The notes under the pieces: model-generated
The model's database searches: none
The model's input: the letters and a program-made list of their open reading frames with translations, nothing else
Told to the model about the DNA's origin: nothing
Position numbers and translations under genes: made by a program
Shown: positions 1 to 44,082 of the stretch, one piece after another
Layout: each line of letters starts with the position of its first letter
Position numbering within the stretch: position 1 is the first letter of the stretch
NCBI GenBank assembly: GCA_964443575.1
Contig: CAYUDZ010000005.1
Span: 1 to 44,082, forward strand
Origin: an uncultured Chthoniobacteraceae bacterium
Lineage (GTDB): Bacteria; Verrucomicrobiota; Verrucomicrobiia; Chthoniobacterales; CAKUMP01
DNA: 44,082 nt
Direction of reading: 5' to 3'

Positions 1-30
1 AGATCATGAGGTTCAGTCTAAAGTGGCCGT

Positions 31-666
31 TTATGGTACCAGCCACGAGCCGTGCCATTGCTCACCATCCCATGAAAAACTTGCGCGGCGGTTGCCATCG
101 GCGCAGAGATACAGCCAATCCATTGCGGACACCTCTGTACTGACAACAGCAAAGTTCTCACGCCCGGCTTCACTTTCGGCGGTGGTTGGAGCCCGTGAGA
201 CGAGGGCATCGGGCAGCCACCCGGTTGGCTTATCGACCTTGCTGCCCGGCGATAGTTTGACCGTGTAGCAGCGGCGGGAACTGAGCTTCGAGGCCGCCCA
301 GCGTTGTATGGCATACTCATCGTCGCGAGCTACCAGGTGGACAGTGGCCGTTGCCAACGCCCGTATCTGGACTTTTTCACTTCGGTCGTAGAACAGCCAT
401 TCCAGTTTAGGACTGGCAGTCAATTCGTGCACTTTGTGCGAACGGGCATCGGTATGAAAAACCAGGCTGCGACCGAGCCGGTCCACATCGCGCAAAACAA
501 CCGTCCTCACCCGTGGCAGCGGGCTCCAAGAAGATCGTGCAGTCGTTGCCACCACCGGGGTGTGGCACTCGCACCTTGCATCGTCGCGCGCAGATTCCAG
601 CAAGCTCCAAATCGCCAGCTCTATTTTTGACAATGACTCCGACTCCCATGCCTGATGCAAATCCAT
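31..666 (-). CDS. Pyridoxamine 5'-phosphate oxidase-related FMN-binding split-barrel protein (Alr4036-like)
   Basis: Motifs PRVRTVVLR, FHTDARSHKV, LFYD..KVQIR, DWLYL...RRA.F...W....LVP. Start ATG 666 (alternative 675). Confidence 0.8.
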   Translation of the reverse strand: MDLHQAWESESLSKIELAIWSLLESARDDARCECHTPVVATTARSSWSPLPRVRTVVLRDVDRLGRSLVFHTDARSHKVHELTASPKLEWLFYDRSEKVQIRALATATVHLVARDDEYAIQRWAASKLSSRRCYTVKLSPGSKVDKPTGWLPDALVSRAPTTAESEAGRENFAVVSTEVSAMDWLYLCADGNRRASFSWDGEQWHGSWLVP

Positions 667-670
667 AGCC

Positions 671-712
671 AACATTCAACTCTCAACTACCAACATTCAA
701 CATTCAATTCCA
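671..712. repeat. Degenerate 7-bp tandem repeat, six units
   Basis: AACATTC AACTCTC AACTACC AACATTC AACATTC AATTCCA read directly. Confidence 0.8.
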
Positions 713-879
713 CCCATACTTGTCCTGCGTAGCTCGCAGAGTGCAGGGGGAAGCTGCAGGCCACAGAGTTATTGCCATCTACTTCAAAAAAGCGAAGCAG
801 TACCCCGCCCAGCTTTACACTTGGACGAGACAACGGAATCAGCATACCCTGCGCTGATGCGGAAAGGAGGCACAGCAGC

Positions 880-1800
880 ATGCTAGGGTTGATTGTACGG
901 CGCTTGATAGCGCTGGTCATAGTGCTTTTCTGTGTCGTCACTATCACCTTTTTGTTGATCCGGGTGGCCCCCGGTGGGCCATTTGATAGCGAGCGGAAAA
1001 TACCCGAACACATCGAAAAAGCCCTGCTGGCCAAGTATCAACACGACGGGCCGTTGCACGAGCAATACTTCGGCTACATCGGTGACCTGCTGCGAGGCGA
1101 TTTGCGGCTTTCGACAAAATATCGCAACCGCAGTGTTAACGAAATTCTGGCCCAGACATTACCGGTCTCGTTCTCCCTTGGTCTCTTTGCTTTTCTCCTG
1201 GCTATGGCCGGTGGGATTTTATTTGGAACGTTTGCTGCCATCCACCAAAACAAACCGCAGGATACCGGTGCCATGCTGGCCGCACTGCTGGCGATCTCAC
1301 TACCCAGTTTTGTCACCGGGCCGTTACTGATCCTGGTGTTTGCATTGTGGCTGGGCTGGTTACCGGTCGGCGGCTGGGGAACCCCCAGCCAACTGATCAT
1401 GCCGGTAATCGTGCTGGCGGCTCCCTACATGGCATACATTGCCCGATTGATGCGCTCGAGCATGCTGGATGTATTTCACCAGGACTTCATTCGTACCGCA
1501 CGAGCCAAGGGGGTCAGCGAAAGAAAAGTGATCTACCAGCATGCGATGAAAGTTGCCATCCTGCCGGTAGTTTCTTTTGCCGGACCATTGGCAGCCCACC
1601 TGCTGACCGGTTCGATCGTGATTGAAACAATCTTCAATATTCCGGGCGCCGGCGGCTTTTTTGTTAACTCGATCCTTAATCGGGACGGCTTCCTGCTAGG
1701 CGGTGTTGTCATCGTTTACTGCACACTATTGGTAACCATGAACCTGATCGTCGATCTCGTCTACGGGCTGCTGGACAAACGGATGCAAGTCGATGGATAA
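880..1800 (+). CDS. oppB: Oligopeptide/dipeptide ABC transporter permease (OppB/DppB type)
   Basis: APGGPFD motif, EAA loop FIRTARAKGVSER, GSIVIETIFNIPG. AGGAGG at 865-870 supports ATG 880 over 772. Confidence 0.9.
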   Translation: MLGLIVRRLIALVIVLFCVVTITFLLIRVAPGGPFDSERKIPEHIEKALLAKYQHDGPLHEQYFGYIGDLLRGDLRLSTKYRNRSVNEILAQTLPVSFSLGLFAFLLAMAGGILFGTFAAIHQNKPQDTGAMLAALLAISLPSFVTGPLLILVFALWLGWLPVGGWGTPSQLIMPVIVLAAPYMAYIARLMRSSMLDVFHQDFIRTARAKGVSERKVIYQHAMKVAILPVVSFAGPLAAHLLTGSIVIETIFNIPGAGGFFVNSILNRDGFLLGGVVIVYCTLLVTMNLIVDLVYGLLDKRMQVDG

Positions 1801-2716
1801 TTCCCCGACAGCTCCGGCCAGTAAGGGCACCAGCACAGGCCATGCTCTGCGTATTAGGATCTGCCTCGGGATTCTCAGCTTTTTTGCCATCTTTGCCGTG
1901 GCCGGCCCGCTATTACTCCCTGCCAGTCATGCGGAAGTAAGCGCCAGCCAGCTTCAGTCTCCCAGTTGGCAGCATCCCTTTGGTACCGATTTAAATGGCC
2001 GCGACATGCTGTACAGGGTAATGACGGGTGCGCGTATCTCATTACTGGTCGGACTGGCTGGTGCCCTGGTCAGCCTGTTTATCGGGACGGCCTATGGCAT
2101 GATCAGCGGATACCTTGGCGGCAAGGTGGATGCTATCATGATGCGCATCGTGGATATCTTCTATTCGATACCAAGATTGATCTTTGTGCTGGTACTGATC
2201 AACGCTTTTGATGCGCGGTTGACCAACTGGCTGTCTGATGGCCCGCTTGCCGGACTGACCGGATACTCACGAATTGTCATTTTGATTATCTCATTGGGCC
2301 TGATCGAATGGCTCACGATGGCACGCATCGTGCGTGGTCAGGTCTTGAGCTTGAAGAATTCACAATTTGTCACTGCCGCGCGAGCCCTCGGCCAAAGTCA
2401 TTGGAGAATCCTTACCCGTCATTTGCTGCCAAACATAGGCGGCATCATTGTAATCTACCTGACGTTGACCATACCGGCAGTCATCCTCGATGAATCATTT
2501 CTCAGCTTTCTCGGACTGGGTGTGCAAGCGCCCTATTCCAGCTGGGGCTCGCTGTTGAGCGATGCCACCGAAGTCATCAACCCGGTACAAAGTTACTGGT
2601 GGCTGCTTGCTTTCCCCGCGCTTGCCATGTCGATCTCACTGCTGGCGCTGAATTTTCTAGGTGACGGCTTGCGCGACATGCTGGATCCACGCCAAAACCA
2701 AAAAACCAAGAGCTAA
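1793..2716 (+). CDS. oppC: Oligopeptide/dipeptide ABC transporter permease (OppC/DppC type)
   Basis: HPFGTDLNGRD, GARISL, FVTAARALG, RHLLPN, LSFLGLG, NFLGDGLRD.LDP; overlaps oppB stop. Confidence 0.9.
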   Translation: MDNSPTAPASKGTSTGHALRIRICLGILSFFAIFAVAGPLLLPASHAEVSASQLQSPSWQHPFGTDLNGRDMLYRVMTGARISLLVGLAGALVSLFIGTAYGMISGYLGGKVDAIMMRIVDIFYSIPRLIFVLVLINAFDARLTNWLSDGPLAGLTGYSRIVILIISLGLIEWLTMARIVRGQVLSLKNSQFVTAARALGQSHWRILTRHLLPNIGGIIVIYLTLTIPAVILDESFLSFLGLGVQAPYSSWGSLLSDATEVINPVQSYWWLLAFPALAMSISLLALNFLGDGLRDMLDPRQNQKTKS

Positions 2717-2717
2717 G

Positions 2718-3950
2718 ATGGCAGCTCTCCCGGAAAAAGCTGCCCGCACTTACAGCCTGGACCGTCGCAAGGCAATGTTGATGGGCATTGTCGAGACCGC
2801 GATGCAGACATTTTTGCTGCTTATTGCGGTCAAAGCATTTTCCTCGGGAGCAACAATCAAGTCGCTATTGGTTATTGGCGGGCCGCTGGGCCTGGTCCTC
2901 AACCCATTGGGCATCATGCTGGTTCGTAAGCGCAACTGGACCCCGGCATTTGGAGCGTTCATTTTTCATTTACTTGCCTGTGCCGGTTTCCTTTTTGCCT
3001 CAATGGCTACTGCCCCGTGGGCATTTGTCGCCGGCAGCATGACCGGCGCAATCGGCCTCACCATGAGCATCCCGCTAATCACCCAAATTTATCAGAATAA
3101 TTACCCGAAGGATAAACGGGGGCAGCTCTTCTCCCGCACGGTGGTAGTGCGTATGCTGGCCGCCGCAGGTTTTTCCTGGTTGGGCGGCACTTTGCTACAG
3201 GAGTCGATCGATAATTACCGCTGGCTGATGCTAACCTTTGCCGTCGCATCGGCGATCGCCGGATTAATCGTGGCGAAGATGCCCAGCGTGCCACTAAGCA
3301 AAGTCACATCGTCGAATCCGTTTCATGGCTGGCGGCATGTGCGTGAGGATGCTGCCTTTCGCTGGTTGTTGATCAGCTGGATGCTCATGGGCATCGGCAA
3401 CCTGATGATGCTACCGCTGCGGGTGGATTTTGTCGCTAACCCGGATTTTGGTATCCAGTTGCCGGCCGAGCAGATCGCTATGCTCACCGGCGTGATACCG
3501 AGTGCCACCATGCTATTCCTGAGCCCGGTATGGGGGCCGATTTTCGACCGCTATAACTTCTACCTGCTGCGACTGTTGCTCAATATTGCCTTTATCGCAG
3601 CGATCATCAGCTACTTCGTCGTCCAGGGGTTCACTGGCTTTGTCGTCGGCTCACTATTCTTTGGAATCGCCATGTCGGGTGGTAATATTGCCTGGTCCTT
3701 ATGGGTCACTAAAATTGCCAAGCCGGATGATGTGACAGAGTATATGTCAGTTCATACTGCACTGGCAGGCATGCGGGGGGTCACTGCTCCGGCATTTGGA
3801 TTTTTTCTGGCAGGCATCATCCCGATCGAAATCCTGGCTTGGGCAAGCATCCTCCTGATAGCTGCCGGAACGGTGATCCTGGCTCCGGAAACACGGACGA
3901 TCCGCCGCCGCCGTCCCGGCGAACCAGTCGTCCCGCGCGACTGGGATTAG
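2718..3950 (+). CDS. MFS transporter
   Basis: About 12 hydrophobic segments in two halves, YPKDKRG and WGPIFDR loops; ATG 2718 just after the oppC stop. Confidence 0.8.
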   Translation: MAALPEKAARTYSLDRRKAMLMGIVETAMQTFLLLIAVKAFSSGATIKSLLVIGGPLGLVLNPLGIMLVRKRNWTPAFGAFIFHLLACAGFLFASMATAPWAFVAGSMTGAIGLTMSIPLITQIYQNNYPKDKRGQLFSRTVVVRMLAAAGFSWLGGTLLQESIDNYRWLMLTFAVASAIAGLIVAKMPSVPLSKVTSSNPFHGWRHVREDAAFRWLLISWMLMGIGNLMMLPLRVDFVANPDFGIQLPAEQIAMLTGVIPSATMLFLSPVWGPIFDRYNFYLLRLLLNIAFIAAIISYFVVQGFTGFVVGSLFFGIAMSGGNIAWSLWVTKIAKPDDVTEYMSVHTALAGMRGVTAPAFGFFLAGIIPIEILAWASILLIAAGTVILAPETRTIRRRRPGEPVVPRDWD

Positions 3951-4041
3951 CCCTAATAGAGCACAAATCCGTAACAAATTTTACCTTTGGTCTGTGCGTT
4001 GTGATCGTTTACTAGTTTTAGCCGATAGATCGGATTTTATA

Positions 4042-6882
4042 ATGACACAGGATAACGAAAATATTAGTAACCCCGACCTTCTAGCAACCGCAGCTTTGTC
4101 GCTGCCCGATGATTTAAAGTCTTACCCGTGCACCATTTTCTTAAAATACAAAGGTGTGATCCTTGCAGTAGGTCATGCTAAAGCGGGGCACCCGGATGGT
4201 TCAGAGGTGGAGTTGCTGCCTGCGTTTGAAGACGCCTGTCTGCCACACGCATCCTGTGAGCTTTGGGCTGTCTGTCATAGCTCAGACTCTCGAGGTCCTT
4301 ATGCTGCCTTCGGTGATTACTATCATATCGAGCAAGCACTTACCGCAACCAGACTACCAAAGCTGTATTTACCGGCATCGGTCAGCTGGTACCAACGGGA
4401 ACTATCAGATGAATCCAACTTGCTAACCATCCACTATCTTAATTACTCGGGTAATTATGACAATGTGGGGCTTTGGACCTGGGATGCCTACCAGCAGCGT
4501 ATGCCTCGCCATCTTGAGGTATTTCCTTCGGGGAGCGGTGAATTCGGCCTGGTGTTCCAGATTGATACTGCCAAATATGGCATCCCTTCTAACCCATTGC
4601 GTATTGGTATCGCCCCGAGGTTACGCGGCGATTGGAAGCATAAAGATGGCGAGGACCGCTTCTGGACACCAGCCATGGGAAACACTGTCTATTTGCTCGC
4701 GGGACATAGCGAAATCTATTGTGAAAAACCATTGACCGGTCCGCACCTGACGGACGCTCATATTGACACAGCCAACATAATCCATCTCGACCTCTCACAC
4801 CCTATCACCGCAGGGGAGGTAAACCCGAAGCTTTTCCAGCTGAAACAGGATAACGATATATTAATCGGAATTGCTGAAGCCAAGCTTCTATTTGCCGATG
4901 ATAACTTGAACTCAACCGTGATTGAGTTGGTAACTGAAACTGTATTGGACATTGAGTACAGTGGGTACGAAATTACCATGGAGGGATACGGCTCCTACAT
5001 TCCTGCAGTGCCAAGGGCTATCCTCGAAGATCCCGACTACTTTCTCGATCCAGAGGCTAAGTTAGGTGCCCAAGTGGACGAGCGGGAAACCACGTTTCGG
5101 GTCTTTGCTCCGACAGCTAGTTCCGTGCAAGTAATCCTATATGATAGTCCACAGGGTGACAGTGGTCGCAGTGAGCTGCCCATGCAACGTTCCGGTAAAG
5201 GAATTTGGGCGGCAAACTACCCGGAAAACCTGGAAGGTAAGTTCTACAATTATCTAATTGGCGGTTGCGGGTTTTCACAGCGCGGAGAAACGACTGATAT
5301 CTACGCTGTCAACGCGGTCGATAGTTCGCGCCGCGCCCGAATCACCAGAGCAGCTCCACAGTTAGGCAAAATCGCACTTAATACCTCCGGTACGCCTGAG
5401 GAAGCATCGCCAGTCGACGCCATTATCTGGGAAATCCATGTGCGTGATTTCTCGATCAGTGACAACTCGGGTATGCAAAACCGCGGTAATTATCTGGCTT
5501 TTACGGAAGACAATACTCATCTGCCCGGCGCCCCGGACATTCGAACCGGAATCGAACACATCGTAGAACTTGGGGTCACCCATGTTCAAATTCTGCCAGT
5601 CCATGATTATGAAGGTGACGAGCTGAATTACCGTTATAACTGGGGTTACATGACCAATCTGTTCAATACGCCGGAGGGGGCTTACGCCAGCAATCCCCTG
5701 GATGAGTCACGGGTGGTTGAATTAAAGGCAATGATAAATGCGCTGCACCAGCATGGCATCGGCGTCATTCTGGATGTTGTCTATAACCATACCGGTACTG
5801 CGGCACCTTTCAATTTGCACGTACCGAAATACTACTACCGACATAATCCAGATGGCAGTTACTCCAATGGCTCCGGCACCGGCAATGAATTTCGCTCAGA
5901 AGCGCCAATGGGCCGTAAATACATAATCGATACCTTGCTGCACTGGGTTGAAGAGTACGATGTGGACGGTTTCCGCTTCGACCTGATGGCCTTGATTGAC
6001 ATCGAAACCATGAAGCAGGCTGAAAGCAAGCTGCGCCAATTGAAGCCAAACATTATCCTCTACGGGGAACCATGGCAGGCTGACAGCTCACCGCTGCAAA
6101 CACCAACTGACAAGCATTCCATTGCCGATACCGGGATTGGGGCATTCAATGATGATTTCCGCAACGCGGTCAAGGGTGACCCCAGTGGTGATGGCCCGGG
6201 CTATATACAAAATGGTTCACACCGCTTCAACGTAGAGCACACCATGGCTGCCAGCCGCCAGTATTGGGCTGCCAGTCCGGCACATACTATCAATTACATG
6301 ACCTGCCACGATAACCTGACTCTCTACGATAAGCTGAAACTATCGTGCCCCGATGCCGATGCCGGGCAAATCGAGGCGATGGCACGCATAGGCTTCTTCA
6401 TCCTCCTGACGGCGCAAGGAGTTCCTTTTATTCATGCCGGCAGTGAGTTCCTCCGAACTAAATACGGCGACCATAACAGCTATCAATCGCCTGACTCAAT
6501 CAACCAAATTGACTGGTCACTGAAACAAAAAAACATCGAACTTTTTAACTATGTGCAAAAATTAATTGCAATCCGCAAAGCCCATCCGCTGTTTCGCTTG
6601 CGTACTGCCTCGGAGGTCGAAGCGCGGGTGCACTTCCATTTCACCCCCTCCGGTGACAGTATTATTTGCACGGTTGATGGCAGCGATTTAGAGGGCGAAA
6701 AATGGCTTGGTGTCGCACTGTTAATCAATGCCAGCGATACCGATCATCATAAGCTTACTTTGCCTGAGGGCAACTGGAGCGTGGTTCTGGATCCACTTGG
6801 CGATGAAACCAACGAGTCGGCGCATTCCGCTATCAATGTGCCACCAAAATCTGCTATCATGTTACGCCTCAACCCAGATTAA
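4042..6882 (+). CDS. pulA: Type I pullulanase (GH13) with CBM41-like and CBM48 domains
   Basis: YNWGY signature, DVVYNH, GFRFDLM, YGEPW, CHDN catalytic regions; TFRVFAPTA (CBM48); IHY...Y...GLWTW (CBM41-like). No signal peptide seen. Confidence 0.9.
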
Positions 6883-7547
6883 TGAGAAAAGTTCAGAAAA
6901 ATGATCAAGTTGATGTTGCCGCCATGCGCCGCGATTATACCGAACGTGGATTGACCCGCGAAGACTTGGAGAGTGACCCGATCGAACAATTCCGGCTCTG
7001 GTTTCAACAAGCCATCGATGCCGATTTGCTTGAACCTAATGCGATGAGCCTGGCGACCTGTGGCGCAGACGGACAACCCGGCTTACGCACAGTGCTGCTC
7101 AAGGCATTTGATCAACGTGGCTTCGTTTTTTTCAGCAATTACAATAGCCGTAAAGCCCGGCAAATTGACGAAAACCCCAAGGCAACTTTGCTATTCCCCT
7201 GGCTGCAATTGGAACGACAACTCATCATTAGTGGCAGTATCGAAAAAATATCGTCTGCAGAGTCGCTGGCGTATTTTGTCAGTCGACCGTTTGGCAACAA
7301 AGTGGGCGCTTGGGTCTCCATGCAGAGCAAGGTGATTCCGTCGCGCAAATTCCTTGAAAAAAAATTCGAGGAAATGAAACAGAAATTTGCATCAGGAGAA
7401 GTGCCGCTGCCGGATTATTGGGGTGGCTACCGGGTCGTACCGGAAACGCTGGAATTCTGGCAAGGGTCCGCCAGTCGGCTGCATGACCGCTTCCTTTATA
7501 CTCGACAAGAGGAAGGTACTTGGTGCATTGAGCGTTTATCTCCGTAA
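6882..7547 (+). CDS. pdxH: Pyridoxamine 5'-phosphate oxidase
   Basis: [45 protein letters not shown]. Confidence 0.95.
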
Positions 7548-7574
7548 GGATAGAATAAAAAGCCTCTTCAAATT

Positions 7575-8369
7575 ATGGTTCAAAATAAGAGACTCAGAAG
7601 GCAGGACAACAAGGTGATGCACAGGCGTTTGTACGTATGGTTGATCGTAGGCAACATTCTGGTCATCGCATGTGTCGTGGCTTATCTTTTCTTACGCGAC
7701 AGCCCATCCTCAGGCTACCGGGAGATCTTATCTAATTTAAAAACAAGCACAGCAACGCCTGAGCCGATCCAGAAGCTGGAATTGCTTACCCCGGATAAAA
7801 TTCTGGATGAGGCTGAAAAACGCATCAATGGTGCAGACTTCAGCGCCGCGGCAAGTCTGGCCGATAAGGCACTGGAACAAACTTTACGTGACAGTCAAAA
7901 AGTACGCGCCTTATTCCTGAAAGCACAGAGCATGGCCGGACGCCGCGAATACAACGAAGCGATCGCATTAAGCCTGCAGGCATTGGATATCGATAGCAAC
8001 TCGGCCAATCTATACATCCTGATATCTGATTGTTTGCGACGGACAGACTATCACCAGCCGGCCATCAGTTTTCTGGAACTGGCTAGAGAGCGAACTGGCA
8101 ATTCAAAAATCATCGAGCTGAAATTGATGCTAGCTCAGATCCAAAGTGGCCAACGCGAGAAGGTGGCCGAGAAGCTGCGCCAAGCCATAGAAAATGACAG
8201 CTTACCGTCTCACCTGGCATACGCCCATGTAGTGAATTTATATCTTACCGGCAATCTTGAGCAAGCTAACCTGATCATGGACAATATTAAGCTCAATTTA
8301 CCGCAAGAAGCGGTCGCTCTCATGCTAAATGATCCGGTGACGCCAAGCGGATGGAAAAAGCCTCTATGA
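7575..8369 (+). CDS. Membrane-anchored tetratricopeptide-repeat protein
   Basis: N-terminal TM (VWLIVGNILVIACVVAYLFL), then TPR-like helices (YNEAIALSLQALDID, AISFLELA). Start may be 7617. Confidence 0.65.
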   Translation: MVQNKRLRRQDNKVMHRRLYVWLIVGNILVIACVVAYLFLRDSPSSGYREILSNLKTSTATPEPIQKLELLTPDKILDEAEKRINGADFSAAASLADKALEQTLRDSQKVRALFLKAQSMAGRREYNEAIALSLQALDIDSNSANLYILISDCLRRTDYHQPAISFLELARERTGNSKIIELKLMLAQIQSGQREKVAEKLRQAIENDSLPSHLAYAHVVNLYLTGNLEQANLIMDNIKLNLPQEAVALMLNDPVTPSGWKKPL

Positions 8370-8384
8370 GTTGCCTTCCGTAAG

Positions 8385-9374
8385 TCAATCCGACTCATAT
8401 CCCGGCAGTCCTTCACGAATCTCTGCAGAAAAATTAGCTTCAGCTTGTTGTGCGCGCGAGTTAATCAGGCTGCTTTCACGCAACTGCTGAAATGGCAACC
8501 CTGCGTCAACTATTGCACCACGCTCCCAAGCCAACTCATCCAATAAACCGTTGGCCAATATCCTAATATCCCATCTCTTGCGTTTTTCGAGCGGACGCTG
8601 AGCCCGCAGGCTGGTGGTGCAATTTGCACTGATAACATTGTAAAACATCGGATTATGTCGCAAATAATTTTGTGCAGTGATCGTTTCCAGCAAGAACTCT
8701 CTGGCTTGCTCAGATGTGGCTTGCAGGCGGTAAAGGTAAACCGGTTCCTGACGAATGTTGGTACGTAGCCGGATTAAGTCGCTTTCATCACCGAATATGT
8801 ACTGCAGCTCATACGCCTTGTAAAAGCCACCGAGAAATGAAAATCCTTCATGCTTCTCACAGCGCGTCTCAATAGTGAGCGCCAAATGCCCGGCTTCACC
8901 AAAGTCAAAACTCATAATCGGATGGGCCAAAAAGTTCCCCATGAACGCGTTATGAAAGTAATCCACACCTCGCAGACTGCGTATCGGTAGCTTGCGAGTT
9001 TCCCAGCTCTCGATCACTTCACCACCACCAGGATATGAGAAATTACGTACGTTATGGAATACAAAGTATTCTCCACTGATTTCTACCCAGCCGGTGCGCG
9101 CATACTCCGGTGCCCACTGCTTATCGTTAGATGGTGTAATTAACAACCAAGCCAGCATGACACCTGACAGCAATATAAGCAGGCCGACTGAACGCCATCG
9201 ACGAACTCTTTTCCAAAAAATTACAACTACCAGTGCCGCGAGCCAGCAACATGCCAACAGCAAATTATTACCGCCAAATCCTCTAAAGGGACCATCGTAA
9301 TAAATAGCTCCAAATGACCAGGCAGCCAGCAATGGTAATAAACACCAGAGCAATACTTTACCAATCCGTTTCAT
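8385..9374 (-). CDS. DUF4105 / Lnb N-terminal-domain membrane protein
   Basis: Three N-terminal TMs, HNVRNF.Y, AHPIMSFDF, E.DLIRLRTN.R, FYN....NCTT (His/Cys pair). Confidence 0.8.
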   Translation of the reverse strand: MKRIGKVLLWCLLPLLAAWSFGAIYYDGPFRGFGGNNLLLACCWLAALVVVIFWKRVRRWRSVGLLILLSGVMLAWLLITPSNDKQWAPEYARTGWVEISGEYFVFHNVRNFSYPGGGEVIESWETRKLPIRSLRGVDYFHNAFMGNFLAHPIMSFDFGEAGHLALTIETRCEKHEGFSFLGGFYKAYELQYIFGDESDLIRLRTNIRQEPVYLYRLQATSEQAREFLLETITAQNYLRHNPMFYNVISANCTTSLRAQRPLEKRKRWDIRILANGLLDELAWERGAIVDAGLPFQQLRESSLINSRAQQAEANFSAEIREGLPGYESD

Positions 9375-9391
9375 TTCCCTCTCCAAACACT

Positions 9392-10663
9392 CTAGCCTGT
9401 ACGCTCCAGTAGCGCAGCAAAAGCACCATCATACCCACTCGTCCATGGGTATATCTTCTGCGAATCTATCAGAGTTAACTCCTGGTGACGTTTCGTTAGT
9501 TGTTCGATAACCCCTGAATTTTCTTCATCTTCAATACTACAAGTCGAATAGACCAAAACACCGCCCGGTTTAAGGTGATTGAGTACCGATTCAAGTAGCG
9601 CCAACTGGATACGCGGCATTCGCTCCACATCCGCTTGCTTCAGGCGCCAGCGCGCATCGACCCGACGCCGCAGGACACCAGTATTGGTACAAGGCGCATC
9701 GACCAGTATCCTGTCAAATTTCTTTTCACCGAGTAGAGCTTTAGCCTGCGCTGTCGCCTGATTGGGTTGCAGCCAGTCATGTAAAGTAAATTGGACATTC
9801 TCCACGTTCATTCGGGACATATTCGTTCCCAGTTGCTGTAGCCGCAGCGGATCGGAATCCGCTGCCACCAGTTGTCCCGTACCGTCCATCATCTCTGCCA
9901 ACAGAGAGGTCTTGCCGCCAGGAGCAGCACAGGCATCTAGGATTCTTTCACCAGGCAAAGGAGCCAGCAAACGGCAGGCATACACAGTACTTGGGTCCTG
10001 CATATAGCAATCTCCTGCAGCCAGCCAATCGGTCGGTAATTCGTCAACCAATCGCATCTCGGGGTATCCCGGAATCTGTTGAGCCTTGCCCGATGCATCA
10101 ATTCGCTCTGCTGCCGCAGTCAGCCGATTAACCCGGATAGTCATTGCCGGAGGCTCATTGTTAGCACGCAGCATCTGCTCTACCTTGGCTTGTGGAAAAT
10201 TTTTCAGCCAGCGCTGCACCAGGAAGTCGGGATGTGAGTAGCGGGCTGCCAAAGATTGTTCGGCAAGGTGATCTTGCAGTTGCTTTTGCTCACGCAGCAG
10301 CCTGCGCAACACGGCATTTACCAAAGATCGCGCCCGTCCCGCTAGAGAAACCGATTCATTGACGGCGGCATGATCTGCCACTCTCATAAATAATATCTGG
10401 TAAATACCAAGACGCAGAATGTTCTTCGTCTTGCTATCCAGTGTTTGGGTGGCCAACTGACCAATCATGAAATCCAATTCATGCAGGTGGCGCAATACCC
10501 CGTAACTAAGCTCCTGCACAAAATGACGATCACGTGCCGCTAAATCACTGGCCCCTTCCAGTACCTCCCTGAAGATCGCATCGACAAAATCAGCTGAACG
10601 GGACCAGCGTTCCAGAATTTCCAGAGCTAGTAATCGGCTATTGCCTATTTTGTTATTAACCAA
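9392..10663 (-). CDS. rsmB: 16S rRNA m5C967 methyltransferase RsmB/Sun
   Basis: NusB-like N-domain (ELSYGVLR, LRLGIYQ), LDACAAPGGKT, DAPC, VYSTCS. Confidence 0.93.
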   Translation of the reverse strand: MVNNKIGNSRLLALEILERWSRSADFVDAIFREVLEGASDLAARDRHFVQELSYGVLRHLHELDFMIGQLATQTLDSKTKNILRLGIYQILFMRVADHAAVNESVSLAGRARSLVNAVLRRLLREQKQLQDHLAEQSLAARYSHPDFLVQRWLKNFPQAKVEQMLRANNEPPAMTIRVNRLTAAAERIDASGKAQQIPGYPEMRLVDELPTDWLAAGDCYMQDPSTVYACRLLAPLPGERILDACAAPGGKTSLLAEMMDGTGQLVAADSDPLRLQQLGTNMSRMNVENVQFTLHDWLQPNQATAQAKALLGEKKFDRILVDAPCTNTGVLRRRVDARWRLKQADVERMPRIQLALLESVLNHLKPGGVLVYSTCSIEDEENSGVIEQLTKRHQELTLIDSQKIYPWTSGYDGAFAALLERTG

Positions 10664-10694
10664 ATTGCAGAATTTTGCCGAATGCCCTTGGCAG

Positions 10695-12005
10695 TTAAAT
10701 TTGCGGTCTTCCTATCCCAAAGTACTCAAACCCGAGACTTTTCATGGTCTCTGGATCAAATAGATTTCTGCCATCAAATACCAGTGGTGTGTGCATCCGA
10801 TTTTTCAGTTCGGTTAGCTCCACGTTTGCAAATTCATTCCAATCAGTCACCAACAGCAAGGCCTCAGCGTCATCGGCTGCTTCCAGTGGTGAGTCAACAA
10901 GCTCAACCCCGGGGATCAGGTTGAAATCCCGAACATTCTGCATTCCTTTAGGATCGTATGCTTTCACTAGCGCACCTTCTTTGAGCAATATTTCGATTAT
11001 CTCAATTGGCACCGAGTTGCGAACATCATCGGTGTCTGGCTTGAAGGCCAATCCCCAAACAGCCAACTTCTTATCCTTCAAGATCCATAACTTCTGGCGA
11101 ATCTTATCAATAAACCTGTCGCGCGCATGCGCATTCACGCGCTGTACCTCCTTGAGCATGCCAAATGGCACTCCCAATTGATCACTGATATTGATGAAAG
11201 CCGCGAGATCCTTGGGAAAGCATGAGCCACCATAGCCAATTCCGGCATTGAGGAAGTTCCTTCCAATCCGTTTATCCATACCAATCCCATCGGCTACCAT
11301 TTCTACATCAGCGCCGCTTGCCTCACATATTTCTGAAACTGCATTGATGTACGAAATCTTTAATGCCAGGAATGAGTTGGCAGCGTGTTTAATTAATTCT
11401 GCGCTGTTAATGTCAGTCGTCAGGATTGGTGCGTGGAATGGCTCATAAATGGCCCGCATTAGATTGCTGGCCCGCTCGCTATTTGACCCGATGACAATAC
11501 GATCGGGATTCATTAAGTCGGGCACCGCACAGCCCTCTCTCAAAAATTCAGGGTTACTCACTACATCAAAGTCAGCACCCGCCTTATTATATCTGCGGAT
11601 TGTGTCAGCAACCTTCTCACCGGTTTTGACCGGCACCGTGCTTTTATCAACTACCACCCGGTATTCTTTAAGCACATTGGCAATTTCCCTGGCAACCTTT
11701 TCAATAAAACTCAAATCAACGCTACCATCCTCCCGCGGTGGCGTTGGTACGGCGATGAAGACGATATCGGAGTTATCTACCCCCTCTTCAATGCTGCCGG
11801 TAAAATGCAGTCGTTTAGCACTTACGTTGCGATGCACGAGATCTTCCAGGCCCGGTTCGTAAATTGGAATTTCGCCAGCTTGAAGCGCAGCAACCTTTTT
11901 TTCGTTATTATCTACGCAGATGACACTGTGCCCTACTTCGGCAAAGCAGGCACCTGTGACCAACCCAACATAACCGGACCCGACGATACTAATTCTTGAT
12001 GACAT
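10695..12005 (-). CDS. ugd: UDP-glucose 6-dehydrogenase
   Basis: GSGYVGL Rossmann motif, SNPEFLREG, GYGGSCFPKD catalytic Cys, AFKPDTDD.R. Confidence 0.95.
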   Translation of the reverse strand: MSSRISIVGSGYVGLVTGACFAEVGHSVICVDNNEKKVAALQAGEIPIYEPGLEDLVHRNVSAKRLHFTGSIEEGVDNSDIVFIAVPTPPREDGSVDLSFIEKVAREIANVLKEYRVVVDKSTVPVKTGEKVADTIRRYNKAGADFDVVSNPEFLREGCAVPDLMNPDRIVIGSNSERASNLMRAIYEPFHAPILTTDINSAELIKHAANSFLALKISYINAVSEICEASGADVEMVADGIGMDKRIGRNFLNAGIGYGGSCFPKDLAAFINISDQLGVPFGMLKEVQRVNAHARDRFIDKIRQKLWILKDKKLAVWGLAFKPDTDDVRNSVPIEIIEILLKEGALVKAYDPKGMQNVRDFNLIPGVELVDSPLEAADDAEALLLVTDWNEFANVELTELKNRMHTPLVFDGRNLFDPETMKSLGFEYFGIGRPQI

Positions 12006-12083
12006 AAACAGTGTGATATTGGGATAACTGACAGCGGCTTAATTCAAGCCTGCACCTTTCTTGCAAATGCAGAAAACCACTTA

Positions 12084-14345
12084 CTATTCTGAAGCGCCGC
12101 TAGGCTCGAAATTCAGTGGCACGTTCAGCTGAGGAAAATCTTTGAGTGTGAACGTCAGCAGGATACCAAAGTCCGTATTATTATCGCCGTTATCACGGAT
12201 CACGGCACCCAGAGAAGCAATCCAGCTGGTTAAATCGCGATGGAGAAGGTATTCCTGGCTTTCCAGTGTGCTGTCCTCTGCTTCATAGCGATGCTGCATA
12301 CTGAATCCCCAGTTTTCATTGAGCTGCCAGAATCCTCCATAGGTAAACAGGTTGCTGTCGCGGAAAAATGGGCTGTCACTCAAGTAACGCTGACCGATGT
12401 TGATATCCAGATAATCGGTGACCATGAAGTTGAGTTGCGAGTTAATTGCAGTAAAGCCATCGCTGTCCAGCGGCAGTTGCGAGTCAAGGTTGAAGCGCAA
12501 CCACGGCAACGGACGAAACACCAGTCGATTGTTTAAATTAGAAAGGGTGTTATCGGTGTAGGGGTTTTCGAAGTTGATATCCATGAAAGTATCAATTTCA
12601 AACCACAGAAACTTACCGCCATCGCGATTGGTGTAGATCCTGTTGCGCATACCAAATCGCCAGATCGACCAGTTATCAATTGAATCGATCGAGGTGAATT
12701 GCGGGAAATCCAAAGGTGGAATTTCGGTGGAAGGGATCAGGCGGTCAATCTGCAGGACCTGCTCAGCTCCCATACCGGAATCTGCTACCAAAGAAAAATT
12801 GGTGTACGGTTGGAAGACGTGGCGTATGCCATCAAGACCAATCGCCCGCGAGCGGATGCTATCGCTGTAGTCTTTAGTCAGCTTGAATGAAGATTCAAAT
12901 CCGGTGTTAAAGACAAGCCGGTAATCGGAACCGCCGGTAGGCTCAAAATCCTGGTTATAGGTATCTGAGTAATAAGTGGCACGAAAGCCAACCCGGGGAA
13001 TAAACGAAAACCATCCACCATATGTACGCGGGTAAGTAAATTGATGAAAGGTATCAAAGCGGGTTGTTTCAAGGTCAATAAATGGCACCAAATCAAGACC
13101 GGTCAGCATCGGCGCTGCCATCATCTCCCCGTCCATCGTTTCGGTGGTATCCAGTGAAAGTGGCACCATCACGTCATCTGCACGTGAGAGTTGCAGCCTG
13201 GCGATGCCGGTCTCCCCTTCATAGAAAATCGGCGTACCAAAGAAATTCTGCCGCTTAATATCAAGCACGATTTCAGGTAAGCGTTCAGTGGTCTGCTGAA
13301 AGTCATTCAGTTGGGCCCGACCAATCGCAGTAATCGTGTAATTTTCATTCCACTTGGTGAGCGCAACTACATTATCAGGTTGCGGGTCGATGATAAATTC
13401 CTGCTTGAAAAAGTCTTCCAGCAAAAACTCATCGCTCAGATAATTAATATCTGTGATCAGGTAAATATCTTCAGTCAGGTAAGTCTGCGACTGATAGCTG
13501 AGCCGATAGCGTTCTGAATCAATTTCTTCGGTACGGGTACGACCGTTCGGGCTGGTCTGCGGGTCACTGTCATCAGTGATGTAGGTTGTCAGCTCACCAA
13601 AGCTTCGCTCGTCACTACCCAACGCAAAGTCTATATCCAAACCCAGTGCAAAGCCACGCTCTGATCGCGCGTCAAAACGCAGCGTGCCAGCGGCATCACC
13701 TGCTATCGGGAAACGATAGGAAGTCAGGGCGAACAGGCCCCAATCTTCATTGTATCCGGGACTGATCGAGAAGGCCATATCATCATCGATTGACTGGAAT
13801 AAGTACGGCCACCAGAAAACAGAAGTTTTCCCAAGTACTAGCGAAACATTGCTGAAAATAATGCGATCATCAGGGTAAATCCTGACACTCTTGGCTTTGA
13901 AATGCCAACTTGGCACAGCCGCGTCATCGGTAGTCAGCAACCCGCTGCGCACCCTGTAATTTTCAGCTCCGATAGTCGAAAGGTTCTCACCACCAAAGTA
14001 GAATGGCTCAGCGGCGCCGGCAAAGTCTGCGGCACGCAGGGCTTTAGTTTCCAGGTTATAGACCGCCCGGTCACCGTTGAAGATGTAATCTTCGCGGAAA
14101 ATTCGAATGTTGCCACGCAGCAACACGTCCTTGGTATCTGGATTGTATTGCGCGAAGTCGCAGAATATACTGGTATCGCCATAACTAATGGCGACGTTAT
14201 CTTCGGCAACCGCAACGCCACCTTCAAAACGTGTTTCGCCATCGGCGGTTATCTCAATTGGAACATCACTAAAGCTGCCAAACTGCGCAAATGCAACCAG
14301 AGGCATGAGTATGAATACGGCAAGGATTTTATAAAAAGGGTTCAT
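12084..14345 (-). CDS. lptD: LPS-assembly protein LptD
   Basis: Signal peptide, OstA-like jellyroll N-domain (PIEITAD, TTDD...PSWHFKAK), long beta-strand-rich barrel (ERLPEI). Start ATG 14345. Confidence 0.85.
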   Translation of the reverse strand: MNPFYKILAVFILMPLVAFAQFGSFSDVPIEITADGETRFEGGVAVAEDNVAISYGDTSIFCDFAQYNPDTKDVLLRGNIRIFREDYIFNGDRAVYNLETKALRAADFAGAAEPFYFGGENLSTIGAENYRVRSGLLTTDDAAVPSWHFKAKSVRIYPDDRIIFSNVSLVLGKTSVFWWPYLFQSIDDDMAFSISPGYNEDWGLFALTSYRFPIAGDAAGTLRFDARSERGFALGLDIDFALGSDERSFGELTTYITDDSDPQTSPNGRTRTEEIDSERYRLSYQSQTYLTEDIYLITDINYLSDEFLLEDFFKQEFIIDPQPDNVVALTKWNENYTITAIGRAQLNDFQQTTERLPEIVLDIKRQNFFGTPIFYEGETGIARLQLSRADDVMVPLSLDTTETMDGEMMAAPMLTGLDLVPFIDLETTRFDTFHQFTYPRTYGGWFSFIPRVGFRATYYSDTYNQDFEPTGGSDYRLVFNTGFESSFKLTKDYSDSIRSRAIGLDGIRHVFQPYTNFSLVADSGMGAEQVLQIDRLIPSTEIPPLDFPQFTSIDSIDNWSIWRFGMRNRIYTNRDGGKFLWFEIDTFMDINFENPYTDNTLSNLNNRLVFRPLPWLRFNLDSQLPLDSDGFTAINSQLNFMVTDYLDINIGQRYLSDSPFFRDSNLFTYGGFWQLNENWGFSMQHRYEAEDSTLESQEYLLHRDLTSWIASLGAVIRDNGDNNTDFGILLTFTLKDFPQLNVPLNFEPSGASE

Positions 14346-14364
14346 GGATAGCGCTAAATAATCA

Positions 14365-14386
14365 GCTTGGCAGCAAGTTGCCAAGC
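14365..14386. promoter_or_regulatory. 8-bp inverted repeat between galE and lptD (hairpin or operator)
   Basis: GCTTGGCA-gcaagt-TGCCAAGC about 20 nt upstream of the lptD ATG. Confidence 0.35.
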
Positions 14387-14419
14387 GGAAAAGCCTTAAT
14401 TCCTGTCTCGCAAAAATTG

Positions 14420-15391
14420 TTAATCTCCATAACCTGCGGGAAATTGTTGATGCCAACGCCAGGCACTTTCGACAATCTGAGCAATTGACTGGTACTGTGG
14501 AGACCAGTTTAATTCACTGCGGATCTTGTCTGAACCGGCTATCAGGCGAGCCGGATCGCCGGGTCTCCGCGGCTTTATTTCTACTGGAATTTCGCAACCG
14601 GTGATTTCCCTGCAACAATCGACCACCTCGAATACTGACGTGCCGCCGCCGGTACCCAGGTTATATTGCACCGAATCAGTGGTGGACAATGCCAGGTAAT
14701 GGGCTTGCGCTAAATCCAAAATATGAACGTAGTCACGGATGCAAGAGCCATCGGGCGTATCGAAATCGTCGCCATAAACCTCAACGTGAGATTTCACGCC
14801 GAGTGCTACTTTCAATACATTGGGGATCAAATGTGTCTCCACCCGGTGATCTTCACCGTAATCTGCACTGGCACCCGCGACATTAAAGTATCGCAACGCG
14901 ACATGCTTAATGCCATGAATCCTGTCGTACCACTGCAACAACTTCTCAAACATTAACTTGGACTCACCGTACGGGTTGATCGGACGCTGTGGCATCGATT
15001 CATCGATCGGCAGCTTATCAGGCTGCCCAAAAGTCGCGCATGTCGAAGAGAAAACTATCTTCCCCACCCCATTCCGAACCATCGCATCAAGCAGGTTTAA
15101 CCCCCCTGCAACATTGTTGCGGAAATACTTGGTCGGTTCTTGCATCGATTCGCCGACCAGGGCATTGGCAGCAAAATGCATCACCGCATCAGGGCTGAAC
15201 GCAGCTATGCAGTCGGCTAACTCTGATACGTTGGCCAGATCATTATGGTAAAATGTTGCCGCGGGATGAATGGCTGCGCGGTGTCCCTCACTGAGATTAT
15301 CAAAGACAGCAACGTCGTAGCCTTTACTGATGAGATGCTCAACACATACGCTGCCAACATATCCAGCACCACCGGTAACAAAAATCTTCAT
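14420..15391 (-). CDS. galE: UDP-glucose 4-epimerase
   Basis: TGGAGYVGS, HFAA, FSSTCA, YGESK, LRYFNVAGA, RDYVH..DLA.AH. Confidence 0.95.
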   Translation of the reverse strand: MKIFVTGGAGYVGSVCVEHLISKGYDVAVFDNLSEGHRAAIHPAATFYHNDLANVSELADCIAAFSPDAVMHFAANALVGESMQEPTKYFRNNVAGGLNLLDAMVRNGVGKIVFSSTCATFGQPDKLPIDESMPQRPINPYGESKLMFEKLLQWYDRIHGIKHVALRYFNVAGASADYGEDHRVETHLIPNVLKVALGVKSHVEVYGDDFDTPDGSCIRDYVHILDLAQAHYLALSTTDSVQYNLGTGGGTSVFEVVDCCREITGCEIPVEIKPRRPGDPARLIAGSDKIRSELNWSPQYQSIAQIVESAWRWHQQFPAGYGD

Positions 15392-15434
15392 TCCCTATCT
15401 ATCTACTCGGTCAGATTGATTTCGGTATAGCCAG

Positions 15435-15953
15435 CTAGAGCGTGGCTGGCATACCTTCCAGCATCGCCCGCACGTGCCGATGCCGGGAGCGCGGCTTCAA
15501 GATTTCCCTGCTGCGCTGCAGATCACCCCACTCAAGTATTTCAATATCTACATAGCGTGCTCCCCATCGCCTCATTGCCAGCTTGGTCGGCACATAAAGA
15601 TCGATGGTATCAGTGCCCACCAAGGCCGAGCCGTAATCATCGATGATGTAAACCTTGCCGGTCTGCTTGACCCTGAATTTGGTACCCACCGGATAGCGCG
15701 ACCAGTCGGCAGCAGCGCTGGTAATCTCACCATACATCAGCTGCGTGCCCAGGGCATTGCGCCTGCCATATTTGCGATGGTCGGATTCAGTGTGTGTGTA
15801 AGCAGTGGCCCTGACATCAGACTTGACTCGCTGTTTGCTAGCTTGTGGAAAAACTTGCACACAGGAAGTCTGTAATAAGGTCAGCAATGCCAATATCAAA
15901 ACTGCCAAGCAGCTTGAATTCCAACCCAGCTTAATCGAATACCACGCCATCAT
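15435..15953 (-). CDS. 3D (MltA-like) domain lipoprotein, putative cell-wall lytic enzyme
   Basis: Hydrophobic stretch ending QTSC; ATAY, AADW..YP.GT, DDYGSA, IDLY three-Asp pattern. Start 15953 fits TTGCAA-17-TAGTCA-7-ATG. Confidence 0.8.
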   Translation of the reverse strand: MMAWYSIKLGWNSSCLAVLILALLTLLQTSCVQVFPQASKQRVKSDVRATAYTHTESDHRKYGRRNALGTQLMYGEITSAAADWSRYPVGTKFRVKQTGKVYIIDDYGSALVGTDTIDLYVPTKLAMRRWGARYVDIEILEWGDLQRSREILKPRSRHRHVRAMLEGMPATL

Positions 15954-16081
15954 GTGGCATTGACTACCCGATTGTGCGATTGATTGCAAGTGCTTGCTGC
16001 TCGCGTTAACGACGATTTGACTTCCATTTGAGCAACGGTATATTGAGCGTTGTTAAAGTAAAAACAACCGAATTATACGCC

Positions 16082-16753
16082 ATGCAGTCACTAATCAATA
16101 AATCCAGCATCTTTTTTCCCATCGTTTTAGCAATTTCATTTTGTCTGCTCACATCGTGCGACAACCCTGCTGACAAAACCCCGGATGCGGTAGTTAGCGA
16201 ACCGCTCGCTAGCAAGGACACAGCAAGCGCCCCCGAACCTGAACAGCAAGTAGTCGATGCAACTAAATATGTCATCACGCCAGAGTCTAAGATTGGTTTT
16301 ATCGGTTCAAAAGTAACCGGCAGTCACGAGGGCGGCTTCGAAAAGTTTCAAGGTCATTTCACGCTGGCAGATGGGCAATTGCATGGCACAGACCATACCA
16401 TCATTATCGACATGAATTCCACTTGGGCTGATCACCCTAAATTATTGGAACACTTGCGTTCCGAGGACTTTTTCCACGTTGAAAAATTCCCTGAAGCACG
16501 CTTTGCCATCACCTCAATCGAGCAACAAGAGGGTGACAACTATCAGGTAGCTGGAGATTTTACACTCCATGGTGTTACCAAAAATATTGCCTTTCCCGCC
16601 ACCATCAGCAAAGAGGAAGAAAAAGTAATGATCCGTTCGGAGTTCGATATTAACCGGTTTGATTTCGAGATCCGGTATCCCGGTATGTCGGACGACCTCA
16701 TTCGCAAGGAAGTCGTTATCAAATTGGATTTGGTGGTAGCACCAGAAGCTTAG
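16082..16753 (+). CDS. YceI family lipoprotein
   Basis: Lipobox LTSC; HLRSEDFF.VEKFP, GDFTLHGVTK.I.F, INRFDF. Confidence 0.9.
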   Translation: MQSLINKSSIFFPIVLAISFCLLTSCDNPADKTPDAVVSEPLASKDTASAPEPEQQVVDATKYVITPESKIGFIGSKVTGSHEGGFEKFQGHFTLADGQLHGTDHTIIIDMNSTWADHPKLLEHLRSEDFFHVEKFPEARFAITSIEQQEGDNYQVAGDFTLHGVTKNIAFPATISKEEEKVMIRSEFDINRFDFEIRYPGMSDDLIRKEVVIKLDLVVAPEA

Positions 16754-16820
16754 CAAGCTTACCTCCAGCCCCTCAATTCTCCTCGACACTGAGGTGTCAA
16801 CGGGGAGATTATCTTGCCTT

Positions 16821-17696
16821 ATGTTTAGAGGGACATTCACAGCATTAGCGACACCGTTCAAAAATGGAAACTACGATCCAGTTGCATTCCGCAAGCTGAT
16901 CGATACACAAATTTCCGGTGGCGTGGACGGTATCGTTCCTGTAGGCACTACCGGAGAGTCGCCGACGCTCGATCACGAAGAGCATCGTCAGGTGATTCGC
17001 GAGGCAGTGAATGCGGCTGACGGACGCTGCAGCGTTATTGCCGGCACTGGATCCAACTCGACCGCGGAAGCAATTGCCTTAACCAAGGATGCTGAGCAGG
17101 CGGACGTCGACGGTGCCCTGCTGGTGGCCCCTTACTATAACAAACCATCACAGGCCGGGCTGTACGAGCACTTCAAAGCCATTGCCAACGCCACTTCGTT
17201 GCCGCTAATCCTGTATAGTATTCCAGGTCGTTGCGGGATCGAAATTGCAGTCGATACAGTGGTCAAACTGGCAGCCAACTGTCCAACCATCCGCTGTATT
17301 AAGGAAGCCGGCGGATCGGTCGAGCGGGTAAGCAGGCTGCGTGCAGCTTTGCCGCCAGATTTTACTATTTTATCTGGGGATGACTCGTTGACGCTGCCAT
17401 TCATGGCGACTGGCGCCTCGGGAGTTATCAGCGTCGCTTCAAATCTGGTGCCCACTGCTATTACTACATTGGTTAAGCATTGCTTAGAGGGTGACTACGA
17501 ACAGGCGCGGCAAATTCACTTCCAACACTACCAATTGTTTAAAGACTTGTTTATTGAGACCAACCCGGTACCGGTCAAGTTTGCGCTAAGTGAAATCGGA
17601 CTACTTAGCGCAGAAGTAAGATTACCGTTGCATCAGCTGGCGCCGGAAAACGCAACAACCTTGAAAGCGACCTTGGCATCGTTAAACCTAATATGA
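16821..17696 (+). CDS. dapA: 4-hydroxy-tetrahydrodipicolinate synthase
   Basis: TPF, GTTGESPTL, AGTGSNST, PYYNKP, LYSIPGR, IKEA, TNPVPVK. Confidence 0.96.
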   Translation: MFRGTFTALATPFKNGNYDPVAFRKLIDTQISGGVDGIVPVGTTGESPTLDHEEHRQVIREAVNAADGRCSVIAGTGSNSTAEAIALTKDAEQADVDGALLVAPYYNKPSQAGLYEHFKAIANATSLPLILYSIPGRCGIEIAVDTVVKLAANCPTIRCIKEAGGSVERVSRLRAALPPDFTILSGDDSLTLPFMATGASGVISVASNLVPTAITTLVKHCLEGDYEQARQIHFQHYQLFKDLFIETNPVPVKFALSEIGLLSAEVRLPLHQLAPENATTLKATLASLNLI

Positions 17697-18439
17697 GCAA
17701 CCAGCTGAACCTATTGGTCAATGGTGCGCGTGGTCGCATGGGACAGGCTGTCATCTCCAGTGCGGACAGCAACGATAAGGTGACGGTTATAGCTGCTATC
17801 GATCAGGGCGACTCGCTGGCAAATGCCATCCAGAATGCCGACGTGGTCATTGATTTTTCCCACCATTCGGTGACAGCAGAAGCTGCGACCCTTTGCGGGG
17901 AACATTCTTTACCCTTGGTCATCGGTACCACCGGCCATAGCAGGGAGGAGTTGGAAGTCATCAAGCAGGCTGCCGATTCTATTCCAGTAGTGCTGGCGCC
18001 AAACTTCAGCGTTGGCGTCAATACGCTCTTCTGGTTAGCCAATAAGGCGGCCACTTCGTTGGGCGATAATTTCGACATCGAGGTAATTGAAATGCACCAC
18101 CGTCATAAGGTCGACGCACCCAGCGGTACCGCACGCAGGTTAGCTGAAATCCTGGCTGCTGCTCGCAGTCTTTCCTATGAAGAAAATACGAGGCATGGAC
18201 GACAAGGCATCACCGGTGCCCGCGAAAAAAATGAGATAGGTGTCCACGCGCTGCGTGGTGGCGATGTTGTTGGTGACCACACTGTCGTCTTTGCAGCCGA
18301 TGGCGAACGCCTTGAGTTAACGCATAAGGCATCTTCGCGGGAAACCTTTGCAAATGGCTCTATCCGCGCGGCAATCTGGGCCAGCAGCCGCCCACCCGGA
18401 CTCTACGACATGCAGGATGTTCTGGGCCTGGTCCCATGA
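17693..18439 (+). CDS. dapB: 4-hydroxy-tetrahydrodipicolinate reductase
   Basis: GARGRMG, IGTTG, EMHHRHKVDAPSGTA. Confidence 0.96.
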   Translation: MSNQLNLLVNGARGRMGQAVISSADSNDKVTVIAAIDQGDSLANAIQNADVVIDFSHHSVTAEAATLCGEHSLPLVIGTTGHSREELEVIKQAADSIPVVLAPNFSVGVNTLFWLANKAATSLGDNFDIEVIEMHHRHKVDAPSGTARRLAEILAAARSLSYEENTRHGRQGITGAREKNEIGVHALRGGDVVGDHTVVFAADGERLELTHKASSRETFANGSIRAAIWASSRPPGLYDMQDVLGLVP

Positions 18440-18470
18440 GCTAAGATCGGCAATAAAAACACCATAGTCT

Positions 18471-18977
18471 ATGATGCTTTATGCGATCGGGTTAGGCTCA
18501 AATGTGGGCAATAAATGCGCAAACCTGCAAACAGCCTACAACCTGATACAGGATCAAATCAAACCAACTGCCCCGCTCCAACGATCCGCAGTTTACCGCT
18601 CAACACCGATCGATTGCCCGCCCGGATCCGATGACTTCTTGAATGCCGTAGTCATGCTGGAGGCATCAATCCCGCCTGATGTTATGCTGGCAAAACTGCT
18701 GGAGATTGAACACCAACTCGGCCGCCAACGCCCAGCGCCACGTAATGCGCCACGGACAATCGATCTCGACATACTGCTAGCAGGGGACACGATACACCAA
18801 TCTGAAAACCTCTGTATTCCGCATCCCAGGTTGCACTTGCGCAGATTTGTTCTGCTGCCACTGGCACAAGTAGCACCTGATTGGGTTGTCCCTGGCATTG
18901 GCTCGACAACCAGTGAATTACTGGCCGTCCTGCAGGACACCTCTTGCGCTGTGCCAATTACTGATTGCACTTTATAA
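18471..18977 (+). CDS. folK: 2-amino-4-hydroxy-6-hydroxymethyldihydropteridine diphosphokinase
   Basis: IGLGSNVG, FLNAV, PRTIDLDIL, IPHPRL..RRFVL.PL. Confidence 0.95.
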   Translation: MMLYAIGLGSNVGNKCANLQTAYNLIQDQIKPTAPLQRSAVYRSTPIDCPPGSDDFLNAVVMLEASIPPDVMLAKLLEIEHQLGRQRPAPRNAPRTIDLDILLAGDTIHQSENLCIPHPRLHLRRFVLLPLAQVAPDWVVPGIGSTTSELLAVLQDTSCAVPITDCTL

Positions 18978-18981
18978 AGAA

Positions 18982-19725
18982 ATGGAATGGTTAACTAAAC
19001 GCTGCAAACCAGATCACAAGCTGGCCACTCTGACTGCCTACGACTACCCCACAGCCCGGCTACTTGAAGAGGCCGGAGTGGATATGATACTGGTCGGAGA
19101 TTCATTGGGTATGGTCGTCCTGGGGCTGCCGGACACTACCGGGGTAACCATGGAGGACATGCTGCACCATACCAGGGCAGTCGCCCGTGCTGTCACCAGT
19201 ACACCGGTAGTTGCTGACATGCCTGCCAACTCATATGATAACGTGGCTCGCGCCATCCACAATGCCAAGCTCCTGGTGCAAGCAGGCGCACAAGCAGTGA
19301 AACTCGAGGGTGCCTTACCTGACCAGATCTCTGCCATCCAGCAGGCCGGAATTCCCGTGGTTGCCCACCTGGGGATGTTGCCCCAACAGGTCAAGATAGA
19401 AGGCGGATATCACATGAAAGGCAAGTCTCCAGCAGAGCAAGATCTATTGCTTGAGCAGAGCCACCAGGTGGCTGCCGCAGGTGCTGCAGCAGTTGTCCTT
19501 GAACTGGTCATTCCAGAGATAGCCCATAGAATAACCAGTGCTCTGGACATTGCGACCATTGGCATCGGTTCCGGTAGCCACTGCGATGGCCAAATCTTGG
19601 TAACACATGATCTGGTCGGGCTGTTCCCATGGTTTAAGCCGCGCTTTGTCGAACAGACCGCCACCCTACATCACGACTTTCGTGCCGCCGTCGCCAAATA
19701 CATCAGCAGAACCAAGCACAGCTGA
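18982..19725 (+). CDS. panB: 3-methyl-2-oxobutanoate hydroxymethyltransferase
   Basis: LTAYD, LVGDSLG, VADMP, VKLEG, TIGIGSG..CDGQILV.HD. Start ATG 18982. Confidence 0.95.
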   Translation: MEWLTKRCKPDHKLATLTAYDYPTARLLEEAGVDMILVGDSLGMVVLGLPDTTGVTMEDMLHHTRAVARAVTSTPVVADMPANSYDNVARAIHNAKLLVQAGAQAVKLEGALPDQISAIQQAGIPVVAHLGMLPQQVKIEGGYHMKGKSPAEQDLLLEQSHQVAAAGAAAVVLELVIPEIAHRITSALDIATIGIGSGSHCDGQILVTHDLVGLFPWFKPRFVEQTATLHHDFRAAVAKYISRTKHS

Positions 19726-19766
19726 GCCGAACACTCAGCAAATGATAACTTATTGAATATAAGCTA

Positions 19767-21083
19767 TTAAGGGCTGCTGGGATCAGGCCGCTCAGGGGTC
19801 GGATCCGGGTCATCCTCTGGTGTCACTGTAATCAGCGGCGGTACCGGCGTCAGGAAGATTGGCGGCGGCAGAACAGCAGGATCCAACGGTGGGCCATCAA
19901 GCGGTCCCTCGGCTATGGGATCCAGCAGTGCTTTGTACGACTTGGCGGATTCATCATAGGCTATGTAGCCTTCGGGAGTCAGAACTACCTCGTAATTATC
20001 AAAGTCAAGATCACCAAAAGCATCCACCTGACGCACCCTGATAGCTCCGCCTTCAACCGCTGGTATCCAACGCCCCAGCAAAAATAGACCGTAACTGTCC
20101 GCAACATTCTCTGCTATGCGATCTGTTTGACCGTCAAATTCCAGCACGCAGATCGGCTCCAGTTCATCAAGGTTGATTTGCGAAAACTCGGGTAACGCGT
20201 AAGGATCATCTATATTCACCTGAAAAATCTCATCGTCTGCCAAACCGCCAATCAAATAAAATTCAAGTTTTCCTCTGCCGGCGTCGGCCATTACAGAAAT
20301 TCTTTTTACCGGAGCACTCTGGTTGAGTAGAATTGCAAATGATGGTCCCTGTTGAGAGGCACTGCCAGTCATGGTAAATGCCGTTTCCGGGCTCTCGTCG
20401 ATCATCACCTGCCACTCGGACAACTTGCCGCCGCTTGCGGTGTAAAGTACGCTGGCATCTGAATATATGTTGGCCAGATCAATGATGGTTTCCATCTTGA
20501 CCTTTTGCCCGAATATGTCGCTGCTATTGACCTGGAATGCCCGACGCTCAAGGCTATATTCCGATGCCGCTTCACGTCCAAAAACATACAAACTCCAAAG
20601 CGGCCCGCTCTGTGTCAAATCCAACTCGATCAACAAGTAGCGACCAAATTGATTGTTTATGTCCGCAGCTACTCGCTCGTTAATTTCCGCTATCGGGGTA
20701 CCCGTGATCAGCGGCGCCCATGACGCACTCCCCGGTACTGCCCGCTCATCACCGGCAAAAACGCTGATCGTACCATCCATGCCATCGGCAGACAGTGACA
20801 GCGCACGAATCATCGATGGCTTTTGCAATACCAGTAAGTAGTAGCGCTTACCCTTTTTAGGCGCTATGCCGGTCGCCTCGTCATCGTCCATCCAACTGCT
20901 GATCGACTTAGTCGGTTCGTAAGTCTGTGACCGCTCATTATATTCAAACAAACTGGCGCCAAGATGCAGGCGTGCCAGATTCTTCGGATAATCGACAGTA
21001 CTCTGAGCAGATGCCGCCAATGTTCCAATAATTATAGCAAAAGTTACTGATGCTAAGTGAGTTTTTACGGCTTGCATTTTCAT
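19767..21083 (-). CDS. Secreted hypothetical protein with two jelly-roll-like repeats and a Pro-rich C-terminal tail
   Basis: Signal peptide ending ASA-Q; repeated NLARLHLGAS / DLANIYSDAS units; tail GPPLDPAVLPPPIFLTPVPP...PDPSSP. Confidence 0.6.
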   Translation of the reverse strand: MKMQAVKTHLASVTFAIIIGTLAASAQSTVDYPKNLARLHLGASLFEYNERSQTYEPTKSISSWMDDDEATGIAPKKGKRYYLLVLQKPSMIRALSLSADGMDGTISVFAGDERAVPGSASWAPLITGTPIAEINERVAADINNQFGRYLLIELDLTQSGPLWSLYVFGREAASEYSLERRAFQVNSSDIFGQKVKMETIIDLANIYSDASVLYTASGGKLSEWQVMIDESPETAFTMTGSASQQGPSFAILLNQSAPVKRISVMADAGRGKLEFYLIGGLADDEIFQVNIDDPYALPEFSQINLDELEPICVLEFDGQTDRIAENVADSYGLFLLGRWIPAVEGGAIRVRQVDAFGDLDFDNYEVVLTPEGYIAYDESAKSYKALLDPIAEGPLDGPPLDPAVLPPPIFLTPVPPLITVTPEDDPDPTPERPDPSSP

Positions 21084-21204
21084 ATCAACTATTAGTATGA
21101 TTCCTCCTATAAAGATAAGACAATCATTTTTGATTCTCGTTAGCAAGAATATTCTCGATAAATGAGAGCAAATATGACTGAATATTTATTTAGGGGAGCC
21201 AACC

Positions 21205-22473
21205 ATGAAATTCGTTTATTTTAAATACCGTGCAGGACGATCAATCGGCCTGCTATCAGTGCTGCTTTTATTTATTTTGGCAGGGGCAGCGTCCGCCCAG
21301 TACTCGTACCAGAGGACGCAAATTACACCAGCTTTGCCACTCGCCCAACCCAGTTACAGCGAACCGAATTACAACTTACGCCTGGGGCCCATGGACTTTT
21401 CTGTTTCCGTTGGCGTAAGTGGTGAGTGGAATGATAATATTGACCTGGCACCGTCAGGTCAGGAATTGGAAGACTTCATCATCCGCCCATTTGCGAATGT
21501 CGATGGGATCTGGAGACTTTCGGATTTGAACACCCTAAGACTCTCTGTGGGTCTCAGCTACAATTATTATCTGGATAATTCTCAATACGATTCTGAGAGC
21601 GTAATTATCACTCCTAATACGGCGCTCTCACTGGTCTTTTTCGTCGGGGATGTCAAAGTGACCCTGAGTGACTCTTTCAGCTATCAGGAAGAGCCCTATT
21701 CGCTGCCCACCATATCAAATCAGGCGACATTCCGTCGTTATGAAAACCAAGCTGGTATACAGCTTGACTACGCCGCCACTGAAGAGTTAACCCTGACTGC
21801 TGGATACACCCACTACAACCTCTGGACAAATGAAGAGGAATTTGCTTCGCTGGAAAGCTCAACAGATACTTTTTACCTACGCCCGTCGTACTCTGTTTCA
21901 CCGTCAATTCAAGTAGGCCTGAATGCATCGGCAAGCTATGCCAACTACACCGAAAGTTCGCGTGGCAATTCACAGAATTATCTATTCGGACCTTATGTAG
22001 ACTTCGCCCTCAGTGAATATACCAGTGTCAACCTGGCGGGCGGCTGGCAGCGCAATGAGTTTGATAATCAGCTCGCTGCAGAAGACAGCACTAGTAGCGA
22101 CAGCTTCTATTTTCGAGGCACGATCTCCAACGAACTTAACGAGTATTATTCCCACTACCTGACTGTTTCCAATTTTGTCGAGCCGGGATTTGACTCCAAC
22201 TACTACACGTCTTTTCGAATCATCTATGGCATGGACTGGAGGATTAGCCCCTATTTTTCATTGCGGCCCGAAATCTTTTACGAGAACTATGGCAGCTCTG
22301 CAGCCAATGGTGAGGAGGGTGAACGCTACGGATTCGATATTGGCTTTGGCTACCGTCTAACTCCATCCATTTCGGTCTCGGCAGCTTATCGCTATCTAGC
22401 TAAGGATGGTAATCTGCCGCTGTCTGATTACGAACAAAATTCTGTCAGGATGTCTCTCGTCTATGAGTTTTAG
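21205..22473 (+). CDS. Outer-membrane beta-barrel protein of polysaccharide export loci (BBP2-like)
   Basis: Signal peptide, EWNDNI, alternating aromatic beta-strands, C-terminal VYEF; adjacent to OPX and Wzc-like genes. Confidence 0.8.
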   Translation: MKFVYFKYRAGRSIGLLSVLLLFILAGAASAQYSYQRTQITPALPLAQPSYSEPNYNLRLGPMDFSVSVGVSGEWNDNIDLAPSGQELEDFIIRPFANVDGIWRLSDLNTLRLSVGLSYNYYLDNSQYDSESVIITPNTALSLVFFVGDVKVTLSDSFSYQEEPYSLPTISNQATFRRYENQAGIQLDYAATEELTLTAGYTHYNLWTNEEEFASLESSTDTFYLRPSYSVSPSIQVGLNASASYANYTESSRGNSQNYLFGPYVDFALSEYTSVNLAGGWQRNEFDNQLAAEDSTSSDSFYFRGTISNELNEYYSHYLTVSNFVEPGFDSNYYTSFRIIYGMDWRISPYFSLRPEIFYENYGSSAANGEEGERYGFDIGFGYRLTPSISVSAAYRYLAKDGNLPLSDYEQNSVRMSLVYEF

Positions 22474-23128
22474 TAAGCACCTAGCAGAATCCACTCGCTC
22501 ATTTCTTCTTGCTTCGCTGGTTTTTCTTACACTGACTGTTAGCGTAGCCGCCCAGCAAAATGAAGTCCGCACGGCAATTCCAGTAGCGGATAGCAATCGC
22601 AAGCTGGGTGTGGGTGACCAGGTTACCTATCAAGTCATGGAAGATAAAGACCCGGCGGTACGCCTAAGGGTCACCGACGCTGGCGAATTGGATATCCCCT
22701 ACCTTGGCAGGGTTAAGGTTGCTAGTCAAACCGTAGCATCCTCGCGCGCCATGATTAAACAATTATTGGAAGAAAAATACTACCACCAAGCTACGGTCAA
22801 GCTGGCCATTGATACTATCGCCAGAAATGTAGAATCCATCGATACTGGCACGGTCCGGGTTAACGGCAAAGTCAATTCACCCGGCCTTCAAAATATTATA
22901 CCGGGAAAGGTGGAAACCCTCGGTGATATCATCACAGCAGCCGGCGGCTTCTCTGAATTCGCCGATAGCCGCAAAGTTAAAATTATTCGTCAGGCCACAG
23001 ATGGTGAAACCTCAAAGACTGAAATCGTAGATATGAAGGCAGTGCTCGAGCGGGGACAAATCGAGAAGGATGTTATTGTGCAGGACGGTGATATCATCAT
23101 CGTACCACAACGCCTGCTCAACTGGTAA
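22463..23128 (+). CDS. Polysaccharide export (OPX/Wza-like) protein, short periplasmic form
   Basis: LGVGDQV, VTDAGELDIPYLGRV (Poly_export), V.GKVNSPG...AGGFSEFA (SLBB), ends DGDIIIVPQRLLNW. Confidence 0.88.
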   Translation: MSFSKHLAESTRSFLLASLVFLTLTVSVAAQQNEVRTAIPVADSNRKLGVGDQVTYQVMEDKDPAVRLRVTDAGELDIPYLGRVKVASQTVASSRAMIKQLLEEKYYHQATVKLAIDTIARNVESIDTGTVRVNGKVNSPGLQNIIPGKVETLGDIITAAGGFSEFADSRKVKIIRQATDGETSKTEIVDMKAVLERGQIEKDVIVQDGDIIIVPQRLLNW

Positions 23129-23138
23129 TAGGCAGTCA

Positions 23139-25259
23139 ATGGAAACACCTATCGAATCAACTGCCGCTGGTAATAATTGGATCTCGCGCTGGTCGGTAAG
23201 GTTTCACCGCTGGAGGGTGCTGTTGAGCAAGCGCTGGTGGATTCTGTTGTTGACCATCAGTATCGGGATTGCCTATCAGGCGTGGGTCGTCTCGCGCAAG
23301 CCCGTGCTTTACCGCAGTGTAGGCGAAATGTTCGTAAGTGGTCAGGTCGAAACACAGACCGGCAGCTCATATTACGAAGAAGTTAATCAATTCTTTGGTA
23401 CCCAAACCAAATTGATGACCAGCTCCAAAGTGCTCGATCGTGCCAGAAATAGACTTCGACGTGAATTTCCCGACTTACAGGGTAGTGCCTCGGTTTCAGC
23501 TGCGCAGCAACCTCGGACATCCATTTTCACTCTGACCGGCGTTGGCAGCAACCCAGATTATACGCAGAAATTTGTTAATGCCGTAATGGACGAATTTATC
23601 AATATGCGTCGCGATTTTCGCCAGGAACAAACTGATGCAATGATGGTCGATATCAGTGAAGAGCTAGCCTCCATGAGAACCGAGTTGGAGCAGCGCGAGC
23701 AGGCATTGGATGATTTTATCGAGGCTAATAACATGGCCTTCTGGGAACAGCAAAGCGAAACTGCAGCACGATTTCTATCACAATTAAAAAACCAGCAGTC
23801 GCAGCTCACTAAGGAGCTCAGGCTGCTGGAAAACCTTACAGCAGACCAGTTGCTCACCCAACAAGCCGCCGGGCTGGATCAAGCACAACCAACTGAGCCA
23901 CTTGATGAGGGCTCAAGTGATGAGTCTCAAGATTATTTTCAGGAATCTTCAAGACCAGGTATGTCCTACTCTAGCGGTTTGCAACAACAGTACATTTCAG
24001 CACGCCAGGAGCTCTTTAAGCTGCAAACTGTTATCGATGAATTTGCCGTGAACCTGAAGCCTGCCCACCCAAAAATGGTTAACTTGCAGGAGCAGAAGGC
24101 ACGCATCGAACGTTTGATGGGATTAATCCGTGAACAAATGGACGAATCTGCCGACGCCCGCATCGTTTCCATCAAGGCCGAGTTGGAAACTATCGAGGCC
24201 AGCATCGAAGATTGGCAGGTCAAGAATCTGGAAGCCCGCAGAAAGGGTACCGAATACGAAAAGTTGGACATTCGCGTGAAGAATGCCCGTGACACCTACT
24301 CCAAACTGCTCAGCACGATTCAAAACCTCGACATCAGTAAGAATATCAACCAGGAGGTCATTCAGATCCTAAATGAAGCCCGCCCGGCAGTCGAAATGCC
24401 ACCGGATGTACCAAAGCATCTGGGCCTCGGCTTATTGATGGGATTTGGTGCAGGCTTCGGTTTGCTGCTACTGCTGGATCGCGCCGACGACCGCATTACA
24501 TCATTCACCGAAGTGACCGAGTATTTCAACCTCCCCATCCTTGGACAGATTCCAACTGAAGTTCCAGATGAGGAAATTGACATTGTACCATTGTTAGGCC
24601 GTGACGATGACCGCTACATGTTTGTCGAAGCATTCCGCAATCTGCGCTCGTCTCTGATCTTTATGCCCGACCAGGAGGAATTACGTACCTTGCTGATAAC
24701 GAGTTCGATTCCCGGAGAGGGAAAGTCGACTATAGCAGCCAATCTGGGGATTACGATGGCATTCGCAGGAACCCGGACCCTGCTGGTGGACGCCGACCTG
24801 AAACGTGGGGACCTGGCACGCATTTTCAATATTGATGGACGGCTCGGCTTCACTACGATTCTGCGTGACGATACTCCGTGGCAGTCAGTCGTCCAGCAGA
24901 CTGACTACGAAAACCTGTCTCTGATCCCGCGTGGTCCTGTCGCTGGTAGCCCCGCTGAGTTATTACTTCAGCATAACCTGGAAAGCTTCATTGGTGAAAT
25001 ACGAGAAGCTTATGACCTCGTCATATTTAACTCTGCTCCTATTTTAGCAACTGACGATACGACGACACTGGCCCCGAGCATCGACGGCACTATCATGGTC
25101 GTCCGTGCATTCGTAACTTCTGCCCGCCTGGCAGAAAACTCGCTCAATGCCCTCTACCAGCGGCAGGCTAAGATAACCGGATTGGTACTCAATTCTGTCA
25201 GCACTGAAGTGAGCGATTATTACCACTATCGCTATAGCCAATATTACACCAGGGCATAG
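23139..25259 (+). CDS. wzc: Polysaccharide co-polymerase / tyrosine autokinase (Wzc-like)
   Basis: Two TMs flanking a coiled coil, HP motif, EAFRNLRS, Walker A GEGKS, LLVDADL, C-terminal Tyr cluster DYYHYRYSQYY. Confidence 0.88.
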   Translation: METPIESTAAGNNWISRWSVRFHRWRVLLSKRWWILLLTISIGIAYQAWVVSRKPVLYRSVGEMFVSGQVETQTGSSYYEEVNQFFGTQTKLMTSSKVLDRARNRLRREFPDLQGSASVSAAQQPRTSIFTLTGVGSNPDYTQKFVNAVMDEFINMRRDFRQEQTDAMMVDISEELASMRTELEQREQALDDFIEANNMAFWEQQSETAARFLSQLKNQQSQLTKELRLLENLTADQLLTQQAAGLDQAQPTEPLDEGSSDESQDYFQESSRPGMSYSSGLQQQYISARQELFKLQTVIDEFAVNLKPAHPKMVNLQEQKARIERLMGLIREQMDESADARIVSIKAELETIEASIEDWQVKNLEARRKGTEYEKLDIRVKNARDTYSKLLSTIQNLDISKNINQEVIQILNEARPAVEMPPDVPKHLGLGLLMGFGAGFGLLLLLDRADDRITSFTEVTEYFNLPILGQIPTEVPDEEIDIVPLLGRDDDRYMFVEAFRNLRSSLIFMPDQEELRTLLITSSIPGEGKSTIAANLGITMAFAGTRTLLVDADLKRGDLARIFNIDGRLGFTTILRDDTPWQSVVQQTDYENLSLIPRGPVAGSPAELLLQHNLESFIGEIREAYDLVIFNSAPILATDDTTTLAPSIDGTIMVVRAFVTSARLAENSLNALYQRQAKITGLVLNSVSTEVSDYYHYRYSQYYTRA

Positions 25260-25271
25260 CAAAGTTTTTTA

Positions 25272-25300
25272 TTGCCACATATTGCCAGTATAATTATTAT
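25272..25300 (+). promoter_or_regulatory. Sigma70-type promoter, probably leaderless mRNA
   Basis: TTGCCA-17-TATTAT, 7 nt before ATG 25308. Confidence 0.6.
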
Positions 25301-25307
25301 CGTCAAC

Positions 25308-25712
25308 ATGAAGACATTAGTTCCCTCGTTGGTAATCCTGATACTGGCAATCGGCACAGCATATGCAGATATTCATATGCCCCCGGCAGCTGATCAAGGC
25401 CCTACAAAAAAATTAAGCCGGGGCGTTGCCAATGTCTTATTTGGCTGGTCGGAATTATCTTATCAGATAGCCGAAGTGAATCACCACGACGGCAACGCGG
25501 CGGCGGCATCCTATGGTCTGGCCCGCGGCGTCGGCAGAACATTCTCCCGCTTCGGCTATGGTGTCTTCGAAATCCTGACCTTTCCATTTCCGACCAACAA
25601 AGGAAAATACACTGCGCCCTATCTTGGCCGAGACCACTGGCTATCTGCTGGATATCATGAATTTCCACCTGAGCTGGGTTGGGAATCCAAGTATGACTGG
25701 AGCCGCGATTAA
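25308..25712 (+). CDS. Putative exosortase-system-associated protein (TIGR04073-like)
   Basis: Signal peptide then KLSRGVAN.LFGW.EL ... G.GRT..R...GVFEILTFPFP. Confidence 0.75.
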   Translation: MKTLVPSLVILILAIGTAYADIHMPPAADQGPTKKLSRGVANVLFGWSELSYQIAEVNHHDGNAAAASYGLARGVGRTFSRFGYGVFEILTFPFPTNKGKYTAPYLGRDHWLSAGYHEFPPELGWESKYDWSRD

Positions 25713-25730
25713 CAGCTAGCAGACTGTAGC

Positions 25731-26522
25731 TTAAGTGACGGGATTGGCTAACGTGCCAATACCTTCAATACTAACCTCGACCAGATCTCCTGCAACCAGC
25801 CAGCGTGGTGGCTGGCGGGCGACCCCGACACCTTCGGGGGTGCCGGTTAGTATGACTGTTCCTGGCAACATGGTACTATCGGCGCTGTAGAATGCGATTA
25901 ATTCAGCAACACCAAAAATCATATCACTGGTATTTGATGACTGCAGGCGCTCACCGTTCACCCTGGTTTCGATAGCCAAATCGTCTGCCGGACCCAACTC
26001 ATCGGCAGTCACAATCCACGGACCCAGTGGACAAAAAGAGTCAAATGTCTTTGCCCGGCACCATTGCCCCCCACCGCGATGCCCCTGCCAGTCACGAGCC
26101 GAAACATCATTGGCACATGTGTACCCCAGCACGAACTCCAATGCATTTTCCTTGGTCGCATTGCGGCAGGTCTTTCCAATAACTACAGCAAGTTCACATT
26201 CGTAATCCACGCACTCTGTCGCCAAGTGCTGAGGCAGGATAATCGGGTGCTCCGGGTGCTGCACGCAACTTGGCATTTTCATGAATAGGATCGGGTACTG
26301 CGGGACATCCTTACCGGTTTCCTCGGCATGGCGCCGATAATTCAGGCCGGTACAAAGAATTGCCGGTGGCTCAACTGGTGCCAGTAACTGCCCGGTAACT
26401 TGCTTTCCAGTCTGCTTAAAGCCTCCTTCAAGGCTCCCTTCAAGCAGTTCCCAACCGCCATCAGGGCGTGAACTGGCGTATACAATGTTACTGTTGGACA
26501 ATCGCAGGCGTACTAGTTTCAA
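25731..26522 (-). CDS. Fumarylacetoacetate hydrolase family protein
   Basis: GLNYRRHA, DYECELAVVIG, NDVSARD, KTFD.FCPLGP, TGTPEGVG; TTG start. Confidence 0.92.
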   Translation of the reverse strand: MKLVRLRLSNSNIVYASSRPDGGWELLEGSLEGGFKQTGKQVTGQLLAPVEPPAILCTGLNYRRHAEETGKDVPQYPILFMKMPSCVQHPEHPIILPQHLATECVDYECELAVVIGKTCRNATKENALEFVLGYTCANDVSARDWQGHRGGGQWCRAKTFDSFCPLGPWIVTADELGPADDLAIETRVNGERLQSSNTSDMIFGVAELIAFYSADSTMLPGTVILTGTPEGVGVARQPPRWLVAGDLVEVSIEGIGTLANPVT

Positions 26523-26530
26523 TGCTACAA

Positions 26531-27385
26531 CTAGAGGTTGGTATAGCGAATGATATGGCCGCCACTTTTCAGCTCAACATAGCGCCGCTCTGCATGTTGC
26601 TTTTGGATAACGAAAGTATTGTTTGTCCCGTAAACTGACCACGGCCCACGCGGGACTTCCTTAAAATTAACAAATTTCCAATCGGTTATATCGATTCCTG
26701 ATAACCCGAGGTAATCACGCACAGCAGGGGAAACGTCCAGCCCGGCACCTTTGTTAATATTCCACTTAGGGCGGTCAGACCCGAAGACATATTGCCAGTG
26801 GTCGGTCCGAAATGGTCCGCAATCTTCCCACTGTGCATAGCAGATTTTGCGCCCTTTCCTGATAGCAACCCATCGCCCTTTGAGTACGGTATGGCCTTGT
26901 TTGACAAAGCGGTCGCGGAACCATGGCACAACCCGTGGCGCTTCGGCCCGCGTTTTTCCACCGCGCATGATATCATTGTAAGGTAGAGCTATATAAAAGG
27001 GGTTCTGGCGTGGAACGAATGCGGCTGGACGATACCCTTTGCGCACTTTCGGATCAGGGTTGTCATAACCACCAAAACTTTGCTTCCAGCGCTTGTCCCA
27101 GGAGCTTGCCGTATTTGGTGTGGGGTTGTTGAGTGTTGGTAGCTCCCCAACCCAAAACACGGTTGTTACTATATTGCGCTTCCAGGGGTAGCGGGAATAC
27201 CTGTGACGCGATGTGGTCGGCACAAAAACCTGCGGTTTGACACGCATTAAGGCATTTTCACGCAATTTGCGGGCGTATTTTTCAAAATCTTCACTACTTG
27301 AGTAAGGAGTCTCTGCTGCTACTGGCGGCACCAATGCAAATAGTAGTGCAGCCAGAGCAAAATATGGCAGGTTCCGGGAGTTCAT
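26531..27385 (-). CDS. Secreted conserved hypothetical protein, probable RlpA/expansin-like double-psi beta-barrel
   Basis: Signal peptide; NPFYIALPYND, AQWEDCGP, GLDVSPAVRDYLG; strongly basic. Confidence 0.6.
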   Translation of the reverse strand: MNSRNLPYFALAALLFALVPPVAAETPYSSSEDFEKYARKLRENALMRVKPQVFVPTTSRHRYSRYPWKRNIVTTVFWVGELPTLNNPTPNTASSWDKRWKQSFGGYDNPDPKVRKGYRPAAFVPRQNPFYIALPYNDIMRGGKTRAEAPRVVPWFRDRFVKQGHTVLKGRWVAIRKGRKICYAQWEDCGPFRTDHWQYVFGSDRPKWNINKGAGLDVSPAVRDYLGLSGIDITDWKFVNFKEVPRGPWSVYGTNNTFVIQKQHAERRYVELKSGGHIIRYTNL

Positions 27386-27392
27386 TGCTACT

Positions 27393-27421
27393 ATCATAGT
27401 CGTTATATGAGCGCGTTGCAA
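27393..27421 (-). promoter_or_regulatory. Sigma70-type promoter, probably leaderless mRNA
   Basis: Minus strand TTGCAA-17-TATGAT, 7 nt before ATG 27385. Confidence 0.6.
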
Positions 27422-27512
27422 ATGCCTAAAGTATGGAATTTGATGCTTTTGGGATGTAAAAAACAGCGGCTAGTCAAGTATTTATTGGTAAAAATTTGTG
27501 AGTAGGCTGTCG

Positions 27513-28889
27513 CTATAGATCGACTGCTTGACCCGGCTGCGGCAGGATGACTTCCGCATCAGGTAGCTTATCATTGATTTGGCTACGGAACCATTCGATC
27601 GCTGCAGGATCACCATGCACTAGCACAATTTTTTTAGGTGCCAGACGTATTGCGTAGTCCAACAAGCTTTCGCGTGAAGCATGCGCACTGAAGTTAAATT
27701 CCTCGATCTGGCAACGGATCTCCTGCTCCGGCAGATCATCATCGGTAGTCGCTCTGCCCCCCATCCCGGCCGCGCGCACCCTGCCGGCCGGAGATTCCGG
27801 GTCGGTATAGCCGACAAAAAACAAACTGCTTTTTGCGTGCGATAGAATGCGTCTGGCAAAGGCATTGGACAGGGTTTTTTCGGTCATCATGCCACTTGAT
27901 AGGGCATAGACCCGGGCTTTATCGATTGGCGTTTTTTGAATTTCCCGGCCACGCAAGGTATAGGCGTCGGTAGCATCGACCAGCCCCAGGCCACTAAATT
28001 GGCGCGGCCAGGCCGCAGAGTTGCGGTCAGTAATTCCAGTAACTTTGGTACTCAAACCTCCAATGTAAACAGGTTTCGTCGTCAACTTACCCAGTTTTCG
28101 ATACTTGTGAATGATTGCCAGCACCTCCTGCGTCTTGCCAAGTGCAAAGACCGGCACCAACGTACATCCGCCACGCACAAAGGACTCCTCGAGGCACTCG
28201 ACGAACCGCTGCTCTTCCTTTTCGCGTGTAAAACCTGCCGCTTGGGGACTGTCACCACGGGTCGTTTCCATGACCAATACGTCCACACCACTTGTCGGAA
28301 AACTAGCCCCCTGACTAACAGTCTGATCATCAAAGTTCACGTCCCCAGTGTAAAACAGACGCTTACCATTGGCTTCGATCAGTATTCCGGTAGAACCAAG
28401 TATGTGGCCGGCATGCAACATTTCAAAGCTGGCAGCAGCAGCCTCGCCGGGTGCCAGGCGTTCACCCTCAAGTGTCCAGCGTGTCCGCAGCGGGCAAAAA
28501 TTGACATTTTTTAGAGTGTCCACAACTTCGCGGTGAGTAAACAAAGGGTAAGCTGTATCACCCGTAGCCAAGCGCTTCTTTTTCATGACGCTGACAGAGT
28601 TATGCAGCATGGCATCAGCCAACTGAGCGGTCGGATCCGACATAAATACGTTGGCTTCTGGGTGGATCCGTTTCAGGTATGGTAAGGAACCGATGTGATC
28701 CTGGTGGGCATGCGTAACCAATATCGCATCGACATTCCCTGCCCCCAGCAGGCTGAAGTCCGGTAAAGCCTCTATCCCCTCGCGCTTCGGGTGCATCCCG
28801 CTGTCGAGGACTATTCGCTGGCCATCAACCTCCAGCAAATATGAGTTGGCACCGATCTCAAGGTCGCGGGTCAGATTTGTAAATTTCAT
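27513..28889 (-). CDS. MBL-fold beta-CASP metallo-hydrolase (putative ribonuclease)
   Basis: THAHQDH, AGHILGS, YTGD, PVFALGKTQE, SSGM, FSAHA, LVHG. Confidence 0.9.
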   Translation of the reverse strand: MKFTNLTRDLEIGANSYLLEVDGQRIVLDSGMHPKREGIEALPDFSLLGAGNVDAILVTHAHQDHIGSLPYLKRIHPEANVFMSDPTAQLADAMLHNSVSVMKKKRLATGDTAYPLFTHREVVDTLKNVNFCPLRTRWTLEGERLAPGEAAAASFEMLHAGHILGSTGILIEANGKRLFYTGDVNFDDQTVSQGASFPTSGVDVLVMETTRGDSPQAAGFTREKEEQRFVECLEESFVRGGCTLVPVFALGKTQEVLAIIHKYRKLGKLTTKPVYIGGLSTKVTGITDRNSAAWPRQFSGLGLVDATDAYTLRGREIQKTPIDKARVYALSSGMMTEKTLSNAFARRILSHAKSSLFFVGYTDPESPAGRVRAAGMGGRATTDDDLPEQEIRCQIEEFNFSAHASRESLLDYAIRLAPKKIVLVHGDPAAIEWFRSQINDKLPDAEVILPQPGQAVDL

Positions 28890-28895
28890 TGCGCC

Positions 28896-28924
28896 AGCAT
28901 GGACGCATCCTTGTACAGTGACAA
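28896..28924 (-). promoter_or_regulatory. Sigma70-type promoter, probably leaderless mRNA
   Basis: Minus strand TTGTCA-17-CATGCT, 6 nt before ATG 28889. Confidence 0.55.
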
Positions 28925-28972
28925 CCGCAATCGGATTACACGGACCGCGATCACCATTCAAGGGCTAACCCG

Positions 28973-30232
28973 CTATTGCGGACGGGCCTGCATGCTCGAG
29001 ACCGCCTCGAAGATACTGGTCACAATCGTATAGACTACGACGCCGACAAGTAAGGCAATACAAGTGATGACAACCGGCTGGATCAACGCGGTAATCTGCT
29101 GGATGCGACGGTTCATTTCTTTTTCGTAACGCGTCGCGGCTTTCTCCAGGCTGCTGGCTAAATCACCCGTCTGCTCACCGACCCCCACCAGATCAACAAA
29201 TACCTCCGGGAAACCTCCAACCCGTTTCATCGCTCGCGAAAATGCACCGCCATCTGCCACGATGTTGGCTATCCGCTCGATTTTACCGGAGTAATATGTA
29301 TTGCCGGAGGCCTCTTGCATCAACTTGAGTCCTGATAGTAAAGGCAGCCCGTTACCCACCAGGTTAGCCAGAGTCTGGCAAAACTGCGCCAGGAAACCGC
29401 AGTTAATCACGGGACCAAACAGCGGTAAACCCAACTTGAACCGATCCCACCAGACACGTCCCTCAGGCCGCTTGATTACGGCCATAAACGCTATTACCAC
29501 AAGCACGATCACCGCCAATATTATCCACCAGTAAGAACTGAAAAAGTTACTGGTACCGATCAGCAGCTTGGTCAACAAGGGCAGCTCACGCTCAGATTTT
29601 TCAAATAGCTTGATCAGCTGAGGTACCAACACCAGCATGAACAACACCATCATCAGTAATCCGGCCCCCACAATAAACGCCGGGTAAATTAGCGCCTGGA
29701 TAATTTGACCGCGCAAATCAGCAATTATCGAAAGATAGCCAACCTGTCGCTTCAAAATTTTTGGCAGAGCACCGCTCAGCTCCCCGGCCGCACACAAGCT
29801 GCAATACAGGTCACCAAAACTGGGACTGGATTGTTTCAATGCTTCAGAAAAACCGGTTCCGTCCCTGACCTTGCGCCGCAACATGCCAGCCAAAGCTTTG
29901 ATTTGGGATTTTTCCTGGCGTTGCTCGATAATTCGCAGTGCCGACTCTAGCTGCAAACCTGCATCCAGCAGATCGCTTAATTCCTCGGTAAAAAAAATGA
30001 TCTGCTGCTTCGATAAGCGCACTTTCCCATCTATTGGTGCCTCAGATTCGCGATCGGCATCACTACCCTGGCGCTTTGTAACAACCTTCTCCTGGCCAAG
30101 CTGAATGACGCTGACCGGTTGCAACTTCTGCCTGTCCAACTGGATGATGGCATCGGCCTTGTTGCGTGCCTCGATTTCACCGGTGAGCGTCCGCCCCTCA
30201 CGATTGGCCGCCTTGTAACTAAAGACGCTCAC
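28973..30232 (-). CDS. gspF: Type II secretion / type IV pilus platform protein (GspF/PilC)
   Basis: FSYKA, two T2SSF repeats (AGELSG.L, VGEQTG.L), ALIYP, C-terminal TM. Confidence 0.9.
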   Translation of the reverse strand: MSVFSYKAANREGRTLTGEIEARNKADAIIQLDRQKLQPVSVIQLGQEKVVTKRQGSDADRESEAPIDGKVRLSKQQIIFFTEELSDLLDAGLQLESALRIIEQRQEKSQIKALAGMLRRKVRDGTGFSEALKQSSPSFGDLYCSLCAAGELSGALPKILKRQVGYLSIIADLRGQIIQALIYPAFIVGAGLLMMVLFMLVLVPQLIKLFEKSERELPLLTKLLIGTSNFFSSYWWIILAVIVLVVIAFMAVIKRPEGRVWWDRFKLGLPLFGPVINCGFLAQFCQTLANLVGNGLPLLSGLKLMQEASGNTYYSGKIERIANIVADGGAFSRAMKRVGGFPEVFVDLVGVGEQTGDLASSLEKAATRYEKEMNRRIQQITALIQPVVITCIALLVGVVVYTIVTSIFEAVSSMQARPQ

Positions 30233-32022
30233 TCGTCCATTGCCTCCACGTCGGATACCGTCACCCGTAAAACTTCTTCAACTGTGGTCTCACCGGCTAT
30301 CACTTTATTCCAGCCGTCCTGGCGCAATGGCAACATTCCTTCGGCAATCGCTACCGGACGCAACACGGTACCGGGCTCACGTGCAGTAATCATCTCCTCC
30401 AAGCGCGGGCTGAGAATACACATTTCCATGATCGCTCTGCGGCCGGCATAGCCGGTGAAACGGCAACGTTCACAGCCAACAGCTTTGCGGATTTTATCTG
30501 CATGTTGTACTGGAAAGCCAATGTCAGCGAGGTATTCATGCTGGTACTCAGCCGGTTCCCGGCAATCCTTACATAGAACGCGCACCAGTCGCTGGGCCAG
30601 AAAAGCTCGCACCGATGAGCTGACCAGAAACGGCTCAACGCCCATATCCAGTAGGCGCGTAATGCCACCGATCGCGTCGTTGGTATGTAAGGTGCTAAAT
30701 ACCAGGTGCCCGGTAAGCGCCGCCCGAATAGCAATTTCGGTAGTTTCGAGGTCGCGCATCTCACCCACCATGACGACATTCGGGTCGCCACGCAGGATAC
30801 TGCGCAAGCCGCTGGCGAAGGTCAGGTTGATCTCCGGGCGTACGGCAATCTGGATCACCCCCTCGAGTTTCTGTTCCACCGGGTCTTCTATGGTCACTAT
30901 CCTCCGGTCCTTGGTGTTCAGCACGCTCAGAAATGCGTAGAGGGAAGTCGACTTACCGCAGCCGGTTGGCCCGGTCAGAAGGATAATACCATTGGGCATA
31001 TCCAGCAGCGAACGTACTTTTCCGGCAGACTTATCATCTAACCCGAGCATATCAAAATTGAACCGTTGCTGCCCGAGCAGTCGCATGCTGATGCTTTCCC
31101 CGGTGACCGACGGAATTGTTGCTACACGCACATCGATCGGGCGACCTTCAAATTCCAGATTGATTCGACCATCCTGCGGCAACCGCCTTTCAGCGATATC
31201 AAGATCAGCCATGATTTTTAACCGTGACAAGACAGACGACTGAAGCAGCTTGATCTGGGAAGGCACGGGGATTTCATGCAGCACTCCATCAATCCGGTAA
31301 CGAATTCTCAGGTCATCTTCGAGCGGCTCGATATGGATATCGGTAGCTCGTTCGCGCAACGCTTCACGGATGATCTGGTTGACAAATTTAACCACCGAGG
31401 CTTCCGAGTCATCCATATCGAGGATCGTCGTCTCTTGCTTTAACTCGCTGACCACTGCATCATCACCTCGCTCTGCCAACAACTCCTCAAATGTTTCAGC
31501 TCCTATTCCGTACCCCTGCCGCAACGACTCGAGGATTTGTCGACGTGTGGCCATCCCCCACAGGAACGGCCCCGTGACCTTGCGGTTGACTGTCTGCCGG
31601 GCAAAAAAATCGAACGGGTCATAGGTTAGGATCCTGATCCGCGACACTTCCGCATCCGTTTCTTCTTCGCTATCACTATCCTTGGTCTCAGCCTGCGGTT
31701 CATACTCTTCATTCTGTGGCAGCAAATGATAGCGTAAGGCAATCCGTACCGGAAAGCGCTCGCGCAACGGCGCCGGCACGGGCTGAATATCATCGCCAAA
31801 CCACGGCAAGCCGGTAAGCCCGGCCAAGCGTTCTAAAAAGGCCGATTCACTGAAATTACCCAGATCCAGCATCGCGCTGACCAATGGCCGCTTTTGCTCG
31901 CGCGCTTCTTCCAGTGTCTCTCGACATGCCTCTATATCGGTGCAGCCAGCTTCCTCGGCGGCCTGCAGCAGGAGGGCCGCAGGTTTTGTTGCAATTTTTT
32001 CTGATGGAGCTGATACCGACAT
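30229..32022 (-). CDS. gspE: Type II secretion / pilus assembly ATPase (GspE/PulE/PilB)
   Basis: ERRLPQDGR, GPTGCGKS, TIEDPVE, VGEMRD, TGHLVFSTLHTND, CKDC...CERC. Confidence 0.92.
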   Translation of the reverse strand: MSVSAPSEKIATKPAALLLQAAEEAGCTDIEACRETLEEAREQKRPLVSAMLDLGNFSESAFLERLAGLTGLPWFGDDIQPVPAPLRERFPVRIALRYHLLPQNEEYEPQAETKDSDSEEETDAEVSRIRILTYDPFDFFARQTVNRKVTGPFLWGMATRRQILESLRQGYGIGAETFEELLAERGDDAVVSELKQETTILDMDDSEASVVKFVNQIIREALRERATDIHIEPLEDDLRIRYRIDGVLHEIPVPSQIKLLQSSVLSRLKIMADLDIAERRLPQDGRINLEFEGRPIDVRVATIPSVTGESISMRLLGQQRFNFDMLGLDDKSAGKVRSLLDMPNGIILLTGPTGCGKSTSLYAFLSVLNTKDRRIVTIEDPVEQKLEGVIQIAVRPEINLTFASGLRSILRGDPNVVMVGEMRDLETTEIAIRAALTGHLVFSTLHTNDAIGGITRLLDMGVEPFLVSSSVRAFLAQRLVRVLCKDCREPAEYQHEYLADIGFPVQHADKIRKAVGCERCRFTGYAGRRAIMEMCILSPRLEEMITAREPGTVLRPVAIAEGMLPLRQDGWNKVIAGETTVEEVLRVTVSDVEAMDE

Positions 32023-32165
32023 GGATAATTAATCTATGCCATCCACACTAATTGTAAATATCTCTTGCCCGATTACGAGCAGTTTTGAGTCAGTATCCTT
32101 TTCCTAATCATGATCACAACCTGGACTATTGGCCCTGAAGGCGAATATTACGGGCAAGATTCGGA

Positions 32166-32642
32166 TTAGCTTTGCTCGGAACACTTGGGACAGATCCCGA
32201 AGACTTCAAGAGAGTGGGTCACATTGGAAAATCCAGCATCACGGGCAGCCTGCTCGAGCGGTCCGGCGACACATTGCTTATCGAGTATCTCGACGCTATG
32301 GCAGCGACGGCAAATAATATGGTGGTGGTGGTTGCCACCGATTTCAAAGCGCTGGGCACCGTCGCCAAAATCGCAACGGCGTACAATTGCTACTTCCGCT
32401 AGCGCCGATAACGACCGGTAAAGTGTCACCAGATCACAGGTGCCGGCAGGCAGGCGGTCATGGATTTCCTCTACCGTAAATGGTCCATGCTCACGTGCCA
32501 GGACTTCCAGCATGGCACGGCGCGGTGCAGTCATTCGCAAGTTCGACTGCGCTAACTCAACCAACGCCTTATCCAGCAATTCAGTATTTTCCTCGCTGTC
32601 GTGACACTTGCAGCCGGTGACATGGTTCGCAACGTTATCCAT
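32166..32642 (-). CDS. Fur-family transcriptional regulator (Zur-like features)
   Basis: RMTAPRRAML, TLYRSL, HHHHIICRRC, C-terminal GICPKC; N-terminal HVTGCKCH extension. Confidence 0.9.
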   Translation of the reverse strand: MDNVANHVTGCKCHDSEENTELLDKALVELAQSNLRMTAPRRAMLEVLAREHGPFTVEEIHDRLPAGTCDLVTLYRSLSALAEVAIVRRCDFGDGAQRFEIGGNHHHHIICRRCHSVEILDKQCVAGPLEQAARDAGFSNVTHSLEVFGICPKCSEQS

Positions 32643-32667
32643 TAATCCACAGTAACCGGAAAGCCGC

Positions 32668-32714
32668 AAAAAATAAACCGGCTGGTGGAATAATAATTCC
32701 TACCAGCCGGTTTA
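32668..32714 (-). terminator. Intrinsic terminator after the outer-membrane barrel gene
   Basis: TAAACCGGCTGGT / ACCAGCCGGTTTA 13-bp stem plus inner GGAAT/ATTCC stem, followed on the minus strand by TTTTTT. Confidence 0.8.
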
Positions 32715-32736
32715 CTCTGAAGTTAGTATATTGCTT

Positions 32737-33780
32737 TTAAAATGCGTATTGCCAACCTACAACCAACATCCAATCCCTAGCTAACTGCAGACCGTTGACA
32801 TCCTGATAAATCGGAACAACAACTTCTACGCCAAGCCTGTTTCTCGATAGCGCTCCCTCTGCCACCTGAAAATTAACACCAAAACCAGCATCAAGGTAGG
32901 TGCCCCCTGAATTACTGGCATCCATTGGCGGTGCCATTATACGCGAAATTCTTCGATCCACTCCTTCTATCTCAGAGATGTAGTCAGCTGACAAACGAAC
33001 TGATAGGCTCACCCAGTCTGACAGCATGCACGCCAACCAAGCAGTACCGTTGACCCGATCCCCGAAAGAGTATCCACGGTCATTATCACCAAGATGAATT
33101 CTACCGGAAAGTTGTGTTCCACCGGATAGTATACCGGCCTGCCAGAGCCAGGTGGCACTAGGCAGCAAATCCCAAGTCCCGGTGGTAAATTGCATCGGGT
33201 AAGCAAGTTCATTCTGTTCGCCAATTGGTACACTCACGCCAAGCCCTAAATGGACACGCTGATGATGGTCATTATAGATTCGAAAGAGTGCGGAACACTT
33301 AAGGTCTCCCCAGCCGCTCACTTCGTTGCTAAACGTAGCCCCTCTCATAATCCTAGCCATACTTCCCGGTGCGGTCACATGATCCATCGACTTTTCCCCG
33401 TAACTTCCCATCAACATCAAGGTGAGCCAATCTGCCGGTGCGTACATCCCTCCAAACATGTGCATTTGTGTTTGCATGCTAGTTGGTGCTACCGCAAAGC
33501 CACGCTCAAATACCCCTTGCGAACTGACGCTGTCGGTACCAGCTTTTTGTCCGTCCATTGCCATGAACATATAGCGGTAGGAGAGCATAAACTCACCACC
33601 GTGATGGGTATGGTCAGACATCACTCCGATCGGCGCATGCGAGTCTGGACGACTCGGATCCCAAAAACTATTCACCTCTAACTCATTACTCTGCTTGCTA
33701 TCAATAACCACTTCATCCGCCGGCAGAATAGTGCCGGTAAAACAAAAAATTCCCGCTGAAAATACAATTAATTTATTCAT
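32737..33780 (-). CDS. Met/His-rich outer-membrane beta-barrel protein, putative metal channel
   Basis: Signal peptide, RPDSHAPIGVMSDHTHH motif, amphipathic strands, C-terminal WQYAF. Confidence 0.75.
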   Translation of the reverse strand: MNKLIVFSAGIFCFTGTILPADEVVIDSKQSNELEVNSFWDPSRPDSHAPIGVMSDHTHHGGEFMLSYRYMFMAMDGQKAGTDSVSSQGVFERGFAVAPTSMQTQMHMFGGMYAPADWLTLMLMGSYGEKSMDHVTAPGSMARIMRGATFSNEVSGWGDLKCSALFRIYNDHHQRVHLGLGVSVPIGEQNELAYPMQFTTGTWDLLPSATWLWQAGILSGGTQLSGRIHLGDNDRGYSFGDRVNGTAWLACMLSDWVSLSVRLSADYISEIEGVDRRISRIMAPPMDASNSGGTYLDAGFGVNFQVAEGALSRNRLGVEVVVPIYQDVNGLQLARDWMLVVGWQYAF

Positions 33781-34000
33781 AAATATCATGCTGTTTATAT
33801 AGGCACAGCTTGAGCCTTTGTAAGCTAATTGAACTCGACGTGCTCCCAAAAGTCATTCCGGGAAGCTCGTAGAGCAAACTCAAGAATCCTGCTAACCCCG
33901 ACCTAAGCCGGTCTGCAAAAACCCGTTCACACGGGCATTTCATGCAAAGGGAAAAACCACTCTCTTGAAGATCAGGATTTGTCCCGATTAGAACTTCAAA
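33781..34000 (-). promoter_or_regulatory. Structured intergenic RNA leader / candidate attenuator
   Basis: At least three hairpins whose non-Watson-Crick pairs are G-U on the minus strand; one is GCCCGT-GTGA-ACGGGT-TTTT. Confidence 0.5.
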
Positions 34001-34372
34001 TTACCATCGTGGTGGTGGCGTCAAAGGGGCAGGGTCCAACGCCTCGGCAAACATCCCAGACACAACTAAAGTGCCGACCTGCTTTCTGGCAGACAGAATC
34101 CATGCTTTCAATAGAGTAAATCCGAGAACAGGTTTGTTTTCATCGTGTGCGGGTAATTGCCCGGAATCATGGTGCTTATCTGCTAGTTCGAGTATTGCTG
34201 CGTGACATCTGGCACATGCCCTTTCACCGCTAAAGGTGTCACTAACAGCTACCACCAGCGGATGATTGCGCAAGGCCTCGCCCAGCATTGATGACCACCC
34301 GATCACCTGAATCCCTGGACCACTAAACCCAGATACCTGAAATGCTACCACCAGAACTAGGAGCCGCAGCAT
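34001..34372 (-). CDS. DUF2946/CruR-like small membrane protein with CxxC and C-terminal PPPR, candidate leader peptide
   Basis: Hydrophobic N-terminus, TFSGERACARCH, ends PAPLTPPPRW. Start 34372 (alternative 34429). Confidence 0.65.
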   Translation of the reverse strand: MLRLLVLVVAFQVSGFSGPGIQVIGWSSMLGEALRNHPLVVAVSDTFSGERACARCHAAILELADKHHDSGQLPAHDENKPVLGFTLLKAWILSARKQVGTLVVSGMFAEALDPAPLTPPPRW

Positions 34373-34466
34373 GCCCTGCCCAAGTTGCTTCGACTTGGAA
34401 TCATCAATTTGCAGGCTTTCAAAGATCATCGCATGTTGCCCCTAGGAAACATTCTCAGCTTTCAGA

Positions 34467-35018
34467 CTACTCCCTGGATCTCAGGTCTTCGATGAGGTAG
34501 GCCAATGCCTCGGCCTGATTGGGGTGGTGTGCCAGCTCGGATTTCAGTCCGGTAAGCTTATTGTACAGCTCGGCGCCGAGCTTATTCTGGAGTCGTTGTT
34601 CGTGCTGCTTAGTGAACTCGCTATCGCGGATTGCTTTCTGCCATGGCGCGGTAAAAATCTTATGCAGGTTGCGGTGGATACCGCCGTTCTTGAGTGCTTC
34701 CCACTCGCCTTCATCGAGCCAAACACCACCGGTCACTGATCGATCGACCCGGAAGTCCAGACCGTGGCCGACACGATAACGGGTCATTAATGTCCCGCTT
34801 TCCGGGCAAATTTTTACCATGTCATCAAATTCACTACAGGGACTCTCGGGGGCATCCTCCTGCTCAGGCGTATCATTCTTTGGTTGTGTATGCTGCCATT
34901 TCCAATAGTCCTCGAGTGCTATGTAAATACCATTGCTTTGTGGGCAGCGATAAACCTTTAAGCCGCCTTCAAGAGTCTCCTCGCTCAGCTCTGCTGCTTT
35001 ATTTACCGGGCTTCTCAT
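34467..35018 (-). CDS. zf-TFIIB-like tandem zinc-ribbon protein with most cysteines lost
   Basis: MRSPVN / YRCPQSNGIYI / ICPESGTLM / VDRSVTGGVWLDEGEW pattern. Confidence 0.6.
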   Translation of the reverse strand: MRSPVNKAAELSEETLEGGLKVYRCPQSNGIYIALEDYWKWQHTQPKNDTPEQEDAPESPCSEFDDMVKICPESGTLMTRYRVGHGLDFRVDRSVTGGVWLDEGEWEALKNGGIHRNLHKIFTAPWQKAIRDSEFTKQHEQRLQNKLGAELYNKLTGLKSELAHHPNQAEALAYLIEDLRSRE

Positions 35019-35039
35019 TGTTCTTTTTTGGGTTAGTGG

Positions 35040-35459
35040 TTATTGAAAGGTGATATTTTTTACTCCTGCAGCGCCACATGCCGTCATCACTTCGATGATT
35101 CGTGAATGCCGGGTGCGCGAGTCCGGGTTCAATACGACAACCTGGCTGTTGGGTCCGGTTGCCAGTTTTTCCTGCAACCAGTTACGCAATAGCGGTCGCC
35201 GACTGCGTTGGGTGACAAACACCTGCTCATCGCCAATTGTCACTTGGCCGTCCTCCGCAATATTGATGATGATAGGCTCACTGGCTGCCGGTGCGCTGTC
35301 GCTGTCACTCACATTGGGCAGGTTCGTATCTGTCTGCCGCTCGATCATTTGCACGCCTACATTTGCCATAAAGAACAGTAGCAGCACAAAAATTACATCA
35401 ACCATCGGTGCTATCTGAAACCCGATATCTCCATCATCTGTACTCAGTTGTCCCGCCAT
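35040..35459 (-). CDS. exbD: Biopolymer transporter ExbD/TolR
   Basis: IAPMVDVIFVLLLFFM TM with conserved Asp; GVKNITF. Confidence 0.88.
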   Translation of the reverse strand: MAGQLSTDDGDIGFQIAPMVDVIFVLLLFFMANVGVQMIERQTDTNLPNVSDSDSAPAASEPIIINIAEDGQVTIGDEQVFVTQRSRRPLLRNWLQEKLATGPNSQVVVLNPDSRTRHSRIIEVMTACGAAGVKNITFQ

Positions 35460-35467
35460 ATGATACC

Positions 35468-35953
35468 TCAGCTTGTTTCCTGTTCCGTCTCAGCCCGGTC
35501 GTCGATAACAGAAAATGTCACGTTGGTAACGCCTGCCTTGCCGAGGGCCTGCATTAATTCCTTCAGGTAAGCGTAGCGGGTATTGCGGTGGGCGCGAACC
35601 ACCACGCGCATCGACGAGTTCTTCAATAGCAGTCGCTGAATTGCCGGCATCAATTCCTCCGGCTGCTGATAGCTTTCGTTATTCATGGTGATCGAGCCAA
35701 TCTCGGTCACCGGTTCCCAACCGATATTGATAATTGTCTGGGTGTTATTTTTAAGTGTACTCCCGGCCTCTGCAGATGCCGGCAGCTTGATATCCTGATC
35801 CGCCTGCATCAATTCGGTCGAACTGATCGACAAAAAGAAAACCAGCAGCACCAGCAACACGTCGATCATCGGTGCGACTTGAAATTCCGGAGATTCATCC
35901 AACTCACGATGCTTTGCCAACCTCGCTTGCTGGGCTTTGTTACATTGCAACAT
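35468..35953 (-). CDS. exbD: Biopolymer transporter ExbD/TolR, second copy
   Basis: VAPMIDVLLVLLVFFL, IKLP, VVVRA, AGVTNVTF. Confidence 0.88.
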   Translation of the reverse strand: MLQCNKAQQARLAKHRELDESPEFQVAPMIDVLLVLLVFFLSISSTELMQADQDIKLPASAEAGSTLKNNTQTIINIGWEPVTEIGSITMNNESYQQPEELMPAIQRLLLKNSSMRVVVRAHRNTRYAYLKELMQALGKAGVTNVTFSVIDDRAETEQETS

Positions 35954-35971
35954 GGCAGTTAACCGTGTGAC

Positions 35972-36955
35972 CTAGTCTTTCCAGCTCAGGGTGGCACCGC
36001 AGTGCGGACACGGGTTGACCCCGGGCTCGATATCGCCGCTGCAAACCGGACAATTGGTGGTCATCGACAGTGAGACACTACGCGCCATCATGCCCTCGGT
36101 TCCAATCTCCCGGTTACTCACGCTAAATTGTTCACCAATCCGCACACCCTCCAACTCTTCGTAGGGCAAGTCCACCAGCAGGCTATTAATCTTGTCGTCG
36201 GCAAAGACGATAGCGATTTGCGCAGAGTTCCTGAATACGTAGTAAAAAATAAATGCCGGAATGGCAATGAACAGCCCCCCCGCAGTAGCAAAGAGCACCT
36301 CCGCGATCGATGTTGACAACGCACGCGGATCAGAAATCCCGTAATCCCCCAGTGTGGAAAAGGCACCGATCATCCCGATCACAGTACCCAACAGCCCCAA
36401 CATCGGTGACACTACACCGATGACCGACAGATAACTGTTGCGCGTGCGAATCAGTTGCGCCTCTCGCAGACCATGGTCGATTACCGCGTCGTAAGTCGCC
36501 TCTTTGCCACGCCCGATGCGTTCCAGTGCACCACCCATCACATTCGCCAGATAATTATTATTGCTCTGGCAGATCTGCCAGGCTTCCTGGTAATTGCCAT
36601 TGGTGATTGCCTCGCGGATCGAGAATACCAGTGGTGGTGGAGCTACCTTATCTCTGCGAAGGGTCAGTAAGTTTTGCACCACCAGCGCAACCATTACGAT
36701 TGAGGTAGCAAAAATTGCCATCCAGATCAGAACAAGTAGTGGCCCCCCACCAAGAATTATCTCCATAACCGTTTGCCCCTCTTCTGCCTCCGCCGCCTGC
36801 ACGCTGGCCAGCGGCAAACTGATCAGGCAAAAAAACAGCCGCAACAATAAGCGCTTGGCATTAGCTGTTCGCGGCAATCCGCTGGTCTCGTGATTTGCCT
36901 CCGGGGGAGCAGTTTCAGGCGCTAAGACAGCACTGCGAAGTTGTGAATTTTTCAT
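35972..36955 (-). CDS. exbB: MotA/TolQ/ExbB proton channel with C-terminal zinc ribbon
   Basis: SPMLGLLGTVIGMI.AF, IAEVL.ATAGGL.IAIPA; tail CPVC-x10-CPHCG. Start uncertain (36955 or downstream). Confidence 0.85.
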   Translation of the reverse strand: MKNSQLRSAVLAPETAPPEANHETSGLPRTANAKRLLLRLFFCLISLPLASVQAAEAEEGQTVMEIILGGGPLLVLIWMAIFATSIVMVALVVQNLLTLRRDKVAPPPLVFSIREAITNGNYQEAWQICQSNNNYLANVMGGALERIGRGKEATYDAVIDHGLREAQLIRTRNSYLSVIGVVSPMLGLLGTVIGMIGAFSTLGDYGISDPRALSTSIAEVLFATAGGLFIAIPAFIFYYVFRNSAQIAIVFADDKINSLLVDLPYEELEGVRIGEQFSVSNREIGTEGMMARSVSLSMTTNCPVCSGDIEPGVNPCPHCGATLSWKD

Positions 36956-37250
36956 GGCTGATTGTTTTATAGCATCACTAATGCCATCATTTATGGCAGT
37001 TCTAAACATTTCAGATCAGGGAAAGCTTGCCAAGAAACAAAAACAGCTAAAATCTGGCGCGCCAAAAATCGTTCTCAAGCAGCCACTGACCGGCTGCGGG
37101 TTATCGGGTCGTACGGTTCATCTGCGCGAATTGCCGATTGTGGTGGCATCCTGGAAAACGACGACTTTAAGTTTCTCATTGCACATGCCATAGTCATCAC
37201 GCATATAGATCTTTCCGCAATCGGAAAAATCAACCAAGCTAACACCCCGC

Positions 37251-38759
37251 ATGATTACGCTAATTAGAAAAAACCAGAAGACGCTACTGATCATCATCAC
37301 CTTGTTGGTGATCATCGCTTTTGCATTCCTCTACAATAGTACCGAGATGGACAAATTGGGTGCCAACAATATCGGCACCTTCTACGGCCAAACACTATCG
37401 CAGACTGATATCGACCGCCGTGCCCGCTTATTCAATCTGGCGGCAGCTCTCGGTTTTCGTGAAATGCTGGGCACATTATCCGGTCAGGCCATCGGGCAAG
37501 CTACCAACCGCGACGAGGCAGTAATGTCATTTGTTCTAAATGGGATCATTCTGGAGAAGGAATCGGAGCGCCTGCAACTGCGTCCGACCGATGCCGAGAT
37601 CGCTGCCGTTATCCGCGAATTACCGGTATTTCAGACCAACGGTGTTTTTGACCTCCAACGCTACACCCAGTTTTTGGAACGCACGCTAAGCCCAAATGGC
37701 ATGACCGAAACACAATTGCAGGAAGTCATCCGCGCCAAGCTGCAACTCGAGCGGCTCAATAAGCTACTGGGCTCCGCCGCTGTGGCCAACCCACGAGAGG
37801 TGCGCAATGAATGGGAACGCTTTAACCGGCTCTATGACACCTCGATTGTGCGCTTTAACCTCAATACGTTCACCGACCAGGTAAGCCCGGACGAACAGCA
37901 AATCACCGAATTTTTCCAGCAGAATAAAGCCAACTTGATGACCGCTGAGCAGCGGATCGTTAAGGCGGTTGAGTTCTCTTTAACGGCAGAGCAACAAGAG
38001 CTAACCGGCAACGAAAGCATCCAGGCACTGCAGCAGTTGGCCGATCGGGCTGGAGAGTTTACCATTGCCGTGCTGGAGCCGGAGGTGGATTTTGAGCAGC
38101 TTGCTGCAAGCTCCGAGCCACCGCTCGAGATTAGCCAGTACGGTCCTTTCTCACACTCTGAGCCTCCTGAAAAATTCCTCCAGGTACCTGAGTTTGTCCG
38201 CGCAGCATTCGCGCTGAGTGACGAGGACCCGGACAGCGATGCCATCCAGACAGATAACGGCTTTGTCGTCCTGCACCTGCAGACCATTATCCCCAGCCGC
38301 CCCATGAGCTTGGGTGAGGCCCGCGAGCAGATCGTCGCAACACTCGTACAACAGCAGGCGGCCCAACTGATGGAGGAAGCAGCCGAGGCAGCACGCAAAA
38401 CCATCGTGGCCGCAATCTCCGAAAAAGGTGTAAGCTTTGCCGACGCAGCCATCGAGGCCGGCCAGGAAGCCACACAGTTGGCACAGTTTTCACTCAGCAA
38501 CCCGCAACTGGAAGAACCGGAAGCCGCAGCAATTTTCCAATTAGTCGGCAACTTAGAGGCCGGGGAGACCAGCGAGTATGCGACCATCGGTGATAGTGGC
38601 TTTTTGTTGCACATCGACAACACTTCGTTGCCGGATGAATCTGTCTTCGCCTCCGAACAAGAGCAAATCTCCCAAGCCCTGTTGGCACGCAAGCAACAAA
38701 TCGCTTTTTACCAGTGGCTGGCCAATAGAAACGAAGCTGCAAACCTTGAAGGCAACTGA
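37251..38759 (+). CDS. SurA N-terminal-domain / PpiD-like membrane-anchored periplasmic chaperone
   Basis: MITLIRK + TM, PVFQTNGVFD..RY, degenerate parvulin region (DFEQLA..S, TDNGF). Confidence 0.8.
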   Translation: MITLIRKNQKTLLIIITLLVIIAFAFLYNSTEMDKLGANNIGTFYGQTLSQTDIDRRARLFNLAAALGFREMLGTLSGQAIGQATNRDEAVMSFVLNGIILEKESERLQLRPTDAEIAAVIRELPVFQTNGVFDLQRYTQFLERTLSPNGMTETQLQEVIRAKLQLERLNKLLGSAAVANPREVRNEWERFNRLYDTSIVRFNLNTFTDQVSPDEQQITEFFQQNKANLMTAEQRIVKAVEFSLTAEQQELTGNESIQALQQLADRAGEFTIAVLEPEVDFEQLAASSEPPLEISQYGPFSHSEPPEKFLQVPEFVRAAFALSDEDPDSDAIQTDNGFVVLHLQTIIPSRPMSLGEAREQIVATLVQQQAAQLMEEAAEAARKTIVAAISEKGVSFADAAIEAGQEATQLAQFSLSNPQLEEPEAAAIFQLVGNLEAGETSEYATIGDSGFLLHIDNTSLPDESVFASEQEQISQALLARKQQIAFYQWLANRNEAANLEGN

Positions 38760-38777
38760 ACCGTGCGGCAATAGCCA

Positions 38778-39194
38778 GTGAGTGATCAGAACATCAACGA
38801 CCTATTTGACGATGCCAATGGTGACCTGGCGCTTGGCGAGCTGAGTGCGGCAATCGAAAAATACCAACGCTGCGTTGAATTACAGCCGGATTTCTTCGAC
38901 GGCTGGCACGCACTTGCAATGGCGAGGATGAAAAACGATGACATTGCCGGTGCGATCGTTGCCGGTAAGCAGGCAGTCAAGCTACAGCCCAATGACCAGC
39001 TAGCCTGGTCAAGCCTGTCGCTGTTTTTTGTCCGCAACCATCAAATCAAGGAGGCAGAAGCAGCCGGCGCCAAAGCCAAGGTACTGTCATGGGGTGGAAA
39101 ACTGGATGCGGAATCAGTCGTCGCCGAAATGGAAGCATGGCCGACCACGCCAGGTGACCCACCGCCACCAAATGACAAAAAAGCAGAACAATGA
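38778..39194 (+). CDS. Small tetratricopeptide-repeat protein
   Basis: AAIEKYQRCVELQPDF, GWHALAMA, AVKLQPNDQLAWSSL; stop overlaps metG start (ATGA). Confidence 0.8.
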   Translation: MSDQNINDLFDDANGDLALGELSAAIEKYQRCVELQPDFFDGWHALAMARMKNDDIAGAIVAGKQAVKLQPNDQLAWSSLSLFFVRNHQIKEAEAAGAKAKVLSWGGKLDAESVVAEMEAWPTTPGDPPPPNDKKAEQ

Positions 39195-40768
39195 AAGACG
39201 ACCGGTCATATTATATCACCACGGCAATAGATTACACCAATGCGCCGCCACATATCGGGCATGCCTATGAAAAAGTGTTGGCCGACACGCTGGCGCGTTA
39301 CAGCAGGCTGCGCGGACGCCCGACATTCTTCCTGACCGGCGTCGACCAGCACGGCCAGAAGGTCCAGCAAAGCGCCGCCCGTGAAGGCATCAGCCCACAG
39401 GAATTCGCCCGCTCTGTTACAGTAAAGTTTCGTGCCCTGTGGGATACACTCAAAATTGAATTTGATGGCTGGGCTGAGACCAGCGACCCGCGGCATGCGC
39501 ATGCGGTACAGGGTGTGCTGCAGCGGCTGCACGATGAGGGCCAGCTCTATAAGGCGACCCATTCCGGTTTCTACAGCATCAGGCAGGAACAATTCCTGAC
39601 CGACAAGGAACGCAATGATGAGGCTGAGTTCGGACCCGAATGGGGTGAGGTGGTCGAGTTGGCCGAGGAAAATTGGTACTTTAAACTGGGTGAGCATAAG
39701 CAATGGTTGGTCGACTTCCTGGCTGCTACACCGGATTTTGTCACGCCGTCGTTCCGCCAGTCCGAACTGGTCAATGCGGTCGAGCGCCTCGAGGGCGACC
39801 TGTGCATCTCACGCCCTAAGTCACGACTCGATTGGGGCATCGAACTGCCCTTCGATCGCGACTTTGTCACCTACGTGTGGTTTGATGCGCTGCTCAACTA
39901 CGCCAGCTTCATCGGCTACGGCAAAGCGCCGGACGATGACTCACTGCCCGACTTTGACCATTGGTGGCCATGCGACGCGCATGTGATCGGCAAGGATATC
40001 CTGGTGCCGGCGCATGGTGTCTACTGGCCGATCATGCTCCACGCCATGGGGATTACAGATGCCCAAATGCCACGCTTGCTGGTCCATGGCTGGTGGAATA
40101 TCGGCGGCGCCAAGATGTCTAAAAGTGAGGGCAACATTATCGATCCAGTCATCCTGGCAGAAAAATACGGTACCGACGCAATACGCTACTACCTGATGTG
40201 TGACATCGCCACCGGTCGCGATGCAGATTTTTCCGAGGAGCGCCTGCACCAACGCTACAATGCCAACCTGGCCAACGATCTGGGGAACTTGCTGAATCGC
40301 TCGCTCAGCATGGCCGGACGCTACCGCGATGGAAAACTCAGCAGTAAAGAGCCAGCTGACGAACGCAGCAACAACCTGCTGGCGCTGGCCGGTCAGTGCG
40401 CCTGCGATTACTGCGGCCACATGGACCAGGCAATGGTCAGCACCGCCCTGGAGTCAGTTGCCTCGCTGATATCGGAATGCAACAGCTTCGTCGATATCAT
40501 GGCACCATGGAAGCTGGCTAAAGATGAGTCAGCCGCTGCCTTGCTGGATGAAACCCTTTATGTATTGGCCGAATCTCTGCGCGTTAGCGGCATCTTGCTG
40601 TCACCTATCATGCCCGATGCCAGCCAAAATATCTTCGCGCAGCTCAACTGGCATCCCTCACCCAACAGTCCGCTCGAACAACAACTCGAAGCCCGGCTAC
40701 CCGACGGCCACCAACTGGGCTCGCCCACCCCGATCTTCCCACGCCTGGAAGAAAATACTTCTTCGTAG
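39191..40768 (+). CDS. metG: Methionine--tRNA ligase, short form without C-terminal tRNA-binding domain
   Basis: YITTAIDY, HIGH, YVWFDAL, GKDI, KMSKS, NDLGNL, PIFPR. Confidence 0.96.
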   Translation: MKDDRSYYITTAIDYTNAPPHIGHAYEKVLADTLARYSRLRGRPTFFLTGVDQHGQKVQQSAAREGISPQEFARSVTVKFRALWDTLKIEFDGWAETSDPRHAHAVQGVLQRLHDEGQLYKATHSGFYSIRQEQFLTDKERNDEAEFGPEWGEVVELAEENWYFKLGEHKQWLVDFLAATPDFVTPSFRQSELVNAVERLEGDLCISRPKSRLDWGIELPFDRDFVTYVWFDALLNYASFIGYGKAPDDDSLPDFDHWWPCDAHVIGKDILVPAHGVYWPIMLHAMGITDAQMPRLLVHGWWNIGGAKMSKSEGNIIDPVILAEKYGTDAIRYYLMCDIATGRDADFSEERLHQRYNANLANDLGNLLNRSLSMAGRYRDGKLSSKEPADERSNNLLALAGQCACDYCGHMDQAMVSTALESVASLISECNSFVDIMAPWKLAKDESAAALLDETLYVLAESLRVSGILLSPIMPDASQNIFAQLNWHPSPNSPLEQQLEARLPDGHQLGSPTPIFPRLEENTSS

Positions 40769-40814
40769 CTGACTTTCAGCACCACCAGACTCTGAAACTC
40801 AACCGGGCAACCAC

Positions 40815-41939
40815 TCAAGGAGTAAGCGCGTTCCATTCGTCTTCGCTGGCCGGACCGACCTGGTACTCCATCAGCATCTGCCAGCGATTCTCCTGCTTGG
40901 TTAGCAAGGCTTCAAAGTGGACATAGTCGATGGTCTTCTCGCCGTCCTTCGGCTCGGCGATGTAGCGGAAGATGCCAGATTCATGAGACGTGGTCGTATC
41001 GCGATAGCGGTGGGAGAATCGGAACTCCACGCTAGCAGCAACGTTACCGGATTTGGTATTGTCGAAGTCGGATTGCCAACGGGCCAGTGCCTGTGACAGC
41101 GGGTAGCTGGTTTGTTTGCTGCCGGAAATAAGCACCCCATGCGGGTGTGTGGTAGCAGCATAAGCAGCAAAATCGCCTTCGCGCACGGCGCGTTCCACCT
41201 CGGCCCAATAGGCATCGATTTCATACTGCGCTTTAGTAGTTGGGGAATCGATCGGGGTAGCAGTAAATTTGCGAATTGCGAGCGGGCCATGGTCCCCCTG
41301 GATGGCGATCGGGCCGGCGGCGCATTCGCCCGGCAGCGGATTGGACGTGGTAGGTTTGCTGACGCTTATGTCCTTTTGCACTTCAACACCGTTGATCAGG
41401 ACACTTTCGAAAGCCGCATCTTCAATTTTTGTACCTTGCTCGTCGAAGCGTGGGGCGCGGAAGGTGATCTGCATGGTTTGCCAGCGACCCGGTGCCTTGG
41501 CAGCATTTTCCTTGGGTGCTGAGTTGGCATAAATCCCTCCCAAGTCGCCACTGCGTACCTTGTCTTTGCCAAAGCTGTCGAGGATTTGTACTTCGTAGCG
41601 CCCCATCATGTATACTCCAGCGTTCGAGCCTTTCGGGATCATGAATTCCAGCTCCACTTCGACATCGCCAAAAGACTCACGGGTGAACAGGTAAGGGATA
41701 GAGATGTCTTTGGTTAGACCGTTGACCAGTACGCCGCCTTTGCCTTTGCCGCGCGTCGTCAGCTCGGTCCGGTCGGGAACCATTACCGCACGCTCCACCC
41801 GGTGCCAGTGGTCGGCCGGTTGAAAGTGCTCCAGCGCCTCTCCTTCAAGCAGGTCGATGGTCTTGCGTTGCGCCTCAGCAGCACCGGAAAAAGTGAGAGA
41901 ATTGACTATTAATAATGCGACAACAATAGAAATTTTCAT
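40815..41939 (-). CDS. Secreted DUF1080 (3-keto-disaccharide hydrolase-like) protein fused to an NTF2-like domain
   Basis: Signal peptide; SNAGVY..GRYEVQILDS, GRWQ...ITFRAPRFD, IQGDHG; C-terminal EGDF.AY....HP, HESGIFRY, WQMLMEYQ. Confidence 0.8.
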   Translation of the reverse strand: MKISIVVALLIVNSLTFSGAAEAQRKTIDLLEGEALEHFQPADHWHRVERAVMVPDRTELTTRGKGKGGVLVNGLTKDISIPYLFTRESFGDVEVELEFMIPKGSNAGVYMMGRYEVQILDSFGKDKVRSGDLGGIYANSAPKENAAKAPGRWQTMQITFRAPRFDEQGTKIEDAAFESVLINGVEVQKDISVSKPTTSNPLPGECAAGPIAIQGDHGPLAIRKFTATPIDSPTTKAQYEIDAYWAEVERAVREGDFAAYAATTHPHGVLISGSKQTSYPLSQALARWQSDFDNTKSGNVAASVEFRFSHRYRDTTTSHESGIFRYIAEPKDGEKTIDYVHFEALLTKQENRWQMLMEYQVGPASEDEWNALTP

Positions 41940-42125
41940 AGCAGGTAGACGATGGAATACCGGCTCCAGCTTTGCAAGAGGTATCCCAAACACAACAATA
42001 GAGCTGCAAAACCGTGGCGGTTGGTAGCAGGTAAATCCTGCGAGTTACAAGTTGGCTGCTGACCGAGCAGTTTGCTCGTTCTGCATTTGCGCATCCTTCA
42101 AGAGTGTCGTAATCGTTCTAAATGT

Positions 42126-42797
42126 ATGAGCAATTTGCAGCAACTCTACGATCCATATATTGACCATTTGCTGGAACACGGCAAGCCGCCGGTTTCCGTA
42201 TATAAGTTTTGTAAGGAGAATGGCATTCAGGAAGCTGACTTCTTCAAGCAAGCTGCTTCGTTTGAAGCATTGGAATCGGAGTTTTGGGCAATCAAAGCAA
42301 GTGAGCTGATCAATAGCATCCAATCCGGCGATGAATGGCACAGTTTTGACGCACGCCAGCGCATGCTGACTTTTCTATTTGCACTGAGTGAGCAACTCCT
42401 GGGTATGCGTTCACTGGTTTTATTGCGTTTTGGTCATCTCAAGCTCGCAAGCCGTCCGAACTGGCTCGATGGCTGGCATGACGCGGTGCGTGAGTTTTGT
42501 AAATCAGTCGTCGCCCACGGCAAAGAGTCAGGTGCCATTGCAGAGCGCGGTCGAATCTCAGAAAGTTACCCGGATGCACTGGTGCTAGCCACCCGTTCTG
42601 TAATCGATTATTTCGTTAAAGATACCAGCAAAGGGTTCGAACGCACCGACGCGTATGTAGAGAAATCGGTCGCATTAGCTTTTGACCTGATGCAGACCCA
42701 GGCAATTGATTCCGCATTCGATCTACTCAAGTTCCTGGCACCGAAGTCATCATCCAAAGGCACAGCCAAAGAATCGGCCAACGCAGACAACTCCTAA
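42126..42797 (+). CDS. TetR-like transcriptional regulator
   Basis: P.SVYKFCKENGIQE.DFF HTH-like segment; C-terminal DTSKGFERTDAYVEKSV...FD. Confidence 0.75.
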   Translation: MSNLQQLYDPYIDHLLEHGKPPVSVYKFCKENGIQEADFFKQAASFEALESEFWAIKASELINSIQSGDEWHSFDARQRMLTFLFALSEQLLGMRSLVLLRFGHLKLASRPNWLDGWHDAVREFCKSVVAHGKESGAIAERGRISESYPDALVLATRSVIDYFVKDTSKGFERTDAYVEKSVALAFDLMQTQAIDSAFDLLKFLAPKSSSKGTAKESANADNS

Positions 42798-42812
42798 CCA
42801 AAGGAAACAATC

Positions 42813-44082
42813 ATGGCTGAGCAGGATAAAATTAAATCTAATCGTATCGATCGCGCGACCACGCTCGTCGGAACCGGTGCCAAGGTCGGTGTCAATTACC
42901 TCAAACATTATGGTAAGAAATCGCTCGGAATCCCATCTACCAAGGATGACTTGGATAGTGCCAACGCCGACGATGTATACAAAACATTTAGCGAATTGAA
43001 AGGCGGGCCGCTCAAGCTGGCCCAAGTGCTGAGCATCGATCGCAATTTATTGCCACCCGCTTATGCGGCAAAATTTTCGGAAGCCCAATATTCGGCGCCG
43101 CCACTCAGCTATCCTCTGGTGGTAAAAACTTTCCGGCGTGAGTTCGGACTGTCTCCTGCCGAAATGTTCGACAGCTTCGAGCCAACCGCAGCCCACGGCG
43201 CTTCCATCGGCCAAGTCCATAAAGCAACTAAAGAAGGCCACACTTATGCTGTCAAAGTACAGTACCCGGGGGTTGCTGATAGCCTGCGTAGCGACCTAAG
43301 TATCGTAAAGCCAATCGCCCTCCAAATCCTTGGCCTCAAAGAAGCTGATATCGCGCCCTACCTGGCTGAAGTCGAAGCAAGACTAGCAGAGGAAACAAAT
43401 TACGAGCTGGAACTCGAACGCTCGCAGACTCTCTCGCGTGCTTCCGACGGCATCGCCAATGTGAGCTTTCCCGAATATTACCCGGACATGTCGTCGAAAC
43501 GGGTTCTAACAATGGATTGGATCGACGGCCAGACATTGGATAAGTTTGCCGACGGCAACCCTTCACAGGAATCACGTGACCGTATCGGCCAGGCTTTGTG
43601 GGATTTCTATCACCACCAGATCCACACCCTGCTGATCTTTCATGCTGATCCGCATCCAGGTAACTTCCTGATCAAAGACGATCAGCTTTACGTGATCGAT
43701 TTTGGCTGTACCAAGCAACTGGATAATGAATTTTACCGCAAGCATTTCCAATTTCTTGACGAGTCAATTGCCACCGATCCTGAGCGCCTGGAAGCCGCCC
43801 TTGACGATTCCGCTATCTTACTGCCCAGCGACAGCCGCGAACAGCGCGATGCGTTTATCGAAATCTGCAGTCACTCGATCGGCGTGCTGGCCGCACCATT
43901 CCGGAAAGAGGTCTTCGACTTTAGTGACCGCGAGTTCCTCGAGGCGATCTACGATACAGGAGAGCAAAACCGCAAAAGCGAAATACTGCGCTCGATGCGT
44001 GGCTCACGTGGCTCCGCCCACAGCATCTATGTCAATCGCGCCTACTTCGGGCTGTATACCCTGCTGGCGCGACTGGGTGCCC
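42813..44082 (+). CDS. AarF/UbiB/ABC1 atypical kinase, truncated by window end
   Basis: Translated by hand from ATG 42813 (AAGGA upstream): MAEQDKIKSN..., LKGGPLKLAQ, ASIGQVHKA, AVKVQYPG, HADPHPGNF, IDFGC. Confidence 0.9.
   Translation, partial: MAEQDKIKSNRIDRATTLVGTGAKVGVNYLKHYGKKSLGIPSTKDDLDSANADDVYKTFSELKGGPLKLAQVLSIDRNLLPPAYAAKFSEAQYSAPPLSYPLVVKTFRREFGLSPAEMFDSFEPTAAHGASIGQVHKATKEGHTYAVKVQYPGVADSLRSDLSIVKPIALQILGLKEADIAPYLAEVEARLAEETNYELELERSQTLSRASDGIANVSFPEYYPDMSSKRVLTMDWIDGQTLDKFADGNPSQESRDRIGQALWDFYHHQIHTLLIFHADPHPGNFLIKDDQLYVIDFGCTKQLDNEFYRKHFQFLDESIATDPERLEAALDDSAILLPSDSREQRDAFIEICSHSIGVLAAPFRKEVFDFSDREFLEAIYDTGEQNRKSEILRSMRGSRGSAHSIYVNRAYFGLYTLLARLGA

Follow-up and report, generated by a model that had tools for sequence, protein, structure and literature searches.

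A candidate metal-sensing leader upstream of an outer-membrane barrel, and its family of small proteins in Verrucomicrobiota

We analyzed a window of 44,082 nucleotides (the whole stretch of DNA under study, contig CAYUDZ010000005.1 of an uncultured Chthoniobacteraceae bacterium) in which a 123-aa ORF precedes the gene of a Met/His-rich outer-membrane barrel (Table 1). By analogy, we give a slightly better than even chance to the reading that this ORF acts in cis as a metal-sensing leader (upstream ORF) in the manner of CutF and CruR. Copper would be the most likely metal, a choice based on motif chemistry, a NosL fusion, and the analogy itself. In the proposed mechanism, the N-terminal hydrophobic segment would direct the nascent chain to the Sec translocon, and the CxxC would surface on the periplasmic side while the ribosome decodes the PPPRW tail about 65 residues further on. 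Metal on the emerged Cys pair would alter the dwell of the ribosome at the polyproline tail beside the stop codon, and this dwell time would set the amount of downstream message made or translated. The downstream product would be a Met/His-rich, 12-strand-type (COG4313-like) outer-membrane channel. Leader export, metal binding, ribosome stalling, the sign of the regulation, and the coupling step are the parts of this scheme that we infer.

Table 1. Features of the leader-barrel locus (positions in the window)
Feature	Positions	Strand	Description
Leader ORF	34001..34372	-	123 aa plus stop; from the ORF list
C53-A-R-C56 codons	34205..34216	-	Family-invariant CxxC; presumed metal-sensing site
P119-P-P-R-W123 codons	34004..34018	-	Polyproline arrest-like tail; last Pro 2 residues before the stop
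Leader-barrel spacer	33781..34000	-	220 nt; family median 120 nt
Post-stop hairpin	33965..33999	-	Begins 2 nt after the leader stop; -11.6 kcal/mol, z -1.6
Terminator-like hairpin	33916..33936	-	6-bp stem GCCCGU-GUGA-ACGGGU, GUGA loop, U5 (UUUUUG)
Block GCTGTGCC..AAACAGC	33790..33809	-	5-bp inverted repeat, 10-29 nt upstream of the barrel ATG
Outer-membrane beta-barrel	32737..33780	-	347 aa; predicted signal peptide; Met/His-rich N-terminal third
Intrinsic terminator, barrel/Fur-family gene	32665..32718	-	17-bp bulged hairpin and U-run; -36.8 kcal/mol, z -5.1
Fur-family regulator	32166..32642	-	158 aa from MDNV...; PF01475, E 6e-22

RESULTS

Layout of the locus

On the minus strand, the leader ORF is followed by the spacer, the barrel gene, a strong terminator, and the Fur-family gene. 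An earlier note on this DNA had listed these four elements as co-oriented and in this order, and all of them are there. The leader is itself preceded at short distance by co-oriented exbB-exbD-exbD and zinc-ribbon genes and may therefore not open its transcript. A TonB-like reading of the leader, suggested by its position after exbB-exbD-exbD, was dropped, Pfam scans giving no TonB-type domain. An ExbB-like gene lies near the leader at one other locus only (L057, judged by eye without a Pfam scan). An Rfam scan of positions 31000 to 36000 gave no match at E ≤ 1, and no conserved element emerged when the sequences preceding the leader in the window and in a genome of the same genus (G001) were aligned.

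The leader ORF and its family

An alternative upstream ATG at 34429 would open a 142-aa frame; the 123-aa form starts at Met20 of that frame, in agreement with the usual family start “MLR..”. The protein consists of an N-terminal hydrophobic segment, a helical domain, and a variable linker, and its C terminus reads LTPPPRW, followed by TAA. Residues 1 to 18 are the sole strongly hydrophobic stretch (Kyte-Doolittle about 2.0) and form, judging from hydropathy, a predicted export segment. Within it falls the first helix (residues 2 to 13) of an AlphaFold2 model of mean pLDDT 75.7, which has further helices at residues 19 to 36, 39 to 48, and 54 to 69 and is best in the N-terminal region (pLDDT 86 to 96 for residues 21 to 50).

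A word-based protein search returned only the leader itself and one 53% relative, so that a profile search was needed to reveal the family. With E ≤ 1e-3 as the limit, the profile retrieved 2976 representative proteins, and 2323 remained at E ≤ 1e-10; most have 120 to 180 aa. The family occurs in 88 of 401 Verrucomicrobiota genomes and in 51 of 185 genera, with one to three copies each; the genome of the window has a single copy, the leader, which the profile scores at E 6e-38. The records of the family (Terrimicrobiaceae, Chthoniobacterales, and one cyanobacterial record) carry only the name “hypothetical protein,” and none of 81 members scanned matches any Pfam family. In a protein-atlas look-up, the nearest clusters were unnamed Verrucomicrobiota proteins; clusters automatically named DUF2946 (DUF6660, DUF6769, and PF11162 on 23% of members) came up only at 0.91, with few shared features, and serve as a lead only.

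C53 and C56 are invariant in alignments of 11 and of 81 family sequences. The linker between the CxxC and the Pro tail is variable in sequence and fixed in length: among the 145 of 151 representatives in which tail and ruler were scored, the second Cys and the last Pro are separated by a median of 64 residues (interquartile range [IQR], 62 to 66), compared with 65 in the window. In 130 of these 145 sequences, the last Pro has one to five residues behind it (two in the window). An R comes right after PPP in 72 of the 145, and PPxPPPR is the family consensus. Reading by eye shows synonymous differences among loci in the Pro codons, so that it is the peptide that is under constraint.

In the family alignment, W26, M29, T46, and G49 are also invariant, and G15, W18, Q22, F47, and P52 nearly so. 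The conservation and folding of the first 70 residues exceed the needs of a pure arrest peptide, which leaves room for a function of the mature protein. The small protein could be a working envelope protein, a membrane-anchored or periplasmic CxxC metallochaperone or thiol-disulfide partner that supplies the adjacent outer-membrane transporter with metal or helps it mature, its Pro tail being a structural or interaction motif. This would account for the strong conservation of the N-terminal domain beyond the CxxC and for its confidently modeled helices. It would also suit a gene that is kept beside several unrelated transporter types (see below), as a shared accessory factor would be. Yet a variable linker of fixed length and a PPxPPPR motif so close to the stop suit a cotranslational ruler and hardly a folded partner. 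Furthermore, this barrel is headed in other phyla by leader families of the same end anatomy and no detectable kinship, the spacers after the gene are long and mostly C-rich, and CutF is reported to be undetectable in vivo as a mature protein (PMC9973294). We consider the envelope function unlikely as an explanation of the locus.

Comparison with DUF2946

The earlier note had presented the leader as an analog of DUF2946 proteins. The analogy holds for the architecture (hydrophobic N terminus, CxxC, and Pro tail by the stop) and fails for sequence homology. The profile of DUF2946 (Pfam PF11162; curated cut-off of 23.7 bits) does not match the leader even at E ≤ 10, matches none of the 81 family members, and found nothing at the place of the leader in a six-frame search of the window's own genome. 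PF11162 and the leader family are both present in nine genomes and coincide at the same place in none of them (0/9), and hhalign gave a probability of 2.3% between the leader family and 11 true DUF2946 members. The conserved CXXC of DUF2946 is present in the leader (C53ARC56). The C-terminal RAPP, about three residues before the end, is absent, the leader tail being TPPPRW, and true PF11162 members within Verrucomicrobiota end in RAPP, RGPP, or CGPP. The distance from CXXC to the arrest motif is described as about 45 residues in DUF2946, conserved to within 1 to 2 (PMC9426467), a spacing that neither the family nor the window leader has. Of the rules that define the CutF-like proteins of Ozturk et al. 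(2023), the leader agrees with those on size, proline tail, and Cys motif, with its 123 aa, PPP at positions 119 to 121 of 123, and CxxC; for the Sec signal sequence of that class, hydrophobic residues 1 to 18 with the modeled helix at 2 to 13 are a candidate. CutF-like leaders from many sequence clusters and phyla have already been published (PMC9973294; bioRxiv 10.1101/2022.11.11.516240), which qualifies the earlier statement that the combination was not known to be characterized.

Gene neighborhoods on the leader side and on the barrel side

We surveyed the 54 family loci at which the next gene lies no more than 450 nt away, using BLAST clusters and Pfam scans of 20 representatives. The next gene encodes a PF13557-type barrel at 16 loci, a TonB-dependent receptor at 15, and a Met-rich secreted protein at 5; the others encode other secreted proteins or ECF sigma factors. 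Among the loci examined, leader relatives thus precede metal-type outer-membrane genes, as the earlier note had anticipated. Prepilin-like next genes resemble DUF1559, but we do not use that name, as a Pfam scan of their representative (E ≤ 0.001) came back empty. In both cases scanned (L051 and L064), the receptor gene is followed by one matching PepSY_TM, and three more receptor loci (L055, L057, and L060) share the BLAST cluster of L051. This succession of receptor and PepSY_TM repeats the order described for cruR-bfrG-bp2921 (PMC9426467). At locus L054, the barrel is fused to NosL, a copper chaperone domain.

The converse survey covered 76 barrel loci from many phyla, each with at least 700 nt of upstream sequence, and recorded same-strand upstream ORFs of 50 to 260 aa with a Cys motif and PP or PxP in the last 12 residues. 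Such ORFs are present at 51 of the 76 loci, versus 6/76 on the opposite strand and 2/68 downstream as controls. The leader family supplies 12 of the 51, all in Verrucomicrobiota. Other types are a Flavobacterial one (...CNGKCYLM...FHPP), RAPP-ending ORFs in Alphaproteobacteria, and others of the form CFCxxCC...RSPP. The Flavobacterial family occupies the same position before the same barrel family (barrels 38 to 42% identical) and has a hydrophobic N terminus, a Cys motif, and PP two to five residues before the stop. It differs from the leader family in having three Cys in another motif and an FHPP tail instead of PPxPPPR, and hhalign between the two (1.4%) gave no detectable homology. No relationship is therefore detectable among the three leader families compared (the leader family against DUF2946 and against the Flavobacterial family).

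The outer-membrane barrel

The barrel matches PF13557 at a borderline score (22.5 bits; cut-off of 22), and many of its 732 homologs at E ≤ 1e-5 carry this domain. Its AlphaFold2 model (pLDDT 91.2) has as best PDB match 4rl8, a COG4313 channel (E 4e-15; TM 0.75 to 0.77 normalized on the target). The model points to membership in the COG4313/Phenol_MetA_deg (PF13557) channels, with a 12-strand-type fold. Pfam found no Plug or TonB_dep_Rec domain, and the 347 aa compare with about 650 aa or more for TonB-dependent receptors, which bears out the earlier view that the barrel is too small to be one.

Residues 36 to 140 contain 12 Met and 6 His (17.1%, versus 5.3% in residues 141 to 347). Across 53 barrel sequences, H57, H59, M65, M75, M102, M106, H107, M112, and M132 are invariant, and conserved His/Met lie at alternate positions of the first strands (M71/M73/M75 and M102/M106/M108/M112). 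By general coordination chemistry, such ladders of invariant Met combined with His suggest Cu(I)/Ag(I) over Zn. [quoted passage not shown] The barrel subfamily differs from Pput2725 in its invariant motifs (HAPIGVM.DHTH, M.M.M, and M...MHM.G.M) and metal-type neighbors. We read the barrel as a putative TonB-independent copper channel, uptake being more likely than export.

The spacer and coupling to the barrel

Family spacers have an IQR of 84 to 167 nt. A 281-nt stretch around the window spacer folds with a z of -2.23, and 3 of 200 shuffles fold equally well. The leader stop of G001 is also trailed directly by a hairpin, of different sequence. A simple terminator scan reported neither the short, terminator-like hairpin of the spacer nor the large one behind the barrel (which is bulged), and a second scanner found the short one, whose longer form reaches -9.7 kcal/mol. 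The earlier note had suggested control through an intrinsic terminator, which was not borne out: the short hairpin is absent from the G001 locus, its pairing probability is 0.91 to 1.0 with or without the footprint of a stalled ribosome, and no alternative fold appears when it is masked. Family-wide, terminator-like hairpins are barely enriched (9/54 spacers versus 5.4 expected), and we rejected an intrinsic terminator as the device of the family. The block at 33809-33790 is the sole spacer stretch common to the window and G001 (two sequences; no covariation). A metagenome scan with the barrel, intended for spacer covariation, gave 18 loci, the best only 47 to 49% identical, and the spacer comparison is therefore limited to these two genomes.

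A stem-loop of the CutF type between the leader tail and the translation start is not predicted in the window, where this duplex reaches only -2.7 kcal/mol (z +1.4). Strong pairing of this kind (z ≤ -2) occurs at 8 of 54 family loci, e.g., L049, L077, L096, and L101. Taken together, the loci give a weak signal (Wilcoxon P = 0.15, 0.005, and 0.009 versus three controls), which these tests overstate, since the loci are related. Hence, we rejected the tail-to-start duplex as a universal mechanism. A more general trait is that C exceeds G in 49 of 54 family spacers (mean skew of 0.168, versus 0.056 in leaders and 0.072 in next genes), which fits, by analogy, Rho-utilization sites as in CruR. The RNA-binding domain of Rho (PF07497) is found at two places in the genome of the window. 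The spacer of the window has a skew of -0.13, among the 5/54 without an excess of C, and the locus has neither of the coupling devices seen elsewhere in the family. If the leader model is right, coupling in the window has about an even chance of being transcriptional, with Rho or the short intrinsic terminator deciding passage through the 220-nt spacer, and translation initiation is a more doubtful candidate.

Leader and barrel could instead be separate transcription units. The hairpin-U5 at 33936-33916 would then end an exbBD/zinc-ribbon/leader transcript, the barrel would have a promoter in the remaining 135 nt, possibly Fur-repressed, and metal control would be ordinary transcriptional repression. 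The predicted constitutive folding of the hairpin agrees with this, as do the conserved block, a weak promoter-like match (TTACAA-N18-TATAAA, found by eye) just upstream of the barrel ATG, and the Fur-family gene adjoining the barrel in both genomes of the genus. However, a consensus scan gave no minus-strand promoter in this interval, and G001 lacks the promoter-like words. A search ahead of the leader, barrel, and fur genes in both genomes turned up no Fur/Zur-like palindromes or words. Moreover, the leader-then-barrel adjacency is conserved far outside the genus, which independent units would leave unexplained. Overall, we judge separate transcription quite improbable.

The Fur-family neighbor

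None of 200 shuffles folds as well as the terminator between the barrel and the Fur-family gene, which is kept in G001, the inner stem being changed on both sides with pairing retained (by eye). The Fur-family protein, one of four Fur paralogs in the genome, bears an N-terminal H-x3-C-x-C-H extension. All NCBIfam subtype models score it below cut-off (the best at 71 bits versus 220), and among solved chains, PerR, FurB/Zur, and Fur come closest, with little difference in score. The Fur neighbor occurs only in the window and G001 and at none of the other 59 loci searched. With this restriction to one genus and no box found, the “second layer” of Fur/Zur control that the earlier note proposed is conjecture. 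Behind the strong terminator, the gene is a separate, genus-specific neighbor of the leader and barrel.

The Met ladders with His, the NosL-barrel fusion, and the receptor and PepSY_TM operons, which resemble the copper-regulated cruR operon, count against the same architecture and mechanism serving zinc or another thiophilic metal, with the Fur-family neighbor as a Zur; the Fur link is, moreover, genus specific and the subtype models are below cut-off. We hold this very improbable, even with solved FurB/Zur proteins among the nearest relatives of the neighbor, a His-rich barrel motif, DUF2946 leaders that are described as heading Zn/Cd efflux operons in Caulobacter (czrCBA in a Zur study; PMC4176598), and the statement that CutF-like proteins are not all copper specific (PMC9973294).

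DISCUSSION

One of the known systems closest in build to the leader is CutF of Rhodobacter capsulatus (cutFOG), which is counted as DUF2946 or among the “CutF-like proteins.” It is described as having C41xxxC45 and the tail P109EPEGPPPRL118, whose PPP is needed for stalling (PMC9973294; bioRxiv 10.1101/2025.02.05.636593). Both proteins have fewer than 150 aa, an N-terminal export signal (a candidate one, from hydropathy, in the leader), and a Cys pair in the part that is, or would be, exported. In both, about 65 to 68 residues separate the Cys pair from a PPP tail (GPPPRL in CutF and TPPPRW in the leader) that ends two residues before the stop, and the gene lies directly upstream of an envelope copper gene, a role that is putative for the barrel. 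The differences are several. Sequence comparison detected no kinship between the leader and the DUF2946 members in the comparison set (CutF not among them), the Cys motif of the leader is CxxC rather than CxxxC, and the leader has a distinct conserved N-terminal domain (..W..LQ..AW..M...TF.G..PC..C). Its target is an outer-membrane channel, whereas that of CutF is a multicopper oxidase, and the 220-nt spacer lacks the tail/RBS stem-loop that CutF uses over a short spacer.

CruR (Bp2923) of Bordetella pertussis, the prototype of DUF2946/PF11162, has CXXC and RAPP at a conserved spacing (PMC9426467), and its arrest has been demonstrated in vitro (PMC12992588). Like the leader family, it combines the CXXC with a proline arrest motif a few residues from the stop, keeps the distance between these motifs constant, and has a long spacer to the next gene (162 bp, versus the family median of 120 nt). 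Outer-membrane import genes lie downstream of CruR, and its operon of receptor and PepSY_TM recurs in the leader family, whose C-rich spacers fit Rho-dependent control. Unlike CruR, the leader is not matched by PF11162, its tail is PPxPPPR rather than RAPP, and its spacing is about 64 residues instead of 45. The window further differs in that its spacer is not C-rich and its target is a small TonB-independent barrel.

A bolder reading, which we regard as a long shot, would be that Verrucomicrobiota have an arrest-peptide lineage of their own, independent or diverged beyond recognition (PPxPPPR and a 64-residue ruler), governing outer-membrane copper acquisition throughout the phylum. The same Met/His channel would have recruited unrelated-looking leader families in at least four phyla, by convergence. 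In the genus of the window, the short intrinsic terminator would take the place of Rho in the switch, and a dedicated Fur paralog (with the extra H-x3-C-x-C-H) would respond to the same metal alongside it.

If the leader model is true, copper-type control by nascent-chain stalling extends beyond the proteobacterial DUF2946 family, and this design has been reached repeatedly by small-protein families without detectable mutual relationship. The comparison across families suggests what the design may need: an export signal, a thiol pair, a ruler of fixed length, and a proline stall beside the stop. The window is a useful test case because it is without both known coupling devices, masking of the ribosome-binding site and a C-rich spacer. 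The model would further give a function to thousands of small Verrucomicrobiota proteins now called “hypothetical,” and a widespread “transporter” barrel would become a candidate TonB-independent copper channel.

A leader family on the CruR and CutF plan

To judge from sequence comparison, the small open reading frame upstream of the outer-membrane barrel gene (the leader) belongs to a family that is distinct at the sequence level, phylum-wide in the Verrucomicrobiota, unannotated, and built on the plan of the copper-sensing leaders CutF of Rhodobacter capsulatus and CruR of Bordetella pertussis. A word-based search with the leader returned one relative only. Used alone, the leader sequence had weak hits in 13 of 41 related genomes, and from these we built a family profile. 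Of 401 Verrucomicrobiota genomes, 88 contain the family according to this profile, at 1 to 3 copies each, and they represent 51 of 185 genera; in a library of 1.84 billion, the profile recovers 2976 representative proteins at E ≤ 1e-3. None of 81 members matched Pfam, and the sources that name these proteins call them “hypothetical protein.” One genome (G159) has three copies on a single contig, two of them in tandem about 500 nt apart (L053, contig G159:C6) and the third in L062.

Residues G15, W18, Q22, W26, M29, T46, F47, G49, P52, C53, C56, P116, P119, and P121 are invariant or nearly so, and the stretch from the Cys pair to the prolines varies freely in sequence among members. The second Cys lies a median of 64 residues from the last Pro (interquartile range, 62 to 66; 145 of 151 representatives scorable), which is followed by 1 to 5 residues in 130 of the 145; of these 145, 72 have a PPP-R tail and most others PVP-I/R/L. 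In the leader itself, the only strongly hydrophobic stretch (residues 1 to 18) precedes C53ARC56 and the C-terminal end LTPPPRW, and an AlphaFold2 model (pLDDT, 75.7) predicts four helices up to about residue 70 and little ordered structure beyond.

A linker of fixed length and free sequence, with polyproline beside the stop codon, is the signature reported for both CruR and CutF. In CruR, a conserved spacing of 45 separates CXXC from RAPP; copper relieves the arrest, and Rho-dependent termination takes place in a spacer of 162 bp (PMC9426467). The arrest has been shown in vitro (PMC12992588). CutF has C41xxxC45 and a tail ending in GPPPRL118, and its copper-induced stalling during export melts a stem-loop that covers the ribosome-binding site of the following gene (PMC9973294; bioRxiv 10.1101/2025.02.05.636593). 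The class is already in print: the survey of Ozturk et al. gives 5,334 CutF-like proteins, which form 29 sequence clusters and come chiefly from Pseudomonadota and Bacteroidota, other phyla contributing little (PMC9973294). Neither the main text of this survey nor that of the CruR paper (PMC9426467) contains the word “Verrucomicrobia,” and our literature search found no paper on such a Verrucomicrobiota family in connection with CutF, CruR, stalling, or copper. The family may already be among the published CutF-like entries.

The earlier note had likened the leader to DUF2946 (PF11162), the family of CruR, and every sequence test that we ran speaks against membership. PF11162 did not match the leader in Pfam even at E ≤ 10, and searching the window's genome with it in six frames gave no hit at the leader's position. 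Across the phylum, PF11162 matched 39 of 401 genomes at E ≤ 0.01 and exceeded its cut-off in 9; matches and leader relatives co-occur in 9 genomes and coincide in position in 0 of these 9. Among the phylum's true DUF2946 proteins, the ending is RAPP, RGPP, or CGPP, and a profile-profile comparison of 11 of them with 81 leader relatives gave a probability of 2.3%.

Genes that follow the leaders

We took 60 family loci, each with 3 kb of upstream flank and 6 kb of downstream flank, and defined the next gene as one of at least 150 aa within 450 nt, which 54 loci have, the window included. These genes were clustered by BLAST, and 20 representatives were scanned against Pfam. The commonest neighbors are the window's barrel cluster (PF13557 type; 16 loci) and TonB-dependent receptors with plug and barrel (15 loci), followed by prepilin-like proteins lacking a Pfam match (6), Met-rich secreted proteins with MQGGMxMPM (5), ECF sigma factors, large beta-propeller/heme-peroxidase-like proteins, and His-start secreted proteins (2 each), and singletons (6). 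The barrel cluster takes in a Cys-motif subtype and, in L054, a NosL copper-chaperone domain fused to a PF13557 barrel directly 3' of a family leader. The gene after the receptor matched PepSY_TM in both cases scanned (L051 and L064), and in three further receptor loci (L055, L057, and L060) the second gene falls in the BLAST cluster of L051; the order of leader, receptor, and PepSY_TM gene is that of cruR-bfrG-bp2921. The earlier note would have counted it as a refutation if leader homologs did not consistently precede metal-handling genes, and the survey does not refute the reading in this way: by far most neighbors are envelope proteins, and many of them bear copper-type signatures, although a minority have no recognizable metal link.

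In L074 (3588-4112) and L076, of the same genus, leader and a spacer of 166 to 206 nt are followed by an ECF sigma factor and not by an envelope protein. In L089, L091, L092, L093, L052, L061, and others, the prepilin-like protein carries an N-terminal FTLIELLVV; the one representative scanned had no Pfam match. After these genes come secreted proteins with a predicted mature N-terminal His (AHISY.GRNFG, AGHLYAG), some with PEP-CTERM, and we wondered whether such proteins might hold a copper site of the histidine-brace type.

Anatomy of the locus

The leader, spacer, barrel, terminator, and Fur-family gene share one strand.

Coordinates of features in the window and in the compared loci
Feature	Sequence	Position	Strand	Remarks
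exbB, two exbD, zinc-ribbon protein gene	window	34467-37009	-	directly 5' of leader; exbB with C-terminal zinc-ribbon tail; last protein 183 aa, double zinc ribbon
Leader	window	start 34372 (Met20) or 34429; TAA 34003-34001	-	123 aa in shorter form
Spacer	window	leader stop to barrel ATG (33780)	-	220 nt; ATG aligned with start of G001 ortholog
Terminator-like hairpin	window spacer	33936-33916	-	the only one in this spacer
Barrel	window	ATG 33780	-	347 aa; 12 Met and 6 His within residues 36-140
Terminator	window	between barrel and Fur-family gene	-	bulged 17-bp hairpin and U-run; -36.8 kcal/mol, z -5.1
Fur-family gene	window	3' of terminator	-	PF01475 match
H-x3-C-x-C-H extension	window	32595-32642	-	NHVTGCKCH
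H-x3-C-x-C-H extension	G001, L086	~4636-4680		NHITDCECH
T2SSE ATPase and T2SSF platform genes	window	28973-32022	-	type II/IV secretion; 3' of Fur gene
NosL-barrel fusion	L054	3430-4746	+	
Tandem leaders	L053	2992-3396 and 3908-4387		leader orientation

Met20 is the likelier start of the leader, since the shorter form opens with MLRLLVLVV, as relatives usually start. The terminator hairpin is retained in G001, a genome of the same genus, where by eye the inner stem is altered on both sides with pairing preserved. The genes 5' of the leader are co-oriented with it at gaps of 8 to 37 nt, and the zinc ribbons of the last protein are of the TFIIB type. No tonB gene is visible beside exbB-exbD-exbD, and the gene that this set precedes is not a TonB-dependent receptor. 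Secretion E/F genes lie near this locus and prepilin-like genes follow family leaders in other genomes, which may be coincidence.

The Fur-family gene, one of four paralogs in the window's genome, starts about 30 nt past the conserved strong terminator, and its N-terminal extension could serve as an additional metal site. Of the 60 family loci besides the window, that of G001 alone has a Fur gene, and a second one lies 5' of the G001 leader. A search for Fur/Zur-like boxes upstream of the leader, barrel, and fur gene at the window and G001 loci found none. The neighboring regulator had been proposed as a second layer of control; such a layer is possible but gains no support from these results.

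The same channel behind several leader families

Barrel homologs (732 at E ≤ 1e-5) come from many phyla, under the source name “transporter.” The invariant residues include H57, H59, M65, M75, M102, M106, H107, M112, and M132, and the predicted model (pLDDT, 91.2) best matches the fold of the COG4313 channel 4rl8, then FapF and FadL. A literature search on COG4313, PF13557, or Phenol_MetA_deg turned up no title or abstract that ties this family to copper.

We surveyed the best 80 genome loci with a barrel homolog, 76 of which have at least 700 nt upstream, for a same-strand ORF of 50 to 260 aa that ends close to the barrel and has a Cys motif plus PP or PxP in the last 12 residues. Such an ORF lies upstream at 51 of the 76; under the same rule, the opposite strand yields 6 (of 76 loci) and the downstream side 2 (of 68). 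The leader family accounts for 12 of the 51, all in Verrucomicrobiota. Cultured bacteria in which a family leader has the barrel behind it include Rubritalea spongiae (L181) and strain BCK34 (L190). Flavobacteria have instead a Pfam-less family (CNGKCYLM, then a terminal FHPP), which profile-profile comparison does not relate to the leader family (1.4%); Alphaproteobacteria have ORFs ending in RAPP, and Gemmatimonadota further variants. A CFCxxCC type ending in RSPP is common to records of Thermodesulfobacteriota, Spirochaetia, and Anaerolineaceae; in L131, L139 (“uncultured bacterium”), L141, and L153, the ending is P[IT]RSPP and the ORFs are nearly identical across labels. Cyanobacterial loci mostly lack a Cys/Pro-tailed ORF (L130, L132 to L135, L143, L145, L148, L149, L161, L163, L168, L172, and L183), and several of their barrel homologs are longer (431 to 485 aa). 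The same channel thus stands behind several leader families with one end anatomy, the three that were compared having no detectable relationship, and no other observation speaks as strongly, in our view, for leader and channel working as a unit.

How leader and channel could be coupled

In the window, we lean toward control of transcription through the spacer. Over the 54 loci, which are related, so that these statistics overstate the signal, spacers have a median of 120 nt (interquartile range, 84 to 167), and C exceeds G in 49; the mean skew is 0.168 in spacers, 0.056 in leaders, and 0.072 in next genes. Such C-rich spacers would fit Rho loading sites, by analogy with CruR, and the window's genome has two matches to the Rho RNA-binding domain (PF07497). 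The window's own spacer, with a skew of -0.13, is one of the five exceptions. A separate promoter for the window's barrel is a possible alternative. Between the spacers of the window and G001, two sequences, the sole likeness is a block of 20 nt (33809-33790) that contains a 5-bp inverted repeat and lies immediately 5' of the barrel ATG. A CutF-like duplex between the last leader codons and the next start is strong (z ≤ -2) in 8 of the 54 loci, where, as in CutF, the codons for Pro or those after it pair with a sequence that resembles GGAGG or lies close to the start; in aggregate the signal is weak, and the window's duplex (-2.7 kcal/mol, z +1.4) shows no such pairing. The earlier note had suggested an intrinsic terminator as a possible switch. 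G001, whose spacer has 114 nt, lacks the window's terminator-like hairpin, and in the window the predicted pairing probability of this hairpin stays at 0.91 to 1.0 even when the nucleotides that a ribosome stalled at Pro121 or the stop would cover are forced open. Terminator-like hairpins occur in 9 of the 54 family spacers, versus 5.4 expected from shuffles.

Metal and direction of control

Copper is the favored metal. Met ladders with His, as in the barrel, are established Cu(I) chemistry, and the NosL-barrel fusion, the operons of receptor and PepSY_TM gene, and, by eye, Cus-like genes downstream in some loci point the same way. Zinc is possible: DUF2946 genes head czrCBA in Caulobacter (PMC4176598), and CutF-like proteins are said not to be all copper specific (PMC9973294). 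Because the neighbor contexts are mostly of import type, our guess is that metal would turn channel production off, as in CruR. Under the control that we propose, the small Met/His channel would be one of several genes governed by this leader family.
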